From Candidatus Fervidifonticultor secundus (GTDB lineage: Bacteria; Sysuimicrobiota; Sysuimicrobiia; Sysuimicrobiales; Humicultoraceae): DNA of 64,000 bases. Shown piece after piece: positions 1 through 64,000 of this stretch; within the stretch, counting starts at the first letter, position 1, and each line of letters opens with the position of its first letter. The DNA lies in contig JAVKIP010000009.1 of assembly GCA_031459385.1 (NCBI GenBank), positions 59,419 through 123,418 on the forward strand. Direction: 5' to 3'. The notes under the pieces were generated by a model. It worked only from the letters and a program-made list of their open reading frames with translations. It did not search any database and was not told where the DNA came from. The position numbers and the translations under genes are program-made.

Positions 1-858
1 CAGGAACGCCCGCAGCAGGTCACGGTCGTGCAGGTAGTTGTGGGTCATGATCAGCACGTAGGTGTGCGCGTCGGTCGGCACGGCCTGGCCCGCCTCGGGA
101 AACTCGGTCTTCACGAACCCCGACGCGCCGGGGAAGCGCTCCGGGGTCAGGAACGCCTCGCGGCGATCCACGACCAGCACGCGCCAGCCCAGCTGCGCGG
201 CGAACCGCACCACCGGAATGGCGTCGTGGCCCGCGCCGCAGACGACCAGGCGCAGCGGCGGGTGCAGCACTTCCACGAAGAGGCGCACCGGGCCACCGTC
301 GGCCTGTGCCCGGTGGACGCCGGTGCGCAGCTCGGCCCGGGCCGCCGCCGCCAACCGCGCAGCCTCGATCTCCAGGGCGGGATCGCCGAGCCCGCCGGCA
401 CGGCGGCCATCAGCCCAGACCACCAGGCGTCGGCCCGCGGGGACGGCGGGCGTACCCTCGACGACGGTGACCACCGTCACGGTCTCCTCGGCGGCGAGCG
501 CACTCCGCACAGCCTCCCACAGCACGTCGGCAGCGGTGGTCGGCTCCACGAACACCTCGATGGCGCCGTTGCAACCCAGCCCCAGCCCCCAGACCATGTC
601 GTCGTCGGCGGTGAGGTCGTAGGTGACCAGGCGCGGCGCGCCCTGCGCCAGGACCTCCTCGGCGACCACGGCGACGTCGCCCTCCAGGCACCCGCCGCTG
701 ATGTTGCCCACCTGCCGGCCCCCGGCAGCGATGAGCAGACGCGCACCGGCGCGCCGGTACGTCGATCCGCGCACGCCGACGATGGTGGCCAGCGCCACCG
801 CCTCGCCGCGCGCCCGCGCCTCTTCCACTGCGGTGAGGATCTCCTGCAGTTCCTTCAT
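1..858 (-). CDS. XdhC/CoxI-family molybdenum hydroxylase maturation factor (3' end outside window)
   Basis: Not in the ORF track. Manual translation from ATG 858 gives MKELQEILTAVEEARARGEAVALATIVGVRGSTYRRAGARLLI...GNISGGCLEGDV...WGLGLGCNGAIEVFVEP, typical XdhC motifs. ATGA overlap with the coxE stop. Confidence 0.9.
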   Translation of the reverse strand, partial: MKELQEILTAVEEARARGEAVALATIVGVRGSTYRRAGARLLIAAGGRQVGNISGGCLEGDVAVVAEEVLAQGAPRLVTYDLTADDDMVWGLGLGCNGAIEVFVEPTTAADVLWEAVRSALAAEETVTVVTVVEGTPAVPAGRRLVVWADGRRAGGLGDPALEIEAARLAAAARAELRTGVHRAQADGGPVRLFVEVLHPPLRLVVCGAGHDAIPVVRFAAQLGWRVLVVDRREAFLTPERFPGASGFVKTEFPEAGQAVPTDAHTYVLIMTHNYLHDRDLLRAFL

Positions 859-2048
859 CGGCCTGTCGTCCCCAGGTGCCGTTCCAGCCGGCGCAGGCTC
901 TCCAGATTGTGCGCCGGCGCGAACACGTCGACGTAGGGCAGGGCCACCCGCATGCCCTGGCAGATCGGCTCGTAGCCCGGGCTGGCCAGCAGCGGGTTGA
1001 GCCAGATCACCTTGGCGGCACGGCGGTGGAGCTCGTCCATCGCGCGCTCCAGCACGTCCATTTCGCCCGTGTCCCAGCCGTCGCTGATGACGATGACCAC
1101 CGTGCGGCGGTCGAGCAGGGCCCCGTAGCGCTCCAGGAAGTCCCGCAGGCTTCGGCCGATCTTCGTGCCCCCCGACCAGTCGGGGACCTGGCGCGCCACC
1201 GCGTCGAGGGCGGCCTGCAGGTCCTCGTGGGCCAGCTGCCCCGTGATCCGGCTGAGGCTGGTGCTGAACACGAAGGTCTCGACCCGGCCGGTAGCGTGCT
1301 GCAACGCGTAGACGAACTGAATGAGGAACCGGCTGTAGAGGTCCATCGAGCCGCTCACGTCGCACAGCAGCACGATGCGGCTCTTCTGGATCTTGCGCTC
1401 GCGCCGCAGGATCTCCACCATCTCGCCGCCCCGGCGCAGGCTGTGGCGCATCGTGCGGCGCAGGTCGACCAGGTGCCCCCGGGCGCTGCGCCGCGTGCGG
1501 CGCGACAGCCGCGTGGCTACCCGCCGCGCGATGGCCGCCACGATCCGCGTCATCTCGTTGAGCTCGTCGGGGGTGAAGGCGCTGAAGTCCTTGCGCGTCA
1601 GCGCCTCGACCGGGCTGTAGGCAGGGAGGTGCTCGCCCTCGTCGTCGCCGTCGGCCTCGGCCGCATCCTGCCACTCGAGCAGCACGCGGTCCAGAGCCTG
1701 CTGCGGGTCGAGGATCAGGTCGCCTTCCTGCGCGGCCGCCGCCAGCGGATCCGGGTCCGGCCGGGGCCCCCAGTACTGCCAGAACGCCTCGTCGAAGATA
1801 TGCTGGGCGTCCTGCCCCGAGGCCAGCACCGCCCGCAACGCCAGGTAGACCTCGCGCCGGTCGCCGATGTCCACGCTGGCCAGCGCCCGCAGGGCATCGG
1901 CCGCCTCCTGCGGCCCGACCGGCAGCCCCCGCGCCCGCAGCAGGCGGCAGAATCCCACCACGTTGGCGGCCAGGTTCGCCCAGCGGGCGTGGTCTACCGC
2001 CGGGCGTCCAGCCGCTGCGCGACCTGCGCGATGCGCTCCTGGCTCCAC
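855..2048 (-). CDS. coxE: CoxE-like VWA domain protein
   Basis: DLRRTMR and MIDAS motif LLCDVSGSMDLYS, WSGGTKIG, ISDGWDTG, WLNPL. Follows the MoxR ATPase in the cox cluster. Start uncertain (GTG 2048 or GTG 1961). Confidence 0.88.
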   Translation of the reverse strand: MEPGAHRAGRAAAGRPAVDHARWANLAANVVGFCRLLRARGLPVGPQEAADALRALASVDIGDRREVYLALRAVLASGQDAQHIFDEAFWQYWGPRPDPDPLAAAAQEGDLILDPQQALDRVLLEWQDAAEADGDDEGEHLPAYSPVEALTRKDFSAFTPDELNEMTRIVAAIARRVATRLSRRTRRSARGHLVDLRRTMRHSLRRGGEMVEILRRERKIQKSRIVLLCDVSGSMDLYSRFLIQFVYALQHATGRVETFVFSTSLSRITGQLAHEDLQAALDAVARQVPDWSGGTKIGRSLRDFLERYGALLDRRTVVIVISDGWDTGEMDVLERAMDELHRRAAKVIWLNPLLASPGYEPICQGMRVALPYVDVFAPAHNLESLRRLERHLGTTGR

Positions 2049-2944
2049 GGGGCTCCGTCCCTGTCCAGCGCGGCGACGCCGTCCAGCAGGCGATCCAGCC
2101 ACTGGGTCCGGATCAGCGCCGCGTCGTCCTGGTGCTTGAACAGCACCCCCAGCGTCTCCTCCACCGTATCCCGGTCGAGGTGCTCGCGGTGCAGCGCGAG
2201 CAGCGCCGCGGTCCAGTCCAGCGTCTCAGCCACGCCGGGGGTCTTCTCCAGCCTGATCCGGCGTACCAGCTGCATGAACGCCGCGATCTGCTCGGCCAGC
2301 TGGGCGTTGGCGCCGGGCACCTTGCGCCGGACGATCTCCAGTTCCTTCTCGAAGGTGGGATAGTCGATCCACAGGTACAGGCAGCGCCGGCGCAGGGCGT
2401 CGCCCAGCTCGCGGGTGCGGTTGCTCGTCAGCACCACGTAGGGAGTGGCGCTGGCGCGGATCGTGCCGATCTCGGGGATCGTCACCTGGAAATCGGAGAG
2501 GACCTCGAGCAGAAACGCCTCGAACTCGATGTCCGCGCGGTCGATCTCGTCCACCAGGAGCACCGGCGCCGTCTCGCGGGTGATGGCGTCCAGCAGCGGG
2601 CGCTTCAGCAGGAAGGGCTCGCTGAAGATCTCGGCTTCGCGCTCCTCCAGGGTCCGGTCGCTGTTCTCCGACAGCCGGATGTGCAGCAGCTGGCGCTGGT
2701 AGTTCCACTCGTAGAGTGCCGTGGTGGCGTCCAGCCCCTCGTAGCACTGCAACCGGATCAGGTCAGTGCCCAGCGACCGGGCCATGACCTTGGCGACCTC
2801 GGTCTTGCCCACCCCCGCCGCGCCCTCGATGAGCAGCGGCTTGCGCAGGGCGATGGACAGGTAGACGCTGGTGGCGATGGCGCGGTCGGCGACGTAGCCC
2901 TGCCCGGCCAGCAGCTCCTGGATGCGCTTGATCTCTGAATGCAT
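1994..2944 (-). CDS. coxD: CoxD-like MoxR AAA+ ATPase
   Basis: Walker A GAAGVGKT, RLQCYEGLD, YEWNYQRQLL, Walker B LLVDEIDRAD, TSNRTRELGDALRRRC. Confidence 0.93.
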   Translation of the reverse strand: MHSEIKRIQELLAGQGYVADRAIATSVYLSIALRKPLLIEGAAGVGKTEVAKVMARSLGTDLIRLQCYEGLDATTALYEWNYQRQLLHIRLSENSDRTLEEREAEIFSEPFLLKRPLLDAITRETAPVLLVDEIDRADIEFEAFLLEVLSDFQVTIPEIGTIRASATPYVVLTSNRTRELGDALRRRCLYLWIDYPTFEKELEIVRRKVPGANAQLAEQIAAFMQLVRRIRLEKTPGVAETLDWTAALLALHREHLDRDTVEETLGVLFKHQDDAALIRTQWLDRLLDGVAALDRDGAPWSQERIAQVAQRLDARR

Positions 2945-3017
2945 CGATCACTCCGCCCGTCGATGTACCCGTCCGTTTCCACAAACGAAGAGGGATGGCC
3001 GCGCCATCCCACTTTCC

Positions 3018-3046
3018 ATCTTACCGGATCCGCGGGCGCCCGTCCA
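3018..3046 (-). promoter_or_regulatory. Possible internal sigma70-type promoter for coxD-coxE-xdhC
   Basis: TGGACG-17 nt-TAAGAT on the minus strand in the coxG/coxD gap. Confidence 0.4.
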
Positions 3047-3059
3047 TCCGCCTGGCCCT

Positions 3060-3503
3060 TCACGCGTCGAGCCGCGTCTTCACACAGGCGAACGCCTCGG
3101 TCGTCTTCTTCTCCACCGTGCTCTGAAGCAGCCGGGCGCCCGCCGTGGCCAGGGTGCCGCTGACCACGACCTCGGCCTGCCAGTCCAGCCGCGTGCCCTC
3201 GGGCGCCTCGGCCAGGTCCAGCGTGCTGCGCAGGTCCACAGCGCTGCCCAGGCCGCCGCCGTGCCCGGTGAGGACCGCGTGCGCCGGCGGCTGTAGGTCG
3301 GCCATCGTGACCTCGACGGTGAAGTTCCCCTTGATGAACCCCACGCCGACGCGCACCACGGCCCGGAACCGCCCGTCGCCGAGGACCTCCAGCGCCTGCA
3401 CGTCGGGCAGGCACTGGCTCACCGCGTGGGGATCGAGCAGAAACGCCCAGACCTGCTCGCGCGGTGCGCGCACGATGAGGCTCCCCTGGAACCGCAGCGC
3501 CAC
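3060..3503 (-). CDS. coxG: CoxG / SRPBCC family protein
   Basis: VALRFQGSLIVRAPREQVWAFLLDPHAVSQCLP...GTLATAGARLL. GTG start 2 nt after the upstream gene's stop. Confidence 0.88.
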   Translation of the reverse strand: MALRFQGSLIVRAPREQVWAFLLDPHAVSQCLPDVQALEVLGDGRFRAVVRVGVGFIKGNFTVEVTMADLQPPAHAVLTGHGGGLGSAVDLRSTLDLAEAPEGTRLDWQAEVVVSGTLATAGARLLQSTVEKKTTEAFACVKTRLDA

Positions 3504-3505
3504 CG

Positions 3506-4552
3506 CTACGACCCCACCATGAGATACCGCGCCGGGTCGGCTGCGAACGTCTGGCGGCAGTGGGCGCAACAGAAGTAGACGCGCACGCCGCCGTGCTCCA
3601 GGGTGTGCACCGCGCCCGCCACCGCCACCGTCATCCCGCACACTGGGTCCACCGCCTCGGCGGCCGAGGCATCCACAGTGACCGCGGTATCCGGGGCAGC
3701 CGCTGCCGGCACGGCGCGCAGCCCCGGCGCGGGTGGCGCGTCGCCCGCCGCCTCGTGCCCTCCCGGCGCGCCTACCTCTCGCCGCGCCCGGTACGCCCCG
3801 ATCACCTCGGCGACGATACTGACCGCGATCTCCTCGGGCGTGACCGCGCCGATGTCGAGCCCGGCGGGAGCCCGCAGCGCATCCACCCCCACGGGGTCGG
3901 CCCCCCGACGGGCCAGGTCGCGGCGCACCGCCATGGCACGCTTCGGGCTCGCCACCAGCCCCACGTAGGCGGCCCCGGCCCCGAGCACGCGCGCCAGCAC
4001 GTCCTCGTCGTACTGGCCCATGCTGGCCACCACCACATAGGCGCCGACCACGAGCCCTTCTTGGAACTCGTGCAGCGCAAGGGTGCGGTCGTCCGCGCCC
4101 ACGGCGTCGTCCTTGCCCGCCCGCACCCGCCAGACGTCGAATCCGGTCAGGCGCCCCAGGGCGGCCAGCGCGTCCGCCAGGGGGGCGTCCCCGACGACCA
4201 CCAGGCGGGGCGGCGGCAGCACCGGCTCCAGGTAGATCTCCAGCGTCCCGCCGCTGTGGCACGTCATGGGCTGTTCGATCACCCCTTCCCGCTCCAGGCG
4301 TCCGGCGGCCGTCGGGCTCAACCGCAGCAGCCCCGCCCGGCCGCTGTGGAGCAGGTGGAGCCCCTCGCGCACGACCACCGTATGCGCGCAGCTGCCGCCG
4401 ACCCAGCCCTCGAGCCGGCCGTCGGCCGTCAGGATCGCCTTCATCCCGGGCCGGGCCGACGCGGGACGCTCGATGCGGACCACCGTGGCCAGCACGAACG
4501 GCTCCCCGCTGGCCCGCAGGGCCTGGGCGCGGTCGAGCAGATCGCCCCTCAC
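3506..4552 (-). CDS. XdhC/CoxF-family maturation protein with C-terminal YHS (TRASH) domain
   Basis: GWVGGSCA, MTCHSGGTLEIYLEP, APAGLDIGAVTPEEIAVSIVAE, then DPVCGMTV...YFCCAHCRQTFAADPARY. Confidence 0.9.
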   Translation of the reverse strand: MRGDLLDRAQALRASGEPFVLATVVRIERPASARPGMKAILTADGRLEGWVGGSCAHTVVVREGLHLLHSGRAGLLRLSPTAAGRLEREGVIEQPMTCHSGGTLEIYLEPVLPPPRLVVVGDAPLADALAALGRLTGFDVWRVRAGKDDAVGADDRTLALHEFQEGLVVGAYVVVASMGQYDEDVLARVLGAGAAYVGLVASPKRAMAVRRDLARRGADPVGVDALRAPAGLDIGAVTPEEIAVSIVAEVIGAYRARREVGAPGGHEAAGDAPPAPGLRAVPAAAAPDTAVTVDASAAEAVDPVCGMTVAVAGAVHTLEHGGVRVYFCCAHCRQTFAADPARYLMVGS

Positions 4553-4631
4553 CGGCCGGAGCCCCCCGCCACCGACAGATCGTCCGTCACGGCCACTCGC
4601 CCCCCACCGCGGCCCGCGACGCGCCCACGGC

Positions 4632-6983
4632 CTACTCCGTCACGCCGTGGGCGCGCAGCACCTGCCACACCTTCCAGGGCGTGATGGGGATGTCGATGTG
4701 GCGCACGCCCAGGTGCCACAGCGCATCGATCACGGCGTTGGCGATCGCGGCCGGCGCCCCCACCGTGGCCGACTCGCCCACGCCCTTGGCGCCCAGCGGG
4801 TGGTGCGGGGACGGCGTCACGGTCTTGTCGGTCTCCCACCGCGGCGTCTCCACCGCCGTGGGCAGCAGGTAGTCCATGAAGCTCCCGCCGCGGATGTTGC
4901 CGTCCTCGTCGTAGGTGATCTCCTCGTAGAGGGCCGGGGCCAGGCCCATGGTGAGCCCGCCGTGGATCTGCCCCTCCACGATCATGGGGTTGATGATGTT
5001 GCCGCAGTCGTCTACCGCCACGAACCGCCGGATCTTGACCTCGCCCGTACCCTTGTCGATGTCCACCACGCAGATGTAGCTGCCGAAGGGGAAGGTCAGG
5101 TTCGGCGGGTCGTAGTAGGCCACCGCCTCGAGCCCGGCCTCCAGCCCCTGCGGGTGGTTGGTGTAGGCGGCAAAGGCGATCTCCTGAATGGTCTTGGCAC
5201 GCTGCGGCGCCCCCCGCACGTAGAACCGGCCGCGCTCCCAGACCAGGTCGTCTTCGTGCGCCTCGAGCAGGTGCGCCGCGATCTTGCGGGCCTTGTCGCG
5301 GATCTTGCGGGCGGCCACCGCCCCGGCGGCGCCCGCCGTGGGGGTGCTGCGGCTGGCGTAGGTGCCCAGCCCGTAGGGTGCCGTGTCGGTGTCGCCTTCC
5401 TCCACCACGATGTCCGCCTCGGGGATGCCCAGCTCGTGGGCGATGATCTGCGCGTAGGTGGTCTCGTGGCCCTGGCCCTGCGACTTGGTGCCGAACCGCG
5501 CTACGACCTTGCCGGTGGGGTGGATGCGGATCTCGGCGCTGTCGAACATCTTCAGGCCCAGGATGTCGAAGGTGTGGGACGGCCCGGCGCCTACGATCTC
5601 GGTGAAGCTGGAGATCCCGATACCCATGAGCTCACCGCGTCGGCGCCGCTCGGCCTGCTCGCGGCGCAGGTCGGCGTAGCCAATCTTCTCCATGGCCTTC
5701 TGCAGCGCCGCGTGGTAGTTGCCGCTGTCGTAGGTCCACCCCAGCGCGGAGCGGTACGGGAACTGCTCGGGCCGGATGAAGTTCTTCAGGCGGAACTCGG
5801 CGGGATCCATGCCCAGCTGGTGGGCCAAGATGTCCACCATGCGCTCGATGGTGTACGACGCCTCGGTGACGCGGAACGAGCACCGGTAGGCGATGCCGCC
5901 CGGCGGCTTGTTGGTGTAGACCCCGTCCACCTCGGCGAAGGCCGTCTGGAAGTCGTAGGAGCCGGTGCAGATGGAGAACAGGCCCGCGGGGAACTTGGAC
6001 GGGTTGGCCGCGGCGTCGAAGGCGCCATGGTCGGCGACGGTCTTGACCCGCAGCGCGGTGAGCCGGCCGTCCCGGGTGGCGGCCAGCTCGGCCGTGATGT
6101 GGTAGTCGCGGGCGAAGGAGTCGGCCTGCAGGTTCTCCATGCGGTCCTCGATCCACTTCACCGGCTTGCCGGTGAGCACCGAGGCGGCCACCGCCAGGAC
6201 GTAGCCGGGGTAGACGGGGACCTTGCCGCCGAAGCCGCCACCGATGTCGGGCGAGATGACCCGGATCTTGTGCTCGGCCAGCCCCAGGTGGCCGGCCACC
6301 AGGGCCACCACCGTGCGGATGGCGTGCGGCGCCTGGGTGGTCATCCACAGGGTGAGCCTGGCCTCCACCGGGTCCCACCAGGCGACGCACCCGCACGTCT
6401 CGATGGACGAGACGTGGATGCGCGGGATGTAGATGTCCTGCGCCACGGTGACGTCAGCCGCGCGGAACGCGCGGTCGGTCGCGTCCCGGTCGCCCACTTC
6501 CCAGTGCCAGATGTGGTTGGTCTTCTGCTCGCGGTCCTGGCGGATCACCGGGGCGCCGGGCTCGAGAGCCTTGCGCGGGTCGATGACGACCGGCAGCGGC
6601 TCGTAGTCCACCTCCACGGCGGCGACCCCGTCGGCCGCGGCGTACCGGTCCGTCGCCAGCACCGCGGCCACTTCCTGGGCCTGGTAGAGCACGGTGTCGA
6701 TCGGCAGCACCATCTGCCGGTCCGACATCAAGGTCGGCATCCAGGCCAGCCCGTATCTGTCCAGGTCCCGGCCCGTGATCACGGCCAGCACGCCCGGGAT
6801 CGCCAGGGCCTTCTCGCTGCGGATCGCCTTGATCCTGGCGTGGGCGTACGGGCTGCGCACGATGTCCAAGTAGAGCATGCCGGGCAGCGTGATGTCGTCG
6901 ATGTAGGTGCCCTTGCCGCGGAGGAACCGCGCATCCTCCTTGCGCTTGACCGCGTGCCCCATGCCGTGCGCCTGCGTGGCCAT
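4632..6983 (-). CDS. coxL: Aerobic CO dehydrogenase large subunit, form I
   Basis: Active-site loop GGIAYRCSFRVTEA matches the form I AYXCSFR signature. Also DIGGGFGGK, QGQGHETT, GAKGVGES. ATG 6983 follows RBS GGAGGAG. Confidence 0.96.
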   Translation of the reverse strand: MATQAHGMGHAVKRKEDARFLRGKGTYIDDITLPGMLYLDIVRSPYAHARIKAIRSEKALAIPGVLAVITGRDLDRYGLAWMPTLMSDRQMVLPIDTVLYQAQEVAAVLATDRYAAADGVAAVEVDYEPLPVVIDPRKALEPGAPVIRQDREQKTNHIWHWEVGDRDATDRAFRAADVTVAQDIYIPRIHVSSIETCGCVAWWDPVEARLTLWMTTQAPHAIRTVVALVAGHLGLAEHKIRVISPDIGGGFGGKVPVYPGYVLAVAASVLTGKPVKWIEDRMENLQADSFARDYHITAELAATRDGRLTALRVKTVADHGAFDAAANPSKFPAGLFSICTGSYDFQTAFAEVDGVYTNKPPGGIAYRCSFRVTEASYTIERMVDILAHQLGMDPAEFRLKNFIRPEQFPYRSALGWTYDSGNYHAALQKAMEKIGYADLRREQAERRRRGELMGIGISSFTEIVGAGPSHTFDILGLKMFDSAEIRIHPTGKVVARFGTKSQGQGHETTYAQIIAHELGIPEADIVVEEGDTDTAPYGLGTYASRSTPTAGAAGAVAARKIRDKARKIAAHLLEAHEDDLVWERGRFYVRGAPQRAKTIQEIAFAAYTNHPQGLEAGLEAVAYYDPPNLTFPFGSYICVVDIDKGTGEVKIRRFVAVDDCGNIINPMIVEGQIHGGLTMGLAPALYEEITYDEDGNIRGGSFMDYLLPTAVETPRWETDKTVTPSPHHPLGAKGVGESATVGAPAAIANAVIDALWHLGVRHIDIPITPWKVWQVLRAHGVTE

Positions 6984-6985
6984 GG

Positions 6986-7486
<501 letters not shown>

Positions 7487-7487
7487 C

Positions 7488-8363
7488 TCACGCCCTCCCC
7501 GAGGCCCGCTCCAGGGCCCGTCTCAGCGCCCGTGCCAGGAGCACCCGCACCATGTCGCGCTTGTATTCGGCCGGCCCACGCAGGTCGCTGGCCGGGTCGG
7601 CTTCCGCTGCAGCCGCCTGGGCCGCGCGGGCGATGGCCGCCGCGTCGGGCACCCGGCCCAGGAGCGCCTCCTCGGCGCCCCGCGCCCGCAGCGAGGTGGG
7701 CCCGACGTTGCACAGCCCGATGCCCACCGACGCACAGGTCCCGCGGGCGTCCAGCGCCAGCTGCACGCCCACGGCAGCGACGGCGAAGTCGCCCACCTTG
7801 CGCTCCAATTTCAGGTACGCGCCGCCGCTATGTGGGCCCGGCCGCGGCACGCGGATCTCGGTGAGGAGCTCGTCGGGCTCCAGCGCCGTCGTGAACGTGT
7901 CGACGAAGAAGTCGTCGATGGGCACCACGCGCTCGCCCCGCGGGCCGGTCGCCACCACCGACGCCCGGGCCGCCAGCATCGCTGCGCCCCAGTCGCCGGC
8001 CGGGTCCGCGTGGGCCAGCGACCCGCCCACGGTGCCCATGTTCCGCACCAGCGGGTCGGCGATGACCCGGGCCGCGTCGGCCAGCAGCGGGTAGCGCTGC
8101 CGCAGCAGGTCGGAGGCCTCCATCTCGGCGTGGCGGGTCATGGCGCCGATGCGCAGCACCCCGTCCGCCTCCTGCAGACCCGCCAGACCGGGAATGCGGT
8201 TCAGGTCCACCAGGTAGCGCGGCGACGCCAGGCGCAGCTTCATCAGCGGAATCAGGCTGTGCCCGCCGGCCAGGGGCTTCGCCTCCGGCCCGTGCGTCCG
8301 CAGCGCCTCCAGCGCCTCGGCGACGCTGGTGGGCGCCAGGTAGTCGAACCGATCCGGGATCAT
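7488..8363 (-). CDS. coxM: CO dehydrogenase medium FAD subunit (possibly extended to 8660 by an HTH fusion)
   Basis: [54 protein letters not shown]. Confidence 0.95.
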
Positions 8364-8660
8364 CCCGCCCCACCCCCTATGCCTGCGTCTGCGCGGCGCG
8401 ATGGCGCGCCCGCGCGAGAGATCCACCACGTTGCGGCCGAGCGGCCGTCCCAGGAGAAACAGCGCCGGACCGAGCTCGTACCGGCGTGAGGCCGGCGCGA
8501 ACTCCACGAAACCGAGTGCGGTGAGGGTCTTGAGCAGGTTGTGGCAGGTACTCTTGTTGAGGCCCAGCACCCTGTGGATCTGGGCCAGGGACGCGCCGCG
8601 GCTCCCCCGGCGTTCGAGGTACCGGAGGATCGCCACGGCTCTGACCACAGCGGGTACCAC
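8364..8660 (-). CDS. IclR-type winged HTH domain, in frame with coxM and without an intervening stop
   Basis: VPAVVRAVAILRYL...SLAQIHRVLGLNKSTCHNLLKTLTALGFVE...RYELG is a classic IclR N-terminal domain. GTG 8660 is preceded by GGGGGGAG. No IclR effector domain. Confidence 0.8.
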
Positions 8661-8709
8661 CGGCTCCCCCCCGAGCAGTAGTCAGTACCGGTCCGCTGGC
8701 GACAGAAAC

Positions 8710-8727
8710 CGTTCTTTAGAGAGAACG
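8710..8727. promoter_or_regulatory. Palindromic putative operator CGTTCT-N6-AGAACG
   Basis: Perfect 6-bp inverted repeat in an AT-rich patch between the promoter and the first cox gene. Confidence 0.55.
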
Positions 8728-8751
8728 ACAGTTCCCGGTGCTGTTGTGCCA

Positions 8752-8780
8752 ATAATGGGCGGACCGCGGAGACCTGTCAA
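8752..8780 (-). promoter_or_regulatory. sigma70-type promoter of the cox operon
   Basis: TTGACA-17 nt-CATTAT on the minus strand, conspicuous in a very GC-rich background. Confidence 0.7.
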
Positions 8781-8905
8781 CCCCCATGACGAGGCGGGAA
8801 AGCGTGCCTGGACCGAAAGTCGGCCGACGCAGGCCGCGGGGCGAGGCGCGCCGCGGGTGGGGATGGCGCCACGCGCCACAGGGAGGGTGGTACGGTTCCG
8901 GGGGA

Positions 8906-9358
8906 CTACGTGCGCCGCGGGCGGGCGTCGACCTCCCGCTCGAGGGCTTTGAAGAACTCACCCGCCAGCTGCTTGGCCACGCCGCCGAACAGCCGGTGGC
9001 CCACGCTCATGAGCACGCCGGTCACCTGCGCGTCGCCCACGTAGGTCACGAGCGTCTGATCGCCCTGGGCCTGTAGCGTGAGCGCGCCGGTGGCCTTGAT
9101 GGTGCCGGTGCGGCCGCTGCCTTCGACCACGAGCGTCATCTTCTCGGGCTCGACCTGATCGGTGATGCGCACCCTGCCGTCGTAGGATCCCTTGACCGGG
9201 CCTACGGCCAGCTCGATGGTGGCCGCGTACTCGTTGGGGCCGGCCGGCCGCAGCGCCTTGAGCCCCGGGGTAGTCCGGGTGAGCACGTCGGGATCGTTCA
9301 GCGCGGCCCACACCCGCTCGCGCGGCGCGGGCAGCACGTACTGCCCCTCGATCTTCAT
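8906..9358 (-). CDS. coxG: Second CoxG family protein
   Basis: MKIEGQYVLPAPRERVWAALNDPDVL...VGPVKGSYDG...VGHRLFGGVAKQLAGEFFKAL. Confidence 0.88.
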   Translation of the reverse strand: MKIEGQYVLPAPRERVWAALNDPDVLTRTTPGLKALRPAGPNEYAATIELAVGPVKGSYDGRVRITDQVEPEKMTLVVEGSGRTGTIKATGALTLQAQGDQTLVTYVGDAQVTGVLMSVGHRLFGGVAKQLAGEFFKALEREVDARPRRT

Positions 9359-9401
9359 CGACCGATCCTCCTGCGCAGGCAACCGAACCGCGTGCAGGGT
9401 C

Positions 9402-9431
9402 ACTATAGCGACGCCGCCGTCGCGAAGTCAA
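9402..9431 (-). promoter_or_regulatory. sigma70-type promoter for the second coxG
   Basis: TTGACT-18 nt-TATAGT on the minus strand. A second TATAGT on + at 9490-9495 may serve the divergent gene. Confidence 0.55.
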
Positions 9432-9508
9432 ACGCCAGGCGATGACGGGCATCGGCGAGCGCCCTGACGCGTCCGGCCCGCACACGGGGTATAGTTTCCT
9501 CGGAGGCG

Positions 9509-10090
9509 ATGCGGATGCGATGGCTGCTGCTCCTGGCGACCCTGCTGGCGCTGGCGGCCGCGCCGGCGGCGCGCGCCCAGCCCGAGGGCCCGACCGGCGA
9601 TGGCCCCCGGCCCGGCAGCCAGGTCCTCGGCGACGGGCTCATCATCCCGGGCCAGCGCGTGGGCCCGGCCCGGCTCACCATGACCATCGAGCAGATCATC
9701 GCTGCGGTAGGCGGCCGGCCCCGGCGCGACGAGTTCCCCAGAGAGGGCATCGTGCTCTACGAGTGGCGCGCCGAGGGGCTGTGGGTGTCGCTGACCATGA
9801 CCACCAGGCAGATCCGCCTGATCAGCGCCTTCGGCACCAGCGACCGTTACCGGACCGACAGGGGCGTCACCCTCATGATGCGTCGGGCCAACGCCGAGCA
9901 GATCTACGGCAAAACCTACAGGGAGTACCGCTACCCCGAGGATCGGGTGACGCGCCTCCACTACGACGACCTTGGCCTGCAGTTCGGCCTGGTCTTCCAG
10001 CCGTCTAACCCGATGCTGCACGACCGCATCTTCCAGATCGGCGTGTACCGGCCGGGCGTCCTGATGCCGGTCAAACGTCCGGCGGAATAG
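9509..10090 (+). CDS. Hypothetical secreted protein
   Basis: Signal peptide MRWLLLLATLLALAAAPAARAQ, RBS GGAGG, host-like codon pattern. Start may be 9515. Confidence 0.75.
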   Translation: MRMRWLLLLATLLALAAAPAARAQPEGPTGDGPRPGSQVLGDGLIIPGQRVGPARLTMTIEQIIAAVGGRPRRDEFPREGIVLYEWRAEGLWVSLTMTTRQIRLISAFGTSDRYRTDRGVTLMMRRANAEQIYGKTYREYRYPEDRVTRLHYDDLGLQFGLVFQPSNPMLHDRIFQIGVYRPGVLMPVKRPAE

Positions 10091-10164
10091 CCCCCGCGGG
10101 CGGGCCCTCGCGCGCGGCGCCGCAGCACGGCGAAGGCGGGCCATCGCGCCTGGCGCCCCGCCGC

Positions 10165-11034
10165 CTACCCGTGCGGGCGGCCCAACGCTTCCGGCCTGGC
10201 CAGACCCCACCGCGTCCGGAACCACGGTGTCGAGATCACCGCCAGGATCAAAATCGTCGTGACGAAGGGCACCGTGCGCCATATGTAGCGCGACAGAATG
10301 CCCGGGAGCACCAGCTCGGGGCTGAGCGAGAGCTGCCACATCACGCCGAAGAGCAGCGAGCCGCCCAGGAGAATCACGGGGTTCCACAGCGCGAAGAAGA
10401 CCAGGGCCAGGCTGACGAACCCCCACCCCATGAGGAAGTTGTAGTTCCAGACGGGGTTGTACGACAGCGTGTAGACCGCCCCGGACAGGCCGGCCAGCAT
10501 ACCCCCGCCGACGATGCACAGGTACCGCACGGCTGCGACGTCTATGCCCGAGGCCTCGGCGGCCGCGGGGTGCTCGCCCACCGAGCGAATCGCCAGCCCG
10601 AGGCTCGTCCGCGTCAGCAGCACCCAGGCGGCGCCCACCAGCGCAACCCCGAGGTAGACGAACGGCGAGACGCCCAGCAGCGGCGGAATGCGCCCCAGCC
10701 CCAGGGGGCCGGTGTAGGGGTTGCCGATGTAGGTCGTGAGCCCGAAGCTGAGGATCCACAGGCCCATTCCGCTCACGACCTGGTCGCCCCGCAGCGTGAT
10801 GACGAAGAACCCGTGGGCGAGCCCGAGCACGGCGCCGATGGCGAGCGCCGCCGCGAAGCCCAGCGCGTGGCTGGCCGCGGCCTGGGCCGCGAGGAAGCCC
10901 AGCGTGCCGCCGAAGAGCATCACGCCCTCGAGCCCCACGTTCAGCACGCCCGCGCGCTGGTTGACGAGCTCGCCGAGCGCCGCGAACAGGAACACGGTGG
11001 AGGCTTCCAGGCTGCGCGCCAGCAGCTCGACCAC
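10165..11034 (-). CDS. Nucleoside/sugar (CUT2-like) ABC permease
   Basis: GELVNQRAGVLNVGLEG, GLAIRSVGEHPAAAEASGI. GTG 11034 with RBS GGGAGG. Confidence 0.9.
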   Translation of the reverse strand: MVELLARSLEASTVFLFAALGELVNQRAGVLNVGLEGVMLFGGTLGFLAAQAAASHALGFAAALAIGAVLGLAHGFFVITLRGDQVVSGMGLWILSFGLTTYIGNPYTGPLGLGRIPPLLGVSPFVYLGVALVGAAWVLLTRTSLGLAIRSVGEHPAAAEASGIDVAAVRYLCIVGGGMLAGLSGAVYTLSYNPVWNYNFLMGWGFVSLALVFFALWNPVILLGGSLLFGVMWQLSLSPELVLPGILSRYIWRTVPFVTTILILAVISTPWFRTRWGLARPEALGRPHG

Positions 11035-11045
11035 GGCCGGCCTCC

Positions 11046-12185
11046 CTAGGGGCGCTCCGGGGAGATGGCTGGGGCAACCGGCAGCGGCACCGGCCGCCAG
11101 ACGATGCGGAAGTGGTACAGCACGTGCGAGCCGACGAACGTCATCATGAGCAGGCCGAGCATGGCGTAGTCGACGCCGAAGGGCAGGCGGAGCGCGCCCT
11201 GGGCGAAACGGGCGCCCAGCGACAGCCCGGCGAACAGCAGCGCGATGGGCACGGCGCCCAGCGAGCTGCCGCGGGCGATCAGCGCGCAGATGATCCCGTA
11301 GAAGGCCAGGTCGCCGTAGAAGCCGTAGTTGCCCGGGATCTTGTAGAGGCCCGGCACGGCCCCGAAGTAGTGGTAGCCGGCCAGGCCGGCGAACGCCCCG
11401 CCCATGAGGAAGACCAGCACCGTCAGCCGCACCGGCTGGATGCCGGCGTACCGGGCGGCGGCAGGGTTCTCGCCGAAGGCCCGCACCCGGTACCCCAGCG
11501 TCGTCCGCGCGAAGAAGACGTCGAGCAGGAGCGCCGCGGCCAGTGCCAGCGCGGCCGTGAGCGGCACGCCGTACACGAGCGGCGCGCGCAGGGCGGCCGG
11601 GAGCTCGAAGCCCTCGCCCTCGGCCGTGGCGCTCATGAACGGTCCGCCCTCCTTGATGACGTGCGCGACGAGCCAGAAGAGGATTGAGTTGAGCATCATG
11701 GTCACGAGGATCTCGTTGACCTGGAACCGGGCCCGCAGGACGCCCACGGCACCCGCCAGCGCCGCGCCCGCCACGGCGGCGGCCGCGGCCATGAGCAGGA
11801 TCACGAGCCCCGGTGCCGGCGGCGGGCCAAGGAGCTCGTGCGCGCGCAGGGCGAACGGCACCGCGAACGCTGCCAGGGCGCCCGCGTACACCTGGCCGGG
11901 CAGCCCGATGTTCCACAACCCCGCGCGCAGCGGGACGACGAACGCCAACGTGCACAGCAGCAGGTAGATCGCCCGGTGCACGGTGGCCACCAGGCCACGG
12001 GGGTTCAGGAACGCGTAGGCGAAGATGGCGCGGTAGGCCGAGACCACGTCGGCATCGCCGGAGAGGAACAGCACGCTGGAGAGGACCAGCGCCAGGAGAA
12101 TGGCGAGCACCGCGGTCAGGACCGCATAGAGGGCCCCCTGGGCCGGCCGCGGCTCGAGGGTGAGGGCGTAGCGCCCGAGCCTCAC
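11046..12185 (-). CDS. Nucleoside ABC permease
   Basis: GLWNIGLPGQ, VNEILVTMMLN, GYRVRAFGENPAAARYAGI. GTGA overlap with the ATPase stop. Confidence 0.9.
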   Translation of the reverse strand: MRLGRYALTLEPRPAQGALYAVLTAVLAILLALVLSSVLFLSGDADVVSAYRAIFAYAFLNPRGLVATVHRAIYLLLCTLAFVVPLRAGLWNIGLPGQVYAGALAAFAVPFALRAHELLGPPPAPGLVILLMAAAAAVAGAALAGAVGVLRARFQVNEILVTMMLNSILFWLVAHVIKEGGPFMSATAEGEGFELPAALRAPLVYGVPLTAALALAAALLLDVFFARTTLGYRVRAFGENPAAARYAGIQPVRLTVLVFLMGGAFAGLAGYHYFGAVPGLYKIPGNYGFYGDLAFYGIICALIARGSSLGAVPIALLFAGLSLGARFAQGALRLPFGVDYAMLGLLMMTFVGSHVLYHFRIVWRPVPLPVAPAISPERP

Positions 12186-13741
12186 GGCGCGCCGGCCTCC
12201 TCCGGACGCAGGCCGGCCATCATGGCGCCCACGGTCTCGGCGTCGGCCTCCGCCCGGGGGAGCACCGCGACGAACCGGCCTTCGTACATGGCGGCCACGC
12301 GGTCGCTCAGGGACAGGATCTCGTCGAGGTCTTCCGAGATGAGCAGCACCGCGGCGCCGGCTGCCCGGGCCTCCAGGAGCTTGCCGCGCACGAACGCGGT
12401 AGCCTCGACGTCCAGCCCCTGCGTGGGCAGGTGGGCGATTAGCACGCGCGGGGCGCGGGCCAGCACGCGGCCGAGGATGAGCTTCTGGAGGTTGCCGCCC
12501 GAGAGGTGGCGCGCCGGGGCCCAGGCGTGCGCGGCCTGCACCCGGTAGGTGGCCAGGATGCGGGCCGTCAGCGCTTCGAGGCCCCCATAGTCGAACAGCC
12601 CCCGCCGCGAGTAGGCCGGATCGAAGTGGAAGTTCATGGCGGTGTTCTCGACCAGCGAGAACGCCGCGATGGACGCCACTTCGGTGCGCTCGGCCGGAAT
12701 GTAGCCGATCCCCATGCGCCACCGGTCCAGCGGCGAGGCCGCGGTGATGTCGCGGCCGTCGAAGCGGACTGTCCCGGCGACGGCGGGCCGCAGGCCCGCC
12801 AGGACCTGCGCGAGTTCCTCCTGGCCGTTGCCCGTGACCCCGGCCACGCCCAGGATCTCTCCTTCGCGCAGCGTAAACGAGAGCCCGCGCAGGGCCAGCA
12901 GGTTCTTGTCGCTGTAGGCCACCAGGTGCTCGACCTCCAGCACGGGCCGGCCGGCGGCTGCCGGCGCGGCCACCAGGGGCAGCGTCACGTCCTGGCCGAT
13001 CATGTGCTGCACCAGCGTCGCCTCGGTGGCCTGTGCAGTCGGCAGGCGCGCCGCCACCCGCCCCGCCCGCAACACAGTCACCCGGTGGCTGAGCGCCATG
13101 ACGACGGGAAGCTTGTGGGTGACGAGCAGCACGGTCAGCTGCTGCTCCCGGACCATGGTCGCGAGGGCGGCCAGCAGCGTCTTGACCTCGGGCGGCGTCA
13201 GCGCCGAGGTGGGCTCGTCGAGGATCAGGATCCGCGCGCCGCCGTAGAGGGCCTTGAGGATTTCGACCCACTGCTTCTGGCCCTCGGAGAGCTGCCAGAC
13301 CCTGGCGCCCAGGTCGGTGGTGATGCCGTAGCGCGCGCAGTAGGCCTCCAGCTCGGATCGCGCGCGGCGCAGGTCGAGCAGGCCCCGCGCGCGGGGATGA
13401 CCCAGGATGATGTTCTCGACCACGGTGTGGGCGGCCACGAGCCGTCGGGTCTGGTGGACCATGCCGATCCCCGCGGCCAGCGCGTCGTGCGGGGACCAGA
13501 ACGCCACGGGCCGGCCGCGCAGGACGATCAGGCCCTCGTCGGGCTGCACCAGGCCGAACAGGATGTTCATCAGGGTGGTCTTGCCGGCGCCGTTCTGGCC
13601 CAGGATCGCGTGCACCTCGCCGGCGCGGACGTCGAGGTCGACGCGGTCGAGGGCGAGCACGCCGGGGAAGCGCTTGCTGATCCCCCGCGCCTCCAGGATC
13701 ACGTCGCCGGCTGGCAGCCCTTCCGGCATCGGGGCGGACAT
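12182..13741 (-). CDS. Nucleoside ABC ATP-binding protein (two NBDs)
   Basis: GQNGAGKTT, LILDEPT, GVTGNGQEE, LSGGNLQK, ISEDLDE. Confidence 0.92.
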   Translation of the reverse strand: MSAPMPEGLPAGDVILEARGISKRFPGVLALDRVDLDVRAGEVHAILGQNGAGKTTLMNILFGLVQPDEGLIVLRGRPVAFWSPHDALAAGIGMVHQTRRLVAAHTVVENIILGHPRARGLLDLRRARSELEAYCARYGITTDLGARVWQLSEGQKQWVEILKALYGGARILILDEPTSALTPPEVKTLLAALATMVREQQLTVLLVTHKLPVVMALSHRVTVLRAGRVAARLPTAQATEATLVQHMIGQDVTLPLVAAPAAAGRPVLEVEHLVAYSDKNLLALRGLSFTLREGEILGVAGVTGNGQEELAQVLAGLRPAVAGTVRFDGRDITAASPLDRWRMGIGYIPAERTEVASIAAFSLVENTAMNFHFDPAYSRRGLFDYGGLEALTARILATYRVQAAHAWAPARHLSGGNLQKLILGRVLARAPRVLIAHLPTQGLDVEATAFVRGKLLEARAAGAAVLLISEDLDEILSLSDRVAAMYEGRFVAVLPRAEADAETVGAMMAGLRPEEAGAP

Positions 13742-13818
13742 CGGCCCGCGCAGCGCAGCGCGGCGGGAAGGCGGTAAGGCGACGCCGGCGGCCGGTCCGG
13801 CGGGCGAGGCGGCAGGTC

Positions 13819-13847
13819 TCCTCCCGGGGCCTGACGCCCCGGGAGGA
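13819..13847 (-). terminator. Intra-operon GC hairpin after substrate-binding gene
   Basis: 12-bp perfect stem TCCTCCCGGGGC/GCCCCGGGAGGA with 5-nt loop and no U-tract. Confidence 0.45.
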
Positions 13848-13911
13848 CGACCGCCCGCCACAGCGGCCTACGGGTCCGGGCGGCGCGCGGCACCGGGCCT
13901 CACGGCAGGTG

Positions 13912-15177
13912 TCACTTAAGGATGGTCATGCCCTCCAGCGCGAAGTTGAACTTCGACAGCAGCCACTCGTCCGAGGGCATCTCGCCGGCCTTCTTCACCA
14001 CGGTGCCCCTGGCCGGGACCGGCAGGTCCTTGAGCGCCAGGCCGCTGCCGTTGCTCACCAGGGCGTGAACCCGGAAGGGATCCCACTGGCCCTTCATCAT
14101 CTGGTCGCGGCGCTGCGCCACGAGCCGGACGATCGACTCCGGGAGCGCGCGCCGGGCCTTGGGGCTGATGGCGTCTACGCCCACCTTCTTGTTGTTCATG
14201 ATGTCCACCGCGGCCTCCACGGTGCCGTCGGCCAGGGTCATCGTGTCCTTCATGCCCAGGTAGAGCAGCGTGGGCGGCGACTGGTTGCCGGCCAGCTGGG
14301 CGCGCACCATCCGGTCGTAGAGGACCTCCCAGCGGGTATCGAACGAGATGGCCACGGTGTCGGTGTTGGACCAGCCGTAGAAGCCCACGATGTCCATGTC
14401 CTTGCCCACGAACCAGATTCCCCGCTCCTGCGCGACGTCCAGGGGCGAGCCGGAGTCGGTCTGCTGGGTCAGCACGTCCACCCTCTGCTGGCTCACCAGC
14501 GTCCGGGCCACCTCGCGCTCCTCGGTAGGCTTGTACCAGTCGCCCACGTACTTCACGTAGACGGTGACGCGCTTGCCCAGGGCCTTCGCCGCGTCCTGGA
14601 CGCCCAGGTAGAACCCGGCCGTCCGGCGCAGCACCTGGACGTTGGGGAACGCGGAGACGACCCCGATGTTCCCGGTCTTCGTCAGGGCGCCCGCGACGAG
14701 GCCCTCCAGGTAGAGGGCCTGGTACTGGCGCGGGAAGAACCGGATGAAGTTCCGCTTCTGGGTGATGTCGCTGGCGACGACCGAGCCGAAGTAGACGTTG
14801 GGGTAGCGATCGGCGATCTCCTTGAGCGGCAGGCCCATGAACTCGGCGTTGCCCACCACGATGGTGGCGCCCTGGCGAATCAGCTCCTCTGCGAAGGGCA
14901 CCGTGGAGTCGGGACCCACCTCCTCGCGGTAGACGTATTTCACGTTCGGGTACTTCTGCGCGATCCGCTGGCCCGCGCGGTGGTGCGCGCCGGACCACGT
15001 GGTGCCCTTGATCACGCTGAAGTGCAGGATGGCCAGCGTCGCCGTCGGGCCTGCGGCCGCCGACGTCGGCGCGGGCTGCCACGCCGCGGCGCCCGCGAGC
15101 AGCGCCGTGCTCAGGAGCGCGATCGCCAGAGCGCGCAGGGCAGCGATCCCCGTGCGTGCACGAGCCTCTCCAGCCAT
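13912..15177 (-). CDS. BMP-family ABC substrate-binding protein
   Basis: Signal peptide, WSGAHHRAG, YLEGLVAGALTKTGNIGVV, FYLGVQ, GDWYKPTEEREVARTL. Confidence 0.88.
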   Translation of the reverse strand: MAGEARARTGIAALRALAIALLSTALLAGAAAWQPAPTSAAAGPTATLAILHFSVIKGTTWSGAHHRAGQRIAQKYPNVKYVYREEVGPDSTVPFAEELIRQGATIVVGNAEFMGLPLKEIADRYPNVYFGSVVASDITQKRNFIRFFPRQYQALYLEGLVAGALTKTGNIGVVSAFPNVQVLRRTAGFYLGVQDAAKALGKRVTVYVKYVGDWYKPTEEREVARTLVSQQRVDVLTQQTDSGSPLDVAQERGIWFVGKDMDIVGFYGWSNTDTVAISFDTRWEVLYDRMVRAQLAGNQSPPTLLYLGMKDTMTLADGTVEAAVDIMNNKKVGVDAISPKARRALPESIVRLVAQRRDQMMKGQWDPFRVHALVSNGSGLALKDLPVPARGTVVKKAGEMPSDEWLLSKFNFALEGMTILK

Positions 15178-15298
15178 ATGGGTCCTCCCCCGACGTGATT
15201 GGGCATCTGATTCCCCGCCCGCGGCCTGGCCCCCTGCACGGAGGCCGCAGCGTGCTGCTGGCAGGATGTCCCGGCGCCCTCCAACCGCGCCCTGCCCG

Positions 15299-16792
15299 CT
15301 AGAAGAAACTGGCCGTGCGCCTCGCGCCGGTGTAATCCAGGTAGACGACCTTCAGCTCGCTGTAGAAGTCGATGGCCACGCTGCCCTGCTCGCGGGGGCC
15401 CACGCCGGTGGCCTTGGTCCCGCCGAAGGGGAGGTGCGCCTCGCCGCCCACGGTCGGGTTGTTGATGTGGACGATGCCGACCTCGCTGCGGTCGACGAAC
15501 CGCATGGCCCTGGCCAGGTCCTGGGTGTAGATCGAGGAGGCCAGCCCGTAGGGGACCGCGTTGGCCGCCTCCACCGCCGCGTCGAAGTCGGGCACGCGGC
15601 AGACCGACAGCACCGGGCCGAAGATCTCCTCCTGGAAGATGCGCATCTGGGGCGTGACGTGGTCGAAGACCGTGGGCTCCACGAAGTACCCCCGGCCGAG
15701 GGCGCCGTCGGTGAGGCGCCGGCCGCCGGTCACCAGCCGCGCACCCTCCTCCTGGCCGATGGCGATGTAGCGCAGCACCGTCTTCATCTGGGACTCGTCC
15801 ACCGACGGCCCCACCTGGGTCTGCGGGTCGAGTCCGTCGCCCACCACGAGCGCCCGTGCCCGCGACGCCAGCTCTTCGACGAACCGGTCGGCGATGCGCT
15901 CGACGACGATGACCCGGCTAGTGGCGGTGCAGCGCTGGCCGGTGGAGCCGTAGGCCCCCTGCACCGTGCCGGCGAGCGCCAGCTCCAGGTCCGCATCCTC
16001 CAGGACGACGACGGGGTTCTTGCCGCCCATCTCGGCCTGCACGCGCCGTCCGCCGGTGGCCGCCCGCTCGTAGAGCTTGATCCCCACGTCGTTGGAGCCG
16101 GTGAACGACACCGCCCGCACCGCGGGGTGGGTGATCAGCTCGTCGCCGACGGTGACCCCGGGTCCGATGACCATGTTCAGGACGCCGTCGGGCAGCCCCG
16201 CCTCCTGGAAGATCTCCACAAGCGCCGAGGCCGTCCACGGGGTGAGGGTCGCCGGCTTGAACACAACGGTGTTGCCGCAGACCAGCGCCGGCGCGATCTT
16301 CCAGATGGGGATCGCCGCCGGGAAGTTCCACGGCGTGATGAGGGCCACGACGCCCAGCGGCTCGCGCCTGGTGTAGGTGAACGTGTTGGGCAGTTCGCTG
16401 GGCAGCGTCTCACCCCGCAGCCGCCGCCCTTCGCCGGCGATGTACTCGAGGATGTTGCGGCTGCGCACCAGTTCGCCCGTGGACTCGGCGCGGGTCTTGC
16501 CTTCCTCGCGGGTGAGGATCTCTGCCAGGCGCGGCATCTCCCGCTCGAAGAGCTCGAGCGCCTTGAACAGGATGCGGCCGCGCACCGGCCCCGGCGTGTC
16601 CCGCCACCTGGGGAACGCCTCGCTCGCGGCCTGGATGGCGGCGCGCGCCTCCTCGCGCGTCGAGAGCGGCACCTGACCCAGGACCTCGCCCGTGGCCGGG
16701 TTGCGGTTGGCCACCAGGCGTTCGGACGCCGAGGCGACCCAGCGGCCGCCGATGAAGTTCTTGTAGGTCTGCTCGCCCGCGACAATGGCCAT
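15299..16792 (-). CDS. NAD(P)-dependent aldehyde dehydrogenase (KGSADH-like)
   Basis: ITPWNFPAAIP, SFTGS, AEMGGKNP, GQRCTATS, EEIFGPV. RBS GGAGGGAGG. Confidence 0.93.
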   Translation of the reverse strand: MAIVAGEQTYKNFIGGRWVASASERLVANRNPATGEVLGQVPLSTREEARAAIQAASEAFPRWRDTPGPVRGRILFKALELFEREMPRLAEILTREEGKTRAESTGELVRSRNILEYIAGEGRRLRGETLPSELPNTFTYTRREPLGVVALITPWNFPAAIPIWKIAPALVCGNTVVFKPATLTPWTASALVEIFQEAGLPDGVLNMVIGPGVTVGDELITHPAVRAVSFTGSNDVGIKLYERAATGGRRVQAEMGGKNPVVVLEDADLELALAGTVQGAYGSTGQRCTATSRVIVVERIADRFVEELASRARALVVGDGLDPQTQVGPSVDESQMKTVLRYIAIGQEEGARLVTGGRRLTDGALGRGYFVEPTVFDHVTPQMRIFQEEIFGPVLSVCRVPDFDAAVEAANAVPYGLASSIYTQDLARAMRFVDRSEVGIVHINNPTVGGEAHLPFGGTKATGVGPREQGSVAIDFYSELKVVYLDYTGARRTASFF

Positions 16793-16858
16793 GGCCTGCC
16801 CCTCCCTCCAGCACGTCGGCACCGGGGTGGTTCTGCGCGCGTGGGCCGCAGTCCTGGC

Positions 16859-17794
16859 TCACCGCAGGAGCGCCAGGACGCCCAGCCCCGCGTACGTGAC
16901 ACCGGCGGCGGCCGCAATGCTCACCAGCCAGCCCGCAGGCACCAGCCAGAAGATCCGGCGGTTCACCGCCACGATGCCTTTCGTCAACCCCACCCCCACC
17001 ACCGCTCCCACCATTGCCTGCGAGGTAGACACGGGTACGCCCAGCTGTGTGAACAGGTGGGTGGTGAGGGCCGTGGCCGAGGCCGCCACCAGGGCCGAGG
17101 CGGGGTCGAGCGCCGTAATCTGGTTGCCGACCAGCAGGATCACGCGCCGGCTGAAGGTCAGGACGCCGGCGGCGATGGCCGCGCCGCCCAGCGCCGCGCC
17201 GGCGGCCGGGCTCAACACGCCCGCCGCCACGGCCGGCGCCATGGCGTTGCCGACGTTGTTGGAGCCCAGCGCGTAGGCCGCGTAGCAGCCCACCAGCACG
17301 GCCGTCACGCGCACCAGGCGGTCGAAGAGGCGGGCGTCGAGCCCGCGGGCCTGCTGCAGGACCGCCAGCAGCCGGTAGAGCAGGTAGGCGATGGCGCCGG
17401 CGCCCACCGGTGCCGTCACCATCGACGCGATCAGCCTGGCCAGGATCCCCCGGTGGATCCCGGTCGGCGCCGTCGTGCCCACCGCCACCAGGGCCCCGAC
17501 GATGGCGTGCGAGGTGGAGATCGGCAGCCCCAGCGCCGTCATGGTATGCACGCTCACCCCGGCCGCCAGCGTGGCCACCGCGGCGGTCTGCGGCCGCAGG
17601 CGGGTCAGGCCGCCCACGGTGCCGAACACCTTCTGCCCTTCCACCACGGCGCCCAGGCAGGCGAAGATGGCGGCCAGGACCACCGCGCGCCGGAAGGCGA
17701 TGACCCCGGCCCCGATCTGCGGGCCGAACGTGTTGGCGGCGTCGTTGGCGCCGACGCCCCACCCGAGGTAGAGGGCCGGCAGCAGCGCCAGCAT
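16859..17794 (-). CDS. PiT-family inorganic phosphate transporter
   Basis: GANDAAN and GSNNVGNA signatures, LPISTSHAIVG, PVSTSQAMVG. Confidence 0.9.
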   Translation of the reverse strand: MLALLPALYLGWGVGANDAANTFGPQIGAGVIAFRRAVVLAAIFACLGAVVEGQKVFGTVGGLTRLRPQTAAVATLAAGVSVHTMTALGLPISTSHAIVGALVAVGTTAPTGIHRGILARLIASMVTAPVGAGAIAYLLYRLLAVLQQARGLDARLFDRLVRVTAVLVGCYAAYALGSNNVGNAMAPAVAAGVLSPAAGAALGGAAIAAGVLTFSRRVILLVGNQITALDPASALVAASATALTTHLFTQLGVPVSTSQAMVGAVVGVGLTKGIVAVNRRIFWLVPAGWLVSIAAAAGVTYAGLGVLALLR

Positions 17795-18463
17795 CTACAA
17801 CTTGAGGCCGATCAGCAGGATCTCCAGACGGTCGCCGGCGTCCTCCACGTCGTCGGAGATCTCGGTGAGCGTCTCGAGGAAGGCCTTGACGTGCATCCGG
17901 GCTGCCAGCGTCTGGGACGACGTGAAGATCTGCCGCGTGACCTTCCACTCGTGGTCGTCGATGGTGGACTCGGTGATCCCCACCTGCTTGAGGCGCTCGC
18001 GGATGGCGCCCTGGTCGCCGGCGGTCAGGTACAGGGCGACGGCGTCGTGCAGCGCGGCAAAGGCCTCGCGGGTCAGCCGGACGATCTCGCGCAGGGTATC
18101 GGCGTACTCCGCGGGGATCTCGGGGCGCTGGCCCAGCAGGAAGTCGCAGGTGACCTCGGCCGCGTCCGCGATCATGTCCACTCGCTCGACGAAGTCGTGG
18201 ATGTCGGGCCGCGCGACGGGCAGGAACGCCCCGCGGTAGAGCAGGTCGATCACCGAGCGCCGCAGCTGGTCGGCCTCGGTCTCCAGGTGGTCGACCTCGA
18301 TGGCGCCCGCTTTCGCCTCGTCGAGGCGCCCGGCCAGGTAGTCGTCGAGGACCTCGCCTGCCCGTGCCACGCACTCGCCCACCTTGTCGAGGTGCCGCCG
18401 GATGAGCGAACGGACCTCGGCCTCCCGGCCCTGTCCGAACAAGAACTCCACGACCCTGCTCAC
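17795..18463 (-). CDS. DUF47 / PhoU-like Pit accessory protein
   Basis: LETEADQLRR, GAFLPVARPDI, ISDDVEDAGDRL. Directly upstream of PiT. Confidence 0.88.
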   Translation of the reverse strand: MSRVVEFLFGQGREAEVRSLIRRHLDKVGECVARAGEVLDDYLAGRLDEAKAGAIEVDHLETEADQLRRSVIDLLYRGAFLPVARPDIHDFVERVDMIADAAEVTCDFLLGQRPEIPAEYADTLREIVRLTREAFAALHDAVALYLTAGDQGAIRERLKQVGITESTIDDHEWKVTRQIFTSSQTLAARMHVKAFLETLTEISDDVEDAGDRLEILLIGLKL

Positions 18464-18530
18464 CGGCGCACCTCCAGCGTGACCTCCGCCCGTACGCCCC
18501 GTGACTTCTGCGACAGGGGCAGGCCGCCCT

Positions 18531-18600
18531 CTGCCGCGGCATCCGCTGCTGCGGCGTCCGTTGCCGGGGCCTCCGCTGCAGTGGCGTCCGTTGCCCCGGG
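18531..18600. repeat. Imperfect 15-bp tandem repeat (4 copies plus a partial)
   Basis: ctgccgcggcatccg / ctgctgcggcgtccg / ttgccggggcctccg / ctgcagtggcgtccg / ttgcccc in a divergent intergenic region. Confidence 0.75.
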
Positions 18601-18685
18601 CAGGAGCCCGTTTTCCGTGCCCCGAACACTATGTTCTCTTCCGTCCGGCCGCGGCGGCCGGCGGACGACGCCCTGGAGGGGCCGG

Positions 18686-21028
18686 ATGCCAACCAGGTGG
18701 TTCGGCGCGCGGATCCCCCGCAACGAGGACCCGCGCCTGCTCACGGGCCACGGTACCTACATCGACGACGTCCAGCTCCCGGGCCTGCTGCACGCGGCCT
18801 TCTACCGGAGCCCGCACGCGCACGCGCGCATCCTGCGCGTGGACGTGGCCCGGGCCCGGGCCCACCGCGGCGTGGCCGCGGTCTTCACCGCGGCCGACCT
18901 GCCGCCGGCGATCCGCGGGCCCCTGCCCCGGCTGATCCCCCATCCCGCGCTGGTCCACCACAAGACCCAGGTGGCCCTGGCCGCCGACGTGGTCCGGCAC
19001 GTCGGCGAGCCCGTGGTCATGGTGGTCGCGGAGAGCCGCTACGCGGCGGAGGACGCCGTGGACCTGGTCGAGGTCGCGTTCGAGCCGCTGCCGGCCGTGG
19101 TCGACCTGGAGGAGGCAGCCCGGCCGGGCAGCGCGCGCGTGCACGACGACACACCCGACAACATCGCGGCCCACTACATCCAGCGTGTCGGCGACCCGGA
19201 GGCGGCGTTCGCGCGAGCAGCGCACGTCTTCCGCGAGCGGTTCGTCGTCGACCGCGGGGCCTCGTCCCCGATCGAGACCCGCGGGGTGGTGGCGCAGTGG
19301 GACGCCAGGACCCGTCAACTCGTGGTCTGGGACACCACGCAGGCGCCCATCCGCATCCGGAACTTCCTCAGCGCGCTGTTCGGCCTCTCGCTCAACGACG
19401 TCCGGGTCATCGCGCCGGAGGTCGGCGGCGGCTTCGGGCCGAAGATCATGATGTGCTACCCGGAAGAGATCGCGGTACCCCACGCTGCCATGGTCCTGGG
19501 GCGGCCGGTCAAATGGATCGAGGACCGGCGCGAGCACTTCGTCGCCACCAACCACGAGCGGCTGCAGGTCTACGACGCGGCCATCGCGGTGGACGGCGAC
19601 GGGCGCATCGAGGGGGTCCGGGTCGTCTTCCTGCACGATACGGGCGCCTACATCGCCTACGGGCTGATCGTGCCCATCGTGGCCAGCACCACGCTCCCGG
19701 GACCTTACCGCATCCCCCACTACCACGCCGAGTTCAAGGCGGTCTTCACCAACAAGACGCAGGTGAGTCCCTACCGCGGCGCGGGCCGGCCCCACGGCGT
19801 CTTCGTAATGGAGCGCCTGATGGACCGGGTGGCCCGGGAGCTGGGGCTCGACCGCGCCGAGGTGCGGCGGCGCAACCTGCTCCAGCCCGACGACTTCCCC
19901 TACGACGTCGGCCTGATCTACCAGGACAACGCGCCCCTCATCTACGACAGCGGCGACTACCCGGCGGTGCTGGAGAAGACGCTGGCGATGATCGGCTACC
20001 GCGACTGGCCGGAGGTGAAAGCGCGGGCCGCGCGGGAGGGCCGGCGCCTGGGGCTCGGGCTCGCCATGTACGTCGAAGGCACCGGCATCGGCCCCTACGA
20101 GGGGTGCCGGGTCACCGTGGAGCCCTCGGGGAAGGTGTTCGCCGCCACCAGTGTGGGCACCCAGGGCCAGGGGCACTACACGGCGTTCGCGCAGATCATC
20201 GCCGACGCCCTGGGCGTGGACGTGCGCGACGTCAGCGTCACCACTGGCGACACCGGCGCGTTCAACTGGGGCACCGGCACGTTCGCCAGCCGGGCTGCGG
20301 TCGTCGCGGGCAACGCGGTGGCCCTGGCCGCCCAGGCGGTGCGCGAGAAGACGCTGACGGTCGCCGCCACCCTGCTGGAAGCCAGCCGGGACGACCTGGA
20401 GCTGGCGGACGGCAGGGTGTTCGTGCGGGGCGCACCTGCACGCGCCGTCACGCTGGGCGAGGTAGCTGCGGCGGCCAACCCTCTGCGGGGCGTGATCCCC
20501 AGGGAGTGGGAGGGACCAGGCCTGGAGGCCTCGCGCTACTTCGCCCCGCCGCGCGGCACGTTCGCGGCGGGCTGCCACGCCGCCGTGCTGGAGGTCGACG
20601 TCCCGACCGGCATGGTGCGCATCGTGCGCTACGTCGTCGTGCACGACTGCGGCCCCGTGATCAACCCCATGATCCTCGAGGGCCAGATCCGGGGCGGCGT
20701 GGTGCAGGGCATCGGCGGCGCGTTCTACGAACGCCTGGTCTACGACGACACCGGGCAGCTGCTGACCCAGACGTTCATGGACTACCTGCTGCCGACGATC
20801 GCGGAGGTGATCCCCATCGAGATCGCCCACATCGAGACGCCGTCGCCCCTGAACCCTCTGGGCGTCAAGGGCGCCGGGGAAGCCGGGGTCATTCCGGTGC
20901 CGGCGGTCTTCGCCTCGGCGCTGGACGACGCGCTCGGCACCTGGATCACCGAGATGCCGCTGTCGCCCGCGCGGGTGCGCGAGCTGGCGGCCCAGGCGGC
21001 GCCGGTGCCTGCGGGAGGCCGGCGGTGA
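18686..21028 (+). CDS. Xanthine dehydrogenase/CoxL-like molybdopterin subunit (not form I CODH)
   Basis: MPTRWFGARIPRNEDPRLLTG, EVGGGFGPK, active-site loop PYRGAGRP, QGQGHYT, GVKGAGEAG. RBS GGAGGGG. Confidence 0.93.
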   Translation: MPTRWFGARIPRNEDPRLLTGHGTYIDDVQLPGLLHAAFYRSPHAHARILRVDVARARAHRGVAAVFTAADLPPAIRGPLPRLIPHPALVHHKTQVALAADVVRHVGEPVVMVVAESRYAAEDAVDLVEVAFEPLPAVVDLEEAARPGSARVHDDTPDNIAAHYIQRVGDPEAAFARAAHVFRERFVVDRGASSPIETRGVVAQWDARTRQLVVWDTTQAPIRIRNFLSALFGLSLNDVRVIAPEVGGGFGPKIMMCYPEEIAVPHAAMVLGRPVKWIEDRREHFVATNHERLQVYDAAIAVDGDGRIEGVRVVFLHDTGAYIAYGLIVPIVASTTLPGPYRIPHYHAEFKAVFTNKTQVSPYRGAGRPHGVFVMERLMDRVARELGLDRAEVRRRNLLQPDDFPYDVGLIYQDNAPLIYDSGDYPAVLEKTLAMIGYRDWPEVKARAAREGRRLGLGLAMYVEGTGIGPYEGCRVTVEPSGKVFAATSVGTQGQGHYTAFAQIIADALGVDVRDVSVTTGDTGAFNWGTGTFASRAAVVAGNAVALAAQAVREKTLTVAATLLEASRDDLELADGRVFVRGAPARAVTLGEVAAAANPLRGVIPREWEGPGLEASRYFAPPRGTFAAGCHAAVLEVDVPTGMVRIVRYVVVHDCGPVINPMILEGQIRGGVVQGIGGAFYERLVYDDTGQLLTQTFMDYLLPTIAEVIPIEIAHIETPSPLNPLGVKGAGEAGVIPVPAVFASALDDALGTWITEMPLSPARVRELAAQAAPVPAGGRR

Positions 21029-21083
21029 AGTGGGCACGCGACCTGGCCGTCCGTGCGGCGCCGGTGTGCGCGGGGGGCCCGCG

Positions 21084-21953
21084 GTGAAGCCGGCGCCGTT
21101 CCAGTACCTGGCCCCCCGCAGCCGCGCGGAGGCGCTGGACGCGCTGCGCCGGTTCGGGCCCGACGCGAAGGTCCTGGCCGGCGGACAGAGCCTGGTGCCG
21201 CTGCTGGCGATGCGGCTGGCCCGGCCCGCAGTGATCGTCGACATCAACCGCGTGCCCGACCTGGCGTTCATCCGCGCCGCGCGCGGTGCGGTCGCCATCG
21301 GCGCGATGACGCGACAGCGGGCCGCGGAGGCTCACCCGCTGGTGGCCGGGCGGCTGCCCCTGCTGCGCGAGGCCCTGCGGTGGATCGGCCACCCGCAGAT
21401 CCGGACCCGCGGCACGGTCGGCGGCAGCCTGGCGCACGCCGATCCCGCGGCGGAACTGCCCGCCGTGGCGTCGGTGCTCGGCGCGACGTTCGTGGTGGCC
21501 AGCACGCGCCGCCGGCGCACGCTGCGGTGCGAGGAGTTCTTCACCGGATACCTGACCACGGCGCTCGAGCCCGACGAGTTGCTCACCGAGGTCCGCTTCC
21601 CGCTGCCGCCCGCGGGCGCGGGCTGGGCGTTCCAGGAGGTCGCGCGGCGCCACGGGGACTTCGCGCTGGTCGGTGTCGCGGCGCTGGTGCGGCTCGACGG
21701 CGACCGCCGGTGCGCCGAGGCGCGGCTGGCGTTCATCGGCGTCGGGCCCGGGCCCGTGCGGGTGCCGGACGCCGAGGCGCTGCTCGCCGGGCGCGCGCTG
21801 ACGCCGCAGGCCGTCGAGGAAGCGGGGCGCGCGGTCTCGGCCGCGCTCGAGCCCGAAGGTGACATCCACGCCAGCGCCGACTACCGCAAGCACGTGGCCG
21901 GGGTCCTGGCGGCGCGGGCGCTGCTGCAGGCGGCAGAGAGGGTGCAGGCATGA
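21084..21953 (+). CDS. Molybdenum hydroxylase FAD subunit (CoxM-like)
   Basis: [48 protein letters not shown]. Confidence 0.92.
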   Translation: MKPAPFQYLAPRSRAEALDALRRFGPDAKVLAGGQSLVPLLAMRLARPAVIVDINRVPDLAFIRAARGAVAIGAMTRQRAAEAHPLVAGRLPLLREALRWIGHPQIRTRGTVGGSLAHADPAAELPAVASVLGATFVVASTRRRRTLRCEEFFTGYLTTALEPDELLTEVRFPLPPAGAGWAFQEVARRHGDFALVGVAALVRLDGDRRCAEARLAFIGVGPGPVRVPDAEALLAGRALTPQAVEEAGRAVSAALEPEGDIHASADYRKHVAGVLAARALLQAAERVQA

Positions 21954-22576
21954 GGCGAACACGGAAGACCGCGCCGCGCGCGGTCAGGCGGAGACTGCAG
22001 CCGGTCGCGCAGGCCGAGGTGCGCGTGCGCATCAACGGTACGGAGGTCGTGCGCACGGTCGAGGTCCGGCGTACGCTGGCCGACTTCATCCGCGAGGACG
22101 CCGGTCTCACCGGCACCCACCTGGGCTGCGAGCACGGCGTGTGCGGGGCCTGCACGGTGCTGCTCGATGGCGAGCCGGTGCGCTCGTGCCTGCTGTTCGC
22201 CGTGCAGGCCGACGGCCACGAGATCACCACCGTCGAGGCCCTGGGCACGCCCGAGCACCTCTCGCCGCTGCAGCAGGCGTTCCGCGACTACCACGCGCTG
22301 CAGTGCGGCTTCTGCACGCCGGGCTTCCTGATGAGCGCGCACGCGCTGCTGCGCGACAACCCGCATGCCTCCGATGAGGAGATCCTGGAGGTGCTGGCCG
22401 GGCACCTGTGCCGGTGCACCGGGTACACGACGATCTTCGACGCCGTGCGGGCGGCAGCCGGGCGGCCGCCCGGCCCGCCTCCGGCGGAGCCCTGGCCGGC
22501 CCCCGCGGAGTCCGGGCCAGCGCTGGCCGGCCCGACGACGGCGCTCGGGGGGTCCGGGCCGCCGCATGGGGAGTGA
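21950..22576 (+). CDS. Molybdenum hydroxylase 2Fe-2S subunit (CoxS-like)
   Basis: [28 protein letters not shown], with a Pro-rich tail. Confidence 0.92.
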
Positions 22577-23615
22577 GGCCACGCGGGTTCGCCTCGTGCT
22601 GCCCGCGCTGCAGATGGCCGCGCCGCTCGTGGCGCTGAGGCCCGGCGGATCCCGCGTGGTGGCCGAGGTCCGCGTGCTGGCCGCCTTTCGGCGCAGCGTC
22701 TACCTCGCCCTCGACGCCACCACCCCGGACGATCCTTGCCGCCCGCCAGGCTGGTTGCCCGTTCCGCAAAACGGTCCGTTTGTTCGGGCGGGCCGTCTGC
22801 CGGTCCGGACGGCCGGTCTCCCGATCCCGCTCGTCGCGCTCACCTCGGCCGGGCTCGAGCCGGGGCCGTTCAGCATCACGGTGGCCGGCTTCGAGGAACT
22901 GCGGGCTGCGGTGGAGGCTGGCGCGCGCACCGCCCGGCTCCACCCCGGTGTGCTGACGGCAGGCGACGTGGCGGTGGACCTGCGCGCCGCAGCGGTATGG
23001 GATCCGACACTATCGCGGCCCTGGGGCGCCGGTGATGCGCCGTGGTCGCTGGCTGCCCGCGCAGCGGTCGAGCGGGTGCTGGCAGAGGCCGCGCCACGGG
23101 AGAGCCTGGCGGGGCTTCTCTTCCGGGACGCTGGCGGGTACGCCCGGACCCTGGAACCCTTCGCCCGTGCCCTCGACGCCCTCGACACACTGCTGCAGCA
23201 GCCCGACGCCCCGGCCGCCACCCTCGCCGCAGCGACCGACGTCGCCGGACGCGGGCCAGGCCTGACCCCCTCCGGCGACGACCTGCTGTGCGGTGTGCTG
23301 CTGGCCACGTGGGCCTGGCCCGGCCTGGTCGCCGCCGGGCGCGCCGAGACGCTGCGCGCGCACCTGGCCGGGGCGGCCGTCCCGCAGACGACGCGGGTCG
23401 GTGCCGCCTACCTTATCGCGGCGCGGCGCGGGTGGGCGCTGCGCCCGTGGCACCGGCTGGTGGGCGCCCTGGACGACGCGGCCCAGGCCCGCCGGGCCGC
23501 CCTCGACGTACTGGCCATCGGCGAGACCTCGGGCGCCGACGCCCTCACCGGGTTCTGCTGGGCGTGGCGGCGCGTGCCCGCGCCGCCTGCGGGAGCGGCG
23601 GGGCGGGCCACGTGA
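22566..23615 (+). CDS. DUF2877 protein (YlbF/AllH/YahE-like)
   Basis: [16 protein letters not shown] and [12 protein letters not shown] motifs. Start overlaps the 2Fe-2S gene end. Confidence 0.82.
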
Positions 23616-25072
23616 GCGCGCGCGCGGGCCGCGGGAGCGCGGGCGCGGGCCGTGGGAGCGCGGGTGCGGGCCGTGGGAGCGCCGCCGGCAGGTGGGCCGG
23701 TCGCGACGGCTGGCTGCTGACCGTCTGCGCCTCCAGAGCGTGCACGCAACTGGTGTTCCTGATCTACCCCGCATGCGTCAGCGTGCTGCTACCCGCGTGG
23801 CGCATGTCGGCGGCGGCCGCGGGCTCCATCTCCACCGGCTTCCAGCTCGGCTTCGCTGTCTCCCTATTCGGGTGCTCGTGGCTTGCCGACCGCGTCGGCG
23901 CGCGCCCCGTCTACCTTGGCTCGCTGGGAGCAGCGGCCGTGGCGTCGGCCGCCTTCGCACTGTTCGCGCGCTCGTACACCTCGGGTCTGGTGCTCTACAC
24001 GCTGGTGGCGGTGGCGCTGGGTGGCACCTACACCACCCTCATCATGCTCGTCGCCGACCGCTACGAGCCGGGCCGGCGCGGTGGTGCCGTGGGGTGGCTC
24101 ATCGCGGCGTCGTCGCTGGGCTCGGCGGTCTCGCTGGGCTCGGCCGGGCTGGCACTGCCGCGCGGCGGCTATCCGCTGGCGTTCGCCGTGGCGGCTGGTG
24201 GCGTCGCCGTGGGCGCGCTGCTCGGGTGGACGGCGATGCGCGGTGTGCCGACCGTGGTCCACCGGCGGCGGGCAGGGCGCGGCCCCGACGCGACGGCGGC
24301 ACCCGGCGCCGCGGCCGGGGCGGGCGACCCGGCGGCTCCGGCGCCCGGCCCTGTCATCGCGGCGCGCGGTCCCACCACTGCGGCTCCCGCGACGGAAGCG
24401 CGGAGTCCCACGCCTGCAGCGCGCACCCCCAGCATCGTGCGCCTCGTCGCCGGCTACGTCTTCCACAGTTGGGAGTTGCTGGCGATGTGGGCGTGGACGC
24501 CCGCCTTCCTCGCCGCCAGCCTGCGCGCCACCGGCGCGGCCGCAGGGCGCGCCGTCGCCGGCGCGTCGTACGTCGCCGCGGCGTTCCACCTGATCGGCCT
24601 CGTGGCCTCCGCCACGATGGGCCGGCTGTCCGACCGGCTCGGCCGCCGGGCTGTCCTCCTGTGGCTGGCCGGGGCGAGCGCCGCCTGCTCGTTCGCCATC
24701 GGCTGGCTCGTGGCCGCGCCGCCCGCGCTGGTGGCCGGAGTGGGCGCGCTCTACGCCTTCACGGCGCTGGGCGACTCGCCGGTCCTGTCGGTCGCCCTGA
24801 CCGAGACGGTGCCACCGTCGTCGCTCGGCACCGCGCTGGCGGTGCGGTCGCTATTGGGTTTCGGCGCCGGGGCGCTGAGCCCGCTGGTCTTTGGCGCCGT
24901 CCTCGATGCCACCAACCCAACCGGCGTCCCGACCGTGTGGGGCTGGGCGTACGCGACGCTGGGTGCCGGCGGCGCACTGGCGGCGCTGTGCGCGCACGGG
25001 CTGCCGGCCGGCCCCGTCGCGCCGGCGGTCGGGCGTCCGCAGGCGCCGTACGGTCCGCCGGCAGACGGCTGA
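23612..25072 (+). CDS. MFS transporter
   Basis: Multiple TM segments, WLADRVGAR and GRLSDRLGRR motif A, HSWELLAMWAW. GTGA overlap with the DUF2877 stop. Confidence 0.88.
   Translation: MSARAGRGSAGAGRGSAGAGRGSAAGRWAGRDGWLLTVCASRACTQLVFLIYPACVSVLLPAWRMSAAAAGSISTGFQLGFAVSLFGCSWLADRVGARPVYLGSLGAAAVASAAFALFARSYTSGLVLYTLVAVALGGTYTTLIMLVADRYEPGRRGGAVGWLIAASSLGSAVSLGSAGLALPRGGYPLAFAVAAGGVAVGALLGWTAMRGVPTVVHRRRAGRGPDATAAPGAAAGAGDPAAPAPGPVIAARGPTTAAPATEARSPTPAARTPSIVRLVAGYVFHSWELLAMWAWTPAFLAASLRATGAAAGRAVAGASYVAAAFHLIGLVASATMGRLSDRLGRRAVLLWLAGASAACSFAIGWLVAAPPALVAGVGALYAFTALGDSPVLSVALTETVPPSSLGTALAVRSLLGFGAGALSPLVFGAVLDATNPTGVPTVWGWAYATLGAGGALAALCAHGLPAGPVAPAVGRPQAPYGPPADG
23624..23686 (+). repeat. 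21-bp tandem repeat x3 in the MFS N-terminus (AGRGSAG)
   Basis: gcgggccgcgggagcgcgggc / gcgggccgtgggagcgcgggt / gcgggccgtgggagcgccgcc. Confidence 0.8.
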
Positions 25073-25117
25073 CGGCGATCTGGCGAAATGACGTGCAACG
25101 TTCGGGGCGTTGTCGTG

Positions 25118-25279
25118 CCCGACACCCTCTGTGTCGTGGACGTTCGGCCTGGATCGCGCTTGTGGGCAGAGCCCGCGCAGGAAGACCAGCTCCCACCCCC
25201 GTTGAAGCACGTTGGTGCCACCCCGCCACCGGCCACCGTCATCGCCCTGAGCGTGGACGACCGCTTCCTCTACGTCTCC
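25118..25279 (+). pseudogene. Remnant of selenium-binding protein SBP56 / methanethiol oxidase family gene
   Basis: PDTLCVVDVRPGS joined to AEPAQEDQLPPPLKHVGATPPPATVIALSVDDRFLYVS resembles two distant segments of SBP56 proteins (recalled consensus, not searched). Confidence 0.55.
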
Positions 25280-25431
25280 TACCTGGATGGTCTTCTCACC
25301 ACCGGGCATAGACGACTTTGCCCTCCAGCACGGCTGGCCGCTCGATCGTGCCCGGAACCTCTTTTCCACGCGAACTCCTCGGGAGTCACCACGAGGATGT
25401 CCTTGGGGATGCGGAACCGGTGAAGCGCCAC
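25280..25431 (-). pseudogene. Remnant of minimal nucleotidyltransferase (MNT) C-terminus with frameshift, plus possible HEPN start
   Basis: ALHRFRIPKDILVVTPEEFAWK-[shift in AAAA run]-EVPGTIERPAVLEGKVVYARW* (stop 25296-25298). Overlapping ATG 25309 gives MPGGEKTIQV. Confidence 0.55.
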
Positions 25432-25725
25432 TACTGGGCCCAGAGTCGGCGCGGCACGGAGCGCCCGCGCCGGGCGCCGGTCCGGCAGGATTTCTCTCGC
25501 AGAGACGCCCCTGCGCACCCAGGCAGCAGGTTCAGGTACCGGTGGCTTCAGCAGAGAAGCCGTGTGGCCTTCTCAGGGCTGGCATTGAAGCGCGGCGAAC
25601 ACCAACGTCCCCCGGTGGCGTGGTAGACCACGCGATCGCCGGGCGCGAGGGAGGGCCGGCGCGGAAACATGGCCGCGCGGTCGAGGGTGAGGCGATGCTG
25701 TCCGTGCACTTTCGCAAGCCAGTCA

Positions 25726-26670
25726 TCAGGCCCCCGCCGGCCGCAGCGCCTGCACCGCCCGCACCCGCATGCGCTCCGTCGCCCGCGCGGTCACGCGGCA
25801 GAAGGCGCAGACCTCGGTGGTGGTGGGCTGGCCGCAGTGCGCACACGCGCGCAGTTCGGCCGGCGCCGGGGCGGTGGCCAGGTGTGGCCGGAGCTTCTCG
25901 AGGAAGTTCCAGTACAGGTTCTGCTTGGTCCCGGGTGCGTCGCGTTCGAGAAGGTTCAGCGCCTCCTTGAGCCGCAACGAGCGGGCGCCGATGCTGTTGG
26001 GGCACTCGTCGACGATGTAGTCGATGCCGCGCAGCACGGCGTAGGCGGCGGTCTCGCGCTCAGCCAGGCGGTAGAGCGGTTTCACCTTCTTCACCAGGCC
26101 GGGGTGGGTGCGCTCGAGCACCGGCGCCTGACGCGCCAGGGCCTCGACCTGGCCGCCGATGAGGTTACCGAGCAGCACGGCAGCCTCGTCGTCGAGGTTG
26201 TGGGCCGTGGCCACCACGTCAAAGCCGTGGTCGCGGGCCACCTTGTTGAACAGGTAGCGCTTGGACAGGCCGCAGGCCGAGCACGTCACCCGGCCGCTGG
26301 CCGCGGCCAGCTCCTCGATCCCCATGCCGTAGTCGGCGGGGAGGTCAGCGACCAGCAGATCGGCCCCGCGCGTTTGGGCGAACGCCGCGGCTTTCTCCTG
26401 CGAGGCTTTCGAGTAGTCGCCGATACCCAGGTTGATGTAGAGGCCGGTGGCCTGGTAGCCCTGGCGCAGCAGGACGTCCCACAGGGCCAGGCTGTCCTTG
26501 CCGCCCGAGACGCACACCAGCACGCGGTCGGCGCGGGTGAACATGCGGTCGCGCTCGATGGCCCGCTGCACCTGGGCCTCGAACCAGTCGAGGAAGTGCG
26601 GCGCGCAGAACGCCGCGTGGTGCCGTCGCACCTCGACGACCGCTGTGGCCCTGCACTTGGCGCACCGTAT
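25726..26670 (-). CDS. ttuA: tRNA 2-thiolation enzyme TtuA (TtcA/Ctu1 family), apparent ATA start
   Basis: PP-loop SGGKDS, CSACGLSKRY, AHNLDDEA, ECPNS, C-terminal CxxC...CxxC. The N-terminal Zn finger CAKC is included only if translation starts at ATA 26670. Confidence 0.9.
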   Translation of the reverse strand: MRCAKCRATAVVEVRRHHAAFCAPHFLDWFEAQVQRAIERDRMFTRADRVLVCVSGGKDSLALWDVLLRQGYQATGLYINLGIGDYSKASQEKAAAFAQTRGADLLVADLPADYGMGIEELAAASGRVTCSACGLSKRYLFNKVARDHGFDVVATAHNLDDEAAVLLGNLIGGQVEALARQAPVLERTHPGLVKKVKPLYRLAERETAAYAVLRGIDYIVDECPNSIGARSLRLKEALNLLERDAPGTKQNLYWNFLEKLRPHLATAPAPAELRACAHCGQPTTTEVCAFCRVTARATERMRVRAVQALRPAGA

Positions 26671-26674
26671 GGTG

Positions 26675-26872
26675 CTACCCTCCCCCCGAGATCACGGGGC
26701 GCAGCTCGATCCGCTCGCCGTCGCGCAGCTCGGCATCGGGCGTGAGCAGGTCGGCCCCGCGAATCACGAGGTACGCTTCAGGGTTGAGCTGCAGCCGCAC
26801 GAACACCTCGCGCACGCGGCGGACCCCGTCGAGCTCCACTTCCTGGCGCTGATGGCGCACGTGGATGGGCAC
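26675..26872 (-). CDS. ttuB: Ubiquitin-like sulfur carrier (TtuB / MoaD-ThiS family)
   Basis: 65 aa ending RPVISGGG, immediately upstream of ttuA. Confidence 0.88.
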   Translation of the reverse strand: MPIHVRHQRQEVELDGVRRVREVFVRLQLNPEAYLVIRGADLLTPDAELRDGERIELRPVISGGG

Positions 26873-27041
26873 GCGGCTCCCTCACCCGGACAGAGTCTGC
26901 TCCGATCTTACCCCAGCGGCCCGCGCGGCTGCCACACCATGCGGCTGGCTGGCGCTGGGCGCGGCCCGCCGGTACCTCGCGCGCAGATCGGCGGCGCAGG
27001 AGCCCGCCGGCAGCCGCCGCGCTGTGCCGGAAGGCAGGGCG

Positions 27042-28841
27042 TCAGGACGGCATCGGCCCGTCTCGGACCGCAGCGTGGCCGCGGCGTTGCCAGCGCTGCT
27101 CGACCGACTCGAACAGGTCCTGCACCTCGCGCATCACGTCGCGCCAGGGCCCGCCGACCTCGCCGATGCGGCGGTACTTGCGGTAGCGCTGCTCGACCAG
27201 GCGCGGGGGAGACAGGCGGCTGAGCTCGGCCAGGGCGGCGGCCACGTGCCGGCGCAGCTCGGCCGCGGCGGCCTCGGGGTCGCGGTGCGCCCCGCCGGGC
27301 GGCTCGGGGACGATGCCGTCGATGACGCCCAGGCGCAGCAGGTCGGGCGCGGTGAGCTTGAGGGCGGCGGCCACCTCGGGCGCGCGGCCCGCGTCATGGT
27401 AGAGGATCGCCGCGGCCGCCTCGGGCGAGATGACCGAGAAGAAGGCGTGCTCCTGCATCAACAGCCGATCGCCCACCGCCAGCGCCAGCGCGCCGCCGCT
27501 GCCGCCCTCGCCGGTGACGACCGCCACGACCGGCGTCGGGAGCAGCGCCATCGTCATCAGGCTCTGGGCCAGCGCCTGCGCGATGCCGCGGCGCTCGGCC
27601 TCGTAGCCGGGCCAGGCGCCCGGCGTGTCCACCAGGGTCAGCACCGGCAGGTGGAACTTCGCCGCCAGCTGCATCAGGCGCATCGCCTCGCGGTAGCCCT
27701 CGGGCATGGCCATGCCGCGGTGCCAGCCCTTGGCCTCACCGGCCGCACGGTCGCGCTCGATGCCGATGACGACCACCGTCGCGCCGTCGAGCTCGCCGAG
27801 CCCGCCGATGATCGACGGGTCGTCGCCGTACTGTCGGTCGCCGTGGAGCTCGACGAACGACCCCACCAGGTGGCGCAGGTAGTCGGTGGTCCGCGGCCGG
27901 TCGGGGTGCCGCGCGATCTGTACCACCTCCCACGCCGACGGCATCGGGCCGCCTTCCGGCCTGCGCGGCAGGCGCTCGGCCGGCCGGCGGGGCAGCGGCG
28001 CCCGGCGCAGGTGGCGCACCAGGTACTGCAGCGTCTCGCGCAGACGCCGGCGGTCGAGCAGGAGGTCGACCATGCCCCCGCTGTACAGCCGCTCGGCGCG
28101 GTGGGAGTCGGGCGGCAGGTGCTCGCCGACAGTGGCCTCGATCACGCGCGGGCCGACGAAGCCGATCTGGGCGCCCGGCTCGGCGATCAGCACGTCGCCC
28201 AGCGAGGCGAACGACGCGGCGACCCCGCCGAAGGTCGGGTGCGCCAGTACGGAGACGTAGGCCAGGCCGGCCGCATGGTGCCGCGCACGCGCCGCCGCGG
28301 TCTTGGCCATCTGCATGAGCGAGAGCATACCCTCCTGCATGCGGGCGCCGCCGGTGCTCGTCACGGTGATCACGGGCAGCCGGCGACGGGTGGCCACCTC
28401 GAACGCGTCGGCGACCTTCTCGCCGACCACCGAGCCCATCGTGCCGCCCATGAACTCGAAGTCGAAAACCGCCAGCACCACCGGCAGGCCGCCGACCCGC
28501 GCCTGTCCCACCACGACGGCCTCGCGCAGCCCGGTGCGCCGGCGCGCCTCGATGAGCCGCGCGCGGTAGGCGCGCTGGTCCGCGAACCGCAGCGGGTCCA
28601 CCGAGACCAGGCGCCGGTCGAACTCGCGGAACGAGCCGGCGTCCGCGATGGCGTCGATGCGGTCGCGGGCGGGCATCGCGAGATGCCAGCCGCACGCCGG
28701 GCAGATCCACAGGGCGGCCCGCAGCGTCCCGCGCCGGGTCTCGGTCCCACACGTCGGGCAGCGCACGGCCTCCGCCGCCGGGAGCGCCGGCGGCCGCCGG
28801 CTAGATGGCGCCATCGCGCCGAAGATCGGCAATCTGCGCAT
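27042..28841 (-). CDS. accDA: Fused acyl-CoA carboxylase carboxyltransferase beta-alpha (AccD-AccA)
   Basis: N half: CPTC..CPAC Zn finger, FMGGTMGSVVGEK, GGARMQEG, GFVGPRVIE. C half: HGDRQYGDD, DTPGAWPG, GEGGSGGALA. Start may be 28814. Confidence 0.9.
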   Translation of the reverse strand: MRRLPIFGAMAPSSRRPPALPAAEAVRCPTCGTETRRGTLRAALWICPACGWHLAMPARDRIDAIADAGSFREFDRRLVSVDPLRFADQRAYRARLIEARRRTGLREAVVVGQARVGGLPVVLAVFDFEFMGGTMGSVVGEKVADAFEVATRRRLPVITVTSTGGARMQEGMLSLMQMAKTAAARARHHAAGLAYVSVLAHPTFGGVAASFASLGDVLIAEPGAQIGFVGPRVIEATVGEHLPPDSHRAERLYSGGMVDLLLDRRRLRETLQYLVRHLRRAPLPRRPAERLPRRPEGGPMPSAWEVVQIARHPDRPRTTDYLRHLVGSFVELHGDRQYGDDPSIIGGLGELDGATVVVIGIERDRAAGEAKGWHRGMAMPEGYREAMRLMQLAAKFHLPVLTLVDTPGAWPGYEAERRGIAQALAQSLMTMALLPTPVVAVVTGEGGSGGALALAVGDRLLMQEHAFFSVISPEAAAAILYHDAGRAPEVAAALKLTAPDLLRLGVIDGIVPEPPGGAHRDPEAAAAELRRHVAAALAELSRLSPPRLVEQRYRKYRRIGEVGGPWRDVMREVQDLFESVEQRWQRRGHAAVRDGPMPS

Positions 28842-30003
28842 CGTCGTATCCCAGCTCCCGCAGGATCGTCTCGGTGTGTTGTCCCAGCACCGGCGGCGGC
28901 GCCGCGACGCGGCCGGGCGTCGCCGACAGCTTCACCGGCACGCCGGTCTGCTTGATGCGACCGGCACGCGGGTGGTCGATCTCCAGCAGCATCTCGCGGT
29001 GGCGCACCTGGGGGTCGGCGAACAGGTCGGACATCAAGTAGATGGGCCCCGCGGGCACCCCGTGACGGTCGAGCAGGTCGGCCCACGCCCGCGTGGGGCG
29101 CTGCGCGAAGATCGGCTCGAGGAGCGCGACCAGCTCCCGGCGGTGGCGCACGCGGTCGGCGTTGGTGCAAAACCGCGGGTCCTCGGCCAGCGCCGGCGCG
29201 CCGATCGCCTCCACGAACCGGCTCCAGATCGCCTCGCTGCCCACGGCCACGTTGACGTAGCCGTCGCTGGTCCTGAACGCCTGGTAGGGCACGAGCGACG
29301 GATGGGCGCTGCCCAGGCGCCCGGGGTTTTGGCCGGTGGCGAAGTAGTAGCCTGCCTGGTAGGTCATCCAGGCCACCTGGCAGTCGAGCATCGAGACGTC
29401 GATGTACTGCCCGACGCCGGTGCGCTCGCGCACCCGCAGCGCCGCCAGGATGCCAAACGCCGCGAACATGCCCGCGGCGATGTCCGTGATCGCCACCCCC
29501 ACCTTGACCGGCGGCCCGCCTTCCTCGCCGGTGGTGCCCATCAATCCTCCCATACCCTGCAGGATCAGATCGTAGGCGGTCCGGTCGCGGTAGGGTCCGT
29601 CCTGGCCGAAGCCCGAGATCGAGGCGACGACCAGCCGCGGGTTCAGGGCGTGCACGACCGGCCAGCCGAAGCCCAACCGCTCCATGGTGCCGGCCCGGAA
29701 GTTCTCGACCAGCACATCGGCCCGCCGGAGCAGCCGTCGCAGGACCTCCTGGCCCGCCGGGTGCTTGAGGTTCAGGGTCAGGCTCTGCTTGTTCCGGTTG
29801 ATGCCGAGGAAGTACGAACTCTCGCCGTTGATGAACGGCGGACCCCAGCCGCGGGTGTCGTCGCCGCCTGCGGGCGACTCGACCTTGACGACGCGGGCGC
29901 CGTAGTCGCCCAGCATCAGCGTGCAGTACGGGCCGGCCAGGGCCCGGGTGAGGTCGATCACGAGCAGGTCATCGAGCGGGCTCAGAGCGCACCTCCCCAC
30001 CAT
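28801..30003 (-). CDS. CaiB/BaiF family III CoA-transferase
   Basis: DLTRALAGPYC, GARVVKVE, INRNKQSLTLNLK, ADVLVENFR, AYDLILQG. True start may be CTG 29985 after RBS GGGAGGT. Confidence 0.93.
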   Translation of the reverse strand: MVGRCALSPLDDLLVIDLTRALAGPYCTLMLGDYGARVVKVESPAGGDDTRGWGPPFINGESSYFLGINRNKQSLTLNLKHPAGQEVLRRLLRRADVLVENFRAGTMERLGFGWPVVHALNPRLVVASISGFGQDGPYRDRTAYDLILQGMGGLMGTTGEEGGPPVKVGVAITDIAAGMFAAFGILAALRVRERTGVGQYIDVSMLDCQVAWMTYQAGYYFATGQNPGRLGSAHPSLVPYQAFRTSDGYVNVAVGSEAIWSRFVEAIGAPALAEDPRFCTNADRVRHRRELVALLEPIFAQRPTRAWADLLDRHGVPAGPIYLMSDLFADPQVRHREMLLEIDHPRAGRIKQTGVPVKLSATPGRVAAPPPVLGQHTETILRELGYDDAQIADLRRDGAI

Positions 30004-30116
30004 GCCCAGTCATCGTGCCCGCAGGCGCACCCTTGCCGCCCGCGGGCCGCCCGCCCGCGGCGCAGTGCAGACTCCTCTGCCGTGGTGCCCACCGGCCCCT
30101 CCATCGTAGCAGAACG

Positions 30117-31430
30117 TCACACGTCCAGGGTGCCGTCCCGCAGGTGCGCGAGCCCGGCGCGCCGCACCAGGGCGGCCGCGCGGCGTTGCGCCTCGTCGAC
30201 GACGGCCGCCTCGTCGAGGCCGTCGATCCGCCCGTGGCGCAGCCGCGGCCGCCCGTCCACCACCACGGCCTCCAGGTCCGCCGGCGTGCAGGCGAAGACC
30301 AGGGTGTGGACGACACGGTGCACCGGCACCACGCGCGCCGAGGTCAGCGAGACGACCGTCAGGTCGGCCGCCGCGCCCGGCGCCAGCGTCCCGCCGTCGA
30401 GGCCGAGCAGGCGCGCGCCGTCGGCCGTGGCCATCGCCAGGACGTCGTCCGGCGCGACCGGCTCGTCGCGAAGCCCCGCCACCAACGCCGCGGCCTTCAT
30501 CGTGCCGAACATATCCTGCGCGTCGTTGCTGGCCGGGCCGTCGGTGCCCAGCGCCACCCGCATGCCCCGCTGCCGCATCCGGCCCACCCGGGCGATGCCG
30601 CTGCGCAGGTAGAGGTTGGAGACGGGGCAGTGCACGACGCCGACGCCGCGGTCGGCCAGCAGGGCGATCTCGTCGTCGGTCAGCGCCACCGCGTGGGCGA
30701 CCACCAGTTCCGGGCGCAGGAGCCCCAGGCGATCCAGGTAGGGCACCTCGCGCATCCCGAGCGCGCGCGCCGCCGCGGTGGCCTCGGCCTCGCTCTCCGC
30801 GAGGTGCAGGTGCACGCGGGCGCCGGCGTCTACCGCCATGGCCATCAGCTCGCGCAGCCAGTCGCCCGGCGCGTGCAGCACCGTGGGCACCCCGACCCAG
30901 AAACGCACGAGCCCTCCCACCGGCGGCTGCCGCAGCAGCGCCTCGGCGTCGGCCAGGGCGCGGCGCGGCCCGGCCAGCATCGGCGCCGGCGCACCGGCGA
31001 CGTACGCCGACTTGACGTGCACGCCCCGCAGGCCGGCCCGGGCCATCGCCTCGGCAGCCGCCAGGGAGACCTCGACGTCGTTGGGGAAAGCCTGAAAGTT
31101 CAGCACGGCCGCCGCACCTCCCTGCAGCGCGTCCAGCGCGCCCAGCAGCGTGAACGCGCGCACGTCGTCGGCGGTGAGCGCCTGGTACAGCGGCCGGATC
31201 ACCTCGCCGTGCCAGGCCGCCAGGGCGCGCCCCGGCGCCAGCCCGCGGGCCATCGTCTGGAACAGGTGGGTGTGAGCGTTGACCAGGCCTGGCAGCACCG
31301 CGCGCCGCGCCGGTGCGGCGGGCCCCGCCGCCTCCCGGACCGCGGCGATCCGCCCGCCGGCTAGCGTCAGCGCCCCGCGCCGCGGTGGCGCCCCCGGGGA
31401 GACCAGCAGGACCGCCTCGAGCAGGTCCAC
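30117..31430 (-). CDS. Amidohydrolase (MTA/SAH deaminase / AtzA-SsnA-like)
   Basis: PGLVNAHTH, HLHLAES, HCPVSNLYL, LGTDGPASN. Confidence 0.88.
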   Translation of the reverse strand: MDLLEAVLLVSPGAPPRRGALTLAGGRIAAVREAAGPAAPARRAVLPGLVNAHTHLFQTMARGLAPGRALAAWHGEVIRPLYQALTADDVRAFTLLGALDALQGGAAAVLNFQAFPNDVEVSLAAAEAMARAGLRGVHVKSAYVAGAPAPMLAGPRRALADAEALLRQPPVGGLVRFWVGVPTVLHAPGDWLRELMAMAVDAGARVHLHLAESEAEATAAARALGMREVPYLDRLGLLRPELVVAHAVALTDDEIALLADRGVGVVHCPVSNLYLRSGIARVGRMRQRGMRVALGTDGPASNDAQDMFGTMKAAALVAGLRDEPVAPDDVLAMATADGARLLGLDGGTLAPGAAADLTVVSLTSARVVPVHRVVHTLVFACTPADLEAVVVDGRPRLRHGRIDGLDEAAVVDEAQRRAAALVRRAGLAHLRDGTLDV

Positions 31431-31433
31431 CGC

Positions 31434-32267
31434 TCAGCCGGCCTGCGTGTACCGGAACAGCAGCCGGCCGATCAGGAGGCGGAACGCCAGGTCGCTGGCA
31501 AACCCCAGCAGGCTGATCATCGCCAGCGCGACGAAGATCCGGTCGGTCTGCACCAGCAGCCCGGCCTGCTGCAGCAGGAACCCCAGGCCCGACTCGGCGG
31601 CCAGCATCTCGGCGGGGATGATGGCCATGAACGCCGACGCCAGGGCGACCCGCATGCCCGACAGCACGTGGGGCACCGCCGAGGGGAGGACGACGAACAG
31701 GAAGATCTGCACCGGCCGCGCGCCCATCGCCTGGGCCGCGCGGACCCGCACCGGCGGTGTGGCCGCCACGCCCGCCACGGTGTTGATCACCACGATGAAG
31801 AACGTCGCGTACAGGATGAGGAAGTACTTGGACAGCTCGCCGATCCCGAACCAGATGATGGCCAGCGGGATCATGGCGGTCGGCGACAGGAACCGGAAGA
31901 ACTGGAGCTGGGGGTCCGTCAGGTCGGCGACCATCGCGATGCGGCCCGCCAGCAGGCCGAAGGCGACGCCTGTCAGGCTGCCCAGGCTGAAGCCCACCGC
32001 GATGCGGCTCAGGCTGGCCGTGACGTGGGCTTCGAGTTCCCCGGTGCTGAGCATCGGCACGACGGCCCGGGCAACCCTGGCAGGCGGCGGCAGCAGGTGG
32101 GGGTTGATGACGTACGTCGAGAGCGTCTGCCACAGCGCCAGCGTCAGCAGCACCGAGACGGCGTAGCGGACCAGCCGGACGGCCGGGGCCGCGCGGCGCC
32201 GTGCCCGGGGCCGGCCCGGCGCCCGCCCGGCGGCGACCTGCACGGGCAGCGGGCGGTCAGTGGCCAC
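31434..32267 (-). CDS. NitT/TauT-family ABC permease
   Basis: LLPPP, SLSRIAVGF, IIWFGIGE, EAA-like loop AAQAMGA. Confidence 0.9.
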   Translation of the reverse strand: MATDRPLPVQVAAGRAPGRPRARRRAAPAVRLVRYAVSVLLTLALWQTLSTYVINPHLLPPPARVARAVVPMLSTGELEAHVTASLSRIAVGFSLGSLTGVAFGLLAGRIAMVADLTDPQLQFFRFLSPTAMIPLAIIWFGIGELSKYFLILYATFFIVVINTVAGVAATPPVRVRAAQAMGARPVQIFLFVVLPSAVPHVLSGMRVALASAFMAIIPAEMLAAESGLGFLLQQAGLLVQTDRIFVALAMISLLGFASDLAFRLLIGRLLFRYTQAG

Positions 32268-33012
32268 CGGCGGCCCCGTCGGCGAACAGCTCGCGCACCT
32301 CGCGGTAGGCCTGGGCGAACCCCTCGACGGCGGGATCGCGGGGCCGCGGCAGCGCCACGGGCACGATCCGCCGGATCGTCGCCTCGGGCCCGGGCGACAT
32401 CACCGCGATCCGATCGGCGAGCGTCACGGCCTCGGCGATGTCGTGGGTGACGAACAGGATCGTGGTGGCGGTCGCGTCCCAGATGCGCAGCAGCTCGGCG
32501 TGCATCCGGCTGCGGGTGTGGGCGTCGAGTGCGCCGAACGGCTCGTCCATCAGCAGCAGCCGCGGCTCGAGGGCCAGGGCCCGGGCGATCTGCAGGCGCT
32601 GCTGCATGCCGCCCGACAGCTGCCGCGGGAACTTGTGCCGGTGCGCGTCCAGCCCCACCAGGTGCAGGAACCGGTCGACCACCACCCGCCGCTGCGCCGC
32701 CGCCACCCCCTGCAGCCGCAGCCCGAACGCCACGTTCTCTTCCGCCGTCAGCCAGGGGAAGAGGGCGGCGGCTGAATCCTGAAACACGATGCCGCGGTCG
32801 CGCCCCGGCGCCCGCACCGGCGCCCCGTCGAAGCGGATCTCGCCGGCGGTGGGCGCCTCGAACCCGGCGGTGAGGTAGAGCAGCGTGCTCTTGCCGCAGC
32901 CGCTGGGCCCCAGCAGGCAGCAGAACTCGCCGGGGCGCACGGCAAAGGTGACGTCGCGCAGGACCGCAGGTCCGACGTCGAACGCCTTGCCGACCTCGAG
33001 GAACTCCAGCAC
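32257..33012 (-). CDS. NitT/TauT-family ABC ATP-binding protein
   Basis: GPSGCGKST, LFPWLT, LSGGMQQR, MDEPFGALD. Confidence 0.93.
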   Translation of the reverse strand: MLEFLEVGKAFDVGPAVLRDVTFAVRPGEFCCLLGPSGCGKSTLLYLTAGFEAPTAGEIRFDGAPVRAPGRDRGIVFQDSAAALFPWLTAEENVAFGLRLQGVAAAQRRVVVDRFLHLVGLDAHRHKFPRQLSGGMQQRLQIARALALEPRLLLMDEPFGALDAHTRSRMHAELLRIWDATATTILFVTHDIAEAVTLADRIAVMSPGPEATIRRIVPVALPRPRDPAVEGFAQAYREVRELFADGAAGGH

Positions 33013-33022
33013 CCGGCCGCTC

Positions 33023-34015
33023 CTACTTCGGCGGGGGCACCGCCAGCGCCCGGTCCACCCCGCGCAGCCCGTCCAGGTAGACGAACTCGGACCACGCCAG
33101 CGGCTCGGCGAGCAGGCCGGTCTCGCGCATCCAGTCGGCGACGCTGCCGAGGTCCTGGTAGAAGCGCTCGTCGAAGCGCAGGAGCAGCTCGGTGATGTCG
33201 TACATGGGGCCGGCCTGCAGGACGTCGAGCTGGAACTTCCTGGCCAGGTAGGCCAGGACCTGGGTCTTGTGCCGCTGGGCGTACTCGCGCCCCCGCACCG
33301 ACGCCGCCAGGAACCGGTCCACGGTCGCCCGGTTCTTGCGGATCCAGTCGGTGCGCGCGCTGATCATGGTGTAGTAGCCGGACCCTACCGCGTCGGCGTG
33401 GGCCAGGATGTGCACGCGGTCTCCGGAGACCTCCAGCGCCCGCTGGGGGAACGGCGCCCAGAAGAAGAAGCCGTCGATATCGCCCCGGTCGAGGGCGGCG
33501 ATCGCCGCCGGCGCGTCCATGTTCACGATGGTGACGTCGCGCTCGGTCATGCCGTTCTTCCGGAGGTAGGCCCAGATGAAGTGCGACCCCGACGAGCCGA
33601 CGCGGATGGCGATGCGCTTCCCGCGCAGGTCGGCAGCCGACCGGATGGCGCGCCGCACCACCAGGCCGTAGCCCTTGGCGTTGCGCTCGACCGGCGCGAT
33701 CACCCGCGTGGCGTGCCCGGACTCGGACCAGTTGCGGATGGCCGGCACGTCGCCACTGTAGACGATGTCACCGGCCCCGGCGCGGAACGACTGCCACGCC
33801 GTGGTGCCCGAGGCGAAGTAGCGGAAGACGACCTCGAGACCCTCCTCCGCGTAGTACCCCTGTTCCTGCGCCATCTCGAAGGGCGTCGTCTGCACCTGCT
33901 GCTGGCTGAACACCACGATCCGGGGCCGGCCCTGCCCCACCGATGGCCCTGCCGCAGCGGTCAGGACCAGGGCGACCGTGCCGGCCACCAGCGCCGTGCC
34001 CGTCCACTTGCTCAC
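33023..34015 (-). CDS. SsuA/THI5/NMT1-like ABC substrate-binding protein
   Basis: Signal peptide, GYYAEEGLEV, DLRGKRIA, ALDRGDIDG. RBS AAGGAGGG. Confidence 0.88.
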   Translation of the reverse strand: MSKWTGTALVAGTVALVLTAAAGPSVGQGRPRIVVFSQQQVQTTPFEMAQEQGYYAEEGLEVVFRYFASGTTAWQSFRAGAGDIVYSGDVPAIRNWSESGHATRVIAPVERNAKGYGLVVRRAIRSAADLRGKRIAIRVGSSGSHFIWAYLRKNGMTERDVTIVNMDAPAAIAALDRGDIDGFFFWAPFPQRALEVSGDRVHILAHADAVGSGYYTMISARTDWIRKNRATVDRFLAASVRGREYAQRHKTQVLAYLARKFQLDVLQAGPMYDITELLLRFDERFYQDLGSVADWMRETGLLAEPLAWSEFVYLDGLRGVDRALAVPPPK

Positions 34016-34060
34016 CTGACATCCCTCCTTCGCGCGGGCCCCGCTGGGGCCCGCGTCGCC

Positions 34061-34237
34061 CTAGCACACGTCGTCCAGCGTCACCCACCCGTCGCGCTCG
34101 CCCGCCAGGCAGGCGGCGCAGATGCACAGCTCGGCGAACTGCTCCAGCCGCACGAGCCCGGGCTCCTCAGGCGGCCGGGCCCGGTCGCAAAGGATGCACG
34201 TCACCGCCGGCGCCGGCGCGCGCCCGTCGTGGCCCAT
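34061..34237 (-). CDS. Small (58 aa) Cys-rich putative zinc-finger protein
   Basis: MGHDGRAPAPAVTCILCDRARPPEEPGLVRLEQFAELCICAACLAGERDGWVTLDDVC*. ATG overlaps the upstream stop (TGATG). Confidence 0.6.
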   Translation of the reverse strand: MGHDGRAPAPAVTCILCDRARPPEEPGLVRLEQFAELCICAACLAGERDGWVTLDDVC

Positions 34238-35703
34238 CAGTAGACCACCCCCGTCCAGAAGTCGCGCGGCAGACGCAGCAGCGGTGCCACGCCGCTGCGC
34301 GCGATCGCCGCTCGCGCCTCTTCCGTCGCCACCGCCATCACCTCGGCTTCGTCCACCAGCACCGCCCGCCCGCCGCGCACCACCACGCGGCCGTCCACCA
34401 GCACGGTCTCCACGTCGTGCCCGCACGCCTTCTCCACCAGGCGGTGCTCGATCAGGTAAGGCGGGACCAGGTGCGGTTGCTGCAGGCGGACGAGCACCAC
34501 GTCGGCGCGCTTGCCGGGCTCGAGGGACCCCAGCGTGTCGGCGACGCCCATGGCCTGCGCGGCCTCGATGGTGACCATGCGCAGCGCGCGGCCCGGCGGG
34601 AGGACGTAGGGTGTGGCGAAGTGGACGCGCTGCAGCGTCATCGCCATGCGCATGTCTTTGAACAGGTCGAAGGTCGTGTCGGCGGTGCCGTCGCTGGCGA
34701 TGGCGACCGTGACCCCGCGCGCCAGCATCTCCACCACAGGCACCCGCGCCTTGAACTGGTAGATGCGCCGCGAGGTGGGGCAGTGCGAGACCTTGGTGCC
34801 GGTGGTGGCCAGGATCTCGATCTCGCGAGGGCTGGCGCCGGTGCAGTGGGCCAGCAGCACGTCGGGGCCGAGGATGCCGGTCTGCTCGTGCACCCACTGG
34901 ATGGCCCCGCCGTAGGCGTGCGTGTGGATCCCCACGCGGTACCGGTCGGCCAGCTCGCGCATGACCGCCGCCTGCCGGCGCGCCACGGGCAGGTCGGTCT
35001 CGTCGAACATCGGGTCGTAGGGCGAGGGCGCCAGGAAGCGCGAGGCACTCACCCAGACAGCCACGCGGCCGCCGGCACCGCCGTGCCAGGCGCGGATGAC
35101 CGCCTCCGTCGTCGCCACGCAGTCCTCGAACGAGACCCGGACGTCGGTCTTCACGCCGTCGGTCCAGTGGGAGAACGTCTTGGGCCAGGGCGGCCGCGGC
35201 GGCCCCACCCCCACTGCCACCCGGCCACCCACGGCCACAGCGCCGCGGCAGAAGGCCTCAGCGTAGCGCGGGTCGTCGGCCCGGGGCGCGGAGCCCAGCA
35301 TGGCCATGCCGCAGGTCGTCCCGAACTTCAGCCGCTCCAGGGTGGCCAGCATGCCGTCGGCGTGCCAGAACGCCGGCGTGCTGCCCCGGAAGTAGATGTG
35401 GTCCATCAGCCGCCGCCAGCCCGCCGGCGGCAGGTGCTCGCCGATGTGCTTGACCAGCGAATGCCCCGCGTGGCCGTGGGTGTCGATCAGCCCCGGGAGC
35501 ACGGCGCGTCCCCGCGCGTCGAGGACCTCGCGCGGCCGGTACCGCGCCCGCAGAGCCGCGCTGGACCCGACGGCCACGATCCGGCCGTCGGCGATGGCCA
35601 CGGCGCCGTCGGGGTGCACCGTCGAGGCGGCGTCCATGGTCAGCACGTAGCCGCCGTCGATCAGCAGGTCGACGGCCGCGGGCTCGTCGCGCGCGGGAGC
35701 CAT
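34237..35703 (-). CDS. Amidohydrolase family protein
   Basis: PGLIDTHGHAGH, IHTHAY, HCPTS, IASDG, GSLEPGKRADVV. Confidence 0.88.
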   Translation of the reverse strand: MAPARDEPAAVDLLIDGGYVLTMDAASTVHPDGAVAIADGRIVAVGSSAALRARYRPREVLDARGRAVLPGLIDTHGHAGHSLVKHIGEHLPPAGWRRLMDHIYFRGSTPAFWHADGMLATLERLKFGTTCGMAMLGSAPRADDPRYAEAFCRGAVAVGGRVAVGVGPPRPPWPKTFSHWTDGVKTDVRVSFEDCVATTEAVIRAWHGGAGGRVAVWVSASRFLAPSPYDPMFDETDLPVARRQAAVMRELADRYRVGIHTHAYGGAIQWVHEQTGILGPDVLLAHCTGASPREIEILATTGTKVSHCPTSRRIYQFKARVPVVEMLARGVTVAIASDGTADTTFDLFKDMRMAMTLQRVHFATPYVLPPGRALRMVTIEAAQAMGVADTLGSLEPGKRADVVLVRLQQPHLVPPYLIEHRLVEKACGHDVETVLVDGRVVVRGGRAVLVDEAEVMAVATEEARAAIARSGVAPLLRLPRDFWTGVVY

Positions 35704-35709
35704 GGCGTG

Positions 35710-36702
35710 CTAGCGCCGGCGCGGCCGGCCGGCCCGCTCGGCCGGTCTCCTCCCGGTGGGTCGCCGCCCGGTGGCCCGGGGCGTCTGCGCCGGGGCTCCG
35801 CGGGCCCGCGGGCGCGGCCCCCGCGCCGCGCTCGCTGCGGCGGCCTGCGGCGCCGGGGCCGGCGCGCCGCCATCGGCCTCGACGAACGCCACGAACCGGC
35901 AGAACGCGGCCTCGCCGCCCTTGAAGCGGAACGGGAAGCACCCCACCCACACCCGCCGGTTCAGGATCTCGTCGATCTCCCCGCCCACGTTCTCGACGTG
36001 GAAGACGCCCCTGGGGAACAGCAGGGTGTGGGTCGCCTGGTAGTCCTGCGGCCAGGGAAACGCCTTGTCGATGGCCATGCCGATCTTCTTCTCGACCTCG
36101 GGGATCAGGTCGCGGCGCGCCTCGCGCACCTTGGTGTTGAACGGGTGGTCGGTGGAGATGGCGTCGATGGCCATCCAGCGGACGCCGCGGTCGAGCACCC
36201 ACTGGCAGAACTCGGCCCGCGGCCCCGGGTGGCGCAGGAACGCCCGCGGCAGGTCGGGCCGCGCGTCGGGGTGGTGGCGCCGGGTGGTCGGCGACCAGTC
36301 CTCGTTGTAGTAGGCGTGGTAGCCGGTGTGGATCACCAGGATGTCGCCGCGTTCGATGCGGGTGTCGTACTTCCGCTCCCAGGCCTCGAAGTGCTCGGGG
36401 CCGTAGAGGTCGTAGTCTCCGATCCCGAACTGCTGCAGGTCGACGACGCAGGCGGGACCCACCAGGTGCTGGATGGGGATGCCGGCCACGTCGGGCCCCG
36501 GGTCGTAGAAGTGCAGCGGCGCGTCCAGGTGGGTGGCGATGTGGTTGGTGGTGCTCAGGTGCTGGGCGTTGACGCCCTCGAAGGCGATCTTCTTGACCCA
36601 CGTGACCTTGGGCCCCTCGTAGTAGGCGAAGGGCGGCGAGTCGACACTGAAGTTCTGCGAGAGGTCCAGCACCCGTACACCCGACAGCTCCGCCGGTTTC
36701 AT
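35710..36702 (-). CDS. Cyclase family metal hydrolase (kynurenine formamidase-like)
   Basis: HIATHLDAPLH, GDILVIHTG, IDAISTDHP, HVEN. RBS GAGGAGGAG. Confidence 0.88.
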   Translation of the reverse strand: MKPAELSGVRVLDLSQNFSVDSPPFAYYEGPKVTWVKKIAFEGVNAQHLSTTNHIATHLDAPLHFYDPGPDVAGIPIQHLVGPACVVDLQQFGIGDYDLYGPEHFEAWERKYDTRIERGDILVIHTGYHAYYNEDWSPTTRRHHPDARPDLPRAFLRHPGPRAEFCQWVLDRGVRWMAIDAISTDHPFNTKVREARRDLIPEVEKKIGMAIDKAFPWPQDYQATHTLLFPRGVFHVENVGGEIDEILNRRVWVGCFPFRFKGGEAAFCRFVAFVEADGGAPAPAPQAAAASAARGPRPRARGAPAQTPRATGRRPTGRRPAERAGRPRRR

Positions 36703-36837
36703 CCCCAGTCGCTCCTCCTCACCGATTGTGTACCGATCAGTTCCCCCCGCGCACCACAGGATACCACTTCGCGCCGGCCGCGGTGCTGCCCTGGCGGCCC
36801 CGGAGGAAACGCCGGCAGCCCTGCCGGTGCCCGCGCC

Positions 36838-37398
36838 CTATAGCCGCACGACCAGTCCGGTGACGCCGGCCAGCACGCCGGCGAGCCCGGCCGCCACCCC
36901 CAGACGGTGGGCCTGTCGGGCCGGCAGCAGGCGCTCCAGCACCGTGACCGTCGCCAGGGCGACCAGGACCCAGCTGCCCATGGCACTGACCAGCATCATG
37001 GCGGCCATGAGCGCCCAGCAGCAGCCCAGGCAGAACCCCGCGTAGCGCACCCCGAACCACACCGCAGCTGCGCTGCCAGGGCGGTAGAACGTCTGGACGG
37101 TCGCCAGCGGCGCCCGACAGCGGCGCAAGCACGCGTGCTTCAGCGGCGTGAGCTGGTAGAGCCCGGCCGGAAGCAGCGCGCCGGCGCCAGCAGGCCACAG
37201 GTCGCGCGTCGCCCACACCGAGAGGCCGGCCGCCATCCACACGCCGAGGTAACCGGCCCACCAGAGGCCGAGGTAGATCTCCCGTGGCGGGGGGCCCTGG
37301 TGGCCCCGCCACACGGCCACAGCCACCGGCAGCGTGACCGGCACCATCAGAGCCGCCACCATCGCCGCCCAGCCACTCAGGAAGAGGAGGGGCGTCAC
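36838..37398 (-). CDS. DUF2182 predicted metal-binding membrane protein
   Basis: WAAMVAALMVP, AGLYQLTPLKHACLRRCRAP, CLGCCWALM. Confidence 0.85.
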   Translation of the reverse strand: MTPLLFLSGWAAMVAALMVPVTLPVAVAVWRGHQGPPPREIYLGLWWAGYLGVWMAAGLSVWATRDLWPAGAGALLPAGLYQLTPLKHACLRRCRAPLATVQTFYRPGSAAAVWFGVRYAGFCLGCCWALMAAMMLVSAMGSWVLVALATVTVLERLLPARQAHRLGVAAGLAGVLAGVTGLVVRL

Positions 37399-37415
37399 GG
37401 CGCCGTTGCCGGTGC

Positions 37416-38021
37416 CTACGGGCCGGCCAGGTCGAACACGCCGAAGAAGCCGCTACGTCCGGTGTGGTCCCAGTGGTGGCCCGCCCCGCGGAACCAGCTG
37501 GCCACGGCCTTGGCGACGTACACGGGGTCGACGAAGTGCATCGAGCCGCGGATTTCGGTGAGTCGGTCCGGCGTACCGCAGTCCAGCGCCTCAAGCGTGA
37601 AATCCATGACACCGGGAATCCAGAAGCGGCGCCCGCGCGGCCCGACGGTGCACCGCATAGGCGCGTACTCCACGCGCTGAACACGCTGGATCAGCCGCCC
37701 CGGAAACTTATAGGGCCCTCCGGCCTGACCGCTGAAGATGGCTTCCAGGGCCTCTCGTTGTGGCGGACTGGCCTGCTCGTCGATGTACAGAATCACTTCC
37801 ATGCGGCCGGTCCAGAAGTGACCGCCGACCATCAAGACCTGCACCGCCGTCAGCCCGACCAGCGACACCTCCCCGTAGTGTCCCTCGGTGATGTGGTACG
37901 CCTGCAGCGAGTGACACTCGCCATCGGTCGGCGGCGACCGGAAGACGCACGGGCAGGCGGTGACGCAGTTGCACGACTCGAAGTACTCACCGCGCACGCG
38001 CCAGGGAACCACCGTGCTCAT
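37416..38021 (-). CDS. DUF1326 protein
   Basis: WRVRGEYFESCNCVTACPC...PTDGEC, YIDEQASPPQREALEAIFSGQAGG. Usual partner of DUF2182. Confidence 0.85.
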   Translation of the reverse strand: MSTVVPWRVRGEYFESCNCVTACPCVFRSPPTDGECHSLQAYHITEGHYGEVSLVGLTAVQVLMVGGHFWTGRMEVILYIDEQASPPQREALEAIFSGQAGGPYKFPGRLIQRVQRVEYAPMRCTVGPRGRRFWIPGVMDFTLEALDCGTPDRLTEIRGSMHFVDPVYVAKAVASWFRGAGHHWDHTGRSGFFGVFDLAGP

Positions 38022-38027
38022 CGACGC

Positions 38028-39035
38028 TCACCGCCGCGGTTCCACGATCCGATCGGCGATCTCGTCGATTTTCTCCTGGCGGCGGACGACCGCCTGGTAG
38101 ACCTGCATGACCCGCTGCGTCACGTCGGCGGATACGTTCCGCGGGGGCAGCAGCGTCATGCCGGCGCCGGGGCGCATCTCGTAGTATCCGCCCGTGCGCC
38201 CCTTGAGGATCTGCTGGGTGATGTGCGTGTACGGCTTGGAGAAGTTGAACAGCAGCGAGGTGGTGAAGTGCTGGGGCGCATACGACGTCTTGTCCGTGTA
38301 AAACGTGGTGAGGAGCACTGGGCGCCGACTGGCGCTGGCAGCCTCGATGATGCCGACCTGGCCCAGGTTGACGCTCACCACGATGAAGTCCACCCCCACG
38401 GCGATCTGCGACTCGGCGGCCTGCCGGGCCTTGACGGGGTCATTCTGATCGCCGACGAACGTGTAGAGCACCTCCGCCCGCGGATTGTACCTGGCCGTGG
38501 CCTGGAAGATGGCGTTGATCGACGAAACGAAGTCGGGCAGCCGGATCCCGGCGATATAGCCGATCTTCTGGCTGCGGGTGGCCAGCGCTGCCAGCACGCC
38601 CAGCACGTAGAACCCCTCGTAGAACTTCCTCCCGATGTTCCACACGTTGGGCGGCAGGTTGGGCACCTGACCGCTGGACTCCATGATGAATACCGCATCG
38701 GGGAACAGCGGAGCCAGCTTCTGCACGATGGTCAGGTACTGTCCGCCGTGGAAAGCCACGATCCGGTAGCCGGCGTGCAGGTACTCCCGCGCCACACGCT
38801 CGGCATCGGCCACCGCCACATTTTCGGAGTGGGCTACGTCGACACCCAACGTCGTGCGCGCCTCCTGAAGCGCGTGGTAGCCGACGAAGTTGAAGTCGGC
38901 ATCCTGAATGGTGCCGGGCATGATCATGGCCAGCCGCGGCCGGGCCGGCCCGGCGTCTCCCGTCCCTCCCAGCAGGCCCGCCGCCAGCGTTCCCACCAGC
39001 AGCAGGACCGACAGTCCACGGACACAACGGTCCAT
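38028..39035 (-). CDS. BMP-family ABC substrate-binding protein
   Basis: Signal peptide, PGTIQDADFN, YVLGVLAALATRSQKIGYIAG. RBS GGGAGGAGG. Confidence 0.88.
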   Translation of the reverse strand: MDRCVRGLSVLLLVGTLAAGLLGGTGDAGPARPRLAMIMPGTIQDADFNFVGYHALQEARTTLGVDVAHSENVAVADAERVAREYLHAGYRIVAFHGGQYLTIVQKLAPLFPDAVFIMESSGQVPNLPPNVWNIGRKFYEGFYVLGVLAALATRSQKIGYIAGIRLPDFVSSINAIFQATARYNPRAEVLYTFVGDQNDPVKARQAAESQIAVGVDFIVVSVNLGQVGIIEAASASRRPVLLTTFYTDKTSYAPQHFTTSLLFNFSKPYTHITQQILKGRTGGYYEMRPGAGMTLLPPRNVSADVTQRVMQVYQAVVRRQEKIDEIADRIVEPRR

Positions 39036-39109
39036 CCTATCCTCCTCCCTTCGTGCTTCACCATACCGTGCGGCTCGCACACCTCTCCCTGTAACCGCAA
39101 GACACGGAG

Positions 39110-40048
39110 CTATGTCCGCGCCTCCCGGGCGTAGGCCCGGCCCAGGGCAGCCGGGGCCTCGGCGCCACGGAACACCCGCACCAGCACCACGATCGCGAAC
39201 AGGTACGGCAACATCAGCAGCGCTTGGGTGGGCACCGCACGGGTAACCAGCGCCAGCCGGAACTGTAGCGCCTCGACGTAGGCGAACAGCACTGCCCCGG
39301 CCAGCGACAGCCCTGGCCGCCAGCGGCCAAAGATGACCAGCATCAGCGCGATCCAGCCCCGTCCCGCGCTCATCCCCTCGGTAAACGTCCCCGTGATGGT
39401 CATGGGCAGCGTGGCGCCCGCCAGCCCCATGAGCGCTCCACCGACGACAGTGGCGCCATAGCGCAGCGCAAAGACGTTCACGCCTACAGCATCGGCCGCC
39501 CTGGGGTTTTCGCCGGCAGCGCGCAGACGCAAGCCCAGCGTCGTGTGCAGCAGCACGACGTGCACGGCCACCGCCAGCCCCGCCGCGCCGTAGACCAGCA
39601 CATGCTGCTGGAACAGGATCGGCCCTACCACTGGCAGCGTCGCCAGCGCCGGTACCGGAAGCGCCGGCAGGGTAGGAATGCGCTGCGGCGTGACCTGCAC
39701 GCCGATGAACAGCCGGTACAGCAGCGACGCCAGGCCCACGGTCAGTACGTACAGCACCAGCCCCACGGTGACCTGATCGCGCCGCAGGACGACGGCATAG
39801 TACGCCAGCAGCGCCGCCACGACCGCCCCGGCGGTCGCGGCGAGCAGCATGCCGGCCTCGAGCCGCCGAGTGAAGAAGACACCCAGGAAGCCGCAGACCG
39901 CGCCCAGCAAGAGCGTGCCCTCGATGGCCAGATTGAGTACCCCGCTGCGCTCGGTCAACAGCTCGCCCAGCGCCGCCAGCCCCAGCGGGACGGCCATCAC
40001 CACCGTCAGGCGCAGCAGTTCAGGGTCGACGAAAACCCCCAAGCTCAC
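39110..40048 (-). CDS. Nucleoside ABC permease
   Basis: GELLTERSGVLNLAIEG, RAAGENPRAADAVGVNV, GRGWIAL. Confidence 0.9.
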   Translation of the reverse strand: MSLGVFVDPELLRLTVVMAVPLGLAALGELLTERSGVLNLAIEGTLLLGAVCGFLGVFFTRRLEAGMLLAATAGAVVAALLAYYAVVLRRDQVTVGLVLYVLTVGLASLLYRLFIGVQVTPQRIPTLPALPVPALATLPVVGPILFQQHVLVYGAAGLAVAVHVVLLHTTLGLRLRAAGENPRAADAVGVNVFALRYGATVVGGALMGLAGATLPMTITGTFTEGMSAGRGWIALMLVIFGRWRPGLSLAGAVLFAYVEALQFRLALVTRAVPTQALLMLPYLFAIVVLVRVFRGAEAPAALGRAYAREART

Positions 40049-41139
40049 GAGCCCATGACCACCGTCTCGGGTCGCGGCGCGCGTCGCACGACCTCGCGCA
40101 GCCCCTCCACCAACAGCAGCACCAACAGGATCACCGCCTGGAAGACGAAGACCGCACTGGCGGGTAGTCCGATCGACCGCTGCAGCGAGTCGGACCCGAC
40201 GAGTAGCGCGGCCATCAGCAGCGCCGCCACCATGGCGCCCATCGGGTGCCGGCGCGCAATGACGGCGATGAGAATGGCCATGATGCCGTACCCGGGCGAC
40301 AGCCCCAGGATCAATCGCTGGTGGAAGCCTGTGACCTCGATGGCGCCCGCCAGACCGGCGAGCGCGCCCGAAAGGAGCAGGGTGATGACCGTGATGCGGC
40401 CCAGCGCGATGCCCCCCAAGCGCGCCGCCCTGGGGTTGTCGCCCACCGCGCGGATCTGGTAGCCTAGCAGCGTCCGCGCCAGCATCCACGCCACGGCGAC
40501 GCCGGCGGCCAGCACCAGCACGATGCCCGCGTGCGCGCCGCCGCGGAGCACCATCGGGAGTGCCGCAGCGGACGGAATGGGCCGGCTGATCGCCTCGCCA
40601 GCCACCGGGTCGTTCCACGGCCCGGTGGCGAGATACTCGGTGAGGAACAGCGCCACGAAGTTGAGCATGACGGTCACGAAGACCTCGCTGACCCCGGCGC
40701 GGGCGCGCAGCAGTGCCGGGGTGAGCACCCACAGGGCCCCGCCGGCCACTCCCGCCAAGAGCACCGCAACCACCAGCACCGCTCCGGGCAGCCCGATGCC
40801 GGCCAGCGCGAACGCCAGACCGGTGGCGGCGATGGCGCCTGCGTAGATCTGGCCGTCCACCCCGATGTTCACGTAGCCCCCGCGCATCCCGACCACCACG
40901 GCCAGGCTGCCGAGCATCAGCGGCGTCGCCTTGTTCAACGTCTGGGCGACCCCGCCAGCGCTCCCCACCGAGGCCCGGGCCAGCGTGGCGAAGGCGGCCC
41001 CCACGTCACCGCCCAGAAGCGCGATGACCAGGGCGCCGACCACCGCCGCCACCACCACCGCGACCACGTAGGCGGTGACGTCCGCCAGCGGTGCTGGGCG
41101 GCCGGCGGTGGCCAGGCCCGAGAGGGAGCGCACCGTCAT
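40045..41139 (-). CDS. Nucleoside ABC permease
   Basis: KATPLML, NIGVDGQ, TVMLNFVA, IRAVGDNPRAA. ATGA overlap with the ATPase stop. Confidence 0.9.
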   Translation of the reverse strand: MTVRSLSGLATAGRPAPLADVTAYVVAVVVAAVVGALVIALLGGDVGAAFATLARASVGSAGGVAQTLNKATPLMLGSLAVVVGMRGGYVNIGVDGQIYAGAIAATGLAFALAGIGLPGAVLVVAVLLAGVAGGALWVLTPALLRARAGVSEVFVTVMLNFVALFLTEYLATGPWNDPVAGEAISRPIPSAAALPMVLRGGAHAGIVLVLAAGVAVAWMLARTLLGYQIRAVGDNPRAARLGGIALGRITVITLLLSGALAGLAGAIEVTGFHQRLILGLSPGYGIMAILIAVIARRHPMGAMVAALLMAALLVGSDSLQRSIGLPASAVFVFQAVILLVLLLVEGLREVVRRAPRPETVVMGS

Positions 41140-42653
41140 ACGGCGGTTCCCACCATCAAGGCGCCGATCCGGTATGGGTCGTACGCCTCTTGCGAGAAGG
41201 TGCCGGTGAGGCGGCCAGCGGCCATGACCATCAGGCGGTCGCACAGCGCCATGAGCTCGTCCAGATCCTCGGAGACCACCAGCACCGCGCCGCCCCGCTG
41301 CCTGAAGTGGCGCAGCCGGTCGTGGATGAATCGCGTGGAGGGCACATCGAGGCCCCGCGTGGGGTTGAGCGCTACGAGCAGGCGCCCGCCTGCCCGCTCG
41401 GCCAACAGCAGGGCGCGCGCCACCAGGACCTTTTGGATGTTGCCACCTGACAGCGCCGCGGTGGGGATCTGCGGGCCTGGCGCGACGATCCGGTACGCGG
41501 CAATGGCCTCGCGCGCCAGCGCCTCGGCCTGGCGGCGATTGTACCGCCACCCGCGGAAGAGCACCCGGTGCAAGCCCAGCAGCAGCGTGTCGGCGAGACT
41601 CTGCCGGGGCAGGATGCCGTCCGCGAGCCGATCTTCCGGGACGAACGCGAGCCCCCGATCCAGGCGGGCTGCCACCGGCGCGTGCGTGATCTCCAGCCCA
41701 TCGAGCACAATCCGGCCGCCCGTCACCGGCCGGACGCCCACCACTGCTTCGGCGAGCTCGCGCTGCCCGTTGCCGGAGATCCCCGCGATCCCCACGAGCT
41801 CCCCCGACCGCACCATCAGGGACACGCCACGCACCGCCACACCGCCCCGGTGGTCCGGGACCACCAATTCCTGTACCTCCAGGATCGGGACGCCGCCCCC
41901 GGGGGGCCGGTCGGGCGCCAGGTCGGGCAGGCGCTCGCCGATCATGAGCTCGACCAGGCGTCCGGCGTCCGCCTCGTTGGCCGCCACCGTGGCCACCACC
42001 CGCCCCTGACGCATGACGGTGATGCGGTCGGCGGCAGCCAGCACCTCGCGGATCTTGTGGGTGATGAAGATAATGGTGACCCCGCCCCGGGTGACCTCGC
42101 GCAGAGTGGCGAAGAGGCGGTCCACCTCCCGGGGAGTCAGCAGCGTGGTCGGCTCATCCAGGATCAGCACCCGTGCCCCACGGTAGAGCGCCTTGAGGAT
42201 CTCTACCTTTTGCTGCACGCCCACCGGCAGGGCACGCGCGGGGGTGTCAAGGTCGACGGGCAGACCGTACCGGGCTGCCAGCGCCTCCACGTCGACACGG
42301 CGCTGCGCCCGACGGAGCAGCAGCCCGGGGCCCTCGCGGCCCAGCACAATGTTCTCTAGGGCCGAGGCGTGCCCCACCAGCTCGGAGTGCTGGTGCACCA
42401 TGCCGATCCCCAGGGTCACAGCGTCACGGGGCGAGGCAATGCGCACCGGACGTCCTTCCAACCGGATCTCGCCGGCATCGGCCCGGTAGAGCCCCGCCAG
42501 CACGTTCACCAGCGTGGTCTTGCCGGCACCGTTTTCGCCCAAAAGGGCGTGGATCTCTCCGGACCGCACCGCGACGTCGACGCCGGCCAGAGCTACCACG
42601 TCGCCGAAGCGTTTCCAGACTCCCCGCATCTCGACCAGGGGCCGTGTGCTCAT
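41136..42653 (-). CDS. Nucleoside ABC ATP-binding protein (two NBDs)
   Basis: GENGAGKTT, LILDEPT, GISGNGQ, LSGGNIQK, PTRGLD. Start could be 42683. Confidence 0.92.
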   Translation of the reverse strand: MSTRPLVEMRGVWKRFGDVVALAGVDVAVRSGEIHALLGENGAGKTTLVNVLAGLYRADAGEIRLEGRPVRIASPRDAVTLGIGMVHQHSELVGHASALENIVLGREGPGLLLRRAQRRVDVEALAARYGLPVDLDTPARALPVGVQQKVEILKALYRGARVLILDEPTTLLTPREVDRLFATLREVTRGGVTIIFITHKIREVLAAADRITVMRQGRVVATVAANEADAGRLVELMIGERLPDLAPDRPPGGGVPILEVQELVVPDHRGGVAVRGVSLMVRSGELVGIAGISGNGQRELAEAVVGVRPVTGGRIVLDGLEITHAPVAARLDRGLAFVPEDRLADGILPRQSLADTLLLGLHRVLFRGWRYNRRQAEALAREAIAAYRIVAPGPQIPTAALSGGNIQKVLVARALLLAERAGGRLLVALNPTRGLDVPSTRFIHDRLRHFRQRGGAVLVVSEDLDELMALCDRLMVMAAGRLTGTFSQEAYDPYRIGALMVGTAV

Positions 42654-42799
42654 CACCAGACGATCCCGGATCCTGCGGACCACAGAGTGGGTACGACGCG
42701 CAGCAGCCGCGGTCCTTGCGCGGCAGGGAAATCCGCGGGCGGGGCCTAATTTTTGACCGACTCCATTGTGGCTAACTCACCGCTGCAGAGGGACTGACC

Positions 42800-44065
42800 G
42801 TGGACCTGATCATCCGGCGGGCGACCACCATCGACGGACGGATCGTCGACATCGGCGTCGCCGGCGAACGGATCGCCCGCGTGATCCCGACGCTGGCGGA
42901 ACGAGCGCCCGAGGAGATCGAGGCGAACGGTGGGCTGGTGACGCCGGCTCTGGTGGAGATCCACATCCACCTGGACGCCGTGCTCACCGTGGGCGAGCCG
43001 CGCTACAACCAGACCGGTTCGCTGTTCGAGGGCATCGAGATCTGGAGCGAGCGTGTCAAGACGCTCTCGGCCGACGACGTGAAGCGCCGCGCCGACCGGG
43101 CGATCCGGTGGATGCTGGCCCACGGCGTGACCCACATCCGCACCCACGTGGACGTCTGCGACCCGGGCCTGGTGGCGCTGCGGGCGCTGGTGGAGCTGCG
43201 GGAGGTCTGGAAGGACGTCGTGACGATCCAGCTCGTCGCCTTCCCCCAGCAGGGCATCTATGCGTTTCCCGACGGCGAGGCGCTGCTGGCGCAGGCCCTG
43301 GCCCTGGGCGCCGACGTCGTGGGCGGCATCCCCCACTACGAGTGGACGCGCGAGGATGGCGAGCGCGACGTGAAGACCGCGCTGCGCCTGGCCCGCGAGC
43401 ATGGCCGGCCGGCCGACCTGCACTGCGACGAAACCGACGACGACCAGAGCCGGTTCCTCGAGCTGGTGGCAGCCGAGACGATCCGGCTGGGGCTGCAGGG
43501 GCGGGTGACCGCCAGCCATACCACGGCCATGCACTCGTACAACAACGCCTACGCGTACCGGCTGATGCGCTGGATGCGGGCTGCCGGCGTCCACATCGTC
43601 ACCAACCCGCTGGACAACGCGGTGCTGCAGGGCCGGTTCGACGGCTACCCGGTCCGCCGCGGCTACACCCGCGTCAAGGAGCTGCTGGCCCACGGCATCA
43701 ACGTGGCCCTGGGCCACGACTCCATCATGGACCCCTGGTACCCGCTGGGCGTGGGCGACCCGATCCAGGCCTGCTTCGTCATGGTGCACTACGGCCACAT
43801 GTCCGGCTACGAGGAGTTCCGGACCCTGCTGGAGATGGTGACGACCCGGGCGGCCGCGTGCTTCGGCCTGTCCGACTACGGCCTCGCCGAGGGCAGGCGC
43901 GCCGACCTGGTGGTCTTCGCCGCGCCCACCCCCATGGACGTGATCCGCACCCTGAGCCCGCGGCTGGCGGTCATCTCGGGCGGCCGCCTGGTAGCCCGCA
44001 CCACGCCGGCGCGCGCCGAGGTGCTGATCGGCGGCCGGGCCGAGGCGGTGAGCTTCCTCCGATGA
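42800..44065 (+). CDS. codA: Cytosine deaminase (bacterial CodA type)
   Basis: EIHIHLD, NQTGSLFEGIEIW, HCDETDDDQSRF, ASHTTAMHSYNNAY, GHDSIMDPWYPLG. Confidence 0.92.
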   Translation: MDLIIRRATTIDGRIVDIGVAGERIARVIPTLAERAPEEIEANGGLVTPALVEIHIHLDAVLTVGEPRYNQTGSLFEGIEIWSERVKTLSADDVKRRADRAIRWMLAHGVTHIRTHVDVCDPGLVALRALVELREVWKDVVTIQLVAFPQQGIYAFPDGEALLAQALALGADVVGGIPHYEWTREDGERDVKTALRLAREHGRPADLHCDETDDDQSRFLELVAAETIRLGLQGRVTASHTTAMHSYNNAYAYRLMRWMRAAGVHIVTNPLDNAVLQGRFDGYPVRRGYTRVKELLAHGINVALGHDSIMDPWYPLGVGDPIQACFVMVHYGHMSGYEEFRTLLEMVTTRAAACFGLSDYGLAEGRRADLVVFAAPTPMDVIRTLSPRLAVISGGRLVARTTPARAEVLIGGRAEAVSFLR

Positions 44066-44856
44066 GCACGCCTGCGGCGCGAGCCGGGCCGAGGTTGCCG
44101 CTGGGTGACCTGCGGTCGTGGGCGGTCTTCGCCGCCATCATGACCGGCGCGTGGGAGGTGGCCTCGCGCATCTACGCCCAGCCCTACCTGCTGCCTGCCC
44201 CCTCGGCCATCGCGCGCGAGCTGCGCGACAACGCCGGGCTGGTCTTCGGCTACACCTGGATCACCACCCAGGAGGTGGTGCTCGGCTTCTTGATCGGCGC
44301 CGCGGCCGCGCTGCTGGGTGCCATGGCCTTCATCTGGCTGCCCCGGGGGCTCGAGCAGTTCCTGTTCCGGATCGTGGTGACCCTGAACAGCACGCCCTTC
44401 GTGGCCCTGGCCTCCCTGGCCGTGGTGTGGTTCGGCCTGGGCCTGCGCAGCAAGGTGATCATCGCCGCCCTCTACACGTTCTTCGCGGTCCTCTACACCA
44501 CCCACAAAGAGTTCGTCTCGGTCGAGGTCATCCGCGAGCAGCTCATGGACGTCTACAACGCCACGTGGTGGCAGCGCATCGTCCTGCTGAAGATCCCCTC
44601 GGCGCTGCCCATCATCTTCGTGAGCCTCAAGGGCGGCGTGATGGCGGCGGTGAACGGGGCGATCGTCGGCGAGCTCTACGGTGCGTCGGAGGGCCTGGGG
44701 TACATGATCCTGGACTCGCGCTACGTGGCCAACACCACCCGGGTGTTCCTGGCCGCGGTGTTCTGTACCGTGATCGGGTGGCTGCTGCTCGGCGTCGTCA
44801 CCGTGGCCGAGCGGCTGGCGCTGCCGTGGCATGTCAGCATGGCGGAACGCCGGTAG
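44062..44856 (+). CDS. NitT/TauT-family ABC permease
   Basis: YLLPAPS, VWFGLG, GAIVGE, GLGYMI. ATGA overlap with codA. Confidence 0.88.
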   Translation: MSTPAARAGPRLPLGDLRSWAVFAAIMTGAWEVASRIYAQPYLLPAPSAIARELRDNAGLVFGYTWITTQEVVLGFLIGAAAALLGAMAFIWLPRGLEQFLFRIVVTLNSTPFVALASLAVVWFGLGLRSKVIIAALYTFFAVLYTTHKEFVSVEVIREQLMDVYNATWWQRIVLLKIPSALPIIFVSLKGGVMAAVNGAIVGELYGASEGLGYMILDSRYVANTTRVFLAAVFCTVIGWLLLGVVTVAERLALPWHVSMAERR

Positions 44857-44928
44857 GGGGTGCGCGCGGCACGGGCGGCCTGCCACGCCGGTCAACGTGT
44901 GCGGTGCACCAGCAAAGGAGGAGAAGCG

Positions 44929-45933
44929 ATGCGAAGCGCGCTAAGGCTCGCCGTGGCAGTGCTGGCGTGCGCCGTGATCCTGGGCCCCGCGCCCGTGCTG
45001 CGGGCGCAGGGCACGACCCGCGTCACGATCTTCGAGGCCTGGTTCATCCACAACGAGTCCATGGGGGATCCGGTTGCCGTCGAGAAGGGCTTCTACAAGC
45101 AGCTGAACCTGGACGTGAAGGTCGTGGGGGGCGGCCCGGGCCTGTCGCCCATCGAGCGCACCATGGCCGAGGCCAAGAAGGGCGTCATCGCCTTCGGCGT
45201 CGACTACCCGTACAACATCCTGGAGGCCCGGGAGAAGCAGAAGCTGCCCCTGGTCGTCGTCGCCCACGACTTCCAGAAGTCGGCCGTGCGGCTGCTCTCC
45301 TGGAAAGAGCTGAAGGGGCCCCAGGACATCTCGGGCACCGTCGCCACCTGGATCGGCTACGACAAGCAGATCAAGGCCGCCATCGGCCCCGACTGGGAGA
45401 AGAAGATCAAGATCGTGAACCAGCAGGGCGACCCGGCCACCATCGGCTCGTGGCTCAAGAAGGAGTACATCTTCGCCCACGCCATGGCCTACAACGAGGT
45501 CCTGGTGGCCAAGCGCACCGCCAAGGAGAAGTACTGGGTCTACGACTTCCCAAGCTTCGGCATCGACTGGCCCGAGAACGTGGTCTTCACCACCGAGGAG
45601 ATCGTGCAGAAGTACCCGCAGGCGGTGCAGGCGTTCGTCACCGGCCGCTACCAGGGCTACAAGTACGCCCTGGCCAACCGTCAGGAGGCCGTGCAGATCC
45701 TGCTCAAGTACAACAGCAACCTCAAGGGCGGCGAGGCCCACGAGCTGGAGGGCATGGACGCCATCGCCGCCATCATGATCACCGAGGGCTCGAAGAAGAA
45801 CGGCCTGGGATGGGTCGACCCGGCAGGCTGGGAGCGCGTGGCGCGGGACATGGTGCGCGCCAGGCTGCTGGCGGCCTCGACCGACCACAAGGCCGCCTAC
45901 ACCACGAAGTTCCCCAGCAAGGTGATGCCGTAG
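44929..45933 (+). CDS. NMT1/THI5-like ABC substrate-binding protein
   Basis: Signal peptide, VAVEKGFYKQLNLDV, GGPG. RBS AAGGAGG. Confidence 0.88.
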   Translation: MRSALRLAVAVLACAVILGPAPVLRAQGTTRVTIFEAWFIHNESMGDPVAVEKGFYKQLNLDVKVVGGGPGLSPIERTMAEAKKGVIAFGVDYPYNILEAREKQKLPLVVVAHDFQKSAVRLLSWKELKGPQDISGTVATWIGYDKQIKAAIGPDWEKKIKIVNQQGDPATIGSWLKKEYIFAHAMAYNEVLVAKRTAKEKYWVYDFPSFGIDWPENVVFTTEEIVQKYPQAVQAFVTGRYQGYKYALANRQEAVQILLKYNSNLKGGEAHELEGMDAIAAIMITEGSKKNGLGWVDPAGWERVARDMVRARLLAASTDHKAAYTTKFPSKVMP

Positions 45934-45937
45934 GAGC

Positions 45938-45971
45938 CCGGAGGGGAGGAGCAGCCGCTCCTCCCCTCCGG
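45938..45971 (+). terminator. Intra-operon hairpin after substrate-binding gene
   Basis: Perfect 15-bp stem CCGGAGGGGAGGAGC-agcc-GCTCCTCCCCTCCGG with no U-tract. Confidence 0.6.
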
Positions 45972-45983
45972 CGCACGCCGCCG

Positions 45984-46856
45984 ATGCGCCCCGCTGCGTC
46001 CGACGACGTGGTGATCCGCCTGGAGGGCGTCTCCAAGGCCTACGCGGTGGGCCGGGCGCCTGCCGCGGGGGCGACGCTCGACGTCGTGCACGACGTCTCG
46101 CTCGAGGTCCGCCGCCGCCAGTTCGTCTCGATCATCGGCCCCTCGGGCTGCGGCAAGACCACGGTGCTGTTCATGCTGGCCGGGCTGCGGGAGCCCACGG
46201 CCGGACGGATCGAGGTGTGCGGCCGGCCGCCGCGGGAGGCCGTGCGGGCGGGCCTCTCCACGGTGATCTTCCAGCAGCCGGTGCTCTTCGAGTGGCTCAC
46301 CGCCGAGGAGAACGTCTTACTGCCGCTGCGCATGCGGGACCCGCGGTGGTGGGCCTGGCCGCTGCGCCGCCACCGCCACCTGGCGCAGGCGCGCCGGGCG
46401 CTGGAGCTGGTGGACCTGGGCCCCTTCGTGGGCTACCACCCGGACAAGCTCTCGGGCGGCATGCAGCAGCGCGTGGCGCTGGCGCGCGCCCTCACGCTCG
46501 ACCCCCAGGTGCTGCTGCTGGACGAGCCCTTCGGCGCCCTGGACGAGATCACGCGTGACCGGATGAACCTGGAGCTGATCCGGCTCTTCGAGGACCGCCA
46601 GCTCACCATCGTCTTCGTCACGCACTCGATCGAGGAAGCGGTGTTCCTCTCCGACCGCGTGGTCGTCATGAGCCGGGGGCCCTCGCCGCGCACAGGGTCC
46701 AGCGTCGTGCGCGTCGTCGACGTGGACCTGCCCCACCCGCGCCATCCGGCCCTCAAAGACGAGGCCGCCTTCTTCCAGAAGGTGAAGGAAGGCCGCGAGG
46801 CGCTGCGCGAGGCGCAGGCGACCGGTCAGCCGAGCGCGGCGCTGGCCGCCCCGTAG
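45984..46856 (+). CDS. NitT/TauT-family ABC ATP-binding protein
   Basis: GPSGCGKTT, LSGGMQQR, DEPFGALDEITR, VTHSIEEAVFLSDR. Confidence 0.92.
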   Translation: MRPAASDDVVIRLEGVSKAYAVGRAPAAGATLDVVHDVSLEVRRRQFVSIIGPSGCGKTTVLFMLAGLREPTAGRIEVCGRPPREAVRAGLSTVIFQQPVLFEWLTAEENVLLPLRMRDPRWWAWPLRRHRHLAQARRALELVDLGPFVGYHPDKLSGGMQQRVALARALTLDPQVLLLDEPFGALDEITRDRMNLELIRLFEDRQLTIVFVTHSIEEAVFLSDRVVVMSRGPSPRTGSSVVRVVDVDLPHPRHPALKDEAAFFQKVKEGREALREAQATGQPSAALAAP

Positions 46857-47737
46857 ATCCGCGTGCGCTGGCCGGGCGGCCGGCGCGTCCCCAGCACCAT
46901 GTAGTGCGTGGACCGCACGCGGCGGAAGCCCGCGCGCTCCAGCAGCACCGCCGCCGCCGCGTTGGCGCGCGGAGTGAGTGTCACCGGGCCGCTCTCGAAC
47001 CCCAGTGCCGACGCCGCCACGAGGAGCGCCCCGGCATCGGCAGGGGAGGCGGCCGCCCACGGCCCCAGGCGCCGCGCCTGCGCGATCAGGTAGCCGGCGA
47101 GCGCGCCACGCGGGCCGTCGACCGCAAGGGCCCGGCCGGGGTGCGCGTCCAGCAGCTCCTGCAGCACCGCGCGGCGGTCGCCGCCGAAGACGCGCGCGTC
47201 GGCGGCCGCGAGCGCGTCGAGGTCGCCTGCGCGCAGGGACCGGACCCGCGCCTCCGGCGCGCCGCGCGCCTGCGCGCGCGGCGGCTGCGGGGGTGCGGCC
47301 GGCAGGGCCGCGCCGCCCCAGGGTGTCCCCCCGGCGTGCTCCCAGACGTCGGTCAGGTCGACCTCCACGAAGCCGACCCGCCGGCACAGGGCCGCGCCGG
47401 CGTCGCTGGCGTCGACGGCCACGTGCGGCATCCCCCGCGCGGCAACCCAGCCCAGCCAGTGCTGCAACAGCGCCATGCCCACCCCGCGCCCCTGCGCCGC
47501 GGGGTGCACGGCGAACAGCCCGCCGTAGACGAACGTGCCGTAGTCCAGCCCGCCGGTCACCCCGACGGGAGCACCGTCCAGGACGGCCAGGAACCAGCCG
47601 TCGGCCTGCAGCCGCAACAGCTGCTGCAGCGAGGCCAGCCGGCTCTCGTCGATCTCGAAGGCCGCCTGCACGATCCGGTCCGCTGCCTCCAGGTCGCGGG
47701 GGAGGAGCGGCCGGATCGCCAGGCCGGCCGCGACCAC
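46826..47737 (-). CDS. GNAT N-acetyltransferase (two-domain)
   Basis: AVHPAAQGRGVGMAL acetyl-CoA motif, DARVFGGDRRAVL, LGPWAA. TAGTG overlap with the Rid gene. Confidence 0.82.
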   Translation of the reverse strand: MVAAGLAIRPLLPRDLEAADRIVQAAFEIDESRLASLQQLLRLQADGWFLAVLDGAPVGVTGGLDYGTFVYGGLFAVHPAAQGRGVGMALLQHWLGWVAARGMPHVAVDASDAGAALCRRVGFVEVDLTDVWEHAGGTPWGGAALPAAPPQPPRAQARGAPEARVRSLRAGDLDALAAADARVFGGDRRAVLQELLDAHPGRALAVDGPRGALAGYLIAQARRLGPWAAASPADAGALLVAASALGFESGPVTLTPRANAAAAVLLERAGFRRVRSTHYMVLGTRRPPGQRTRIYGAASAALG

Positions 47738-48195
47738 TACTCCACCTCGAGGATCATCTCGATCTCGACGGCGATCTTGCGGGGCAGCGAGCCCATCCCC
47801 ACCGCCGAGCGCGCGTGCCGGCCCGCCTCGCCGTAGAGCGCCACCAGCAGATCGGAGCACCCGTTGATCACCTCGGGTTGCCGGTCGAACTCGGGCGTGC
47901 AGTTGACCATGCCCAGCAGCTTCACCACACGCTTCACGCGGTCTAGGTCGCCCAGGGCCTCTTTCACCGACGCCAGGCAGTTCAGCCCGACCAGCCTGGC
48001 CGCCTCGTACCCCTGCTCGACCGTCAGGTCCTGGCCGACCTTGCCGGTGAACACCAGCGCGCCGTCGCGGTGGGGCCCGTGCCCTGAGACGAACAGGAGG
48101 TTGCCGACACGCACGGTGCGCACGTAGTTGGCCACCGGCGCCGGCGGCGGTGGCAGCTGCAAACCCATCTCGGCGAGCCTGGCCTCGACCTTCAT
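47737..48195 (-). CDS. RidA/YjgF/UK114-family protein
   Basis: PVANYV, LFVSGHGP, INGCSDLL, GRHARSAVG, AVEIE. RBS GAGGAG. Confidence 0.92.
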   Translation of the reverse strand: MKVEARLAEMGLQLPPPPAPVANYVRTVRVGNLLFVSGHGPHRDGALVFTGKVGQDLTVEQGYEAARLVGLNCLASVKEALGDLDRVKRVVKLLGMVNCTPEFDRQPEVINGCSDLLVALYGEAGRHARSAVGMGSLPRKIAVEIEMILEVE

Positions 48196-48330
48196 GCATC
48201 TCCTCCTCTGCGGTGTGATGTGATGGCCTCTGGTACGCGATGTGACGGCCCGCTGGGGGAGATACGACGCCGAGGGCGATCGTCCCGCCGGTGCGGAGGA
48301 ATCCTCTCCCGAGCGCCCAACCCTGTGTCC

Positions 48331-49020
48331 ATGCCCCTGCGGGCGGTGACCTTCGACGTCTACTCGGCCCTGTATGACATCACCACGGGGCTGGCCGGGG
48401 CCGTCGGTGACCTCTACCGGCACCGGGGCCTGGCTGGGGATCCGATATCGGTAGCGCGGAGCTGGCGGCAGAAACACATGGAGTACCTGCTGATAGCCAA
48501 CTCGCTGGAGCGCGAGCCGGCATCGAACCGCCGCGCCATCGAGGCGTCGGCGCGCTGGGCGGTGCGGGCGCTGCAGCCGCCGATCGGGGCCGACGAGCTC
48601 GCGGCGCTGGTCGCGGCGTGGACGCGGCTCCCGCCCTGGCCCGAGGCAGTGGAGGTCCTGCAGGCGGTCCGGCGGCGGCCGCTCGTGCTGGCCACGCTAT
48701 CGAACGGCGATGAGGCAATGCAGCGCGACCTGCTGGCCACCCTGCCCGTGGCGTTCGACGTCGTGATCTCCACCGAGGGTGGGAAGTTCAAGCCACACCC
48801 GTCGGTCTACGCGCGGGCGCTGGCCCGCCTCGGCGTGGACGCGGGCGTGGTGCTGCACGTGGCCGGCTCGCCCACCGACGCCATGGGCGCCACCGCTGCC
48901 GGGATCCGCACCGTCTGGGTAAACCGGGCCGGCGACGCGGTGCTCGACCCGCGGTTCGCGCCGGCCTGGGAGGTGGCCGACCTGCGGGGGATCCCGCCCC
49001 TGCTGGATCGGCAGGCGTAG
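48331..49020 (+). CDS. HAD-superfamily hydrolase, haloacid dehalogenase type II-like
   Basis: TFDVYSAL, WRQKHMEY, LSNGD, FKPHPSVY, WVNR. Confidence 0.85.
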   Translation: MPLRAVTFDVYSALYDITTGLAGAVGDLYRHRGLAGDPISVARSWRQKHMEYLLIANSLEREPASNRRAIEASARWAVRALQPPIGADELAALVAAWTRLPPWPEAVEVLQAVRRRPLVLATLSNGDEAMQRDLLATLPVAFDVVISTEGGKFKPHPSVYARALARLGVDAGVVLHVAGSPTDAMGATAAGIRTVWVNRAGDAVLDPRFAPAWEVADLRGIPPLLDRQA

Positions 49021-49091
49021 ACGCGCCTCCCCTCACCGGCCGCTCGACCCTCGCCCACGAGCCCGCCGGCACGGCCCACCGCGCCGGCGCG

Positions 49092-49994
49092 TCACGTGCG
49101 CAGCCGCGGGTCGAGGTGGTCGCGCAGCGCGTCGCCGAAGACGTTGAACGCCAGCACCGCCAGGCTGATCGCCAGGCCGGGGAAGACGGCCATCCACGGC
49201 GCCTTCGTGGCGAAGTCCACGGCGGCGCCCCGCAGCATCAGCCCCCAGGCCGGCGTCGGCTCCGAGACCCCGAGCCCCAGGAACGAGAGCGACGCTTCCA
49301 GCAGGATCGCCTGCCCCAGGAATGCGGTGAGCATCACCAGGTAGGGCGCCATCACGTTGGGCGCCATGTGCCGGGTGATGATGTGCGCGTGGCCCCCACC
49401 CGTGGCGCGCGCCGCCTCGATGTAGACCATCTGCCGCACCCCGAGCGCGCTGCTGCGCACCACTCGCGCGGCCCGCGGCAGGAACGAGAGCGCGATGGCC
49501 AGGATCAGCTTGCCGGTCCCGGCGCCGATCAGCGACACGATCGCCATGGCCAGGATGATGATGGGGAAGGCCAGCAGCACGTCCACCAGCCGCTGCACCA
49601 GCAGGTCGGTGAGGCCGCCGAAGTAGGCGCTGGCGACGCCGATGGCGCCGCCCAGGGTCGCCCCCAGCACCGAGGCGCCGAACCCGACGAGCGTGGCGGT
49701 GCGGGCCCCGTAGAGGATGCGGCTGAGGACGTCCCGGCCGAACGCGTCGCTGCCGAACCAGTGGGCGCGCCCGGGGGGCGCGAACATCGCGGAGAAGTCC
49801 GTGGCCACCGGGTCGTAGGGCGCGATCTGCGTGGCCAGCAGCCCGGCCAGCAGCATCGCCACGATGGCCGCGGCGCCGGCCGCGCCCACCGGATAGCGGC
49901 GCACGAAGCGCCAGGCCGGATGGCGGCGCAGGGCCAGCGGTGGCGCGAGCCGCACGCCGGCCGCCGCCTCAGGGTCGCCCCGGACGGTCGCCAT
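49092..49994 (-). CDS. Dpp/Opp ABC permease C
   Basis: HWFGSDAFGRDVLSRILYGAR, YIEAARATG, EASLSFLGLG. Confidence 0.92.
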   Translation of the reverse strand: MATVRGDPEAAAGVRLAPPLALRRHPAWRFVRRYPVGAAGAAAIVAMLLAGLLATQIAPYDPVATDFSAMFAPPGRAHWFGSDAFGRDVLSRILYGARTATLVGFGASVLGATLGGAIGVASAYFGGLTDLLVQRLVDVLLAFPIIILAMAIVSLIGAGTGKLILAIALSFLPRAARVVRSSALGVRQMVYIEAARATGGGHAHIITRHMAPNVMAPYLVMLTAFLGQAILLEASLSFLGLGVSEPTPAWGLMLRGAAVDFATKAPWMAVFPGLAISLAVLAFNVFGDALRDHLDPRLRT

Positions 49995-50075
49995 CACGCC
50001 CCCACCCGCGGCCGCCCCGGGTCTCTGTCGGCCCGCGCCCACCCCAGCCATCTCCCGGCCCGCGACTCGGGGCGC

Positions 50076-51029
50076 CTACGCGTAAGCCACCCGCGGGTCG
50101 ATCCACGCGTAGAGCAGGTCCGTGAGGAAGTTGACCACGACGTAGGCCGCCGCCACCAGCAGCAACAGCCCCTGGATCAGCGTGTAGTCGCGCTGGGCGA
50201 TGGCATCCACGATCAGCTTGCCGATGCCGTTGAGGTTGAAGACCTGCTCGGTGACCACCAGACCCCCGATCAGGAAGGCGAACTCCAGCCCGATCACCGT
50301 CACCACCGGCATCAGCGCATTGCGCAGCGCGTGGCGGCGCAGGATCGCCCGCCGCTCGAGCCCCTTGGCCCACGCCGTGCGGATGTAGTCTTCGCGCAGC
50401 ACCTCCAGCAGGGCCGAGCGGGTCATGCGGGTGGCCACCGCCGAGTACCGGTAGCCGACCGCCAGCGCGGGCCAGATGAGCTGTGCCAGGTTGGCGCGGG
50501 GGTCTGTCCACAGCGACGTGAACGTGAGCGGCGGCAGGTAGTTGAAGACCGACAGCAGGAACAGGATCATGAGAATTCCGAGCCAGAACGACGGCACCGC
50601 CAGCCCGGCCACGCTGAACACCTGCACCAGGTGGTCGGGCCAGCGTCCCCGATAGACGGCCGCCGCGGTCCCGAGGGGAACGGCGATGGTCGTGGCGATG
50701 ATGGTGGCCATCACCGCCAGCTGCAGTGAGAGCTCCAGGCGCAGGCCGATCTCCTTCGCCACGGGCTCGCCCGACCACATCGACAGCCCGAGGTCGCCCC
50801 GGACGATGCCGGTCATCCAGGCCACGAACTGCGCCCCCAGGGGCCGATCCAGCCCCAGCCGCGCCCGCTCGGCGGCCAGGACCTGCGGCGTCACGTAGGA
50901 CCCGCCCAGCACCATGCGCAGCTCGACGATGTCGCCCGGCACGACGCGCACCAGCACGAAGATCAGCACCGCCACCGACAGCAGCGTCGGCACCATCAGG
51001 AGCAGGCGGGTCAGGATGTACCGTTGCAC
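50076..51029 (-). CDS. Dpp/Opp ABC permease B
   Basis: YILTRLL, GLDRPL, PSFWLG, DYIRTAWAKGL, HALRNA. Confidence 0.92.
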   Translation of the reverse strand: MQRYILTRLLLMVPTLLSVAVLIFVLVRVVPGDIVELRMVLGGSYVTPQVLAAERARLGLDRPLGAQFVAWMTGIVRGDLGLSMWSGEPVAKEIGLRLELSLQLAVMATIIATTIAVPLGTAAAVYRGRWPDHLVQVFSVAGLAVPSFWLGILMILFLLSVFNYLPPLTFTSLWTDPRANLAQLIWPALAVGYRYSAVATRMTRSALLEVLREDYIRTAWAKGLERRAILRRHALRNALMPVVTVIGLEFAFLIGGLVVTEQVFNLNGIGKLIVDAIAQRDYTLIQGLLLLVAAAYVVVNFLTDLLYAWIDPRVAYA

Positions 51030-51065
51030 GGGGCCGTGGGGGGCGCTCCCGGCGCGTCGCCGCCG

Positions 51066-51103
51066 CCGGCAGGGGGAGGAGCCACAGGCCCCTCCCCTGC
51101 CGG
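51066..51103 (-). terminator. Intra-operon hairpin after substrate-binding gene
   Basis: CCGGCAGGGG...CCCCTGCCGG stem extended by 7 further pairs; the one mismatch reads as G-U on the minus strand. Confidence 0.55.
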
Positions 51104-51108
51104 AGACG

Positions 51109-52734
51109 TCACTGGCTGCCGTCCGCCAGCCAGTACTCGGCCAGGTCGGGCTCGACGTAGTGGTTGGTGGTAGTCTTGTAGCCCTGCAGCGTGCGCCAGT
51201 GGGGGACGATGCGCTGCCACCACAGCACGTACATGGCGTACACCTGGTCGTGCAGCAGGCGCCGCTCGAACCGCCGGACGATCTCCAGCCGCTTGGCCGG
51301 ATCAGCGGTGCGGCTCTGCTGGACGAACATGAGGTCCAGCTGCCGGTCGATGTAGCCACCGTAGTTCAGCGGGTTCACGTCGGAGGAGACGAACTTGGCC
51401 AGCTGCACGTCGGGGTCGTCGATGAAGTCGCAGGCGAAGTCCACCGACGCCTCGTAGTCGCCTGCCCGCATGTCAGCCAGGTACTTGGCCGTCTCCTGCT
51501 GCACGTGCTGGACGTTGAGACCGATCTGCCGCCACTGGTCCACCAGGAAGATGCCGACCGGCTCGTAGGGCATCTGGACGTCCCGGTTCTTCAGGGTGAA
51601 GGCGAACCCGTCGGGCACGCCGGCCTCGCGCAGCAGCGCCCGGGCCTGGGCCCGGGCCTGGGTGATGTCGCGGCCGTAGCCGGCCAGCCGGGTCAGTTCG
51701 GCCTCGGGCATGGCGAACTCCGAGCCGGGGCGCATGACGGCACCCACGGGCCCGACGAAGGCGATCTGCGAGAGGGCTCGCGAGCCGCCCCACCGGTCCA
51801 CGGCCAGGGTCAGCGCGCGGCGGACGCGGGCGTCGTCGAAGGGCTTCCGCCTGGTGTTGAACGCCACGATCAGGTTGCACAGCCAGGGCTGCTCCTGCAC
51901 CACGATGCGGTTGCCCAGGGTGCGCACCAGGTCATCGCGCTCTGCGGGCGACACGCCGCGGAACTCGATGAGGGCCTGCCCGCTCTTCAGGGCGGCGATC
52001 AGCGCCGACCGGCTGCCGATGAAGAGCGCCGTGTAGCCGTCCAGGTAGGGTTTGCCGCGATCGAAGTAGTCTTCGTTGCGGCGGCCCACCCACCGCGCGC
52101 CGCGCACGTACTCCACGAACCGAAACGGCCCGGTGCCCATGACGTTCCGCTCGTACCAGCGGGGGTCACGGGCCAGGATGTCGGCCTTGTAGATCCAGTT
52201 GAACGGCGACGCCAGCTTCTCCAGGAAGCTGGGCACCGGCCACTTCAGCCGGAACACCACGGTGTTGGCGTCGGGGGCCTCGATGGCCCGGACCCCCTGG
52301 TAGATCGCCTGCCGGACGCTGACGACCCCCTCGGGGGGAAAGATGATCTTGTCGAAGCTGGCCTTCACGTCGCGCGAGGTCAGCGTCGAGCCGTCGTGGA
52401 ACTTGACACCCTGTCGAAGCTTGAAGGTCCAGGCCGTGCCGTCGCGCGAGGTCGTCCACGACTCCGCCAGGTCGGGGACGACCCTCGGGTAGTTCTGCGG
52501 GTCGAACTTCACCAGCAGGTTGTAGTGGGGCCGGATGGGGTGGATCATGGCGAACGTCGTCTCGCGGTGGGCGTCGAACGACGGCGGGAGCGCGCTCACC
52601 GCGTAGGCGAGTGTCCCGCCCCGGCGGGGTTGCTGCGCTTCAACGCCTCCCGCCGGTGCCAGCAGCGCTGCGGCGATCACCAGGCCTGCGGCCGCTCTTC
52701 CCCATCGTCTCCCCGGTATCCCCTCCGTCCGCAT
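51109..52734 (-). CDS. ABC substrate-binding protein family 5 (DppA/OppA-like)
   Basis: Signal peptide, PDLAESW, FKLRQGVKFHDG, GTGPF, KPYLDG, PFDDARVRRA. Confidence 0.92.
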   Translation of the reverse strand: MRTEGIPGRRWGRAAAGLVIAAALLAPAGGVEAQQPRRGGTLAYAVSALPPSFDAHRETTFAMIHPIRPHYNLLVKFDPQNYPRVVPDLAESWTTSRDGTAWTFKLRQGVKFHDGSTLTSRDVKASFDKIIFPPEGVVSVRQAIYQGVRAIEAPDANTVVFRLKWPVPSFLEKLASPFNWIYKADILARDPRWYERNVMGTGPFRFVEYVRGARWVGRRNEDYFDRGKPYLDGYTALFIGSRSALIAALKSGQALIEFRGVSPAERDDLVRTLGNRIVVQEQPWLCNLIVAFNTRRKPFDDARVRRALTLAVDRWGGSRALSQIAFVGPVGAVMRPGSEFAMPEAELTRLAGYGRDITQARAQARALLREAGVPDGFAFTLKNRDVQMPYEPVGIFLVDQWRQIGLNVQHVQQETAKYLADMRAGDYEASVDFACDFIDDPDVQLAKFVSSDVNPLNYGGYIDRQLDLMFVQQSRTADPAKRLEIVRRFERRLLHDQVYAMYVLWWQRIVPHWRTLQGYKTTTNHYVEPDLAEYWLADGSQ

Positions 52735-52884
52735 CGCGGCACCTCCTCGTCCGGATCCACAAGCGCCCTCATGGAGATTCGGGGCGCCGCCGGCTGGCTC
52801 CTCGGCTGCGGGGGGCCAGCGGCGGGGAGCGCCCTGCCGCGCTCCCCGCCCCCGCGCCCCTGCCCGCGCGCTCCTGCTCCCGCG

Positions 52885-54126
52885 CTACCGCCCCCGCGCC
52901 GCCGCCAGCGCCTCCACCGCCTGCTCGAAGCAGGCCATCGGCGGCCGCACCAGGCCGGCGCCAATCTGCCCGATCCCGGGCCGGCGGTGGGCGATCCCGG
53001 TGTTGACGCGGGGCGTGATGCCGGTGCGCACCACCTTCCGCACGTCGATGCCCGTGGGCGTGCCCCGGAAGTCGAGCGGCGGGAGGCCGAACGCCGGGTT
53101 CTCGCCCACGGTGATCTCGTACATCTCCAGGGTGGCCTCCAGCGCCTCCCTGGGTGTGCCGCCCACGAACTTCACGATCGCGGGCGCCGCGGCCATGGCG
53201 AAGGCGCCGATCCCCACCGTCTCGGTGATGGTCGAGTCGCCGATGTCGGGGTTGGCGTCGGCGGCCGCAAACCCCGGGAAGTAGAGGCCGACCGGTACCT
53301 CGGCCGGAGCGGTGAACCACCGGTCGCCCAGCCCGGAGACGCGGATACCGAAGTCGGTGCCGTTGCGTGCCATGCACGTCACCACGGTGCTGCCGGGGAT
53401 GTCCCGGGCGGCGTCGGCCGTGGCCTTGCACGCGGCCATGACCGGGTTCAGCACGGCCAGGTCGTTGTCGGCGAAGTAGCGCAGGACCTGTTCCAGCGCC
53501 TCGGGCGCGAGCCCCACACGGGCCAGGTGCGGGGCCAGCAGCCGTCCGAACAGCGCGGAGCCGGCCACGTTGCGGTTGTGGCCCTCGTCGCCCATGGTGA
53601 GCTGACGCGCGATCAGCGCCTTCATGTCGAGGCCGCCCATGCGCTCCAGCGCGGCGCCCACCGCCGGCCCCAGCACATCGTTCATCCAGCGCAGGCGTGC
53701 CAGCACGTCCTCGCTGTAGGCGCCATAGCGCAGGACCTTCCCGTAGCCCTCGTTCAGGTTACAGTAGGCGCGAGTGCCGGCGGCGCGGTTCTCCACGACG
53801 TAGACCATCATCGACGCCGTGGTGACCCCGGCCATGGGTCCCACCGCAGCGTGGTGGTGGGTGGGCGCCAGCTCCACCTCGCCTCGCTCCACGAGCTGGA
53901 CGGCCGCGTCCTCGGTCGCCGCCAGCCCCTCGAACAGCACCCCGCCGATAATGGCGCCGCGCAGCGGGCCGGTGGCGCGCTCCCACGTGATCGGCGGGCC
54001 GGCGTGCAGGACGAGCCGCGCGTGCATCCCGGGGATGACGTCGCGGGCCCGCGCGGTGCCCACCAGCACGGGCTGGGCGGCCAGCAGGCGGCGCAGCGCT
54101 TCCTGATTGGCGGCGGTGATGTCCAT
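52885..54126 (-). CDS. ylbE: DUF1116 protein YlbE/AllG/YahG-like
   Basis: LHAGPPITWE, VGPMAGV, NLNEGYGKVLRYGA, MGDEGHNRN, NPDIGDSTITET, NTGIAH. Start could be 54135. Confidence 0.9.
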   Translation of the reverse strand: MDITAANQEALRRLLAAQPVLVGTARARDVIPGMHARLVLHAGPPITWERATGPLRGAIIGGVLFEGLAATEDAAVQLVERGEVELAPTHHHAAVGPMAGVTTASMMVYVVENRAAGTRAYCNLNEGYGKVLRYGAYSEDVLARLRWMNDVLGPAVGAALERMGGLDMKALIARQLTMGDEGHNRNVAGSALFGRLLAPHLARVGLAPEALEQVLRYFADNDLAVLNPVMAACKATADAARDIPGSTVVTCMARNGTDFGIRVSGLGDRWFTAPAEVPVGLYFPGFAAADANPDIGDSTITETVGIGAFAMAAAPAIVKFVGGTPREALEATLEMYEITVGENPAFGLPPLDFRGTPTGIDVRKVVRTGITPRVNTGIAHRRPGIGQIGAGLVRPPMACFEQAVEALAAARGR

Positions 54127-54131
54127 CGCCC

Positions 54132-55889
54132 TCATGCCTCCAGCCTGTCGAGCAGATCCAAGAGATGCTTCTTGCCGCCGGCCGGCGGCTGCCAGTCCAC
54201 GGCGACGACCGGCACCTGTTGCTGCTGCAGGTTCTCGGCGAACACCTCGAGCCCCGCGGTGATCACCGCCGGCGGCGTCTGGAGCAGGCGGCGGGCGGCG
54301 TCCACGTTCGGCCACGGCGGCGGCGCCGGTGCGGCGCGGATCGGCGCGCGCGCCAGGGCCTCCCCGCGGCTCCCGCGCGCCTCGGCGATGAGCCCGGCCA
54401 GGCGCGCCGCGCGGGCGTTGCTGTCCTCTACCAGGACGCCGGCCTCCACGAGCGCCGCACGCTGCCCCGCGGCGTTCTGCGGGTCCTCGTCGGTGCCGCA
54501 GACCGTGGTCACCAGGCTCACGTAGCGCCCCGGGGCCCGGGCGCGCAGCTCCTGCACCACCGGCACCAGCGTGCCGGCCGGATCGGGGTGCGCGCCGTAG
54601 CCCAGCACGACGTCGAAGAGCACGATCGCGGTCTCGGGATCCGCGCCCTCCTGCTGCAGGCGCTGCAGCCGCAGCGTGGGATCCAGCATGGGGTGCAGCC
54701 GTCCCTGCGTGAACTCGTCTGCGCCCATGTCGACGACGGTGTGCTCGCGGCTACGCGTGGGGGGGTCGAGCTGCTCGTCGGGCACCAGCGGGGTGTTGGA
54801 CCACACCCGCCCCAGGTGCCCGCGCAGCAGCACCAGCGCCTCGTAGCAGAGCGTGCCGCCGGCGTACAGGCCGCGCACGTACCGCTGCTGCGGCCGCAGC
54901 CGGCCGGCCTCATGCGCCGGCAGCGCGCGCAGCCGCGGCGTCCCGGGGTCGGCCCCGGTCGCCCGACGCACCGCCAGCCGCGCCGCCTCTTCGAGGGTCA
55001 CGGCACTCTCGACGCCGCCGCCGGCCTCTACCGGCGCACCGACGAAGCAGACCACCACGGGCTTGCCGCAGGCGCGCGCGGCGGCCAGCAGCGCCGCCGC
55101 CACCTCGGGCGCCGGCGGCTTGCCGACCAGCACGATCACCTCGGTGGCCGGGTCGAGGGCCAGGGCCCGCAGGCCCTGCAGCATCGTCGCGCCACCCACC
55201 GCGGCCGAGAGGTCGCGCCCGCCCGTCCCGATCGCATGGGTGATGCCGCCGCCGAACCGGTGGATCAGCGAGGTGACCTCCTGCAGGCCGGTGCCGGCCG
55301 CACCCACCAGGCCGATCGACCCACGCCGCACGCGGTTGGCGAAGCCGAGCGCCGCGCCACCGATGATGGCCGTGCCGCAGTCCGGGCCCATGCACAGCAG
55401 GCCGCGCGCTTTTGCGCGCGCCTTGAGCGCGACCTCGTCCTCCAGCGGCACGTTGTCGGAGAACAGCAGCACGTGCAGGCCGGCGTCCAGCGCCTCCTGC
55501 GCCACGGCCTTCGCAAAGCGGCCGGGTACCGAGACCAGGGCCAGCGTCGCCTCGGGGAGCAGGCGCGCCGCAGCGGCGATGGTGCGCGGCCGGTAGCCCG
55601 CGGCCGCGGGCGCCCGCCGGCGCGCCAGCGCGTCCTGCGCCAGGGCCACGGCCGCCCGCGCCGCGTCCTCCGTCGCGGCCCGCACCGCCACCACCAGGTC
55701 GTCCGGCCCGGCTGCGGCCAGGTCGGGGAAGTCCAGCCCGGCGTCGCGCAGCAGCGCCTTGTTGGCGTCGGTGGCCATCACGCACCCGGCCTCCTCCACG
55801 CCGGGCGCGGCCCGGACCTCGCGCTGCACCAGCATCAGCGCCACGGAGTCGACGTAGGCGCCCCGGCGGATGAGACCCACGACCGGCAT
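54132..55889 (-). CDS. fdrA: FdrA/AllF-like acyl-CoA synthetase-fold protein
   Basis: YVDSVALM, LFSDNV, MGPDCGTAII, IGTGGRDL, GGTLCYEA, DEFTQGRLHPMLDP, C-terminal VDWQPPAGG. Confidence 0.9.
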   Translation of the reverse strand: MPVVGLIRRGAYVDSVALMLVQREVRAAPGVEEAGCVMATDANKALLRDAGLDFPDLAAAGPDDLVVAVRAATEDAARAAVALAQDALARRRAPAAAGYRPRTIAAAARLLPEATLALVSVPGRFAKAVAQEALDAGLHVLLFSDNVPLEDEVALKARAKARGLLCMGPDCGTAIIGGAALGFANRVRRGSIGLVGAAGTGLQEVTSLIHRFGGGITHAIGTGGRDLSAAVGGATMLQGLRALALDPATEVIVLVGKPPAPEVAAALLAAARACGKPVVVCFVGAPVEAGGGVESAVTLEEAARLAVRRATGADPGTPRLRALPAHEAGRLRPQQRYVRGLYAGGTLCYEALVLLRGHLGRVWSNTPLVPDEQLDPPTRSREHTVVDMGADEFTQGRLHPMLDPTLRLQRLQQEGADPETAIVLFDVVLGYGAHPDPAGTLVPVVQELRARAPGRYVSLVTTVCGTDEDPQNAAGQRAALVEAGVLVEDSNARAARLAGLIAEARGSRGEALARAPIRAAPAPPPWPNVDAARRLLQTPPAVITAGLEVFAENLQQQQVPVVAVDWQPPAGGKKHLLDLLDRLEA

Positions 55890-55962
55890 GATGGGAGGAT
55901 TCCGAGCGGTCCGCCGCGACTCCTGGCGGCGCAGCGCGGGGAGGGAGCCGAGCGCGCGGCGC

Positions 55963-57345
55963 CTAGAAGCCGACCGCGACGGCGGGATCGCGCGGGGCCG
56001 CCGGTGCAGGCCGCGACTGCGGCACGGCGAAGCGCGAGGGCTCGCCGGCAGCCTGCTGCACCAGGGCCACGGCGCGGTTCAGCTGGGCGTCGTCGGCGCT
56101 GCCGATCGGCCCACCGCTGGCGGCCATCTCGATATCCGGGAGCAACCCCTGCCCCTCGATGTCGCGGCCCGAGGGCGTCAGGTATCGCGAGATCGTCAGG
56201 CGCAGCCCGCTGCCGTCGCGGAACCGGTAGACGGCCTGCACCGTGGCCTTCCCGTAGGTCCGCGTGCCGACCAGCTTGACCCCGGCGTCCTGCAGCGCAC
56301 CGGCCACGACCTCCGAGGCGCTGGCGCTGCCGCGGTCGACCAGCACGACCAGCGGCCCGCCGTACTTGGGCTCGCGAGGCCGCACCAGGTACGGGGTCTG
56401 CTGCCCGCGCCCGCTGTCGAGCGTGACGACGACGCCGCGGTCGAGGAAGTGGCTGGCGATGTTGACCGACGCCTCGAGCAGGCCGCCGGGGTTGCCGCGG
56501 AGGTCGAGGACGATGCCCCGCGCGCCTTCCTGCACCAGGGTGCGCAGCGCTGTGGCCACCTGGTCGGCCGCGGCCTGGGTGAACTGCGTGACGCGCAGGT
56601 AGCCCACCCCGGAGGGCAGCAGGCGCCAGGTGACGATGCGCTGCACGATACGGCGCCGCGCGATCGTGAACGCCAGCGGTGGCTCCTCGCCGCGGCGGAT
56701 CGTGAGGACGACCTGGGTGCCTTCCGCCCCGCGGATCAGCTGGCTCACCTGCTCCAGCGACAGGCCGGCCACCGGCGTGCCGTCCACGGCGACGATGACG
56801 TCGCCGGCCCGCAGGCCTGCCTCGCCCGCCGGCGAGTTCTCCAGCACCTCGGTGATCACGGTCTGACCCGCCCGGTCCTCGATGACGATGCCCACGCCCA
56901 CGAACTCGTCGCCGCGCGTGCGGCGCACGAACTGCGTGAACGCCTCGGGCGGGTAGAACGCGCTGTTGGGATCGCGCAGCGCCGCCACCATGGCCCCCAC
57001 CGCGGCGTGCACGACCGCCAGCGGGCGCAGCCGCAGCATACCCTGCACCTGCTCCAGGCGATGGACGAACGTCTCGAGGTCGGCGCGTTCGTCGCCGGTG
57101 AGGACCAGCGCGGGCAGGCTGGCCGGCCCCAGGCCCTCCTCCCGCAGCAGCCGCTGCAGTCCCGCCTCGGCGCCCTTGAGCAGCGCCTCGGTGGAGGGGC
57201 CGAACAGGCTCTCGTCGCGGACGACCCGGTAGGTCTCGAGGAAGAGCGCCAGTCCGTAGTCGGCGGGCTGCGCAGCCGCGGGCGGCGCCAGGATCCCCAC
57301 CGCGAGGATCGCGGCGAGCACGAAGGGGACCACGCGCCGACTCAT
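55963..57345 (-). CDS. S41 carboxy-terminal processing protease with PDZ domain
   Basis: Signal peptide, GVGIVI, SPAGEAGL, LDLRGNPGGLL, SASASEVVAG, TYGKATVQ. Confidence 0.93.
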   Translation of the reverse strand: MSRRVVPFVLAAILAVGILAPPAAAQPADYGLALFLETYRVVRDESLFGPSTEALLKGAEAGLQRLLREEGLGPASLPALVLTGDERADLETFVHRLEQVQGMLRLRPLAVVHAAVGAMVAALRDPNSAFYPPEAFTQFVRRTRGDEFVGVGIVIEDRAGQTVITEVLENSPAGEAGLRAGDVIVAVDGTPVAGLSLEQVSQLIRGAEGTQVVLTIRRGEEPPLAFTIARRRIVQRIVTWRLLPSGVGYLRVTQFTQAAADQVATALRTLVQEGARGIVLDLRGNPGGLLEASVNIASHFLDRGVVVTLDSGRGQQTPYLVRPREPKYGGPLVVLVDRGSASASEVVAGALQDAGVKLVGTRTYGKATVQAVYRFRDGSGLRLTISRYLTPSGRDIEGQGLLPDIEMAASGGPIGSADDAQLNRAVALVQQAAGEPSRFAVPQSRPAPAAPRDPAVAVGF

Positions 57346-57374
57346 CGATGCACCTCGCGCCACGGCAGGTGTCT

Positions 57375-57394
57375 GGCGTCTCTTATGAGACGCC
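57375..57394. promoter_or_regulatory. Inverted repeat upstream of S41 protease
   Basis: GGCGTCTC-ttat-GAGACGCC, about 30 bp upstream of the ATG. Confidence 0.4.
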
Positions 57395-57498
57395 CGTACA
57401 TGAGGATCGGTTCATCGCGGGCGGGCGTTCCCCTCCCCCGCCCCGGACCCCGCGACCGGCCCCTAGCCTGGAGAGTACCCAGGCAGGCGGGGACGCAG

Positions 57499-58509
57499 TC
57501 AGGGGGCATCCGTCCCCCAGCCGCCTGCGGCCTCGGCGGGCGCGGCGTCGGGCGGGACGCCGTGGCGCTCGAGCCAGTCGAGCATCGCCCGCAGGCTGCC
57601 CTGCGCCAGCGCCACGCAGCTGTCGGCCCCGCCGTAGTAGAGGTTCAGGGTGTCACCGTCGGCCTCCAGCGTGTACCCGCATGGAAAGACCACGTTGCCG
57701 ACATCGCCGAACCGCTCGTAGGGAGCCTGGGGGCCGAAGATCCACTGCTGGCTTCGGAGCAGGCAGCGCTCGGGCTGCGCCCGGTCGAACAGCGCCAGCC
57801 CGAGCCGGTAGATGGCGCCCGAGGCGGTCTGCCGCACCCCGTGGTAGAGCATGAGCCATCCGCGCGGCGTCTCGATGGGCGGGCAGGCCAGGCCGATCTT
57901 GTTGGCGTCCCACCACCCGCCGCGGCGTGCTTCCAGGATCAAGCGGTGTCGACCCCAGTGGCTGAGATCCGGCGAGTACGAGATCCAGATGTGCGACCCC
58001 AGGGCGGTCATCGGTCGGTGGATCAGCGCCCAGTGGCCGTCGACGCGGCGCGGCAGCAGCGCCGCGTTCTTGTCCTCAGGTGGCATGATAACGCCGCACC
58101 GCTCGAAGGTCCGGAAGTCGGTGGTCAGGGCCAGCGACACCCCCGGCCCGCCCCGGGAGTACGACGTGTAGGTGACCACGTACTTGCCCAGTTCGGGCAC
58201 GAACGTGATGCGCGGGTCCTCGATCCCCCAGATCTCCTCCGGATACTGGTCGGGGGACGGCGCCAGGGTCGGGGCCGGGTCGATCTCCCACCCGTCGACA
58301 CCGTTGCGCGACCGCGCGGCGGTCAGGTGCGACCGGCCACTGTGGTCCTCCACGCGGCACAGCAGCAGGGTGGTGCCGTCAGGCAGCCGGGTGGCCCCGG
58401 CGTTGAAAACGCTGTTCGCCGGATACGGCCACCGCCTGGCGGTAAGGATGGGGTTGGCGGGATGCCGCCAGAGCAGCTCGTGGGACCGCGCCCGCGTCAC
58501 TGTGACCAT
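57499..58509 (-). CDS. GH130 / PH1107-like glycosidase or mannoside phosphorylase
   Basis: NPIL, VFNAGA, GIEDPRIT, EDKNAALLP, LIHRP, LYHGV, GNVVFPCG, YYGGAD. Confidence 0.9.
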   Translation of the reverse strand: MVTVTRARSHELLWRHPANPILTARRWPYPANSVFNAGATRLPDGTTLLLCRVEDHSGRSHLTAARSRNGVDGWEIDPAPTLAPSPDQYPEEIWGIEDPRITFVPELGKYVVTYTSYSRGGPGVSLALTTDFRTFERCGVIMPPEDKNAALLPRRVDGHWALIHRPMTALGSHIWISYSPDLSHWGRHRLILEARRGGWWDANKIGLACPPIETPRGWLMLYHGVRQTASGAIYRLGLALFDRAQPERCLLRSQQWIFGPQAPYERFGDVGNVVFPCGYTLEADGDTLNLYYGGADSCVALAQGSLRAMLDWLERHGVPPDAAPAEAAGGWGTDAP

Positions 58510-58516
58510 CGCGACA

Positions 58517-60835
58517 TCACGCCACGGCCGCCGGCGCGGCGTCGGCGCCCACGCGGTCCGCCCGATCGACCACGTGCTGGGCCAGCCGCAGCTCCAGCAA
58601 CGCCAGGATGAAGGCCAGGGTGGACTCGGCGCCCTGGTTCTGGTTGACGCGGTCAGGGTGCAGGCCGTCGCGGCACCCGCCGGTGGCCGGATCGTAGAGC
58701 GGCAGGCCCAGGTCGTTCGCGCCCAGGAACCACTCGAACGCCCGCTGCGCACGCCGATGCCACCGGGCCTCCTCCGTGACGCGGTGGGCGGCCAGGCAGG
58801 CCCCGACCATCGTCTGGGCTTCCAGCGGCTGCTGGTCGAACCGCGCCCGCTCGCCGCCCCGCCGGTAGAACCCGTGGCACCCGATGGGGACGAAATGCCC
58901 GTCGGGCGCCTGCTGGAGCCGGAAGAGCCACTCCAGCGCCTCCAGCCCCGCGGCGATCGCGTCGGATCGCTGCAGCGTGGTGCCGACGACCAGGAGCGCA
59001 TGCGGGAGCGTGGGGTTGGCGTACGCCACCACGTCCTCGAACCAGCGCCAGTCGTCGGTCCGGTGCGCGCGGTAGCCCGCGAGCAGCCGGTCTGCCAGCT
59101 CGGCGGCGACCCCCCGGGCCAGGCGGTCGCCGCCAAAGGCGCGCAGGTACTCGCAGCACCCCAGGGCGGTCATCGCCCACGCCCGCGGGCTCGTGCACGC
59201 CCCGGCCGCCGCCAGCGCGCGCTCGAAGAGCCGGCCGGCGGCGCCGCGCAGCCCGGCGTCCTCGGACCGGCCCAGTGCAAGACCCAGCGCCCACAGCGCC
59301 CGGCCGTAAGCGTCCTCGCTGCCCACCTGGTCGTGCCACCTGCGGTCGTAGCCCAGCACGTTGCGGAACCGCCCGGTGGACGCGTCGAACGCGTGCCAGA
59401 GGAACGCCAGGTAGCGCGGCGCCAGCCGTGCGCCCACCGCCGCGGCCTCGTCGCCGAGGTTCTCCAGGAGCACGGTGGCCGCCAGCGCCCGCGCGTTGTC
59501 GTCGGTGGTGTAGCCTTCCTGGCGGTTGGGCACGGTGAAGACCGCGTGCTGCAGCAGGCCGACGTCGTCGGTCATGCGCTCCAGATGGTCCAGGCGAAGC
59601 GGCGGCAGCTCCGCCGGTCGGGCGTCCTGCGTCTTGACGACAAACGGCCGCGGCGCCCGCATGCGCTCGGCCCGCACCCGCTCGAAGAGCGCCAGGTAGC
59701 GGCGGGCGACCACCGGCCAGGTCATCTCGCGGCCCAGCAGGTAGGCGCGCTTGCGCATGGCGTGGCGCTCGCTCTCGTTGTCCAGCAGGTCGACCACGGC
59801 CCGCGCAAGGGCATCGGCATCCCCGAACGGGACCAGCACGCCACGCCCGTCGGCCAGCAGCTCTTCTGCATGCCAGTACGGCGTCGAGATCACGGCCTTG
59901 CCGGCGCCCACCGCGTAGGCCAAGGTGCCGGAGGTGATCTGCTCGACGGACCGGTAGGGGGTCAGGTACAGGTCGGTCGCCCCGATCCACTCCACCAGCT
60001 CCTGCTCGGTCACGAACCGGTTGTGGAACAGCACATGGGGGTCGACGCCCAGCGCCTGCGCCCGCCGCAGCAGGGCCAGCCGGTACGACTCGCCCTCGCG
60101 GCGCAGCACGTGGGGGTGGGTGGCCCCCAGCACGACGTACACCACGTGCGGATGCCGGGCGAGGATGGCCGGGAGCGCGTCGATGACGACCTCGATCCCC
60201 TTGTGGGCGGACAGGAGGCCGAACGTCAGCAGCACCTGGCGGCCCTCCACCCCGAACTGGTCCTTGTAGAAGTTGGGATCCACGAACGGGACATCGGGAA
60301 TGCCATGGGGAATGACTTCGATCTTCTCGGCGGCGACGCCGTAGATCTCGCGCAGGAACTCGGCGCCCCGGCGCGTCATGACCACCAACCGATCCGAGCG
60401 AGCGGCCAGCTCGTCCAGCACCCGGCGCTGCGCGGGGTCCGGGGCCCGCAGGACCGTGTGGAGGGTGGTGACGACCGGCATGCGCAGATCACGCAGCAGC
60501 GCCACCACGTGACTCCCGGCGATGCCGCCGAAGATCCCGTACTCGTGCTGGAGACAGACGAGGTCGACGCCGGTGCTGTTGAGGAAGTCGGCGGCGCGCC
60601 GATAGGCGGCGATGTCGCCCTCGGCGATCTCGAACCGCACCGGGAACCCGTAGGGGTAGCCTGCGGGCCGGTCGTTGACCGGCAGCACCAGCCACGACAC
60701 GTCGGGCGCAGCCTCGGCCAGCGCGTGGTACAAGCTGGCCGAGAACGTGGCGATCCCGCACTGCCGCGGCAGGTAGGTACCGACGATGGCCACGCGCTGC
60801 AGGGCCGGGGGCATCCGGGTCATCATCGTGCCCAC
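58517..60835 (-). CDS. GT4 glycosyltransferase fused to C-terminal glycosidase-like domain
   Basis: YLPRQCGIATF, QHEYGIFGG, TFGLLSAHKG, QITSGTL, then GLLQHA, GYTTDDNARAL, FDQQPLEA, NQNQGAES. Confidence 0.9.
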   Translation of the reverse strand: MGTMMTRMPPALQRVAIVGTYLPRQCGIATFSASLYHALAEAAPDVSWLVLPVNDRPAGYPYGFPVRFEIAEGDIAAYRRAADFLNSTGVDLVCLQHEYGIFGGIAGSHVVALLRDLRMPVVTTLHTVLRAPDPAQRRVLDELAARSDRLVVMTRRGAEFLREIYGVAAEKIEVIPHGIPDVPFVDPNFYKDQFGVEGRQVLLTFGLLSAHKGIEVVIDALPAILARHPHVVYVVLGATHPHVLRREGESYRLALLRRAQALGVDPHVLFHNRFVTEQELVEWIGATDLYLTPYRSVEQITSGTLAYAVGAGKAVISTPYWHAEELLADGRGVLVPFGDADALARAVVDLLDNESERHAMRKRAYLLGREMTWPVVARRYLALFERVRAERMRAPRPFVVKTQDARPAELPPLRLDHLERMTDDVGLLQHAVFTVPNRQEGYTTDDNARALAATVLLENLGDEAAAVGARLAPRYLAFLWHAFDASTGRFRNVLGYDRRWHDQVGSEDAYGRALWALGLALGRSEDAGLRGAAGRLFERALAAAGACTSPRAWAMTALGCCEYLRAFGGDRLARGVAAELADRLLAGYRAHRTDDWRWFEDVVAYANPTLPHALLVVGTTLQRSDAIAAGLEALEWLFRLQQAPDGHFVPIGCHGFYRRGGERARFDQQPLEAQTMVGACLAAHRVTEEARWHRRAQRAFEWFLGANDLGLPLYDPATGGCRDGLHPDRVNQNQGAESTLAFILALLELRLAQHVVDRADRVGADAAPAAVA

Positions 60836-60934
60836 CTCCTCGCCGATCCGGAGAACTCCTGCCCTGGGATAGAGTTGAAAATGACGAGACCGCCCCCTCA
60901 GGCGGTCGGTGGACGTACGCCCACGTCAGCCTTC

Positions 60935-60964
60935 ATAATACGCGGCGTCACGCGATGCCGGCAA
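60935..60964 (-). promoter_or_regulatory. Possible sigma70-type promoter for GT4-GH130
   Basis: TTGCCG-18 nt-TATTAT on the minus strand. Confidence 0.45.
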
Positions 60965-62381
60965 GACGTCGCGCGTACGCCTTGTACGGTTCCAGGTCCA
61001 CGTCCATCAAGATCGTGAGCTTCTGCGCCTCAAGCGACCCCTCGGCGTGGATCGCCAGCACCTCCAGGTACCCGCCGAAGTCCGACGCTGTCACGTCACG
61101 GACCAGGTTGAGCGCCCGCAGCCGCTGCTCGGCCGTGGCCTGCGGGCTGCCGGCCAGGAACGCGTCCAGGTCCCGACGCGTCTGCGGGTGCTGCCAGTCC
61201 TCCTCCGTCGGCCCGGTCACCACCAGCCCGCCGGCGATGTCCTGGACGAGCCGCACCATCTCGTGGTAGTGGGCGGCGAAGTAGTACTTCGCGGCGTTGG
61301 TGTAGACCACGTCGGGCACCGCGATGCCGGCCCGCAGGCGGCAGTCGAGGGCGGCTGCCTTCGTGAGCCCGCGTACCGTCTCCAGGTACATGACCAGCGC
61401 CGCCAGCTTGTCGCGCACGTGGCCCGCGCGCGCGACGCCGTTGTAGTCCGCCAGCAGCGCCGCGGCCCCCGCCAGCAGCTCCAGTAGTGGCGGCTTGTAC
61501 GCCACGGCGGTAAAGCGGTGGAACTCCACGAACGTCTTGGCCAGCGCGCCCGCGGCCCGGTACTCGCCGTTGAGGAAGACGCGCTCGGAGGGGACGAAGA
61601 CGTCGTCGAAGATCGTCAGCGACTCGACCATCTTGGTCTGGGCGCTCACCGGGTTGTCGAAGGGGCTGGTCGCGCCGTAGCCCCGGGGGCTGGCGATGAA
61701 CCGCAGGCCCGGCGTCGCGGCGGGCACCGCGAAGGCCACGGCCCAGGGGTGGTCCTCCGGCCCCATGGCCCGGGTGGGCACCACGATGATCTCATCGGCC
61801 AGCACCGCGTTGGTGGTGTGGGCCTTGGCCCCCCGCACGACGATGCCATCGGGGCGCTGGGCCACCACCCGGACGTAGGCATCGGGGTTCGGCTGCTGGT
61901 GGGGGCGCAGGCTGCGGTCGCCCTTGACGTCGGTCTGGGCCACGGCCATGGTCAGGTCGCCGTCGCGGCAGTGCTCGTAGAACGCCCGGATGCGGGCGGC
62001 GTAGGGCGCCGCCTCGTCGTGCTCGGCAGCGACGACCATGAGCGCGAAGAGGGCATCGGTGCCGATCTCCTTCACCAGCGGAACCACCGCGCGCGCCTCC
62101 CGGGTGACGGTCTCGATCAGCAGGCGCCGCTGCAGCAGATCGGTCCCGGTGCGCGGGATCAGGAAGTAGCGGCTGATCGCGCGGCCGGTCTGGGGATCCT
62201 GCGCGACGGCCAGGTCGCGATAGGCTGGGTCTTCGGCCAGGCGGAAGTCGATCGCCACGTGCCGAGCCCCGCGCCCCAGGGCGGGGTGCGCGGGCACATC
62301 GGCGACCCGCTCGCCCCGGTAGTACACGACCCGTCCGTCCCGCAGCCCTTCCAGATACGCCTCGGGTGTGCGCAACGCCAT
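60948..62381 (-). CDS. HpaB / 4-hydroxybutyryl-CoA dehydratase (AbfD)-family flavoprotein
   Basis: YLEGLRDGRVVYYRGE, AVAQTDVKGDRS, GIVVRGAKAH, FDDVFVPSERVF, QDIAGG, HAEGS. RBS GAGGAGG. Confidence 0.88.
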   Translation of the reverse strand: MALRTPEAYLEGLRDGRVVYYRGERVADVPAHPALGRGARHVAIDFRLAEDPAYRDLAVAQDPQTGRAISRYFLIPRTGTDLLQRRLLIETVTREARAVVPLVKEIGTDALFALMVVAAEHDEAAPYAARIRAFYEHCRDGDLTMAVAQTDVKGDRSLRPHQQPNPDAYVRVVAQRPDGIVVRGAKAHTTNAVLADEIIVVPTRAMGPEDHPWAVAFAVPAATPGLRFIASPRGYGATSPFDNPVSAQTKMVESLTIFDDVFVPSERVFLNGEYRAAGALAKTFVEFHRFTAVAYKPPLLELLAGAAALLADYNGVARAGHVRDKLAALVMYLETVRGLTKAAALDCRLRAGIAVPDVVYTNAAKYYFAAHYHEMVRLVQDIAGGLVVTGPTEEDWQHPQTRRDLDAFLAGSPQATAEQRLRALNLVRDVTASDFGGYLEVLAIHAEGSLEAQKLTILMDVDLEPYKAYARRLAGIA

Positions 62382-62469
62382 GGGAGCCTCCTCGGGAGCG
62401 TCCGCGTGCCCGCCGTCACTGCCGGCGCGTGCCCCGCCCGCGGGCCGGGCGCAGGCGCTGCGTGCGGCC

Positions 62470-63798
62470 CTACGATGTGCGCCGCCGCACGTCGACCAGC
62501 CGGCGGGCCTTGAACACCGTCCGCTCCAGCGCCCCGGGGGCCACGACGCGGAGCTCGGGGGTGACGCCCAGCGCCTCCCGCAGCGCGCGCCGCAGGCGCT
62601 CCTGGAGCCCGGTAGTGTCGGCGGCCTGCGCCTCGACGACCACCGTGACCCGGTCGGTGCCCGCGCGGTCGTCCGTGCTGAGCTCGATTCGGAACTCGTC
62701 GCCCAGCTCCGGGAAGCTCCGCACGACCCCCTCCACCTGGACCGGGTAGAACTTGGCACCCTTGTAGATCACCAGGTCGTCGGCGCGCCCGAGGATGCCC
62801 CCCGGCAAACGGGCGTGGGTGCGGCCGCAGGGGCACGGCGCCGGATCCAGGCGCGCGTAGTCGTTGGTCCAGTACCGCAGCATCGGCGTGGCCTCGCGCG
62901 TCAGGTGCGTGAGCACCAGGATGCCCACCTCGCCCGGGGGCAGCGGCTCGCGCGTCTGCGGATCGACGATCTCGGCCAGGTAGTGGTCCTCGGCGAGGTG
63001 GAGCCCCGCCTTCTCCGTGCATTCCGACGCGAACGTCGGCGCGATCTCCCCGAGCCCGTAGTAGTCGAAGCAGTCGATGCCTAGCGCCTGCTCGATCCGC
63101 GCGCGGGTGGCCGGCACCTCGGCGCCAGGCTCGCCGCCGAAGCAGCCCAGGCGCAGGGGGATCGCGTCGGGCGCGATGCCACGCTCGCGCAGGTGCTCGG
63201 CGATGTGGATCGCGAACGACGGCGTCGCCAGCAGCACCGTGGCCCCGGGGCTCACCAGGTAGTCCACCTGGCGGGCGGTCGCCCCGGCGCCGATGGGAAT
63301 CGTGAAGCAGCCGATGCGGGCCGCGGCGTAGTGTACCGCCAGGCCGGCCACCCACAGACCGTAGGCGAACGCGTTCTGGACGATGTCGCCGGGCCGCACA
63401 CCGAAACTCCACATGGTGCGGGCGGTATGGTCCGTGATCACCTCGACGTCCGCCGCGGACCAGATGGTGTTCACCGGCACCCCGGTGGTGCCCGTGGACG
63501 GGTGCAGCTCCCGCCACTGCGCCCGTGGCGCCAGGCTGTAGCGGCCGAAGGGCGGGTGGGCGGCCTGCTCGTCGCGCAGGTCCTGCTTGGTCACAAACGG
63601 GAGGTGGCGCAGGTCAGCCAGGGTGCGGACGTGGCCGGGCCGCAGGCCCGCCCGGTCGAACCGCTCCCGGTAGAAGGGCGCGTCGCGGTAGCACCGGTCG
63701 ACCTGCCACCGCAGGCGCTCGAGCTGCAGCGCCTCCAGCTCGCGCCGGGGCTGCGTTTCGACGGCTGGGTCCCAGAACCGCTCCCCTGTGGCCACCAT
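62470..63798 (-). CDS. Phenylacetate-CoA ligase-family (PaaK-like) AMP-dependent ligase
   Basis: LPFVTKQDLR, HPSTGTTGVP, NAFAYGL, YYGLGEI, GRADDLVIYKG. Confidence 0.9.
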   Translation of the reverse strand: MVATGERFWDPAVETQPRRELEALQLERLRWQVDRCYRDAPFYRERFDRAGLRPGHVRTLADLRHLPFVTKQDLRDEQAAHPPFGRYSLAPRAQWRELHPSTGTTGVPVNTIWSAADVEVITDHTARTMWSFGVRPGDIVQNAFAYGLWVAGLAVHYAAARIGCFTIPIGAGATARQVDYLVSPGATVLLATPSFAIHIAEHLRERGIAPDAIPLRLGCFGGEPGAEVPATRARIEQALGIDCFDYYGLGEIAPTFASECTEKAGLHLAEDHYLAEIVDPQTREPLPPGEVGILVLTHLTREATPMLRYWTNDYARLDPAPCPCGRTHARLPGGILGRADDLVIYKGAKFYPVQVEGVVRSFPELGDEFRIELSTDDRAGTDRVTVVVEAQAADTTGLQERLRRALREALGVTPELRVVAPGALERTVFKARRLVDVRRRTS

Positions 63799-63837
63799 CT
63801 CAGTCGTCGATCGCCGGGCAGGCCGGTCCCGGGCGGC

Positions 63838-64000
63838 TCACGCCGGGACGTGGCCGTGATAACGGCGCAGGCGTAGCCGGGCGGTATAGACGTGCGCCTC
63901 CATCCCCTCGGCTGCCGCGATGGCGGCCGCCCGTCGGGCGATCTCCAGGCTCCCCTCCCGTGTCAGGCGCTGGTAGGTCACGGTCTTCAGAAACTTGCCG
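63838..64000 (-). CDS. C-terminus of histidinol dehydrogenase-family (HisD/HpsN-like) protein, partial
   Basis: Manual translation GKFLKTVTYQRLTREGSLEIARRAAAIAAAEGMEAHVYTARLRLRRYHGHVPA*, with the HisD-type EGxxAH motif. Confidence 0.75.
   Translation of the reverse strand, partial: GKFLKTVTYQRLTREGSLEIARRAAAIAAAEGMEAHVYTARLRLRRYHGHVPA

Follow-up and report, generated by a model that had tools for sequence, protein, structure and literature searches.

The 64,000-nucleotide stretch of Candidatus Fervidifonticultor secundus DNA analysed here (the window) carries, within a cluster of carbon monoxide dehydrogenase (cox) genes, an open reading frame in which an IclR-type winged helix-turn-helix (HTH) domain is continuous with the FAD subunit, CoxM. 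Judged by its sequence and those of its relatives, HTH-coxM is a genuine gene that has been conserved within a clade of uncultured bacteria from hot springs, and because a conserved regulator-type HTH is accompanied by an adjacent matching palindrome, the enzyme subunit is probably a regulator of its own operon. Our preferred reading, to which we give a probability of about 0.6, is that one gene makes two products, plain CoxM and a long HTH-CoxM that would bind the palindrome and repress coxMSL. No description of an HTH-CoxM fusion was found in full-text literature searches.

Architecture of HTH-CoxM

HTH-coxM, delimited by its ORF and Pfam matches, occupies positions 7488..8660 on the (-) strand; as the sequence-only reading had stated, no stop separates GTG 8660 from the coxM stop, and the one continuous ORF encodes a long isoform of 390 amino acids (AAs). 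Pfam places HTH_IclR (PF09339) at AAs 4–54 (E 6.1e-13, 48.8 bits against a cutoff of 22), FAD_binding_5 (PF00941) at AAs 104–273 (E 3e-54) and CO_deh_flav_C at AAs 281–381 (E 3e-23), and gives no match to the IclR_C effector domain (PF01614) in the 390 AAs, in agreement with the earlier claim that this domain is missing. Since PF01614 is absent and residues 100–390 are CoxM, HTH-CoxM is not a canonical IclR protein; it carries only the DNA-binding domain of that family.

The winged HTH (AAs 1–69; 8454..8660, (-) strand) is defined by PF09339, by an AF2 model with block-mean pLDDT values of 71–93 and by a match to solved chains, the closest being the IclR-family regulator 5tjj_A (E 2e-12). It is followed by the Arg-rich linker already recognised with it (AAs 70–99; 8364..8453, (-) strand), which is predicted to be disordered (pLDDT <50 for AAs 70–100), is poorly conserved in sequence, and differs in length by in-frame indels among the fused relatives; its final codons overlap an internal Shine-Dalgarno sequence (see below). 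The remainder (AAs 100–390; 7488..8363, (-) strand, from the internal ATG 8363) is a canonical CoxM by Pfam and by solved chains: residues 100–390 align end-to-end with 1ffu_C, 1n5w_C and 8uem_B (E 1e-77 to 1e-63), and residues 100–385 match 1ffu_C 1–285 (E 1e-77) with both FAD_binding_5 and CO_deh_flav_C present. The solved CutM/CoxM chains 1ffu_C and 1n5w_C start at query residue 100 (Met 8363), as expected from the earlier remark that CoxM normally begins at its MIP motif, and the first 99 AAs are therefore an added N-terminal module. A DNA-binding part and an enzyme part are thus predicted to share one polypeptide, as in trigger enzymes. An alternative assignment, glyceraldehyde dehydrogenase subunit beta (NCBIfam NF041019), was rejected at 297.2 bits, below the curated cutoff of 350, and a comparison of HTH-CoxM with the ESM Atlas gave no usable match.

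The HTH is predicted to dimerise, with an ipSAE of 0.72 versus 0.00 for the best control; of proteins with solved structures, 20 of 30 pairs and one of 23 single chains attain the mark applied. At least 82% of the contacts recur between runs and partner pLDDT is at least 74; the predicted interface includes residues 41–51 of the presumed recognition helix, a point against our preferred reading. Because dimers of IclR DNA-binding domains have been solved, this pass may reflect likeness to known structures.

The cox operon

Downstream of HTH-coxM on the (-) strand lie coxS (6986..7486; [2Fe-2S] subunit, Pfam Fer2_2 E 4e-35 plus Fer2) and coxL (4632..6983; Mo-Cu subunit, Pfam Ald_Xan_dh_C, MoCoBD_1 and MoCoBD_2), the start of the latter at MATQ being our reading of the ORF. 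The CoxL translation contains AYRCSFR, an instance of the active-site loop AYXCSFR that we take to be the mark of form I Mo-Cu CO dehydrogenases. By this loop, the coxM-coxS-coxL gene order and the accessory coxD/E/F/G-type genes recognised by order and Pfam, the sequence identifies the operon as a form-I-like aerobic Mo-CO dehydrogenase operon. HTH-coxM had been taken for the first cox ORF; this needs correction, as coxG (8906..9403, (-) strand; Pfam COXG E 7e-26) lies upstream on the same strand, beyond a 245-nt spacer that contains a promoter-like site.

We note that the same genome has a full-length 297-AA IclR gene (L014 1450–2343) directly upstream of another coxS/coxL-like operon; this protein is the closest own-genome paralog of the HTH, with 46% identity over AAs 2–78.

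Conservation of the fusion

A stop-free, full-length match to the fusion is present in eight of 41 related genomes, and the HTH_IclR plus FAD_binding_5 architecture (PF09339 with PF00941) recurs in at least 17 protein clusters among the 120 listed, those other than the window's own being 59–83% identical to it among the clusters listed. This conservation excludes chance. The carriers' NCBI names are mostly Armatimonadota, with one Ca. Fervidifonticultor octavus of Ca. Sysuimicrobiota, and the fused proteins are labelled "FAD binding domain-containing protein" or "carbon-monoxide dehydrogenase medium subunit" in the databases. Together with additional fused loci (L025 and L029–L032), 13 intact fused loci have neither a stop nor a frameshift at up to ~40% protein divergence, and the several linker indels among the fused relatives are every one a multiple of three. 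The junction itself is unchanged in contigs from four runs of one study, one contig of each spanning at least 7363–9000 with no differing letters and no gaps; no RNA run was listed as containing the stretch. Variant rows in the same comparison (for example CC inserted behind 8107, and several skips) are short partial contig matches of 90% likeness that we read as cox genes of other organisms.

Several other searches touched on the fusion. Long frames upstream of CoxM-like genes in G022, G013, G015, G005 and G038 were considered as further fusions and rejected, as they lack the HTH and are merely GC-rich open frames, and a single-sequence search of genome contigs confirmed one of four loci as fused. 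The HTH search of protein representatives listed no ~390-AA fusions, which are presumably clustered under plain CoxM representatives, and it is no measure of the fusion's spread; its long HTH matches (P0129, P0149, P0151, P0169 and P0191) are no enzyme fusions but either IclR proteins in tandem or IclR attached to a periplasmic-binding-protein domain, and it also brought up P0127 (below) and P0147. A short-protein search matched a single fragment of 56 AAs, from a contig of 934 nt.

Selection on the HTH is purifying. Its dN/dS (Nei-Gojobori) is 0.09–0.41 over 27 pairs with a median of 0.28, versus 0.14–0.28 over 28 pairs with a median of 0.20 for CoxM, figures that are rough, since dS approaches saturation in many of the pairs (pS up to 0.74). 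In the recognition-helix region K36, S37, C39, L43, K44 and T45 are invariant.

Two translation starts

The start codon of the long isoform is at the same aligned position in all eight loci compared (six GTG, one TTG and one ATG), and a G-run precedes it by 3–8 nt in the eight fused loci; in the window this G-rich putative Shine-Dalgarno sequence is GGGGGGGAG (8664..8672, (-) strand). The internal start had been credited with a weak ribosome binding site, but the sequence AGGGGGTGGGG (8368..8378, (-) strand), 4 nt before ATG 8363, is rather a strong Shine-Dalgarno candidate for the short isoform. All 12 orthologous loci examined, fused or unfused, retain its core GGGGGTGGGG, and each of the eight fused genes has the codons AGG GGG TGG GGN there, although AGG and GGG are the rarer choices, at 15% of the Arg codons and 32% of the Gly codons, respectively, in the cox genes of the window. 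All 22 aligned sequences share M100, the residue encoded by the internal ATG, and lineages in which the HTH is deleted keep coxM behind the identical internal Shine-Dalgarno sequence. The earlier proposal of one gene with two products is indirectly supported by these observations on the side of the internal start, while the use of both starts is something we infer from them.

Promoter and candidate operator

A sigma-70-like promoter is predicted at 8752..8780 on the (-) strand (TTGACA at 8780–8775, a 17-nt spacer and CATTAT at 8757–8752). It has ten of 12 consensus matches, one such site being found versus a mean of 0.0 in 50 shuffles, and TTGACA is aligned in seven of the eight fused loci. 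Between this TTGACA-N17-CATTAT promoter and the start codon lies the motif GTTCTCNCNANAGAAC, with palindromic arms GTTCT/AGAAC; the candidate operator CGTTCTCTCTAAAGAACG (8710..8727, assigned to neither strand; core GTTCT-N6-AGAAC at 8711–8726) is ~25 nt downstream of the -10 element and 50 nt upstream of the GTG start. It is single in the 3.3-Mb genome, and single in the window even with two mismatches allowed. GTTCTC.C.A.AGAAC is invariant in all eight aligned upstream regions, where mean column identity is 57%. Ten of the 41 genomes have exactly one motif each, always beside the HTH start, and these are all eight fusion carriers plus two genomes with HTH remnants (G009 and G023); a reversed-pattern control gave four matches. 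The exact site is found upstream of the start in 13 of 13 intact fused loci, 49–76 nt away in the ten whose distance was read.

A local hairpin is predicted at the palindrome (-12 kcal/mol, z -2.2), the whole 91-nt leader folds no better than shuffled sequences (z +0.42), and an Rfam scan of 8300–9000 with E up to 1 gave no family. Because the arms never vary, a protein site, a phylogenetic footprint and a small RNA hairpin cannot be told apart by conservation alone.

Loss of the HTH in sister lineages

Deletions or rearrangements have removed the HTH from G009, G020, G023 and L033–35, and probably from G006 and G013 as well; its repeated loss in several lineages means that it is dispensable. 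The palindrome usually decays after HTH deletion: among the lineages with a destroyed HTH, L033–35 have a mutated site (two mismatches), G006 and G013 have half of it and G020 has none, while G009 and G023 have the exact palindrome without an intact HTH. A separate HTH ORF in relatives, the outcome named beforehand as counting against the fusion, does occur in one of them as a small minority form: the cluster P0127, with two member sequences, has the HTH, otherwise conserved, as a stop-terminated 99-AA ORF ending in ...PRRLRHGGGVR, so the covalent link may not be essential. We note that the P0127 frameshift sits in a G homopolymer, a kind of tract prone to sequencing errors.

Proposed mechanism and its alternatives

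We propose that the strong internal Shine-Dalgarno sequence and ATG 8363 would give plain CoxM, which would build the enzyme, and that GTG 8660 would give the long isoform, its IclR-type winged HTH tied to CoxM by the disordered linker of ~30 residues. Two HTH modules would pair and bind the unique GTTCT-N6-AGAAC palindrome, and since this lies just downstream of the operon promoter the long isoform would repress, and so autoregulate, coxMSL transcription. Both the binding and the repression are what we infer from the conserved HTH and its neighbouring site. More speculatively, DNA binding might be relieved once the CoxM part is built into (CoxLMS)2, whose two M subunits are far apart, or once FAD is reduced. 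In its full form this would be a true trigger subunit, in which free, unassembled or oxidised long CoxM would pair by way of its HTH and close the cox promoter, and assembly into the membrane-associated (CoxLMS)2 or FAD reduction during CO turnover would part the HTHs and derepress the operon; we consider this stronger version less likely than not.

Two alternatives would deprive the fusion of any role. G-rich homopolymers at the junction could in principle have let an assembly or sequencing indel join two separate genes, but the four-run contigs and the same frame in independent genomes and metagenomes refute this for the window, and we give it practically no weight. The missing effector domain and the repeated HTH loss in relatives would suit a truncated IclR gene without a stop that is drifting and functionless, whether translated or not, as the sequence-only reading had allowed. 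Such a relic is very improbable, given an HTH median dN/dS near that of CoxM, 13 loci without stop or frameshift despite their divergence, a start codon and Shine-Dalgarno sequence conserved in eight of eight loci, and invariant recognition-helix residues; the fusion is genuine and in frame, is shared by several genera and evolves under purifying selection, and is therefore not just a decaying truncated IclR gene.

The other two alternatives grant the HTH a function. The palindrome might not be its target but that of another regulator, or an RNA leader element, with the HTH binding elsewhere, tethering the protein to the nucleoid or helping assembly; covariation cannot decide here, the arms being invariant, and the local hairpin and the site kept without an intact HTH in G009 and G023 speak for it. 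We consider it improbable, since the leader as a whole shows no unusual folding and no Rfam family, the motif is confined to genomes that have the HTH now or had it recently and is always beside the HTH start, and the site decays in older HTH-loss lineages; the 11-bp half-site spacing also suits a dimeric HTH. A better placed, if still unlikely, alternative is an effector-less mini-repressor, a constitutive autorepressor from a truncated IclR gene whose link to CoxM is incidental and which would act no differently as a small protein of its own or once the linker is cleaved. The stand-alone P0127 form, the disordered and little conserved linker, the predicted dimerisation of the HTH alone and, as a plausible ancestral arrangement, the full-length IclR gene upstream of the other coxS/coxL-like operon all fit it. 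Against it stand the in-frame state of 13 of 13 intact loci and at least 17 clusters despite several linker indels, a count that is partly circular because fused forms were chosen by being in frame; moreover, one split cluster was found, with its two members and its frameshift in an error-prone tract, and a repressor without input gives homeostatic control only.

Comparison with known systems

HTH-CoxM shares with the IclR regulators the PF09339 winged HTH, the Y.LG...LG wing/linker motif and a predicted dimer of DNA-binding domains, but where those have the C-terminal effector/tetramerisation domain PF01614 it has CoxM. The MIP motif is where every solved CoxM and most of those in databases begin, whereas HTH-CoxM has 99 extra N-terminal residues. 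Redox control by PutA is experimentally established; for HTH-CoxM it is speculative. According to PMC5293562, trifunctional proline utilization A (PutA) is a flavoenzyme that has a DNA-binding domain of the ribbon-helix-helix (RHH) type and is an autogenous repressor of its own operon, and the logic that we propose for HTH-CoxM, an N-terminal DNA-binding module on a flavin enzyme polypeptide that represses its own operon, is the same. The two differ in the DNA-binding domain (ribbon-helix-helix versus IclR winged HTH) and in that PutA is a single-chain enzyme while CoxM is one subunit of an (LMS)2 complex; unlike PutA, HTH-coxM retains an internal start that would yield a product lacking the DNA-binding domain.

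Control of aerobic CO oxidation is known in few model organisms, where separate regulators exert it: CoxC, an MHYT-LytTR regulator of aerobic cox genes (PMC11347149), and CutR, a LysR-type regulator of aerobic cut genes (PMC12609908). HTH-CoxM as proposed would be like them in giving an aerobic CO dehydrogenase operon its dedicated transcription control; CoxC and CutR, however, are stand-alone regulators from different families, each with a sensor domain of its own, whereas in HTH-CoxM the DNA-binding domain lies within an enzyme subunit. CoxM has also carried a tag, according to Kropp et al. (PMC12202499). The locus offers a compact, directly testable circuit of one protein and one 18-bp site, its candidate operator being single-copy, and shows a regulatory domain fusion with repeated loss, in which regulator and putative operator decay together. 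If the trigger subunit were true, transcription would be coupled to aerobic CO oxidation, or to assembly of the holoenzyme, in a previously undescribed way that needs no separate sensor, and if the CoxM part modulates DNA binding, the PutA principle would have in HTH-CoxM its second flavoenzyme example, this one part of a multi-subunit molybdoenzyme from an uncultured phylum of thermophiles.

Gene architecture and conservation of the fusion

The HTH-coxM gene (7488–8660, minus strand) encodes a 390 amino acid protein from GTG 8660 without an internal stop codon. Its Pfam matches are HTH_IclR (PF09339, AAs 4–54, E 6.1e-13, 48.8 bits with a cutoff of 22), FAD_binding_5 (PF00941, AAs 104–273, E 3e-54) and CO_deh_flav_C (AAs 281–381, E 3e-23), and the scan found no IclR effector domain in the 390 AA product. 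Several NCBIfam IclR-type regulators match the first 70–75 residues and XDH-family FAD subunits match the remainder, none passing its curated cutoff. Among solved chains, residues 1–99 by themselves match the IclR-family regulator 5tjj_A (E 2e-12), and residue 1 of CutM/CoxM (1ffu_C, 1n5w_C) aligns to residue 100, the methionine at 8363. An AlphaFold2 model built from a 22-row alignment (mean pLDDT 82.9, pTM 0.71) has a confident three-helix-plus-wing module at AAs 1–69, pLDDT below 50 at AAs 70–100, and confident CoxM beyond. The ORF, the Pfam matches, the solved-chain alignment and the model thus all agree with the sequence-only reading of an IclR-type HTH in frame with CoxM and lacking the IclR effector domain.

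The stretch is present in four public DNA runs of one study (a hot springs metagenome), and three of these may have supplied the window's sequence. One Logan contig from every run spans at least 7363–9000 with 0 other letters and 0 gaps, so the fusion frame is unchanged across the junction. All four runs also have other contigs, of 90–95% likeness, with "CC" inserted behind 8107, skips in the coxM sequence and several joints in 7350–8280; they probably come from related cox genes in other organisms of the community rather than from variation within this genome.

The architecture was sought in relatives. PF09339 and PF00941 occur together in 17 of the best 120 listed 90%-identity clusters, namely the window's own and 16 others that are 59–83% identical to HTH-CoxM; JGI labels the fused clusters "carbon-monoxide dehydrogenase medium subunit". 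A stop-free match spanning query residues 1–388 or more is present in 8 of 41 genomes (our own, G000, and the relatives G001, G002, G003, G007, G008, G017 and G029), distributed over six genera and two families; the 41-genome tallies take in the unpublished G010 and G019, with a full-length fusion match in neither. Further copies of the fusion are at locus L025 of Ca. Fervidifonticultor octavus (Ca. Sysuimicrobiota in the NCBI taxonomy) and on the metagenome contigs L029, L030 and L031/L032. A protein search with residues 1–99 only (E ≤0.001) gave 19 proteins, 13 fusions and 6 ordinary IclR proteins (39–50% identity). We put the probability that the fusion is real and maintained at about 95%.

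Selection on, and loss of, the HTH module

In a codon alignment of the eight genomic HTH-coxM copies, Nei-Gojobori dN/dS is 0.09–0.41 for the HTH (median 0.28, 27 defined pairs), 0.10–0.74 for the 24-codon linker and 0.14–0.28 for CoxM (median 0.20, 28 pairs), figures that are rough because many dS values are near saturation. The long-form start codon lies in the same aligned column in all eight (six GTG, one TTG, one ATG) and is preceded by a G-run, and residues K36, S37, C39, L43, K44 and T45 of the presumed recognition helix do not vary among nine aligned HTH modules. From the low dN/dS, the kept start and these invariant residues we conclude that the HTH is being kept as a functional module and is no drifting relic, which speaks against the alternative, also raised from the sequence alone, of a truncated IclR gene that had lost its stop. 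A separate, stop-terminated HTH ORF in one relative does exist: the top match of an exhaustive HTH search is the cluster representative P0127, a 99 AA protein that is 56% identical and ends in ...PRRLRHGGGVR, unlike the corresponding sequence of the fused form. A one-base shift in the G-run would produce such an ending, possibly with a stop that overlaps the coxM ATG. The split form counts against the fusion being indispensable, but it is rare (two members, found on contigs 2930 and 2418 nt long) and may be a homopolymer error. We note that two other, very long proteins, P0128 (5477 AAs) and P0138 (1357 AAs), match query residues ~44–88 in 5 and 6 stretches, respectively (E 2e-14 and 1e-10), and may be repeat proteins with wing-like units.

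The CoxM tree unites the 12 orthologs in a single clade (support 95/97), with the nearest unfused copies branching from within the fused set: unfused G009 is placed as the sister of fused G017 (100/99), and unfused G013 as that of fused G029 (86/89). This topology requires at least four changes of state. Remnants in the DNA of unfused loci give the direction as loss: in G009 what survives of the HTH's second half is frame-shifted (LKTLELFGFVDYAPLSRRFTL), in G020 the first ten HTH codons (TVPAVARAIR) are fused straight to the Shine-Dalgarno (SD) sequence, and in G006 and G013 the linker end is the sole remainder (G006 and G020 are 79% and 76% complete; the loci themselves were read). On L033–L035, three contigs with one sequence, an out-of-frame internal deletion leaves a 45 AA stub (P0147, on 23 contigs). 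Throughout the loss cases, wherever the downstream gene is seen, coxM is intact behind the same SD, and the repeated deletions show that cells can do without the HTH. In G023 (L024, C90:3600–6000, ~217–480) an exact operator-like palindrome and the first 17 HTH codons are joined to a CoxG-like C-terminal part, either a real rearrangement or a misassembly of this 59% complete MAG.

Candidate internal start of plain CoxM

All 22 aligned proteins share M100, and the 10-mer GGGGGTGGGG lies 4–5 nt 5' of its ATG at every one of the 12 orthologous loci, whether fused or unfused. Allowing for a single G-U pair, AGGGGGUG should be able to anneal to the CACCUCCU end of 16S rRNA. The internal ribosome binding site, previously judged weak, is instead strong and conserved. 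In the eight fused genes its codons are always AGG GGG TGG GGN, even though the window's cox genes use AGG for 15% of their Arg and GGG for 32% of their Gly residues, and conservation of the peptide HRGWGG is largely a reflection of the nucleotide SD signal. The conserved SD and ATG fit, and do not prove, separate translation of plain CoxM.

Operon and candidate operator

Downstream of HTH-coxM lie coxS (6986–7486), coxL (4632–6983; Ald_Xan_dh_C, MoCoBD_1 and MoCoBD_2 domains, and AYRCSFR, which we take to be the form I signature), an XdhC/CoxI-like gene (3506–4552, minus strand), a second coxG-like gene, a coxD-like AAA gene (1994–2944), coxE (855–2102) and a further XdhC-like gene. The XdhC/CoxI-type maturation protein has a C-terminal YHS domain (PF04945, E 1e-7), which we take to be a putative metal-binding module and which may be relevant to metal insertion at the Mo-Cu site. 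Upstream on the same strand is coxG (8906–9403). In G008, G009 and G006 a second, divergent CoxM-like gene (43–45% identity; L005 357–1352, and, turned to the gene's strand, L009 505–1395 and L010 460–1308) lies between coxG and (HTH-)coxM, a position where the window has none. The window's further CoxM-like FAD subunit gene (21060–21947, plus strand; G000:C59:80478–81365; 45% identity, E 1e-66) points to a second XDH-family enzyme locus ~12 kb off.

The 245 nt spacer between coxG and HTH-coxM contains TTGACA-17-CATTAT (8780–8752; 10 of 12 consensus matches), the only sigma-70-like site within 8300–9000 (shuffled sequences have a mean of 0.0). The candidate operator CGTTCTCTCTAAAGAACG (8710–8727) follows the -10 hexamer of this site by about 25 nt and precedes GTG 8660 by 50 nt. 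The pattern GTTCT-N6-AGAAC has one copy in the window, even with two mismatches allowed, and one in the entire 3.3-Mb genome, where the reversed control pattern has two forward and two reverse matches. Ten of the 41 genomes, the eight fusion carriers plus G009 and G023, have a single copy of GTTCTCNCNANAGAAC each, always directly before the start of the HTH or of what remains of it; the other 31 have none (reversed control, four matches in total). The exact palindrome is also present at L025 and L029–L032, so all 13 intact fused loci have the site; its distance to the start is 49–76 nt (G000, G002, G007, G017, L025 and L029–L032). In eight aligned upstream regions the columns GTTCTC.C.A.AGAAC are invariant at a mean column identity of 57% with many indels. 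Where the HTH is lost, the palindrome is exact (G009, G023), has two mismatches (L033–L035), is halved (G006, G013) or is absent (G020); with the caveat that kin are non-independent and the groups small, this fits a regulator and its site decaying together.

Two 5 bp arms, 11 bp centre to centre and between promoter and SD, have the look of a dimeric HTH repressor site. A homodimer of residues 1–99 is supported by structure prediction (ipSAE 0.72 in three runs, best control 0.00; contact agreement at least 82%, partner pLDDT at least 74); among proteins of known structure, 20 of 30 solved as pairs and 1 of 23 solved as single chains attain the threshold for a dimer, and since IclR DNA-binding-domain dimers are in the PDB, the prediction may merely echo such complexes.

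Proposed mechanism, origin and comparison with known systems

We lean towards autoregulation through the palindrome, in which the long isoform would bind as an HTH dimer and repress the coxMSL promoter, while plain CoxM from ATG 8363 would supply the bulk of the enzyme's CoxM subunit. Mo-CODH is described as a dimer of CoxSML units joined through CoxL (PMC12202499), which places the CoxM subunits at opposite ends. Speculatively, the HTHs might be separated, and the operon derepressed, once the long isoform has been built into the enzyme or when its FAD site changes with redox state; a sensor role for the CoxM part is a tentative and rather doubtful idea.

The closest same-genome HTH paralog (46% identity over AAs 2–78) is a full-length 297 AA IclR gene (L014 1450–2343, G000 contig C34), on a contig other than the window's, directly upstream of a coxS-like (L014 2346–2846)/coxL-like xanthine-oxidase-family operon. 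This is a possible ancestral arrangement, from which deletion of the effector domain could have given HTH-coxM.

As far as titles and abstracts go, literature found by full-text searching nowhere describes an HTH-CoxM fusion. The one paper found naming the carrier genus does not contain "IclR" in its main text, and its available passages, which concern the anaerobic CODH/ACS complex, do not mention the fusion. With its effector domain tested for and absent, HTH-CoxM is not a canonical IclR protein. The known cox/cut regulators CoxC (MHYT-LytTR; PMC11347149) and CutR (LysR-type; PMC12609908) are separate, stand-alone proteins, whereas HTH-CoxM carries its DNA-binding domain on an enzyme subunit and appears, from its sequence, to be a trigger-type enzyme/regulator fusion. 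It is not a member of the PutA family, but the working logic proposed is that of PutA, a flavoenzyme with a DNA-binding domain that acts as an autogenous repressor (PMC5293562).
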